A DNA stretch of 26,486 nucleotides from the NCBI GenBank assembly GCA_046583315.1, contig JAYGCN010000062.1:1-26486 (forward strand). Direction: 5' to 3'. Positions within the stretch are counted from its first letter, which is position 1, and each line of letters starts with the position of its first letter. The position numbers were made by a program, and so were the translations under genes. The notes beneath the pieces are model-generated. The model was not told the origin of the DNA and searched no databases. It saw only the letters and a program-made list of their open reading frames with translations. The stretch is from Candidatus Hydrogenedentota bacterium. Its GTDB lineage: Bacteria; Hydrogenedentota; Hydrogenedentia; Hydrogenedentales; GCA-2746185. Shown here in pieces: positions 1-26,486 of this stretch.

Positions 1-627
1 ATTCAGGGCGATGAACGACGTATTGATTACGAACTGATTCTCAGCCACATCGATGCGAATTCACGCGTGTTGGATATCGGCTGCGGTGACGGGGATTTTC
101 TGTGTCATTTGATAGCGGAAAAAAACGTGCAGGGTGTCGGACTGGAACTTGATGAACGCCAGATTATTCATTCCATCGAAAACGGCATCTCTGTAATTCA
201 AGCGAACATTGATGACGGGCTGAGCGCGTTACCGGATCAATGTTTCGATTACGTCACGTTTACGCGAACTCTTCAGATGGTTGAGAAACCGCACGAAGTA
301 TTGCTTGAGATGCTCCGGGTTGGGAAAAAATGCATTGTTACATTTCCGAATTTTGGTTTCTGGAAGGCGCGAGGTCTGATGTTCTTTACAGGGCGCTCAC
401 CCAAGACGAGCAATTTTCCTTTCGATTGGTATGAATCGCCGAACCGGCACTATTTTTCGATCAAAGATTTCCGACGCCTGTGCAATAAACTCGGCATAAT
501 TATCGAAAAGCAGATTCCTCTGAACAGTTGCGGGCAGATCACGTTGTTTCCCAATGCCCGGGCCGAAGACGCTATCTATATCATCACGTCGAACGCGAAC
601 AGTCTCCACGGAATCAGCCAAGGCTAG
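1..627 (+). CDS. metW: Methionine biosynthesis protein MetW (SAM-dependent methyltransferase fold), 5'-partial
   Basis: Frame is open from base 1 (IQGDERRIDYELILSHIDANSRVLDIGCGDG); MetW-typical motifs VLDIGCGDG, EMLRVGKKCIVTFPNFGFW, FDWYESPNRH. Confidence 0.88.
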   Translation: MQGDERRIDYELILSHIDANSRVLDIGCGDGDFLCHLIAEKNVQGVGLELDERQIIHSIENGISVIQANIDDGLSALPDQCFDYVTFTRTLQMVEKPHEVLLEMLRVGKKCIVTFPNFGFWKARGLMFFTGRSPKTSNFPFDWYESPNRHYFSIKDFRRLCNKLGIIIEKQIPLNSCGQITLFPNARAEDAIYIITSNANSLHGISQG

Positions 628-1013
628 GCATCGGGTTCTGCCTCCAGCCAGGCGATCGCATCATCCATGCCTTGAAAGACTTTGGTGACGCGATGGTTAT
701 CTTGTGCAAGTTCACGGAATGCTTCATACATCCGGGACAGGCCGAATTCGATATCGTTTTTGGTGACGATTGCCAATCGCTTTGATACACCCGAATCGTG
801 TTCTGCGCCAGCTGTCGCCAGTTGCTCTATACCCGATGTCGTTACCGTCAACGCTTCGAGTCCACGGAAGTCTGCGATCTCATCGAATGCGCGAATTTCG
901 GGCATTGCCCAGAGCTCCTGCTGACATTCCAGGAGCTGCTCGTCGGACATGACACCTGTCCACGCAATGAGAGTGCGTTTCTTGCCTTCGTCAATGTTGA
1001 TACGATAGGGCAT
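624..1013 (-). CDS. Hypothetical protein, SpoIIAA/STAS-SEC14-like small alpha/beta domain
   Basis: 129-aa ATG ORF; pattern IADFR...RLAIV...FGLSRMY...VF...AIAWLE; good promoter upstream. Confidence 0.7.
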   Translation of the reverse strand: MPYRINIDEGKKRTLIAWTGVMSDEQLLECQQELWAMPEIRAFDEIADFRGLEALTVTTSGIEQLATAGAEHDSGVSKRLAIVTKNDIEFGLSRMYEAFRELAQDNHRVTKVFQGMDDAIAWLEAEPDA

Positions 1014-1046
1014 GATAGTTCTCGCGAGTTATCTGGACAGAACTCA

Positions 1047-1075
1047 ATCCTACAAAGCGACTCGCACAATGTCAA
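1047..1075 (-). promoter_or_regulatory. Sigma70-type promoter for the 624-1013 gene
   Basis: Minus strand TTGACA-N17-TAGGAT. Confidence 0.65.
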
Positions 1076-1122
1076 CCACTTTAGGGTGAGGAAGGACCGC
1101 GCAAAATCCCCTTGCGGCTGTA

Positions 1123-1449
1123 TTACTCAGTTGCCGAATCCCATTGATACACTTCCGCAACACGCTCAACGAGTTCACCGGTGATTTGATACCCCGCATT
1201 CCCATTGGTCATGACGATTATTCCATAACCTTTCTCTTTGTGGGCGAGAAAACTGCTGATAAATCCCCAATCGGAACCACCGGGGCTGAAATAGTTCCCG
1301 TTACTCGCCCTAGAAAATCCCAGGCCATAGTCTCCCCCTACCTCAGTCGGAGTCATCATCGCGCGAGCCATTTCCCGCGATAATATCCCTTTGTCTCCGT
1401 GCAATATTTTCTGTACTGAAATCGCAAACGTTGCCAAATCGCTCGGCGG
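1123..1449 (-). pseudogene. C-terminal remnant of a beta-lactamase-family (AmpC-like) serine hydrolase
   Basis: PSDLATF...MMTP...YGLGF...YFSPGGSDWGF...GYGIIVMTN...ELVERVAEVYQW matches the family C-terminus; the SxxK-containing N-terminus is absent and the usual HGG reads PGG. Confidence 0.8.
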
Positions 1450-2121
1450 CGCGATTCGAATTCGCGATGACGCCGGTGGTCCATCAGAACGCATGCGCGA
1501 GAAATTGCAGCAACCCGTCGGTGTTGTATTCGAGAAAATTCACATCGTCAACCTCGCTAAAGTATTACAAGATAATTACGACTTGAATATAGCAATCGAT
1601 TGGAGTGTCGTTGCGCCAGTGGACTCCGATTCTCCAGACGACTATGTCTCGGATGGAATCGTCGAATACGTCAATCTCAAAAACGTCACCCTGCAACAGG
1701 CACTGATGGCCTTCCTCAGGCCTCTGGGTCTGGTTTCGGAAATCGAAGGTAACATCATCACGATTACTTCGCCCGAGCGCCTTTCCTCCGCGCACGAAAT
1801 ACAAAATACCGAAGTCGGCGGCCCGAATCGAGTTCGCAGTGAAGCTAGTGGCCCGTCGGAACGAATGCGCGAGATATTGCAACAACCGGTCGGCGTCGTA
1901 TTTGAAAAAGTTCACATCGTAGACTTGTTTAAAGTGCTACAGGACAATTACGACGTGAACATAGCGACCAATTGGAGTGTCGTTGCGCCGGCAGACTCAG
2001 ATTCTCCCGACGAATACGTCAATCTCACAAACGTCACATTACAACAGGCGCTGATGGCCATCCTGAGGCCGCTGAATCTGGCTCCGATGATCGAAGGGGA
2101 CATCATCACGATTACGACGCC
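1443..2121 (+). repeat. Intragenic tandem duplication (copy 1 1443-1773, copy 2 1815-2121)
   Basis: GPSERMRE(K/I)LQQPVGVVFEK...LQDNYD...WSVVAP.DSDSPD...NVTLQQALMA.LRPL...IEG.IITIT occurs twice; copy 2 lacks 24 nt. Confidence 0.95.
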
Positions 2122-3306
2122 GAAGAAGATCACGGAGAATAATGTCGCTCATCTGAATGCTGGACCGGGTCCGCAGCCGAAGTACTCGAAAACGGAAGCA
2201 TTGCTCGCTACATTAGTCACGATCGATTTCGGTAATTCTCCGCCTCTGTCGAGGGTCCTCGAAATGCTGGCGGATGAGACGGATATCAATATCATGATCG
2301 ACAATCGAGTCGTGGCACCCGCGCCGGGCGAAAAAAGGGGCACACCTGATACTGTTATCACGGATGGAATACTTCCAGGCGAGTGGCACTTTAGCGATGT
2401 AAGGTTGCGCGTGGTGCTGAAGAACGCGCTTGATACCCTCGGGCTGACGTACACCGTGCAAGATGGTTTTATCTGGATCACGTCACCGGAAAACGCCCGG
2501 CACGAATCTTTCGAAGACCTGGAAACGCGGGAGTATGATTTGCCCCATAGGTTTGGCCCAAGCTGACTGTTCTCCTTGAACCTTGGGAATTCTGAGAACC
2601 CAGGGAATCAACTTCCTGCAGTTCCCCAGAAAATCTGGATGGCCCGATTGGATGATGTGGCACCTCCAGTTCGCGAACCAATCTCAAAAAAACCAATATC
2701 GTACAAAAAGTATAACGTGGTCCAGCATCGTCTCAGCGTACACACTAAGCCAACCCGCCACGCAAAGATTAGGGAATTCCTCGAGAATCCGGTGTTTAAA
2801 GCTCCTACGCTGACAACCCAGTACTACCGAATTCCAGCGTCGCTCAAGACACGAATGGGCTTCGTAGGCGAGTTTGCAAGAGCAGAGCGGTGGCGCTATA
2901 CGCTGGACGAGGTCGCCCCCAAGGTTTTGGAGCCGGTGTCAGGCAAGGCGTGGTCATTCAAATACTATAATTTGACAATGGCCAACTCATTGTTCATACA
3001 ACGCCAAGTCAACACGCGAAGCTAAAGGACTTTTTTGATAATCCCGATTTCGATCTCATTGATGAACTACCGGGGCTTTCGACGCGGTATTACGACCTCG
3101 ACTCCAAGGCGGTCACGCACTTTGGCATGGTAAAGAACTGGACGGTTCTTGGAGAAAAATTGCTACCGGTTCTCGACGCTCAGGATCGCGACATCTCGAT
3201 GGTGCAATATAACGCGGAAACCCATCAGCTCATCGTGCATCAGACGGATGAGAATCATCAACGACTTGCTTGGTATCTGGACGATATCAAGGGCAACGCG
3301 GAATAA
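1443..3306 (+). pseudogene. 5'-truncated, disrupted gene with three STN/secretin-N0-like domains followed by three secretin-N (NolW-like) repeats
   Basis: ORFs 1391-2566 and 2576-3025 share a frame, split by one TGA (2564-2566). A -1 shift near 2972 continues the repeat (NGQLIVHTTPSQHAKLKDFFDNP...YNAETHQLIVHQTDENHQRL) to TAA 3306. No signal peptide or credible start. Confidence 0.72.
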
Positions 3307-3329
3307 AATCGTTTCCTTCTAGGTTCCTA

Positions 3330-3358
3330 TTGACAGTCCATCGCTGAGGCGATAAACT
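3330..3358 (+). promoter_or_regulatory. Sigma70-type promoter for the brxC-like gene
   Basis: TTGACA-N17-TAAACT, then AAGGA RBS before ATG 3382. Confidence 0.75.
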
Positions 3359-3381
3359 GACAGGCACAAAGGATCCGAATC

Positions 3382-3876
3382 ATGAAATTTCACATTCTCG
3401 CAGTCGCGTTGTTAATTTTAGTACCCACTTTTGCTCAGGCGGACATCTTGCCGAACACGAACAAGTTCAAGTCCGACCCGCGTAATGTCGAGGGCGAAAA
3501 TTGGGAAGGTCCGCATGTGCCGGAGATTATGACGGAAGGCGACTGGAAGAAGGTTATCGCAAAATCGAAGGAAGCGCCTGTTTTCGTGTTCAAACACAGC
3601 ACGGAATGCCCGGTATCGGCTGGAGCGGCCTATCGCACGAACACTTTCATCAGCAAAGAAGCCACAAAAGACACGCCGAATTTTTACTTTGTCAAAGTCA
3701 TCGAGCGGAAACCGGTATCGAAGACCATCGAGGCGAGCACGAAGGTTAAACATGAATCTCCCCAGCTGCTCTTGCTCAAGGATGGCAAAGTGCTGTGGAA
3801 TACTTCCCATGAGAAAATTACAGCGGATAGCATCAAGAAAGCAGTTGCTCAAAACGTAGAAGTGGGCTTAGACTAA
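3382..3876 (+). CDS. ytxJ: BrxC/YtxJ-family monothiol thioredoxin-fold protein (DUF2847) with N-terminal signal peptide
   Basis: FKHSTECPVS and VKHESPQLLLLKDGKVLWNTSH motifs; N-terminus MKFHILAVALLILVPTFAQA. Confidence 0.85.
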   Translation: MKFHILAVALLILVPTFAQADILPNTNKFKSDPRNVEGENWEGPHVPEIMTEGDWKKVIAKSKEAPVFVFKHSTECPVSAGAAYRTNTFISKEATKDTPNFYFVKVIERKPVSKTIEASTKVKHESPQLLLLKDGKVLWNTSHEKITADSIKKAVAQNVEVGLD

Positions 3877-4290
3877 TTGCGCCCCGATCCTCGAATTTTC
3901 TCGTTACTCTCGATCAGTCTTCTGTCGGTTAGCTTGGCCTCGTGCATGTCCTCCGAACTGCGGGTTAAATTCCCCGAAACGATTTCCACGATGGACGACC
4001 TCGATAAGGTAAAGGTGATATACGAAGAAGTGTTTTCAATTGGTCTGTACATGCACAAGAAAGACGGAATATTTACAGACACGACGGGTGCCATATTCAT
4101 TTACAAGGATGATGATCGAAATCACATCATTGCATTCTACATACCAGAAGGCGACACATTTACGCTCATCGAGCAACCTGTAGTTCTTACGGATATTGAA
4201 AAAGTTTATGGCTCTCGGCATTCGAAGAGGAAAATGTTCCCTGTATCATGGCCGAGACGACCGCTGGGGGCGAAATCTACGTGTACGTGA
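3877..4290 (+). CDS. Putative lipoprotein, possibly frameshifted (alternative end 4331)
   Basis: Hydrophobic N-terminus with lipobox LASC; TTG start abuts the preceding stop; a more protein-like tail lies in the -1 frame. Confidence 0.5.
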   Translation: MRPDPRIFSLLSISLLSVSLASCMSSELRVKFPETISTMDDLDKVKVIYEEVFSIGLYMHKKDGIFTDTTGAIFIYKDDDRNHIIAFYIPEGDTFTLIEQPVVLTDIEKVYGSRHSKRKMFPVSWPRRPLGAKSTCT

Positions 4291-4346
4291 AGGACGGAAT
4301 TATTCAGCAGACTGTTAGAAAGGATCAGTGAAACTACTGAACGATC

Positions 4347-5216
4347 CTACCAGCGAATCTTCTCTGGAAAAAATTCCGCGATGAGTTCCTGATAAAACGG
4401 TTTCAACTCTTTTACCTTCGGGGGTTCATCGGATTTGGAATAGAGATCGTAGGGGTTGAATGCGCGCACCCATTTAAACATTTCTTTGTCGTGATCCGTC
4501 ATGAGATGTTCGTAAGCGTTCTCGCGATGGGCCGAATAGAAGCTATGGTAGCGAACGATGTATCGCGCGGGTTCGGGCAGGTAATCCTTGGTCACGAGGT
4601 ACATGTATTCGTCGTGACCCCAGGACATGGTGACCTTGTCGAGTCCACAACCGGCTTCGTAAATACCACATTCCGTCTGCAGTTCCGCACGTTTCAAATC
4701 TGGACTGTCCGCAAAGAATTTCGGATACACAATCTTGTCGGAGAACGCGCAACCAAGCGGGAAGGTATCCCCCACCACCGCCCATTGCGGTTCGTCGTTG
4801 AAGCAGAGGATTTTTCCGAGGTCGTGAATCAGGCCCGTCAGTATGAACCAGCGGGGATGCCCATCGGCGCGAATCGCTTCGGCGGTCTGCAGTAGGTGTT
4901 CGATTTGCGAAACGTCTGTGTCCGGATCGCTGTCGTCGACGAGCTCGTTCAGATATTCGCAGGCTTCCCAGAGTCCCATCTCTTTGCGATTTAACGGCGC
5001 ATACTCATCGCGTTTCCCGCGGGCGAATTCCAGGGTTTGATGTATATGGTTCAGGCGATAGAATTCAGCGACCGTATCGCGCACGGGGTCGTCGTAATTT
5101 CGAAAGTCATCTTTCGCCTTCCCGTTGAAATCGCCTTTCTCGGGATAACGTTCGAGCAGATCGTCTTCCCAGACTTCGAGCGACTCCAAGGGCCCTTTTG
5201 ATATATCGCGTGACAT
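4347..5216 (-). CDS. myo-Inositol oxygenase (MIOX, HD-domain di-iron enzyme)
   Basis: [69 protein letters not shown] 5216 chosen for a GGAGG RBS 8 nt upstream. Confidence 0.95.
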
Positions 5217-5275
5217 GGTTAGTACCTCCAATGCGTTCGTCGCTATTTTACTGCGTTTTACTGCTAAACCACAAT

Positions 5276-5386
5276 GTTCTTTCTTTTCGGGTGAAATGAA
5301 AGAACCAAAGAAAAACCGATATTGGAAATACGAAGTATTTCCCGGTTCTTTTTGGCCTTACCTCTTTTTATCAATAAAAAGGTAAG
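5276..5386. repeat. Composite palindromic element: two inverted REP-like units around a central hairpin
   Basis: Hairpin 5276-5305 + CCAAAGAAAAACCG, central GGAAATAC-GAA-GTATTTCC (5324-5342), then CGGTTCTTTTTGG + hairpin 5357-5386; related units at 18424 and 19054. Confidence 0.85.
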
Positions 5387-5394
5387 ATGCGGTT

Positions 5395-5772
5395 ATGGAT
5401 GAGGGTGGACATTTTGATGCGCTCCGGCAGGTGCTTGTGCAGGCTTGGTCGTTGCCGGAGGATGTGGATGCTTCGCGGGATCGACTTCTCGCGGCGTTGG
5501 CCGATCGTGTTTCAGAGCTGTTGGACAAGGACATGCACCGACTCAGCACGGCGATGTACACGCTGGATATCGATGAATCGCGATTTCAGGACGCTTTGGA
5601 TCTGCGCGGGGTGGACACGAAGGCTACAGCCGTGGCGGAACTCATTCTGGAACGCGAACTGCAGAAAATCCTAACACGGCGACGCTATGAGCAGATGAAG
5701 CGTAACTCGACGCAAGATGAAGCTGAGCAACCGGTCATCGACGTCCGGCATAAACGGCTTCCGGGCGATTAA
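5395..5772 (+). CDS. Hypothetical alpha-helical protein
   Basis: 125-aa ATG ORF with MYTLDIDE...AELILERELQKILTRRRY; stop overlaps the convergent gene's stop. Confidence 0.75.
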   Translation: MDEGGHFDALRQVLVQAWSLPEDVDASRDRLLAALADRVSELLDKDMHRLSTAMYTLDIDESRFQDALDLRGVDTKATAVAELILERELQKILTRRRYEQMKRNSTQDEAEQPVIDVRHKRLPGD

Positions 5773-7466
5773 TGCTTGCCCTGCAACATGCGAATCGCCA
5801 TGTCGCGTACTTGTGTGGCGGCGGCGGGACCTTGGGATACTGATTCCTCGTAGGCATCGATGCGAAAATCGTAGGGCGGCACCATGTAGCCGATTTGGTC
5901 GTTCGCGAGACCGATTAGCACGCGCGGGAAGCCATCCATCTGTTCGAGAATCTCGAAACTCACTTCAGGCAAAAGCTCGCCGGGTAGGGTCACGAATTGC
6001 GCGTCGCCGAGTTGAACGTAAATCATGTCCGTGGTGATGCGTCCGCGATAAATGGAACGGATGCCGGATTCGTAGCGTTCTTTGAAGTTCGGATTCGTCA
6101 TGGGAATTTGCAGGAGTCGCTGATCGACGGAGAACTTGTTTTCGACCATGGGTTGTGTCGTCGGCACCATTTCTTTCACGATAGAGGCCAATTGCAGTCC
6201 CATTTCCTCGGCTGATTCGTGGGTTCGTGCACGGTTGTCGCCGCTGACCATACCGCCGACGGCGCCGTTCAGGAACACAGCCAGCCCTCCCCCATCCCGT
6301 GTGATCTGATCACACATATAACCCGGAAAATCAGCGCTTACTTCGCGGGAACCTTTCTCAAGTGACTCCACGTGGCACGCAAAATTCACCATGGTCGTGA
6401 TGACCTTTCCGTTCTTGCCAATCGCTTGTATCAGCGAGATTGTCGGGTCCAGAACGCCCGGGTTGCGTGCATTGCGAAACAGATCTTGCACCCGAATGCC
6501 GTCCATGGGAAGCTCTTTGGAGGCGGCGCGCAACTCGGTAATTTCTTCGAGATCTCCCAAGGCTTCTTTCACGCTTGCGATCACCTGACTCTGGATGTGG
6601 GCGATGTATTCGGTCGGGTAATGTCCGTATACACCAATGGTGTCGCCTGTTGCGTGGTTGTGTGACATGCCGAAGATGAGATGGTTTACGCCCAGCGCCT
6701 TGGCGCCGTCGCGCATGACGTTCACGTCTTTCCAACCCATACCAAAATTGTCTGCACCGACGAAGGCGACCGATTCATCGTCATTCTTGAACACGGCGAT
6801 ACGCACTTTGAGATCATCGTGAATTTTGTAACGGTGTGGCAGCCAGTCCTCGCCCTGCGGAGAAATTACTTTTTCCGATATGCCTACTTTCATTCCTGAC
6901 CAGTTTGCTTTTTTCGCGGGTGCAGGTTGAGGGCCTTGACGCAGATGGCTCAGATCCATGAGTTTTCGTTCACCGGCGGGCACGCGCGTGGTGGTGTGAG
7001 GGAAATAGGCGACACCGGTTGTATTTCCGTCTGACGTTATCGAAAACCGCAGGCCTTCCTTTGTGTAGTCCAGCATTCGCCAGGTGGCCATGCGCAATTC
7101 GTATTCGGGCTCGCCCATTGCCGCGCGAATTTTCGATTCCGTCTCGTATCCTTTCGGAATGGATGCGGCATCAATATTGGCCAGGTGCGCGTCGGGACTT
7201 TTGCCGCCCATGTGCAACACGTCATACAGGCCGGGACGGTCCTTCGCCGGGTAATAGAGTTTATAGCTGTACCATTTTGATTCGAATTCAGGTTCGCCAA
7301 GGAGTTCCCGAACTTTGGCATGATTGTCGGCACCGGGAGTCAATCCGTTAAAGGTGAGAGCGCGTGCGGGTGCATCCTCCGGCACCATGCCCTTGACCGC
7401 CTGCGCGGAAGCCGAAACTGAGGTCCACAGCAAACTTATCATTCCAATCCAGATTATTGATCGCAT
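5769..7466 (-). CDS. Exported protein with N-terminal repeats and a neutral/alkaline ceramidase-like domain
   Basis: ATG 7466 with GAGGAG RBS and signal peptide MRSIIWIGMISLLWTSVSASAQA; motifs IHDDLKVR, SHNHATGD, VNFACHVE, VSADFPG, FLNGAVGG, TLPGE, GLANDQIGY, YEE. Confidence 0.75.
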   Translation of the reverse strand: MRSIIWIGMISLLWTSVSASAQAVKGMVPEDAPARALTFNGLTPGADNHAKVRELLGEPEFESKWYSYKLYYPAKDRPGLYDVLHMGGKSPDAHLANIDAASIPKGYETESKIRAAMGEPEYELRMATWRMLDYTKEGLRFSITSDGNTTGVAYFPHTTTRVPAGERKLMDLSHLRQGPQPAPAKKANWSGMKVGISEKVISPQGEDWLPHRYKIHDDLKVRIAVFKNDDESVAFVGADNFGMGWKDVNVMRDGAKALGVNHLIFGMSHNHATGDTIGVYGHYPTEYIAHIQSQVIASVKEALGDLEEITELRAASKELPMDGIRVQDLFRNARNPGVLDPTISLIQAIGKNGKVITTMVNFACHVESLEKGSREVSADFPGYMCDQITRDGGGLAVFLNGAVGGMVSGDNRARTHESAEEMGLQLASIVKEMVPTTQPMVENKFSVDQRLLQIPMTNPNFKERYESGIRSIYRGRITTDMIYVQLGDAQFVTLPGELLPEVSFEILEQMDGFPRVLIGLANDQIGYMVPPYDFRIDAYEESVSQGPAAATQVRDMAIRMLQGKH

Positions 7467-7592
7467 CGTGCTTGACTCCTCATTTCCAGAATTGATCGCC
7501 TTGGCAGTGCAGTGCGCAGGCATTGTTGGTCGCATTCGATTTACGATAGGTAACGGATACCAAGGTATCGACCTATTGCGATCATAGTACAC

Positions 7593-7631
7593 AAAAAATC
7601 CGCAGGAACGAAACGCGTTCCTGCGGATTTT
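7593..7631 (-). terminator. Rho-independent terminator of the beta-oxidation gene
   Basis: 16-bp perfect stem AAAATCCGCAGGAACG/CGTTCCTGCGGATTTT ending in a T-run on the minus strand. Confidence 0.85.
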
Positions 7632-7658
7632 CAATTTCAGCCTTGTTTAAGGCACGTT

Positions 7659-9740
7659 TTAGTTGAATGTGCCGCCTTCTTCCGCGAGTTTTTTCAGGAG
7701 CGGTGCGGGTTTCCAGCGATCGTCTGATGCTTCGGCGTCAAATTCACAAATGCGATCATAAACTTTTTTCAGGCCAACGGTATCGGCATAGAACATCGGG
7801 CCTCCGCGGTATACAGGGAATCCGTATCCAAAGACGTAGATGACATCGATATCGCTGGCGCGTTGGGCAAAACCCTCTTCGAGAATCTTCGCGCCTGTGT
7901 TCACCAAGGCGTAGATGGTGCGTTCGACGATTTCTTCGTTGCTGATTTCTCGACGCTCGATGCCACTGGCTTCAGCGACTTCGACTACGAGTTTTTCAAT
8001 TATGGGATCGGGTAGCGGCGTACGGCTGCCGGTTTCATATTGATACCAGCCCGCTCCGGTTTTCTGTCCGAAACGACCGAGTTCGCAAATTTTGTCCGCG
8101 ATTTCGGAGTAGCGTTTGCCTTCGGGACGCGGCTTGCCTTTACGAATGCGCCAACCGACATCGAGTCCGGCGAGATCACCCATCGCAAGAGGACCCATTG
8201 CCATACCCCAGGAGTAGAGCGCGCCGTCCACTTGTTGCGGGGCGGCTCCTTCTTCGGCCAGGAAAATGGCTTCCGCACCGTAGGGGTGAATCATGCGGTT
8301 GCCCACGAAGCCGTCGCATACGCCTACGACCACGCCGACTTTTTTGATCTTCTTTGCGACGGCCATGACTGTGGCGAGCGTTGTCGCGTTCGTTTTCGCA
8401 CCGCGGACCACTTCCAGGAGTTTCATGACGTTTGCAGGGCTGAAAAAGTGCATGCCTACGACCCACTCGGGACGTTTGGTCACGTCTGCAATTGCATCTA
8501 CGTCAAGCGTCGAGGTGTTAGTCGCGAGGATACAGCCGTCTTTACACACTGCATCCAACTTGGTAAACACTTCCTTTTTGATTTCCATTTCTTCGAAAAC
8601 CGCCTCAACGACCATGTCCACATCACTGAAATCGTCGTAGGTGGTGGTCGGAGTAATCAGACCGATACAGGCATCGACCTGCTCCTGCGTCATACGGCCT
8701 TTTTTCATGGTATTTTCGTAGTTTTTCTTGATGATGCCCATGCCGCGCTCGAGGGCCTCGGCATTTGTATCGAAAATCTTGACTGCGATACCGGCGTTCA
8801 CAAAATTCATCGTAATGCCGCCACCCATCGTGCCTGCTCCCAATACCGCAACGCTCTTGATGTCTTTACGTTCTGTATCTTTCGGAACATCGGAAATTTT
8901 GTTCGCGGCACGCTCAGCGAAGAAGATGTGACGTTGGGCGGCCGACTGCGCACTGGTCATCAAGGTGGTGAATAACTCGCGTTCTTTGGCACAGCCTTCA
9001 TCGAAGGGTAAGGTGCATGCTGCTTCAACGGCATCCACGCATGCTTGGGGTGCTTCGAAATTGCGTTTGGCTTTTCCAAGTTTGGCACGAAACGCCGCGA
9101 AAATTTCCGGGTCGACTCCAGTAACTTTGTCATTGAGATCGCGCACCTTACTCAAGGGACGGCCTTCGCTCACAACTTGTTCGGCGAATGCAATAGCGCC
9201 TTCGAGCAGATCGCCTTCGACAACCTTATCGACGAGGCCGCGCTCGTTGGCTTCGGTGGCACTGATGGGAATACCGGAAGTGATCATCTTCAGTGCCTGT
9301 TCAACACCGGTAACACGCGGAAGACGTTGGGTACCTGCCGCGCCCGGAATCAATCCGAGCAACACTTCCGGTAATCCAAGTTTCGCGCTGGGAATGGCCA
9401 CACGGTAATGACAGGCGAGTGCGACTTCGAGTCCACCACCCAACGCGGTACCATGAATCGCAGCGACAACCGCTTTCGTAGCGCCTTCTATGGCATCCAG
9501 CGGTTCAATCAAACCGGGTTCTTGCGGGGGTTTGCCAAATTCAGAAATATCGGCGCCGGCGATAAAGGTGCGTCCGTCACAAATCATCACGATGGCCTTG
9601 ATTTCGTCATCGGCATTCGCTGCCGTCATGCAATCGAGAATGCCTTTTCGAACGCCTACGCCGAGCGCGTTCACAGGAGGGCTGTCAATGGTTACAACAC
9701 CAATGTTTCCCTGTTTGGATAATGTCACTAGATCACTCAT
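7659..9740 (-). CDS. Bifunctional enoyl-CoA hydratase / 3-hydroxyacyl-CoA dehydrogenase (FadB/FadJ-like)
   Basis: Crotonase motifs FIAGADI, ALGGGLEVALACHYR, PEVLLGLIPGAAGTQRLPR; dehydrogenase motifs GAGTMGGGI, EAVFE, TNTSTL, GMHFFSPANVM, GFVGNR; ATG 9740 with GAGG RBS. Confidence 0.95.
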   Translation of the reverse strand: MSDLVTLSKQGNIGVVTIDSPPVNALGVGVRKGILDCMTAANADDEIKAIVMICDGRTFIAGADISEFGKPPQEPGLIEPLDAIEGATKAVVAAIHGTALGGGLEVALACHYRVAIPSAKLGLPEVLLGLIPGAAGTQRLPRVTGVEQALKMITSGIPISATEANERGLVDKVVEGDLLEGAIAFAEQVVSEGRPLSKVRDLNDKVTGVDPEIFAAFRAKLGKAKRNFEAPQACVDAVEAACTLPFDEGCAKERELFTTLMTSAQSAAQRHIFFAERAANKISDVPKDTERKDIKSVAVLGAGTMGGGITMNFVNAGIAVKIFDTNAEALERGMGIIKKNYENTMKKGRMTQEQVDACIGLITPTTTYDDFSDVDMVVEAVFEEMEIKKEVFTKLDAVCKDGCILATNTSTLDVDAIADVTKRPEWVVGMHFFSPANVMKLLEVVRGAKTNATTLATVMAVAKKIKKVGVVVGVCDGFVGNRMIHPYGAEAIFLAEEGAAPQQVDGALYSWGMAMGPLAMGDLAGLDVGWRIRKGKPRPEGKRYSEIADKICELGRFGQKTGAGWYQYETGSRTPLPDPIIEKLVVEVAEASGIERREISNEEIVERTIYALVNTGAKILEEGFAQRASDIDVIYVFGYGFPVYRGGPMFYADTVGLKKVYDRICEFDAEASDDRWKPAPLLKKLAEEGGTFN

Positions 9741-9942
9741 TGTTGTAAACCTCATGGTTGGTTGAACGTGCAGACAATGATGCCCAGCCGGAACGCTGCG
9801 GGTGGGCGAACATACGAGAACTAAGGCGCATACTGTACAAAACAGCCACTCAATAAGTCAATATTCGGCGGTGGTGCCTATTGGGCCCCGATAGCCGAAT
9901 GCGCGAGCCGAATTGCTGTATACTGGGGCGATGCCGGACACC

Positions 9943-10356
9943 ATGAAATATCTGATGTGCTCGATGATCTGCATGTTCACGGCCGGATGCGCGGAGTCCA
10001 CAGACCCGGAACCAATGGTGCCCGCTCCCGGACCGCGAATTGCCCCGCTACCACTGGCCGTTTATCAGGGCGATGGTTCGCTCGTTGGCCACACATGGCA
10101 ATCGGGCCCGCTTACGTTCATTTTTCAACCCGGTGACAATGTGCTCGTTCGTGGCGGTCAGTTAGTCGAGAGTATGCCCACGGGGGCACCGGGCACCTAT
10201 AGTAAGGATGGCGGCATGCTTGAGCTTAGTGTGCTTGGACGCACCTACACGGGAGCATGGGATGGTGCCGTGTTGACACTTAATCAGCAGATCGCATCAT
10301 ATCTCGGTGAAACAGCAACCGTTTATCCCGAACTCGTGTTAGACTATTCGAACTAA
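9943..10356 (+). CDS. Putative lipoprotein
   Basis: MKYLMCSMICMFTAGC lipobox, Pro-rich linker, beta-rich domain; alternative ATG at 9931. Confidence 0.65.
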   Translation: MKYLMCSMICMFTAGCAESTDPEPMVPAPGPRIAPLPLAVYQGDGSLVGHTWQSGPLTFIFQPGDNVLVRGGQLVESMPTGAPGTYSKDGGMLELSVLGRTYTGAWDGAVLTLNQQIASYLGETATVYPELVLDYSN

Positions 10357-10378
10357 CCACAATTTAAGGAATTCGATC

Positions 10379-11059
10379 ATGAAACTTTCGCCTCTTAGCG
10401 CGATTTCACTCATCTTCTTGATAATACCGGTCTTCGTCGCGCGCGCCGATGATCCCCAAAAACGTGAACCCGCACACGTGATGAGTTTTCGTGGCGCGCC
10501 GTGGCTTGAACGCGATACGCGCGATAAAGAAGAACAACCGTATAAAGTAATCGGTGCGATGAAGCTTAAGGAAGGCGATGTCGTGGCGGACATCGGTGTC
10601 GGCTCCGGATACTATGCACGCAAAATCGCACGCATCGTCGGCGAGAAGGGTCGGGTGTACGGCGTCGATATCCAGCCGGAGATGCTCGATATTCTGATGG
10701 AAAACTGCGAGAAACATGGCATTGAAAACATTCGCCCGGTGCTCGGTGAGTTCAACGACCCTAAGCTGGAGAAGGAATCAATCGACTGGATGATACTGGC
10801 GGACGTGTATCATGAGTTCTCCGATCCCGAAGCGATGCTGGCCAAAATGCTGGATGCCCTGAAACCGACGGGGAAAATATGCCTTCTGGAATACCGACTG
10901 AAGGGCGAAACGGCACGGCACATCAAAACCGAGCATCGCATGTCGGTGGAGCAAGTCAAGGCCGAATGGCTTCCGGCAGGGTTCGAGTTACTCGAGCTTG
11001 AGGAATTTCTGCCTTCGCAGCATTTGTTCATTTTCGGTAAGGCAAAATCCAACGAATAG
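10379..11059 (+). CDS. Class I SAM-dependent methyltransferase with signal peptide
   Basis: VVADIGVGSGYY, VYGVDIQPEML, DVYHEF, LKPTGKICLLEYR; hydrophobic N-terminus ending ARA; AAGGA RBS. Confidence 0.9.
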   Translation: MKLSPLSAISLIFLIIPVFVARADDPQKREPAHVMSFRGAPWLERDTRDKEEQPYKVIGAMKLKEGDVVADIGVGSGYYARKIARIVGEKGRVYGVDIQPEMLDILMENCEKHGIENIRPVLGEFNDPKLEKESIDWMILADVYHEFSDPEAMLAKMLDALKPTGKICLLEYRLKGETARHIKTEHRMSVEQVKAEWLPAGFELLELEEFLPSQHLFIFGKAKSNE

Positions 11060-11081
11060 TTCAGAACCGAGAAGGAATTCC

Positions 11082-11507
11082 ATGCTGTCTGACTTCAATT
11101 ATCGCATTACTATCGATACGCGCTGGCGCGATTTGGATCAATTGAACCATGTCAATAGCGCGATGTATCTGACTTACTTCGAAATCGCACGCATGGATTA
11201 TTTTGGATCCGTGGGCCTCCATGAACTCAAGAAACCTGGTGTCGTCGGGCCAGCCGTGGTTAGCCAGACCTGCAATTACCGCCAGCAGTTGTTTCATCCG
11301 AACACGCTGGATGTGGGGATTCGCTGTTCGCGCATCGGCTACAAGAGTTTCACGATTGAATACGAGATATATTTGCAGGATACGGACACGCTTATCTGCG
11401 ACGGCTCGACTGTGATGACCTGGGTCGATTACGTCAACGCCAAGGCGATTCCCGTGCCGGATGCGTTGCGCGAAGCCATCGAGGCCTTGGAAAACCAGAC
11501 CGCCTGA
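11082..11507 (+). CDS. Acyl-CoA thioesterase (YbgC/FadM hot-dog family)
   Basis: RWRDLDQLNHVNSAMYLTYFEIARMDYF; ATG 11082 after AGAAGGA. Confidence 0.92.
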   Translation: MLSDFNYRITIDTRWRDLDQLNHVNSAMYLTYFEIARMDYFGSVGLHELKKPGVVGPAVVSQTCNYRQQLFHPNTLDVGIRCSRIGYKSFTIEYEIYLQDTDTLICDGSTVMTWVDYVNAKAIPVPDALREAIEALENQTA

Positions 11508-11510
11508 GCC

Positions 11511-12548
11511 TTAGCCGTGGCAGGCTTCGAAGAAACGGGCGATCTGTTCTTCGGCCCAGTACCCCAATCCCAGCGGTCCGTTCTTGCGAATGAATCCTAC
11601 ATGGCCGCCGTTATCCATGAATTGAGGAAACAGCCAGGGCGAATTTCGCGCGAGTTCGTAGGGCTGCGTCTCTCCGGGGTTAAAGGGATCGTCGCTCGCG
11701 CTCAGCAACATCGTCGGACGTCGAATGCCTTCGAGGTACTGCCCGCAGGAAACTTTTGTGTAGTAATCGTGCGAATCATCGAAGCCGTGGAGTGCCGCGG
11801 TGCCGTGCGTGTCGAAATCGGCAAAACTTCGCGACTTCTTGACGGCATCAATATCGACGCAGCCCGGATATTGTTGCTCCTTCTCAATGGCTTTGGGAAT
11901 CAACATGCGCAGAAAGTGCAACACATACAATCGGCTGAAGCTTGAGTCCATGTGTTTGCCCGACGCGACCAAATCGTAGGGCGCGCTCACGATGGCGGCA
12001 CCTTTCACATGCTCGGGCACGGCATCGCCGTGCTCTCCGAGCCATTTTCCGATGACGTTGCCGCCAAGAGAATAGCCCACCATATACAAGGGACGGCCTG
12101 GATACAGCTCACCAATTCTGTCGACCATAAATGCCGCGTCTGTGGTCTCCCCGGAATGATACAGTCGACGCGCGTTGTTCATGGTGCCACCACAGGACCG
12201 GAAATCCATCGCGATAGCACTCCAGCGCTTGCCTTGCAGGGTGCGCAACAGGCCGATCATGTAGGTCGATTCGACGCAGCCTTCCAGCCCATGCAACATG
12301 AGCACAATGGGTTTATCTTCATCGCCCATGCACCGGTGCACACGCAGAAAATCGTTGTCGGGCGTGTCCCACATTTCCGTTTCCAATGGCGGGGACGCGA
12401 TGCGCCTTAGGTAACGCGCGCCGACGGTCTGTAAATGAGGGTTCTTTAACCAGAACGGCGGCTCGAATGAATGCGCCTCAAGCATCTCCATGATCGCCTG
12501 CTTGCGAGAATGCAGCAATTCTTCTTCACTGGTGTGCACGACCGACAT
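11511..12548 (-). CDS. YheT-family alpha/beta hydrolase
   Basis: NPHLQT, HGLEG, RLYHSGET, GYSLGGN nucleophile motif, DDPF, GGHVGF; ATG 12548 with AAGGAG RBS. Confidence 0.9.
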   Translation of the reverse strand: MSVVHTSEEELLHSRKQAIMEMLEAHSFEPPFWLKNPHLQTVGARYLRRIASPPLETEMWDTPDNDFLRVHRCMGDEDKPIVLMLHGLEGCVESTYMIGLLRTLQGKRWSAIAMDFRSCGGTMNNARRLYHSGETTDAAFMVDRIGELYPGRPLYMVGYSLGGNVIGKWLGEHGDAVPEHVKGAAIVSAPYDLVASGKHMDSSFSRLYVLHFLRMLIPKAIEKEQQYPGCVDIDAVKKSRSFADFDTHGTAALHGFDDSHDYYTKVSCGQYLEGIRRPTMLLSASDDPFNPGETQPYELARNSPWLFPQFMDNGGHVGFIRKNGPLGLGYWAEEQIARFFEACHG

Positions 12549-12631
12549 TATACTCCTTTGCAATTACCTTGTTCTGGGAACATAATACTACAAATCTTTC
12601 TTGCACTACGACGTTGACTCAGGATTACTCC

Positions 12632-13111
12632 ATGCACCTGCGCGAAGCAACTGCCGCCGATACCGAGTTCATCATCCGCCTCATTGGTGATCTCTATCGT
12701 GACTACGGTTTTGAAATATGCCTTGAAGATGCCGAAGCCGACCTCGCTGATATTGCCAAGCACTTCGAGCCGGGTTCCTTTATGGTGCTGTGCGACGACA
12801 ACGACACGGTGCGCGCTACCGTAGCCCTCACGGCGGATTCAGAACGACCCGATGTGGCCTGGATGAAGCGCCTCTATCTCGACGCGACTCTTCAAGGTGA
12901 GGGCCATGCCGACAGGCTGCTGGAATGGGCTCTTGGACGCGCATGTGCCATTGGGTGCACCCGCGTCGAACTGTGGAGTGATACCCTTTTTGAGCGCGCC
13001 CACCGTTTTTACACCAAACACGGCTTTCGGCACGACGGTGTCATTCGCCACATGACCGATTCCCACGAGCCCTACGATGAGTTGCTCTTTTATAAAGAAA
13101 TTGATCAATGA
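12632..13111 (+). CDS. GNAT-family N-acetyltransferase
   Basis: MKRLYL...QGEGHA...LWSDT.F.RAHRFYTKHGF. Confidence 0.9.
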   Translation: MHLREATAADTEFIIRLIGDLYRDYGFEICLEDAEADLADIAKHFEPGSFMVLCDDNDTVRATVALTADSERPDVAWMKRLYLDATLQGEGHADRLLEWALGRACAIGCTRVELWSDTLFERAHRFYTKHGFRHDGVIRHMTDSHEPYDELLFYKEIDQ

Positions 13112-13236
13112 TCAGCCTTTCTGTCGGATCTTTGAGTTTTTACCCACGAAATGTGTATATTTCATAGCTTGGCTATTCGCGGTTGAACACGGATTGGCGT
13201 AGTAGTTTAGAGGCTGCATAACGGGAGTAACACACA

Positions 13237-14739
13237 ATGGCGACAATCATCGCTGGTATTGGACAGCAGAAAAGTTTTCAAGCGGTAATCGACGTTGCCG
13301 AAGAGGAAATGGGTAAGACGGAGGGAAAACCCCGTCGAATTAAAGGGCGAAGTGATAGTGTAGACTTTACGATTGATCGGACTGAATTTGACACCAAATT
13401 CGAGCGATACAAGTTTCGGATTGAGGCAAACGGTAATACGTTACAGCGAATTCACGATGCGGCAGATGCGGCACCAGACGGCATCTGCGAATACGTTTAC
13501 AACGAGGATGAAAATCAGACGACGTTCACCCTTCCCTGCGAGAACGCATCGGATGTAGACTACGAAGTCGTTCGCGCAACAGTCGAAACGATTTGCAAGC
13601 ACATTCGCATTCCAGAAATCTGGCGATTTGACGGTTCCGAATACGACACGACACCCCCGAGCATAGAACTGCTGTTCCGTGCGTTAATCCAATACAAGGC
13701 GAGTGATATTCACCTGTCACCCGGCATGAAACCGATCTTTCGCATCGACAACGAAATGCTGGTTTCTGATCTCATGCCTCCGCTTTCGGGCCCGCAGATC
13801 TATGCCCTGATCAAACAGCTTTCTCCCGATGAAGCCTGGGAACACTTTCTTAAGGACCATCAGAATTCCTTCGGCTTTCATCAGAAAGGCATCGGCTACG
13901 CACGCACCTCAGCGTTTATGAAGGCAGGACAGCCGCATCTCACCTTTCGCTATCACCCGGAAACGATACCCTCCTTCGACGATCTCAATATGCCAAGCGA
14001 TATCATGGGCGAGCTGGCGAAACTGCATAATGGACTCGTCTGTATCGTCGGTAACACGGGATGCGGTAAATCGTCCACTAACGCGGCCCTTCTCGATTGG
14101 ATCAATACCAATCGTAAACTGCATATTCTCACTCTCGAAGATCCTGTCGAATACCACCACCACAACAAGAAATCCATCGTCTCTCAACGCAATATGGGGA
14201 CGGACGTAAGTGCCTTCGACATTGGCGTAGAAGGAGCCTTGCGTCACGATCCGGATGTAATTCTTGTGGGCGAAATGCGTGATGCCGGAACCATTCGTGC
14301 AGCCATCGGTGCGGCCGCAACAGGCCACCTGGTACTCACGACGCTTCACGCCAGCAACGCGAGCTCCGTGATTGACAGAATATGTAGCTTCTTCGACCCT
14401 ATCGAACGTGAACTCGTGCGCTCCCAGTTGTGCGAATGTATACGTGTCGTCATCTGCCAATTACTGGTGGAGAAAAAAGGCGGAGGTCGCGTCCCGGCGC
14501 TCGAAGTCATGTTCAATGACGTAAAACAGATATCGAAATCGATTATCGAAGGTAATACAAACGGGATTCGCCTGGGCATGCAGCAGACCTTGTCCAAATC
14601 TCAGCTGTTCGAGCATTATCTTTATGATCGTTGGAAAGAAGATTTGATTACGCTTGAAACAGCCCAATTACATGCCCCGGATCTCAGCATGTTTGAGCAA
14701 ATCAGGATGGGCACGTACACCGTTCCGAAACTTGCCTAA
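13237..14739 (+). CDS. pilT: PilT/PilU-family type IV pilus retraction ATPase with ~140-aa N-terminal extension
   Basis: ASDIHL, Walker A GNTGCGKSST, LEDPVEY, DPDVILVGEMRD, TGHLVLTTLH, GMQ; GGGAG RBS. Confidence 0.85.
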   Translation: MATIIAGIGQQKSFQAVIDVAEEEMGKTEGKPRRIKGRSDSVDFTIDRTEFDTKFERYKFRIEANGNTLQRIHDAADAAPDGICEYVYNEDENQTTFTLPCENASDVDYEVVRATVETICKHIRIPEIWRFDGSEYDTTPPSIELLFRALIQYKASDIHLSPGMKPIFRIDNEMLVSDLMPPLSGPQIYALIKQLSPDEAWEHFLKDHQNSFGFHQKGIGYARTSAFMKAGQPHLTFRYHPETIPSFDDLNMPSDIMGELAKLHNGLVCIVGNTGCGKSSTNAALLDWINTNRKLHILTLEDPVEYHHHNKKSIVSQRNMGTDVSAFDIGVEGALRHDPDVILVGEMRDAGTIRAAIGAAATGHLVLTTLHASNASSVIDRICSFFDPIERELVRSQLCECIRVVICQLLVEKKGGGRVPALEVMFNDVKQISKSIIEGNTNGIRLGMQQTLSKSQLFEHYLYDRWKEDLITLETAQLHAPDLSMFEQIRMGTYTVPKLA

Positions 14740-14789
14740 GCCGGTAAGATAAAATCACTTATACCGAACATACCCTTTCGAAAAGTCGT

Positions 14790-14809
14790 TTTTCCACAAC
14801 TTATCAACA
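14790..14809 (+). promoter_or_regulatory. Tandem DnaA boxes
   Basis: TTTTCCACA (matches TTWTNCACA) and TTATCAACA (one mismatch), 2 nt apart, in an AT-rich intergenic region. Confidence 0.5.
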
Positions 14810-15008
14810 GCACTTTCCAGTGCATTGTTAATTTGGCTCGGCAGTACCGAAAAACACTCTAAGTCTTTAATTTTATTTATGTTACAGCTAATTTCGAACG
14901 AAGCACACGAAGCACAATTCAACTGAATCGCCACACTATGTACACACAAATGTAAAGTTTTGCACGAGTCCGTTCTAACTCATAGAGCGAATGAGGATTA
15001 CAACAAAA

Positions 15009-15563
15009 ATGCGAATTATAGCGGGCACGGCCAAGGGCATCCCACTGGTTACGCCGAAAGGGAGGGAAATCCGCCCCACCTTGGATCGGGTGCGCGAATC
15101 GGTGTTCAACATCATTGCTCCGGCGCTCGATGAGGAGACCGTGTTCCTAGACCTCTTTACCGGTACCGGCGCGAATGGGCTGGAGGCACTTAGCCGGGGG
15201 GGCGCGAGATCTGTATTCGTGGATTCATCTCCCCAATCACTCGAAATTTCCCGCAAGAACGCGGCTAAAGCCCGTCTCAGTGATCGCGCCACGTTCGTTC
15301 GTATGACACTTCCCGATAACCTCAGCAAAGTGGTGCGGCAGCACGGCCCGGCGGATATTGTCTACGCTGATCCACCTTTTGATTTCGATGCTTACGAGGT
15401 ATTGCTCAAAGTCATCGCAGAGGCTGAACCCCATACGCCGCAACAGCTTGTGATCGTGGAGCACCCTTCTAGGACAACCCTTCTGGAACAGGTATCCGGC
15501 CTCAATCAATACAGAACAGAAACCTATGGGAGGGCCTCGATTTCATTTTATCGACGCGGCTGA
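15009..15563 (+). CDS. rsmD: 16S rRNA m2G966 methyltransferase RsmD
   Basis: MRIIAGTAKG...IRPTLDRVRESVFNI, LDLFTGTGANGLEALSRG, DPPF, VEH, YG. Confidence 0.95.
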   Translation: MRIIAGTAKGIPLVTPKGREIRPTLDRVRESVFNIIAPALDEETVFLDLFTGTGANGLEALSRGGARSVFVDSSPQSLEISRKNAAKARLSDRATFVRMTLPDNLSKVVRQHGPADIVYADPPFDFDAYEVLLKVIAEAEPHTPQQLVIVEHPSRTTLLEQVSGLNQYRTETYGRASISFYRRG

Positions 15564-15683
15564 AAACGCTCTAAACCGATACTTCGTCTATATGGTATAG
15601 GTGGATGATAATCAGACTATAAAATTGGGCTATATTGTGATACAATAATCCGATTATCTGGTAAATGAGATAGGAAAATCCTT

Positions 15684-16133
15684 ATGCGATGTCCATTTTG
15701 CAACAATACTGATGCTAAAGTTGTCGATTCCCGTTCTTCGAAGGATGGGGATTCTATCCGTCGTCGACGTGAGTGCCTTTCGTGCCAGCGTCGGTACACG
15801 ACTTATGAACGCATCGAAGAAATCGCACAGATGGTCATCAAGAAAGATGGACGCCGCGAAGCCTTTGATCGTTGGAAATTGAAGGCCGGAATTCTCAAGG
15901 CTATTGAGAAGCGACCGGTGTCGCTTGATCAGGTGGAGTCGCTGATTGACGAAGTCGAACGCAAGCTGTTCAGCTCGACGGATCATGAAGTGTCAACTGA
16001 TACGATTGGCGAAGTGGTGATGAACAAGATGAAAAACATTGATGAGGTGGCGTATGTCCGGTTCGCATCGGTGTATCGCCAGTTCAAAGATCTCAATGAG
16101 TTTATGACTGAGCTTAAGGGAATGCTGACGTAG
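15684..16133 (+). CDS. nrdR: Transcriptional repressor NrdR
   Basis: MRCPFC...VVDSR...IRRRREC..C..RYTTYE Zn ribbon, ATP-cone VIKKDGRRE, DEVAYVRFASVYRQFKD. Confidence 0.98.
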   Translation: MRCPFCNNTDAKVVDSRSSKDGDSIRRRRECLSCQRRYTTYERIEEIAQMVIKKDGRREAFDRWKLKAGILKAIEKRPVSLDQVESLIDEVERKLFSSTDHEVSTDTIGEVVMNKMKNIDEVAYVRFASVYRQFKDLNEFMTELKGMLT

Positions 16134-16251
16134 CATTTTTGTTCGTTTTCATTTGATTCGGCGATTGGGAAGTCGAATCCTCTCTCGTGATCCGGCATTA
16201 ATTACATGTACAAGCCCGTCCTGTCTCAACAGGACATTTGGAAAGCAGATT

Positions 16252-18423
16252 ATGGATAAACCGGAATGGAGTGATCGCCCGATGCCGCAACAGGGCGCGC
16301 TAGATATCCAGCTGTCGATCCCCCATTCTGTTCTACCCGTATCCGAGACGCTTCAATCGATTATCAAACGGGACAATCGTACAGCTCCCTTCGACACACT
16401 CAAAATTTCGGAAGCGATTTTTCAGGCGGCGCAGAGTATTGGTGGTGATGATCGCGCGTTGTCCCAGTCGCTCGCTGCAAGTGTTTCACTGTATTTGGCC
16501 AAGCAGCAGCGGAATGAGCCGCTGAACGTGACGCACGTGGACGACGCGGTGGAACGGGTTCTCATTGAGATGGGTCATGAACGCACGGCATTGGCTTACG
16601 TGCAGCATCGTGACAAACGTCATACGGCGGAGGGCCTTCCCACGCAGGACGCGCGTTCGGTACGTGATGCGCTGATGGAATGGCGCTGGAACCGCTCGAC
16701 GAATGTTGACCGTCCCCTGGATGAATTGGATGTGGCGATTGATGAATTAGGCCTTGCTGAATCGGAACATGAGTCAGTTCGCAAGGCGGTTCACGAATCG
16801 CTGTCCAGTCTGCCTACCACGACACCGTCGGTCGCGTTGATCCACGAGCTGGTGCGCGCCCACTCGAATTTATCTTCGGAGAATGCGGCGAGGCAGTTGC
16901 ATCTGAACTTGGACCAACTGGAGGACGCGCTTTCGGGCACGTCGAATCCTTCACACGATCTGATGACGCCTGGCAGTTCGGATGTCGCGATTGCACGGCG
17001 TGTGAAAGAGGCCTATGCCCTGAATCGCCTTTACAGTCCGGATGTGGTCAATGCACATATTCGCGGTGATTTGCATCTGCATCATCTTGAACAGGCCGAT
17101 CGCATTGATTCGCTTACCCTACATCCCGATACGGTCAAACGTTTCGGATCGGTCGCCCGCTGGATGGATTCACCGAGCCCCGCACGCAAGATTGAAACCC
17201 TTATCGAAGACCTTGTTGAAAGCACGCGTATTCTTCAGGAGTATTGCGCGGAATCGATTCAATGGGAAGCGATTAATTATGCACTTGCGCCCTATCTGGT
17301 CGAGTTTGATGACGTACACCTGCACGCGGTATCGCGACAGCTTATTGACGGGCTCATTGATACGGCGTCTTCGTCCCAAACATGTACGATCAAGTTGCAC
17401 ATCAGCTGGGACGTGCCGCATGACTTGCAGGGCATTGATGCAATGGGGCCGAATGGCGCGAACACTGGAAAACCGTATCAGGCGTATCAAAAGACTGCGC
17501 AAGATTTCGCGCACATGTTATTGCAGGCGTTGCGGGAAACGGCCGTGGATGCGGATGCGTCTTCCCATGTGATGCCAGTCGTTTCTCCGCCGGCTCCAGG
17601 ACCGCGCAATGAAGCGACGGTTTCGTATCTGAATCGTATTGCCTTGTGCGGACTCGTGCTGGACACGATTGAATACCGGTGCGACGCGGATTCGCCGTTG
17701 CTGCCGTTTCAGGAACAGACGTTGCATCCGAAGTCGGTTGTGGCACAGCAAATTACGTTAAACCTGCCGCGACTGGCCTTTGGTGCGCAGGAAGGCCATC
17801 ATTTCTGGACGGCACTGGATCATTTGTTCGACGTCTCAACGGCGGCCGTCCTGGAAAAACGCCGGTTCGTCTGCGAACTGGCGCGCCGCAAGAAAAATGG
17901 TCCTTACAGTTATTTGACGATTCAACACAATGCGCAGGGCTTCGCGGATCTCGAACGTTCGTCGGCGTTGCTTGCGATGTGCGGATTGCCGGAGTGTTCG
18001 GCGGCGTTGCAATCGATTGATGAATTTCAGGGTCAATCGCTGAGCACCATTCAGGAATCCATTGTCGCGTATATCGACGCTCGATGCCAGGCCTGGACCG
18101 CGCAATCGGATGTCGTATTGCAGGTCACGGCCGCCGGACTCGATACCGTCGCCGAGCGATTAACGGGAATTGACAGTACCCACTTCGATGCGGTCAAGAC
18201 ATCCGAATCGTATGGCTACGGGCTGACTCCTCCCTCGGACACGAATAGCTATCGTGAATTCGAGAAACAGCTCGCCACGCTGGCGCGTCACCAATCCTGG
18301 TTGCACGGTAGCACGCCCATCCAACGTCCCGATGCGGACACGACTTTTCCGGAACAGTTGAGCCATACGCTCGAAGATTTTTTCAAGGGTCAGCCGGACG
18401 TGACAATTCGCCTGCAGGGCTAA
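16252..18423 (+). CDS. Degenerate class III ribonucleotide reductase (NrdD-like) protein with ATP-cone; predicted catalytically inactive
   Basis: ATP-cone IIKRDNRTAPFD...VDDAVERVLIEMGH; NrdD-like segments AHIRGDLHLHHL, NYALAPYL, AMGPNG.NTGKPY, ITLNLPRLA, GLPEC; no CCR/GCR, Zn ribbon or RxxGY; start 16252 or 16282. Confidence 0.8.
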   Translation: MDKPEWSDRPMPQQGALDIQLSIPHSVLPVSETLQSIIKRDNRTAPFDTLKISEAIFQAAQSIGGDDRALSQSLAASVSLYLAKQQRNEPLNVTHVDDAVERVLIEMGHERTALAYVQHRDKRHTAEGLPTQDARSVRDALMEWRWNRSTNVDRPLDELDVAIDELGLAESEHESVRKAVHESLSSLPTTTPSVALIHELVRAHSNLSSENAARQLHLNLDQLEDALSGTSNPSHDLMTPGSSDVAIARRVKEAYALNRLYSPDVVNAHIRGDLHLHHLEQADRIDSLTLHPDTVKRFGSVARWMDSPSPARKIETLIEDLVESTRILQEYCAESIQWEAINYALAPYLVEFDDVHLHAVSRQLIDGLIDTASSSQTCTIKLHISWDVPHDLQGIDAMGPNGANTGKPYQAYQKTAQDFAHMLLQALRETAVDADASSHVMPVVSPPAPGPRNEATVSYLNRIALCGLVLDTIEYRCDADSPLLPFQEQTLHPKSVVAQQITLNLPRLAFGAQEGHHFWTALDHLFDVSTAAVLEKRRFVCELARRKKNGPYSYLTIQHNAQGFADLERSSALLAMCGLPECSAALQSIDEFQGQSLSTIQESIVAYIDARCQAWTAQSDVVLQVTAAGLDTVAERLTGIDSTHFDAVKTSESYGYGLTPPSDTNSYREFEKQLATLARHQSWLHGSTPIQRPDADTTFPEQLSHTLEDFFKGQPDVTIRLQG

Positions 18424-18471
18424 CTTACCTTTCTTTCGGGTGAAAGAAAGGTAAGACCAAAGAAAGCCGAT
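18424..18471. repeat. REP-like palindromic unit (possible terminator) directly after the nrdD-like stop
   Basis: Perfect 14-bp stem CTTACCTTTCTTTC-GGGT-GAAAGAAAGGTAAG plus tail ACCAAAGAAAGCCGAT. Confidence 0.85.
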
Positions 18472-18582
18472 AGAACTACTTTTTGTGGCTCGATACACGG
18501 TGTTAATATCGTGCGCTCGGGGCTGGGTTTGTATTTATTCAGCGTGATTTAAACTATTATCGAAAATTTGGAGGGTGGTTGT

Positions 18583-18912
18583 ATGTCTAAACAGATTCCT
18601 GAGCAGTTTGACGGTGTGAGCGTGGTGTGTAAGGCGAATGTTTACTTTGATGGGAAGGTCGTGAGCCATACGATCATCATGCCGGACGGGTCGAATAAAT
18701 CTACGGGCCTGATGTATGCCGGGGCGTATACCTTCAACACGGACGCGGCTGAGCGCATGGATATTATCGCTGGCGAGTGTCGCGTGAAGCTTGCAGGGGA
18801 GGACGAAACGAAATCCTATGCCGCGGGGAGCTTTTTTGAGGTGAACGCGAATTCTTCGTTTGATATCGAAATCGAAGATGGTATCGCGGAGTATGTGTGT
18901 AGCTACTTGTAA
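18583..18912 (+). CDS. ppnP: Pyrimidine/purine nucleoside phosphorylase PpnP (DUF1255/YaiE)
   Basis: KANVYFDGKVVSH, YTFNTDAAERM, F.V.ANSSF, C-terminal YVCSY; GGAGG RBS before ATG 18583. Confidence 0.93.
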   Translation: MSKQIPEQFDGVSVVCKANVYFDGKVVSHTIIMPDGSNKSTGLMYAGAYTFNTDAAERMDIIAGECRVKLAGEDETKSYAAGSFFEVNANSSFDIEIEDGIAEYVCSYL

Positions 18913-18923
18913 GAACTCTTGAT

Positions 18924-18951
18924 CCGCAGATTACGCAGATTTGCGCAGATT
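18924..18951. repeat. Short tandem repeat (CGCAGATT)x3
   Basis: CCGCAGATT ACGCAGATT TGCGCAGATT just after the ppnP stop. Confidence 0.85.
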
Positions 18952-19037
18952 AACAAACTGAAAACCGCGAATGGGTGGGTGGCATTGAGGATGCCTCGAC
19001 CATTGGTGTATGCGAAGAATCCGAGATTCCGCGGTCT

Positions 19038-19099
19038 CGCCCGAAGGGCGCATCGGTTCTTTTTGGCCTTACCTTTTTCTTTCCCAAGAAAAAGGTAAG
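19038..19099. repeat. REP-like palindromic unit directly after the guaA stop, inverted relative to 18424-18471
   Basis: CGCCC-GAA-GGGCG, CGGTTCTTTTTGG, perfect 14-bp stem CTTACCTTTTTCTT-TCCC-AAGAAAAAGGTAAG; 19054-19074 is identical to 5343-5363. Confidence 0.85.
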
Positions 19100-20656
19100 T
19101 TATTCCCACTCGATGGTGCCGGGGGGCTTGGAGGTCACGTCGTAGAGGACGCGGTTGATGTGCTGGACTTCGTTGCAGATTCTGTTTGAGATTCTTTGGA
19201 GGACTTCGTGTGGGAAGCGGAACCAGTCGGTGGTCATGGCGTCTTCGGAGGTGACGGCGCGCAGGCTGCACACTTCTTCGTAGGTGCGTTCGTCGCCTTG
19301 TACGCCGACGGAGCGGACGGGCAATAAGCAGACGAGTGCTTGCCAGATGTCGCCGTAGAGTCCGGCGTTGTGAATTTCTTCGATGTAGATTTCGTCGGCG
19401 TCGCGCAGGGTATCGAGGCGTTCTCTGGTGATGGCACCGATGCAACGTATGCCGAGTCCGGGTCCCGGGAAGGGATGACGGCAGACGACTTCATCGGGCA
19501 GGCCGAGTTCGTGGCCGAGTGCGCGGACCTCGTCTTTGAACAGTTCGCGCAGGGGTTCGAGTAGATCGAGATTCATGATATCGGGCAGTCCGCCGACATT
19601 GTGGTGGCTTTTGATGGTGACGGAGGGTCCGCCGGTGGCACTGACGGATTCGATGACGTCGGGATAGAGCGTACCCTGGGCTAGGAAGTCCATGTGGCCC
19701 ATCTCTTCGGCTTCTTTTTCGAATACGTCGATGAAAAGTTTGCCGATTATTTTGCGTTTCTGTTCGGGTTCGGTGATGCCTTCGAGGGCATCAAGGAACA
19801 AGTCTTCTGAATCCGAGTAACGCAGTTTGATGTGGAAATTATCCTGGAATACCTGTTGCACCAGGTCGACTTCACCTTTGCGCATGAGTCCGTTGTTGAC
19901 GAAGACGCAGGTGAGCTGGTCGCCAATGGCTCTGTGGATGAGGACGGCCGCGACGCTGGAGTCCACTCCCCCACTCAATCCACAGACGACATTTTTGTCG
20001 CCGACCTTTTCGCGGATGTCTTCGATGGCTTTGTCGACGTAGGATTCCATGTTCCAGCGGTGGTCGCATCCGCAGATGGCGTGCACGAAGTTCTGAAAAA
20101 GCGGCTTGCCTTGGGGGGTGTGTACGACTTCCGGGTGAAACTGTACGCCGTAGCGTTTTGCTGAAGCATCGCCAAATGCTGCGAAGGGGCAGTTTTCGGT
20201 GGTGCCGAATACCTTGAAGGACTCGGGTAATGCGGTGACCATATCGCCGTGGCTCATCCAGACCTGGGTCTGTTCGTCCATGTCGGTGAGTAACCCGGTG
20301 TCGTCTGTGTGGTGCAAATGTGCGATGCCGTATTCACGTTTGTCGGCGCGTTCAACGTTGCCGCCGAGTTCTTGGGCCATGAGTTGCGCGCCGTAGCAGA
20401 TGCCGAGGATTGGCAAGGGAAGATCGAATAGTCCGGGAGCTGAAATCGGTGCGTCGTCGGCGTGTACGCTGGAAGGTCCGCCGCTGAGGATGATGCCGGA
20501 GGGTTCGTAGGCCATGATCTCTTCGAGGGAGGCGTCGTAGGAAATGATGAGACTGAACATGCCGGCTTCGCGAACGCGGCGGGCGATCAGTTTGCTGTAT
20601 TGCGCACCGAAGTCGAGTACGATAATGGGATTGGATTCTGGATGTGGTGCGGACAT
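19100..20656 (-). CDS. guaA: GMP synthase (glutamine-hydrolysing)
   Basis: LDFGAQY, LGICYGAQ, QFHPEV, SGGVDSSV, IKSHHNVGGLP, HPFPGPGL, TSKPPGTIEWE. Confidence 0.99.
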   Translation of the reverse strand: MSAPHPESNPIIVLDFGAQYSKLIARRVREAGMFSLIISYDASLEEIMAYEPSGIILSGGPSSVHADDAPISAPGLFDLPLPILGICYGAQLMAQELGGNVERADKREYGIAHLHHTDDTGLLTDMDEQTQVWMSHGDMVTALPESFKVFGTTENCPFAAFGDASAKRYGVQFHPEVVHTPQGKPLFQNFVHAICGCDHRWNMESYVDKAIEDIREKVGDKNVVCGLSGGVDSSVAAVLIHRAIGDQLTCVFVNNGLMRKGEVDLVQQVFQDNFHIKLRYSDSEDLFLDALEGITEPEQKRKIIGKLFIDVFEKEAEEMGHMDFLAQGTLYPDVIESVSATGGPSVTIKSHHNVGGLPDIMNLDLLEPLRELFKDEVRALGHELGLPDEVVCRHPFPGPGLGIRCIGAITRERLDTLRDADEIYIEEIHNAGLYGDIWQALVCLLPVRSVGVQGDERTYEEVCSLRAVTSEDAMTTDWFRFPHEVLQRISNRICNEVQHINRVLYDVTSKPPGTIEWE

Positions 20657-20677
20657 GCCCCGGGCAACCTCTCTGGC

Positions 20678-22141
20678 TTACAAGTGATAGTTTGGCGGTT
20701 CTTCGGTGATGGTAATGTCGTGGGGGTGACTTTCCTGCATTCCGGCGGCAGTGATTTTTACGAATTCTGAGTCACGCCGCAAGGCTTCGAGGGAATTGGT
20801 GCCGCAGTAGCCCATGCCGGAGCGTAAGCCACCCATTAATTGATGAATGGAATCCGCGAGGGAGCCACGATAGGGTACACGACCTTCGACGCCTTCGGGT
20901 ACGAGCTTGTTGGCATCGACATCCTGTTGCATATATCGGGCTTTGGAGCCTTTTTGCATGGCTTTGATGGAGCCCATGCCACGGTAGACTTTGTAGGTCC
21001 GGCCGTCGTAGAAGACGGTTTCGCCGGGGCTTTCTGCGGTGCCTGCGAAGAGGGAGCCTATCATGACGCTGTGTGCGCCGCCTGCGAGGGCTTTGGTGAT
21101 GTCGCCGGAGAGTCGAATGCCGCCGTCTGCGATGACGGGTACGCCGGATTCAGCGGCGGCCATACATACATCCATGACCGCGGTGAGTTGGGGCATGCCG
21201 GCGCCGGAGATAACGCGGGTCGTGCAGATGGAGCCGGGTCCTACGCCTACTTTCACGGCGTCGGTCCCTGCGGCAATGAGATCGACTGCGCCCTCGGGGG
21301 TGACGATGTTCCCGCCGACGACGTCTGTGTCGGGGAAAGCGTCTTTAATGCGTTTGACTTGATCGATGACCATTTGGCTGTGGCCGTGGGCGGTATCCAC
21401 GACAAGGACATCGACTTTGACCGCGATCAATGCCTTGGCGCGTTCAACTTCGTCAGGTGTTGCGCCGATGGCTGCTGCGACGCGGAGGCGTCCCATTTCA
21501 TCTTTGCAGCTGTCCGGGAAGTCGCGGGCCTTGTTGATGTCTTTGATGGTGATGAGACCGCGCAGGATGCCATCGGCATCAACGACAGGCAATTTTTCGA
21601 TGCGGTGTTCGTGTAGCAATTTTTTGGATTCTTCGAGGGAGGTGCCTGGCGCGACGGTGGCCAAATTCTTTTTGGTCATGACAGAATCGATTTCAACGGA
21701 GTAGTCTTCGAGGAATCGGAGGTCGCGATTGGTGAGAATGCCCACGAGTTTCCCTGATTCGTCGGTAATCGGTACACCGGAAACGTGGTAGCGCGCCATG
21801 AGGTCTTCGGCGTCTTGGACGCTCTGGTGTGCCTGTAAGGTGAAGGGGTGGGTGATGATTCCCGCTTGAGATTTCTTGACGCGATCAACTTCAAGGGCTT
21901 GGTCTTCGATGGACAGGTTTTTGTGAATGACGCCGATGCCGCCTTCTTGTGCGATTGCGATCGCGAGGCGGGCTTCGGTGACGGTGTCCATGCCTGCGCT
22001 GATCAGGGGAATGTTCAAACGGACGTTGCGGGTGAAGCGAGTCGTTAAGTCGACGTCACGGGGGAGGATATCGGACTTTGCTGGTTTGAGCAGCACGTCG
22101 TCAAATGACAGTCCCTCTGTAATAACTTTATCGGAGTACAT
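20678..22141 (-). CDS. guaB: IMP dehydrogenase
   Basis: LSFDDVLL, CBS pair, VDTAHGHS, GVGPGSICTTR, IADGGI, YRGMGS, PEGVEG, ESHPHD; ATG 22141 fits the typical N-terminus. Confidence 0.99.
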   Translation of the reverse strand: MYSDKVITEGLSFDDVLLKPAKSDILPRDVDLTTRFTRNVRLNIPLISAGMDTVTEARLAIAIAQEGGIGVIHKNLSIEDQALEVDRVKKSQAGIITHPFTLQAHQSVQDAEDLMARYHVSGVPITDESGKLVGILTNRDLRFLEDYSVEIDSVMTKKNLATVAPGTSLEESKKLLHEHRIEKLPVVDADGILRGLITIKDINKARDFPDSCKDEMGRLRVAAAIGATPDEVERAKALIAVKVDVLVVDTAHGHSQMVIDQVKRIKDAFPDTDVVGGNIVTPEGAVDLIAAGTDAVKVGVGPGSICTTRVISGAGMPQLTAVMDVCMAAAESGVPVIADGGIRLSGDITKALAGGAHSVMIGSLFAGTAESPGETVFYDGRTYKVYRGMGSIKAMQKGSKARYMQQDVDANKLVPEGVEGRVPYRGSLADSIHQLMGGLRSGMGYCGTNSLEALRRDSEFVKITAAGMQESHPHDITITEEPPNYHL

Positions 22142-22213
22142 GATTCTTCGCAACCAGGTGGAAAGTAGGGTGTTCACTACGTCACTGGGAGCGAAAGGGC
22201 TACCAGTTGCGAG

Positions 22214-22243
22214 ATTATACGGATCAAAGTGTGATCAATGCAA
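22214..22243 (-). promoter_or_regulatory. Sigma70-type promoter for guaBA
   Basis: Minus strand TTGCAT-N18-TATAAT. Confidence 0.55.
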
Positions 22244-22383
22244 GTTTGCGGGCGTTTCCCTTACATGTGGGCCACCATTGAAGTTGAATTTTGGCATTGT
22301 AGCATGGAATATCATTTGAAAATTAGGTACCATGGTGAGGTATCGATTTTAGTTCAACGAATCCAACCTCGGAGCACAGAGAC

Positions 22384-23745
22384 ATGAGCAGGAAACAAGT
22401 ATCCCGTCGGGACTTTATGAAAAAAACGGCAGGAATTACGGCGGCCACCGCTGCGGCTACACAGACGGCCCAAGCGAGCGTAATCAAGAATATAATGCCC
22501 GCGAGCGTGATGGGTGCCAACGAAAGAATTATCACGGGCCATATTGGCTTGGGGGGTATGGGGAAACGCGATTTACAGCTGGCACTGAACACGAAGGTGA
22601 TTCAGCCGATTCATACCTGTGACCTGATCTCTCGTTTTGCTGAGCAGGGCGCGGACATGACGCAGGGCATGGGCGGTTATGCGCGTCCAAAGACGACGAC
22701 GCGTTTCGAAGAAGTCATCGAGAACAAAGATATCGACGCGATCGTGATTGTGACGCCGGATCATTGGCACACGATTCCGACCATTATGGCATGTGAAGCG
22801 GGCAAGGATGTGTGGACGGAGAAACCGCTGACGACGACGATCGCTGAGGGACCTCCGGTTATCAAAGCGGTGCGCGATAACAAGACGGTTTTCCAGTGCG
22901 GAAACTTTCAGCGCAGTGGTCAGCATTTCCAGGACGTGGTACAGATGGTTCAGGAAGGCTACATCGGAAAAGTCGGTCGCGTTGAGACGTGGTACCACGA
23001 TCGCGTGCTTAAACCCTTGGCGCCGGGAAAAACATCGCCGGCTCCCCCATTTTGGGATCGTTATCTGGGCTGGACGCCGAAGGTCCCTTACAACAGCAAT
23101 CGCTTCATTTATAATTTCCGTTGGTACCTGAATTATTCGGGCGGCAAGATGACGGATTGGGGTGCGCATTTGATCGACATCGCGTTGTGGGCGATGGGTG
23201 AGGACAATCCGCCGCGCGAAGTCACGTCTTTTTCAGGAAACTACGTAATTGATGATGAACGGACGACGCCGGATACGCTTGAGGCGTTGTACAAATTCGA
23301 TAACTATATTTTGAGCTTCTCGAACCGGGTCTGGAACGGTGTTACGGATGGAAATTACTATGGCATTCGCTTCCATGGCGACAAAGGCACGATTGTTGTT
23401 GATCGCACGGGTTATAAAGTGACCGCGAGCAACAGCGATATTAAAGAGAAAGAAGTGACGAACGTCAAAGAAGGCACCATGAACGCGGCGCATTGGCAGA
23501 ACTGGATCGACTGCATCAAGTCGCGCAAAGATCCGATTTGTTTTGTGGAGTCGGCGTTTAATACGGCGAAGGTCTGCCACATGGGCACGAGCGCGTATGT
23601 CTCCGGTGGTCGCTTGGGTTGGGACGACGAGAATCTCAAGTTCACGGGCACCGACGAGGCCGCGGTCAAGAAAGCCAACGACTGGGCGCATCGTCCCTAT
23701 CAAAACGGCTATTCGCTGGAACCGGGCAAATACTTGCCAGCCTAA
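22384..23745 (+). CDS. Tat-exported Gfo/Idh/MocA-family oxidoreductase
   Basis: Twin-arginine SRRDFMK; GHIGLGGMG, TPDHWH, GKDVWTEKP, DWGAHLID; GGAG RBS. Confidence 0.95.
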   Translation: MSRKQVSRRDFMKKTAGITAATAAATQTAQASVIKNIMPASVMGANERIITGHIGLGGMGKRDLQLALNTKVIQPIHTCDLISRFAEQGADMTQGMGGYARPKTTTRFEEVIENKDIDAIVIVTPDHWHTIPTIMACEAGKDVWTEKPLTTTIAEGPPVIKAVRDNKTVFQCGNFQRSGQHFQDVVQMVQEGYIGKVGRVETWYHDRVLKPLAPGKTSPAPPFWDRYLGWTPKVPYNSNRFIYNFRWYLNYSGGKMTDWGAHLIDIALWAMGEDNPPREVTSFSGNYVIDDERTTPDTLEALYKFDNYILSFSNRVWNGVTDGNYYGIRFHGDKGTIVVDRTGYKVTASNSDIKEKEVTNVKEGTMNAAHWQNWIDCIKSRKDPICFVESAFNTAKVCHMGTSAYVSGGRLGWDDENLKFTGTDEAAVKKANDWAHRPYQNGYSLEPGKYLPA

Positions 23746-23762
23746 GACGCTTCGTTTGCTTG

Positions 23763-23791
23763 TTGAGCAATCATTGCCTTCACGGTATACT
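23763..23791 (+). promoter_or_regulatory. Sigma70-type promoter, probably giving a leaderless mRNA
   Basis: TTGAGC-N17-TATACT; ATG 23798 begins 7 nt after the -10 box; no SD. Confidence 0.5.
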
Positions 23792-23797
23792 CAATTC

Positions 23798-24355
23798 ATG
23801 ACAGGCGACTCCGATCCAATATCGCGGCGTACATTTATAACTTCGTCGGTTGTGGCGGGAACCGTTACGTTGCTACCCGGCTTCTCGTTTGCACAGGCGC
23901 AGGCATCTCCGCACAGCATTGAGCTTGCGCGGCAGGTTGGCGCGATCGGTCGGCTATCGTATATTCAATTGCATGCGGGGCCGGATTTTACTTTGGAGAC
24001 GGCGGCAATTACGATTGAGCAGCTTGCGCAGAAGCGGATGCTTGAGAAGGTTGGTGCGTTAGGCAATCAGGACTTTGTGGATACGCCGGATGTTTTTTTG
24101 TCGACGTTGTATTTTGATCGGGGATTGCGCGCAACGATTGTGTCAATTACCCCGGTGGACGGCGTGATCGGCGTGGTGCGTGGTGAGCAGGGATCGATCA
24201 TTCTTCGAAGGGCTGAACTGACGGTTCTCGATAAGGCCGATTCTGTGAAGCTCACGGCTCCGATAGTATTGCGAGCCTTGTCCGGTGGCTCGCGAACCTA
24301 CCCGCTGATTCTTGAGGCGTTGCGCGAGGAAAAGACCGTGTTCGCGGAGAAATAA
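23798..24355 (+). CDS. Tat-signal protein made of a reduced Gfo/Idh/MocA C-terminal domain (no NAD-binding domain)
   Basis: ISRRTFI signal ending AQA; GAIGRL, DTPD...LYFD, RGEQGSI align with GYIGKV, TTPD...YKFD, HGDKGTI of the upstream gene. Confidence 0.7.
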   Translation: MTGDSDPISRRTFITSSVVAGTVTLLPGFSFAQAQASPHSIELARQVGAIGRLSYIQLHAGPDFTLETAAITIEQLAQKRMLEKVGALGNQDFVDTPDVFLSTLYFDRGLRATIVSITPVDGVIGVVRGEQGSIILRRAELTVLDKADSVKLTAPIVLRALSGGSRTYPLILEALREEKTVFAEK

Positions 24356-24388
24356 AAACGCGTGTACTCCTGTCAGGAATACACGCGT
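24354..24388 (-). terminator. Terminator hairpin between convergent genes (T-tract on tatA strand)
   Basis: ACGCGTGTA-C-TCCT-GTC-AGGA-A-TACACGCGT preceded by an A-run. Confidence 0.7.
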
Positions 24389-24414
24389 AGTGAATCTCTT
24401 TAGCAGGGCGAGAA

Positions 24415-24636
24415 TTACTCGTTGGTAGCTTCTTTATTTTCTGTCGCGGCAGCAGCTGGTGCACTCTTTTCCGTATCCGCTTTCGCTTCTTCCTCTTCTT
24501 CGGGACTCAGGCTGGTCTTGAATTCAGAGATCGCTCCGCCCAAATCGCCGCCGAGGCTCTTTAATTTCTTGCCGCCGAAGATTACCAGTGCAATGGCCAG
24601 AATAATGACCAATTCTGTTGCGCCTAATCCAAACAT
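24415..24636 (-). CDS. tatA: Twin-arginine translocase subunit TatA/TatE
   Basis: MFGLGATELVIILAIALVIFGGKKLKSLGGDLGGAISEFK; AAGGAGG RBS. Confidence 0.96.
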   Translation of the reverse strand: MFGLGATELVIILAIALVIFGGKKLKSLGGDLGGAISEFKTSLSPEEEEEAKADTEKSAPAAAATENKEATNE

Positions 24637-24774
24637 GTTCTAAGCCTCCTTACTGAGGTATTGTCTTCGTAAATCTGATGAATAAACGATTTACTAGTGT
24701 AAGTCTAACACGATTCCGGCCAAATGGGGCATCGAAATCGGGCTGTTTCCCGGGTTTTTGGCCTGAGACCGTAT

Positions 24775-24803
24775 AGTATAGCCCCTGAATAACGTGCAAT
24801 CAA
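24775..24803 (-). promoter_or_regulatory. Possible sigma70 promoter upstream of tatA
   Basis: Minus strand TTGATT-N17-TATACT. Confidence 0.45.
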
Positions 24804-24823
24804 GATTCTTGGTGATGTGAGAT

Positions 24824-24883
24824 GCCCCCACACGGGGGGTGAGACCGTGCGGGGGCGGGCGGTCCCTCGGGAGGTTGAGGGAC
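24824..24883 (-). terminator. Two GC-rich hairpins downstream of the hsp20 pair
   Basis: GCCCCCACACGG...CCGTGCGGGGGC and GTCCCTC...GAGGGAC; no clear U-tract. Confidence 0.45.
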
Positions 24884-24910
24884 GGCGTCAGGAGCGGGTG
24901 TGTGATTCAA

Positions 24911-25258
24911 TTAGTTGATGGTGATGGTCTTAGGCGCATGTTCTGCCTTTTTGCTGAGTTGTACGGTTAGTACACCATCGGCCATCGTGGCCTTTATGTC
25001 GCTCGTATCGAGCGTGTCTCCGATTTCGAAGGCACGATAGAAATCAGCATTGGGGCGTTCGTGCACGTGCCATGTCGCTTTCTCTGTTGAGGTTTCGCGT
25101 GAGCCTTCAATCAGAAGCTTGCCGTCCCGGACTTCGACCGTAGCCTTGTCTTTGGCCACGCCGGGTAATTCGGCTTCAAGGGTGATGCCGGATTCGGACT
25201 CGCTGATATTGACGCGCGGTCGAATGGCTTGTTTTGTCTCGTTGCATGGTTTGCTCAT
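24911..25258 (-). CDS. Small heat shock protein (Hsp20/alpha-crystallin), short type
   Basis: PRVNISE...AELPGV...FYRAF...IKATMADGVLTVQLSK...PKTITIN; AGAGGA RBS. Confidence 0.93.
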   Translation of the reverse strand: MSKPCNETKQAIRPRVNISESESGITLEAELPGVAKDKATVEVRDGKLLIEGSRETSTEKATWHVHERPNADFYRAFEIGDTLDTSDIKATMADGVLTVQLSKKAEHAPKTITIN

Positions 25259-25309
25259 GATTCTTATTCCTCTCTTGTTTGTGTTAATTCCCTATGCGTA
25301 CAATTGGTT

Positions 25310-25741
25310 TCATTGAACTTCAATGTGTTTCGCCTTTTGAACTTCGAGTTTGGGCAGTGTGAGGTGTAAAACGCCGTCCTCAAATCCGCCTTTTACACCG
25401 TCGTGCTGGAATCCACCGGGGATTCTAAAGGTTCGTTTGAATTCACCTGTGCGCCGCTCGATGCGATGATAGTTATCCCGTTTTTCTTCGGATGCGTCGC
25501 TACGGCTACCGTGGATGGTCACCGTGTCATCGAGAATTTCGATTTTGACGTCTTCTTTCTTCATGCCCGGCAGATCGGCATCCACCACATAGGCATCGTC
25601 CGTTTCATGGACATCTACCGCCGGAGAGAAGTCCGCGCCAGGGTTGCTACCGGCGAACCAGCGATCCAGTCCCGATCCGAAATCGTCATCGAAAAACCAG
25701 GGGGCCAGTGGGCGTCTGCGTTGCGTCAGTGCTCTACTCAT
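25310..25741 (-). CDS. Small heat shock protein (Hsp20/alpha-crystallin)
   Basis: PAVDVHET...ADLPGMKKEDV...YHRIERRTGEFKRTF.IP...FEDGVLHLTLPK; AGGAGA RBS. Confidence 0.96.
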   Translation of the reverse strand: MSRALTQRRRPLAPWFFDDDFGSGLDRWFAGSNPGADFSPAVDVHETDDAYVVDADLPGMKKEDVKIEILDDTVTIHGSRSDASEEKRDNYHRIERRTGEFKRTFRIPGGFQHDGVKGGFEDGVLHLTLPKLEVQKAKHIEVQ

Positions 25742-25818
25742 GATTCATCTCCTAATTTGAATAGTGTCTTTTTTGCTGCCCCGCTTTTTTCCGGGGCGTT
25801 TCATTCGTGACATACAAG

Positions 25819-25835
25819 TGCAACCGACGTGCCAA
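25819..25835 (-). promoter_or_regulatory. Sigma54 (-24/-12) promoter for the hsp20 operon
   Basis: Minus strand TTGGCACG-TCGG-TTGCA, an exact match to TGGCACG-N4-TTGCW, ~80 nt above the start codon. Confidence 0.85.
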
Positions 25836-25996
25836 ACGACCGCAAAAACACATAACCTGTTATTGTAATTAGAGTTACGAGATATTTGTTGACTTTGACT
25901 TGCCTTTGAATACGCTCAGAACGTATTGAATTGGGATGGCTGTGTTTCGGAACGCAACAGCGCTCGCGAGACCGAGGCGTATAGGGCGGTAAATCG

Positions 25997-26025
25997 TTGA
26001 CATGACTGTTACCCTGTGATATGCT
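25997..26025 (+). promoter_or_regulatory. Sigma70-type promoter
   Basis: TTGACA-N17-TATGCT with extended -10 TG. Confidence 0.7.
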
Positions 26026-26078
26026 CAAGATTGTTCAGGAATGGTTACATTTGTTCCGTATTCAGGAGGCATTTTGCT

Positions 26079-26462
26079 GTGAAATTTCTACCCCGTGTCG
26101 CTTCGACTCTACTGGCTGGTCTGTTGATAGTGGCAATTTCGTTGTCTTCCAGCGTTGCAACTGCCCAGAGTTACGATCCGGATCAGGACATCCAGCAGCC
26201 GGGCGTTTTTGAGAAACGTGTGGAGAAACTTGGACGTGGCCTTAGCAATATTCTTTTTGGCTGGTCCGAAATTCCTGTGACTTGGGATCGAAAGATGAGA
26301 CAGGGTAAATCCTTTACGTACCTGTTCAGCACGGCACCGGTAATGGGTGCGGTTCGCGCCTTCATGCGTACAGGAATAGGGGTCTACGAGGTATTCACCT
26401 TCCCGGTTGACACCGGCGACCGCAATTACGAACCCATTCTTGAGCCTGAGTATTTGTTCTAG
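26079..26462 (+). CDS. Exosortase system-associated protein, TIGR04073-like
   Basis: KLGRGLSNILFGWSEIP...RTGIGVYEVFTFP...PILEPEY; GTG 26079 after CAGGAGG; signal peptide. Confidence 0.8.
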   Translation: MKFLPRVASTLLAGLLIVAISLSSSVATAQSYDPDQDIQQPGVFEKRVEKLGRGLSNILFGWSEIPVTWDRKMRQGKSFTYLFSTAPVMGAVRAFMRTGIGVYEVFTFPVDTGDRNYEPILEPEYLF

Positions 26463-26486
26463 TCACTCGCTTCTGTTCGCCCGGTA

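Follow-up and report, generated by a model that had tools for sequence, protein, structure and literature searches.

A catalytically stripped NrdD homologue of Candidatus Hydrogenedentota with a conserved tail motif resembling the clamp-binding motif of Hda

The window analysed here, a stretch of 26,486 nucleotides from a Candidatus Hydrogenedentota bacterium, contains a gene derived from nrdD, which codes for the class III (anaerobic) ribonucleotide reductase (RNR). As had been predicted, nrdR lies ahead of it. The locus contains the following features:

14991 to 15563, plus strand: rsmD, 16S rRNA m2G966 methyltransferase (TIGR00095 over cut-off), which marks the ancestral rsmD-nrdR-nrdD locus
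15583 to 15629, plus strand: weak, degenerate NrdR-box-like pair, 31 bp apart (scores 7.1 and 7.3, below the pair threshold)
15684 to 16133, plus strand: nrdR, intact repressor with Zn ribbon and ATP-cone (Pfam; TIGR00244, 206 bits, over cut-off)
16252 to 18423, plus strand: catalytically dead NrdD-derived protein, 723 aa (open frame, Pfam, model, Foldseek)
18424 to 18455, no strand assigned: REP-like hairpin with 14-bp arms, directly after the stop codon (15 blastn matches in the genome, itself included)
18583 to 18912, plus strand: ppnP-like pyrimidine/purine nucleoside phosphorylase (Pfam PF06865), a neighbour only

The only widely common neighbours in the neighbourhood clustering are a pilT-like gene, rsmD and nrdR; the clustering found no conserved replication gene beside the locus, and the ppnP-like gene is absent from the list of conserved neighbours. 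rsmD is upstream of the gene in 22 of the 88 genomes examined, both outgroups included.

The reading frame is uninterrupted and comprises 723 aa counted from the ATG at 16252, in agreement with the predicted frame of about 720 aa with an N-terminal ATP-cone. The ORF list starts the frame at an upstream TTG (16153), but the orthologues begin at the ATG, which is therefore taken as the start. Pfam places an ATP-cone at residues 36-124 and gives a weak NRDD match (83 bits), while the NCBIfam models for NrdD, which have cut-offs of 326-764, give 73-106 bits. The AlphaFold2 model (mean pLDDT 86.9) contains the alpha/beta barrel of 10 strands, and the top Foldseek matches are all class III NrdD proteins (E 6.5e-22). 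Identity to the intact NrdD of outgroup G002 is 29% over 652 columns. The NrdD landmarks listed in the original prediction are present at confirmed positions, i.e. HLHHL at 275-279, SPARK at 309-313 and ITLNLPR at 501-507. The following features can be distinguished within the gene:

16294 to 16326, plus strand: N-terminal motif G15-A-L-D-I-Q20-L-S-I-P-H25 in a disordered tail, candidate beta-clamp-binding motif
16357 to 16623, plus strand: ATP-cone 1 (residues 36-124), the best-kept domain (Pfam PF03477, E 1e-13)
16699 to 16917, plus strand: degenerate second cone and linker (about residues 150-222; alignment to outgroups G001 and G002; helical in the model)
16939 to 16965, plus strand: position of the NxN active-site flap, motif lost (NKENAN in G001 and G002, unconserved in the dead family)
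17056 to 17115, plus strand: eroded HxHD triphosphate site and lost strand-A Cys (H269..H275-L-H277-H278; S287)
17671 to 17724, plus strand: finger-loop remnant with the CCR tip deleted (alignment of 95 family members with intact outgroups)
18130 to 18222, plus strand: sites where the PAES loop (here AAGLDT) and YTNS (here YGYG) would stand, each of them degenerate (alignment)

The N-terminal motif (Q-L-x-[LFI]-P), the degenerate second cone with its linker and the loss of the NxN flap had been missed by the original prediction.

The gene encodes an NrdD homologue that is stripped of the whole catalytic apparatus. The CCR columns of the finger loop are gapped in 93-95 of the 95 family members, where the finger segment has shrunk to 5-16 aa as compared to 29 aa in the intact outgroups; the alignment places C477 of the present protein at the end of the strand preceding this segment, which has no common Cys column. 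The cysteine of the YC motif of intact relatives is replaced by S287 (within RIDSL, 284-288), and the family has S, A, G, Q, T or R at this position but never Cys. AAGLDT occupies the PAES position (627-632) and YGYG the YTNS position (654-657), as had been read from the DNA alone. At the HxHD site, H269 is found in 94 of 95 members, H275 in 84, H277 in 68 and D278 in 36; the NxN flap, HxHD and PAES are named as substrate-binding elements of class III RNR in section 10 of PMC11226230. The protein ends on the last barrel strand, immediately N-terminal of the Zn site, again as predicted. Truncation by the abutting hairpin was considered and rejected because the orthologues have this same end point. 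None of the 88 dead-NrdD loci fetched contains a finger or glycyl motif (84 complete, 3 cut by contig ends and 1 with an early TGA).

The missing parts do not appear to be supplied from elsewhere in the genome. A six-frame scan for a stand-alone glycyl domain turned up 14 motif matches that look like chance and lack any Zn-site context, and the Pfam NRDD model matched no other gene. The window has no nrdG, as had been noted, and the genome (96.7% complete) has no match over cut-off to TIGR02495, the single NrdG model used. A separate intact nrdDG, which the original prediction had proposed to look for, was not found by these two models. The dead NrdD is not the sole RNR of the genome, an idea rejected when TIGR02505 identified an intact monomeric class II NrdJ after thyX; a PF02867 search of the genome had given no match. 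Two PF00268 matches look R2lox-like and are without an alpha subunit.

Within the order, a separate intact NrdD accompanies the dead form in 68 of its 124 carriers. In the remaining 56, no class III RNR scored over cut-off; 36 of these reach a completeness of at least 90%, among them the single-contig genome G068. Such numbers bear on the possibility that the protein is an inhibitory or structural partner of an active class III RNR, or one half of a split enzyme whose other half acts in trans. The barrel through which dimers form is intact, and the 68 carriers could provide a partner. However, the 56 other carriers show no such RNR over cut-off, NrdG was not found here or in any of three such genomes tested, no stand-alone glycyl domain was detected, and a glycyl radical would find no acceptor once the finger Cys is gone. 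We regard this explanation as very improbable indeed, and for the present genome it is largely refuted; the dominant-negative RNR subunit suggested earlier loses ground on account of the same 56 carriers. A new non-radical enzyme or a nucleotide buffer might instead use the leftover histidines of the triphosphate site, as H269, G272, H275, D283, R284, R507, R636, D641 and Y654 are retained in 84-94 of 95 members. However, all of these residues are also ancestral, the barrel has acquired no new invariant polar residue, and decay has reached H277, D278, the PAES loop and the flap, which makes either role very improbable.

Orthologues of the dead form are present in 124 of the 133 genomes of the order, i.e. 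the relatives within the order share the dead form. In two outgroup genomes (G001 and G002) the same rsmD-nrdR site is occupied by an intact nrdR-nrdD-nrdG (loci L069 and L070), which argues that the enzyme died in place. The 16 dead members tested form one clade (SH-aLRT 100) in a tree from which 48 of 119 rows were left out as long branches or near-copies. Dead NrdDs also occur in Blastocatellia and other lineages, without any such tail motif, and the hypothesis that all dead NrdDs share one origin was rejected (AU test on 35 rows, p about 1e-117, with the group picked after a tree was seen).

The median dN/dS is 0.15 (27 of 29 pairs scorable) and does not exceed 0.22 in the 10 pairs with dS < 1; these figures come from other lineages, the lineage of this protein being saturated. 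Some observations would suit a decaying pseudogene: dN/dS is about twice that of intact NrdD (0.02-0.10) and reaches 0.42 in one genus, an orthologue was not identified in five genomes that are at least 92% complete, and in G037, a genome of the same genus, a TGA interrupts the gene. The absences and the TGA indicate that the protein is dispensable. Against decay, open frames with the same end point persist across 13 families, dN/dS is well below 1 and a new conserved motif has been gained. Judged from these comparisons, the dead NrdD is not a case of recent decay and is under purifying selection across the order, in line with the non-enzymatic role proposed by the original prediction. The pseudogene reading is refuted at the family level, and its overall probability is negligible.

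Another proposed role, that of an NrdR co-regulator, would have the protein tune transcription of the working RNR genes via cone-cone contacts. Of 135 genomes, 126 contain NrdR, an NrdR-box pair accompanies the working thyX-nrdJ operon, and clear box pairs (scored against a consensus) lie at the same place as the weak pair seen here in 11 of the 26 nrdR-adjacent relatives and in both outgroups. The original prediction had proposed a search for orthologues with the same losses beside nrdR; the finger and glycyl motifs are missing from all 88 loci, but nrdR adjoins only 26 of them. The other 62 are not adjacent, some perhaps because of contig breaks, and none of them has a box pair within 350 bp. 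Since this adjacency goes back to the intact ancestral operon, and the tail motif would be left unexplained, we find co-regulation quite improbable and the earlier suggestion weakened. Overall, the original interpretation is partly supported.

In cone 1, residues K39, R40, K51, I52, Y116 and R123 correspond to nucleotide contacts of StNrdD. The contacts expected of an ATP-cone sensor are K/R in the hairpin, K/I in helix 1 and Y/Y/R/R in helix 4. Among the 95 family members, K39 is found in 89, R40 in 91, K51 in 86, I52 in 84, Y116 in 83, R123 in 77 and R127 in 68, and the present protein has six of these seven. Its changed contacts are Q79 to D97, Y101 to H119 and R109 to E127. The residues that contact phosphate and ribose are retained in 77-91 of 95, far more than the mean for the barrel. 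Erosion has affected cone site 2 and cone 2 in the sub-lineage of this protein, where the beta-hairpin of the second cone, present in most of the dead family, is gone. An ATP/dATP sensor role appears plausible because the cone retains most of its nucleotide-binding residues.

The second well-conserved element is the motif in the N-terminal tail, about 16 residues N-terminal of cone 1. Residues 1-30 have pLDDT < 50 and the monomer model leaves the tail unfolded. G15 is conserved in 88 of 95 members, D18 and Q20 in 91 each, L/M21 in 91 and F/L/I23 in 93. The conservation of the motif (0.70) is comparable to that of cone 1 (0.67), while the flanking tail (0.25/0.40) and the barrel (0.44-0.46) are lower. 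The pattern occurs in 87 of 95 tails, as against a mean of 4.6 and a maximum of 11 in shuffled tails, and in none of 32 intact NrdDs. The variants include QLSLPL, QMSLPL, QLELW and QLSFP, with QLSIPH in the protein studied. It was found that these resemble the clamp-binding motif, whose consensus (Q-phi-x-L-F or Q-phi-x-L-x-L) and affinity in Hda are given in 10.64898/2026.05.27.728225. There are 25 strict hexamers (nine of them exactly QLSLPL as in Hda), 15 loose hexamers, 4 pentamers, 35 motifs with Q-phi-x-F followed by a non-consensus residue (QLSFPA type), 10 outside both published consensuses, QLSIPH among them, and 6 tails scored motif-less, two of which are start mis-calls. One genus has the pentamer form QLELW instead, and members P0050 and P0072 have the exact pentamer consensus QLSLF. 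A second QxxLF-type motif lies upstream in 10 of 89 tails (shuffled mean 0.2). Note that about half of the family, the present protein included, departs from the published consensus, and that short patterns of this kind have 30-67 chance matches in this proteome. A search of the ESM Atlas with residues 1-36 gave unnamed hits only, all under 0.9.

On the side of the clamp, the pocket residues named G174 and M362 in PMC5397184 (here G173 and M367) are invariant in 30 of 30 clamps, and in the present DnaN an Arg replaces the His of TDGHR found in solved clamps. Canonical pentamers are found in MutS of the phylum (QMYLF/QLLLF/QLPLF, 6 of 6 relatives) and in DnaE (QTSLF/QFSLF/QSSLF/QISLF, 5 of 5 relatives); a loose regular expression found none in the DinB-like, PolA, MutL or LigA proteins of this genome. 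The Gln is missing from the tails of four members of one genus, although MutS of that genus has it. That motif and clamp co-evolved in family f7 was not supported, since MutS there retains its Gln.

We speculate, somewhat short of even confidence, that the protein is an RNR-derived ATP/dATP sensor that docks on the DnaN sliding clamp. Its ancestor would be the order's anaerobic RNR, of the double-cone, CCR-finger type, whose radical chemistry was probably lost once, early and in place, after other RNRs had taken over dNTP synthesis, the dead protein then being retained as a nucleotide-sensing adaptor. It presumably remains a dimer like NrdD, ATP or dATP would bind to cone 1, and the tail may dock in the hydrophobic pocket of DnaN as the tail of Hda does. 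The cones of NrdD change position from the ATP to the dATP state, and the nucleotide state could therefore set how the two tails are presented to two clamp pockets. The protein could compete with or gate other clamp clients, coupling the ATP/dATP ratio to replication or repair. That the cone switch controls clamp occupancy and links nucleotide pools to the replisome is a more tentative proposal still.

The tail might, however, bind a non-clamp partner, such as a protease adaptor, DnaA, some metabolic enzyme or the other subunit of its dimer. The extended motif E-G-x-F-D-x-Q-L-x-[FL]-P is longer than published clamp motifs, its E-G-x-F-D part has no counterpart in the clamp consensus, the last consensus position is failed by about half of the family, and the dead NrdDs of Blastocatellia and other lineages persist without it. 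On the other hand, the variants alternate between both known clamp-motif forms, extra QxxLF copies are enriched in the same tails, and the tail is unfolded in the monomer model; we consider a nucleotide-sensing pseudoenzyme with such a different partner unlikely, though worth keeping in mind. Alternatively, the protein could sit on the clamp as a scaffold or decoy, its nucleotide binding being incidental or structural only. The motif is as conserved as the cone, and the erosion of site 2 and cone 2 would agree with this, but the retention of the phosphate and ribose contacts described above would not, and we hold it to be distinctly unlikely.

It is useful to compare the proposed clamp-docking sensor to known systems. 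Firstly, its intact kin are the class III NrdDs with a CCR finger (nearest G001 and G002; solved StNrdD 9d3x, PcNrdD 8p23 and TmNrdD 4coj), with which it shares the 10-stranded barrel, the N-terminal ATP-cone with two-nucleotide residues and the rsmD-nrdR locus. In contrast to these, it is without the finger Cys, strand-A Cys, NxN flap, PAES, YTNS, Zn site, glycyl loop and NrdG, and it adds the N-terminal motif. Secondly, Hda/HdaA, the clamp-bound DnaA regulator, likewise has an N-terminal QL[SP]LPL-type motif in a flexible tail before a nucleotide-binding domain (PMC3836487 and PMC5397184). The dead NrdD has neither an AAA+ domain nor an arginine finger (Pfam and fold searches), its body being an ATP-cone and an RNR barrel; the likeness is one of tail sequence, and action on DnaA is a feature of Hda. 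Thirdly, M45 of MCMV carries an N-terminal interaction motif. It is one of the inactive betaherpesvirus R1 proteins (also HCMV UL45 and HHV-6B RNR), inactive RNR large subunits retained for protein interactions according to PMC5469499 and PMC11772975. These are viral, class I-derived and aimed at host immune signalling, whereas the dead NrdD is chromosomal, bacterial and class III-derived and keeps its ATP-cone. Mammalian RNR-alpha is also a dATP sensor acting on DNA synthesis apart from catalysis, yet, according to 10.1101/830745, it is a moonlighting active eukaryotic enzyme that acts through ZRANB3 and not through a clamp motif of its own. Finally, NrdR uses an ATP-cone as a stand-alone ATP/dATP sensor, but its output is a DNA-binding Zn ribbon that the dead NrdD does not have.

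A search of the open PMC/bioRxiv literature for a dead NrdD, or for an RNR with a clamp motif, gave nothing relevant, and supplements of RNR surveys (e.g. PMC9531940) may list such sequences. The coupling of dNTP supply to the replication fork in bacteria has long been under debate (e.g. PMC2826317). If the clamp reading is true, the dead NrdD would be a dedicated link from the nucleotide pool to the replisome, combining the body of an RNR with a tail like that of Hda, and a bacterial class III case would join the inactive-RNR scaffolds known from herpesviruses. The separate dead NrdDs of Blastocatellia and other lineages would then mean that the RNR scaffold has repeatedly given rise to bacterial pseudoenzymes that sense nucleotides. 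A check of docking on the clamp would take two purified proteins and one peptide, and culture of the host is unnecessary for it. The dead NrdDs are currently annotated as anaerobic RNRs, and 56 of the 124 genomes could therefore be miscredited with class III activity and anaerobic dNTP synthesis.

The reading frame at 16252-18423 (+ strand) is uninterrupted and encodes 723 aa, in agreement with the original prediction of an intact ORF of about 720 aa, and the sequence landmarks quoted there are all found in their places. The proposed HMM check matched an ATP-cone at residues 36-124 and, weakly, NRDD (both Pfam), while every NCBIfam NrdD model stayed far below its own cut-off. The AlphaFold2 model, based on an alignment of 95 orthologues, has a mean pLDDT of 86.9 with residues 1-30 disordered, and its top structural matches are class III ribonucleotide reductases (RNRs). 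When the 95 orthologues are aligned with the intact NrdD of outgroup genome G002, 93-95 of them have gaps at the CCR columns, and the finger loop is cut from 29 to 5-16 residues; some Cys occurs within this segment in 24/95 sequences, at scattered positions. The strand-A Cys, the NxN flap and the PAES loop are absent, YTNS has become YT[PT]G, and HxHD is eroded (roles of these elements as given in the accessible part of PMC11226230). Judged from these motifs, the protein is almost certainly not an RNR.

The source genome G000 (96.7% complete, 5.4% contamination) contains no second NRDD match, no PF02867 match and no NrdG above cut-off, i.e. the separate intact nrdDG that the prediction had proposed to look for did not appear. 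A six-frame scan of this genome also gave no stand-alone glycyl/Zn domain, which rules against a glycyl domain supplied in trans. Since neither NrdG nor such a domain was found, the dead gene is without a completing partner. On contig C350 (1197-4124, L007), thyX is followed by an intact monomeric class II RNR, with an NrdR-box pair upstream near position 787 (scored against a consensus), and the dead gene is therefore dispensable for dNTP synthesis. Two ferritin-like PF00268 proteins of G000 (C136:9378-9986, L005; C46:25458-26099, L006) are probably R2lox-type oxidases; no class I alpha subunit was found there.

A first search gave eight orthologues with 45-67% identity, one labelled Ca. Hydrogenedentota by its source; seven are complete, all with an identical C-terminal end point. 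Among 135 phylum genomes searched, 133 belong to the window's order, and 124 of these yielded an orthologue; none was identified in five others that are at least 92% complete, and the remaining four comprise one equivocal case and three genomes 66-78% complete. Neither a finger-loop nor a glycyl motif is present in any of the 88 loci fetched from 86 genomes (three run off the contig, G037 has an early TGA; further carriers are represented by profile scores only), so that none of these loci holds a full-length active NrdD. Beyond the order, the NrdDs of outgroups G001 and G002 are complete (flap, YC, CCR finger, PAES, YTNS, Zn site, RVTGY), lie in the order nrdR-nrdD-nrdG, and have the same rsmD-nrdR surroundings as the dead gene. 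Past the glycyl domain, these two intact proteins (L069, L070) continue into an additional C-terminal segment that is glutaredoxin-like and contains a CxxC. A tree was computed from 71 rows (48 of 119 excluded) over 470 barrel columns, without the finger loop. It groups the order's 16 dead members on a single branch (SH-aLRT 100) nested in the clade containing G001/G002, the exact sister being ambiguous. All this is most simply explained by a single inactivation in place, after which nrdG was lost.

The dN/dS check (Nei-Gojobori, 29 pairs; two saturated, including the sole pair involving G000) gave values well below 1 for the dead NrdDs, namely 0.06-0.42 with a median of 0.15 in 27 pairs, and 0.06-0.22 in the ten pairs having dS < 1. 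Intact NrdDs gave 0.02-0.10 (10 of 12 pairs). The dead gene is clearly under purifying selection, with a constraint about twofold looser, and its sequence record makes it very probable that it is retained for a non-catalytic role.

Two of the roles originally suggested fare poorly in these genomes. Firstly, a dominant-negative subunit requires an active NrdD, hence its absence in carriers counts against this role: 56 of the 124 carriers, including 36 with a completeness of at least 90%, have none above cut-off, and class I/II RNRs serve instead in several of the 56. Secondly, co-regulation with NrdR was argued from adjacency to nrdR, and the dead gene does adjoin nrdR in 26 of the 88 loci, but this adjacency is inherited. 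Box pairs lie upstream of nrdR in 11 of the 26 adjacent loci and in both outgroups, but in 0/62 separated loci; those of the window are weak. Another NrdR-box-like pair, with a high score, precedes mraZ (G000:C114:9455) and may be chance or the MraZ operator.

Cone 1 is the best-preserved domain of the dead family. Contacts transferred by alignment from StNrdD (accessible part of PMC12662201) are retained in the 95 sequences as follows: K39 in 89, R40 in 91, K51 in 86, I52 in 84, Y116 in 83, R123 in 77 and R127 in 68. The window's protein is a diverged member, with three contacts replaced by D97, H119 and E127 and a second cone lacking the hairpin that most members retain. We consider it likely that the cone binds adenine nucleotides.

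About 16 residues ahead of the cone, the disordered tail carries the motif E-G-x-[FLY]-D-x-Q-[LM]-x-[FLI]-P, with a column conservation of 0.70 vs 0.25 and 0.40 in the flanking tail. The core pattern occurs in 87/95 tails (91 by alignment column) vs 4.6 in shuffles, and in 0/32 intact NrdDs; the G001 NrdD has a loosely similar NQPLFL. Two genomes, G085 (L095/L096) and G119 (L106/L107), hold two copies of the dead gene, all with the motif. Clamp-binding motifs take the forms Q-phi-x-L-F and Q-phi-x-L-x-L, and Hda QLSLPL binds at 0.44 uM (10.64898/2026.05.27.728225 and PMC3836487, as far as accessible). Exact QLSLPL is found in nine family members and the strict hexamer fits 25; one genus uses QLELW, two proteins of the wider search have QLSLF, and a second QxxLF-type motif occurs in 10/89 tails (shuffle mean 0.2). 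What speaks most strongly for a clamp motif is that the family switches between the two known forms at a single position. On the other side, 45/95, including the window's QLSIPH, deviate at the last position, the Gln is missing from four members, and such patterns match by chance 30-67 times in the G000 proteome. The clamp itself looks normal by sequence: G173 and M367 (G174 and M362 in the available text of PMC5397184) are invariant in 30 clamps, and canonical pentamers are present in the phylum's MutS and DnaE. TDGHR has become TDGRR here, which might alter motif preference. On balance we lean towards DnaN binding by the tail in the family as a whole, regard the matter as evenly poised for the window's variant, and hold the complete nucleotide-gated clamp mechanism as a tentative proposal, somewhat less probable than either. 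A short DnaA-domain-III-like protein (G000:C286:9551-10093) has no obvious clamp motif.

A profile search over 1.8 billion representatives gave, among the best 150 matches, about 30 other NrdD homologues without finger, glycyl or tail motifs, some retaining the Zn site and others stopping before it. One dead clade extends throughout Blastocatellia (about 40 loci), with one cone and the Zn site kept, the radical residues gone, and none beside nrdR; in L166-L207 (Blastocatellia and mislabelled bins) the class-wide loss concerns the finger Cys and the radical Gly, and the gene often lies opposite purN. Additional dead homologues of NrdD in other lineages, at varied stages of loss, are P0091, P0095, P0097, P0108, P0132, P0135, P0138, P0147 and P0152-P0155, one named Deltaproteobacteria and one Ca. 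Woesearchaeota. A single origin for all dead NrdDs was rejected, and pseudo-NrdDs are therefore recurrent. The clamp-type tail was found only in the Hydrogenedentota-order family among the dead forms examined. P0010 and P0012, CCR-finger NrdDs ending past the Zn site without RxxGY, are possible split enzymes. Searches of open-access main texts turned up no publication about a dead NrdD, a Hydrogenedentes RNR or a clamp-motif RNR, and the accessible part of PMC9531940 mentions none of them. Inactive herpesvirus R1 proteins and the RNR-alpha/ZRANB3 axis, as described in the source excerpts available, are analogues.

Other features of the window are:
3382-3876, + strand, BrxC monothiol bacilliredoxin domain after an apparent signal peptide
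4347-5231, - strand, myo-inositol oxygenase family protein (Pfam MIOX, 368 bits)
5769-7634, - strand, 621-aa ORF, no Pfam match at E 0.001
13237-14739, + strand, PilT-like ATPase (T2SSE), N-terminally extended
18424-18455 and 19068-19099, REP-like hairpin, two inverted copies either side of ppnP
26016-26462, + strand, 148-aa ORF, no Pfam match at E 0.001

The MIOX family is most familiar from eukaryotes. The PilT-like ATPase gene belongs to a block upstream of rsmD-nrdR shared by about 11 genomes, and the REP-like hairpin has about 14 more matches elsewhere in G000.
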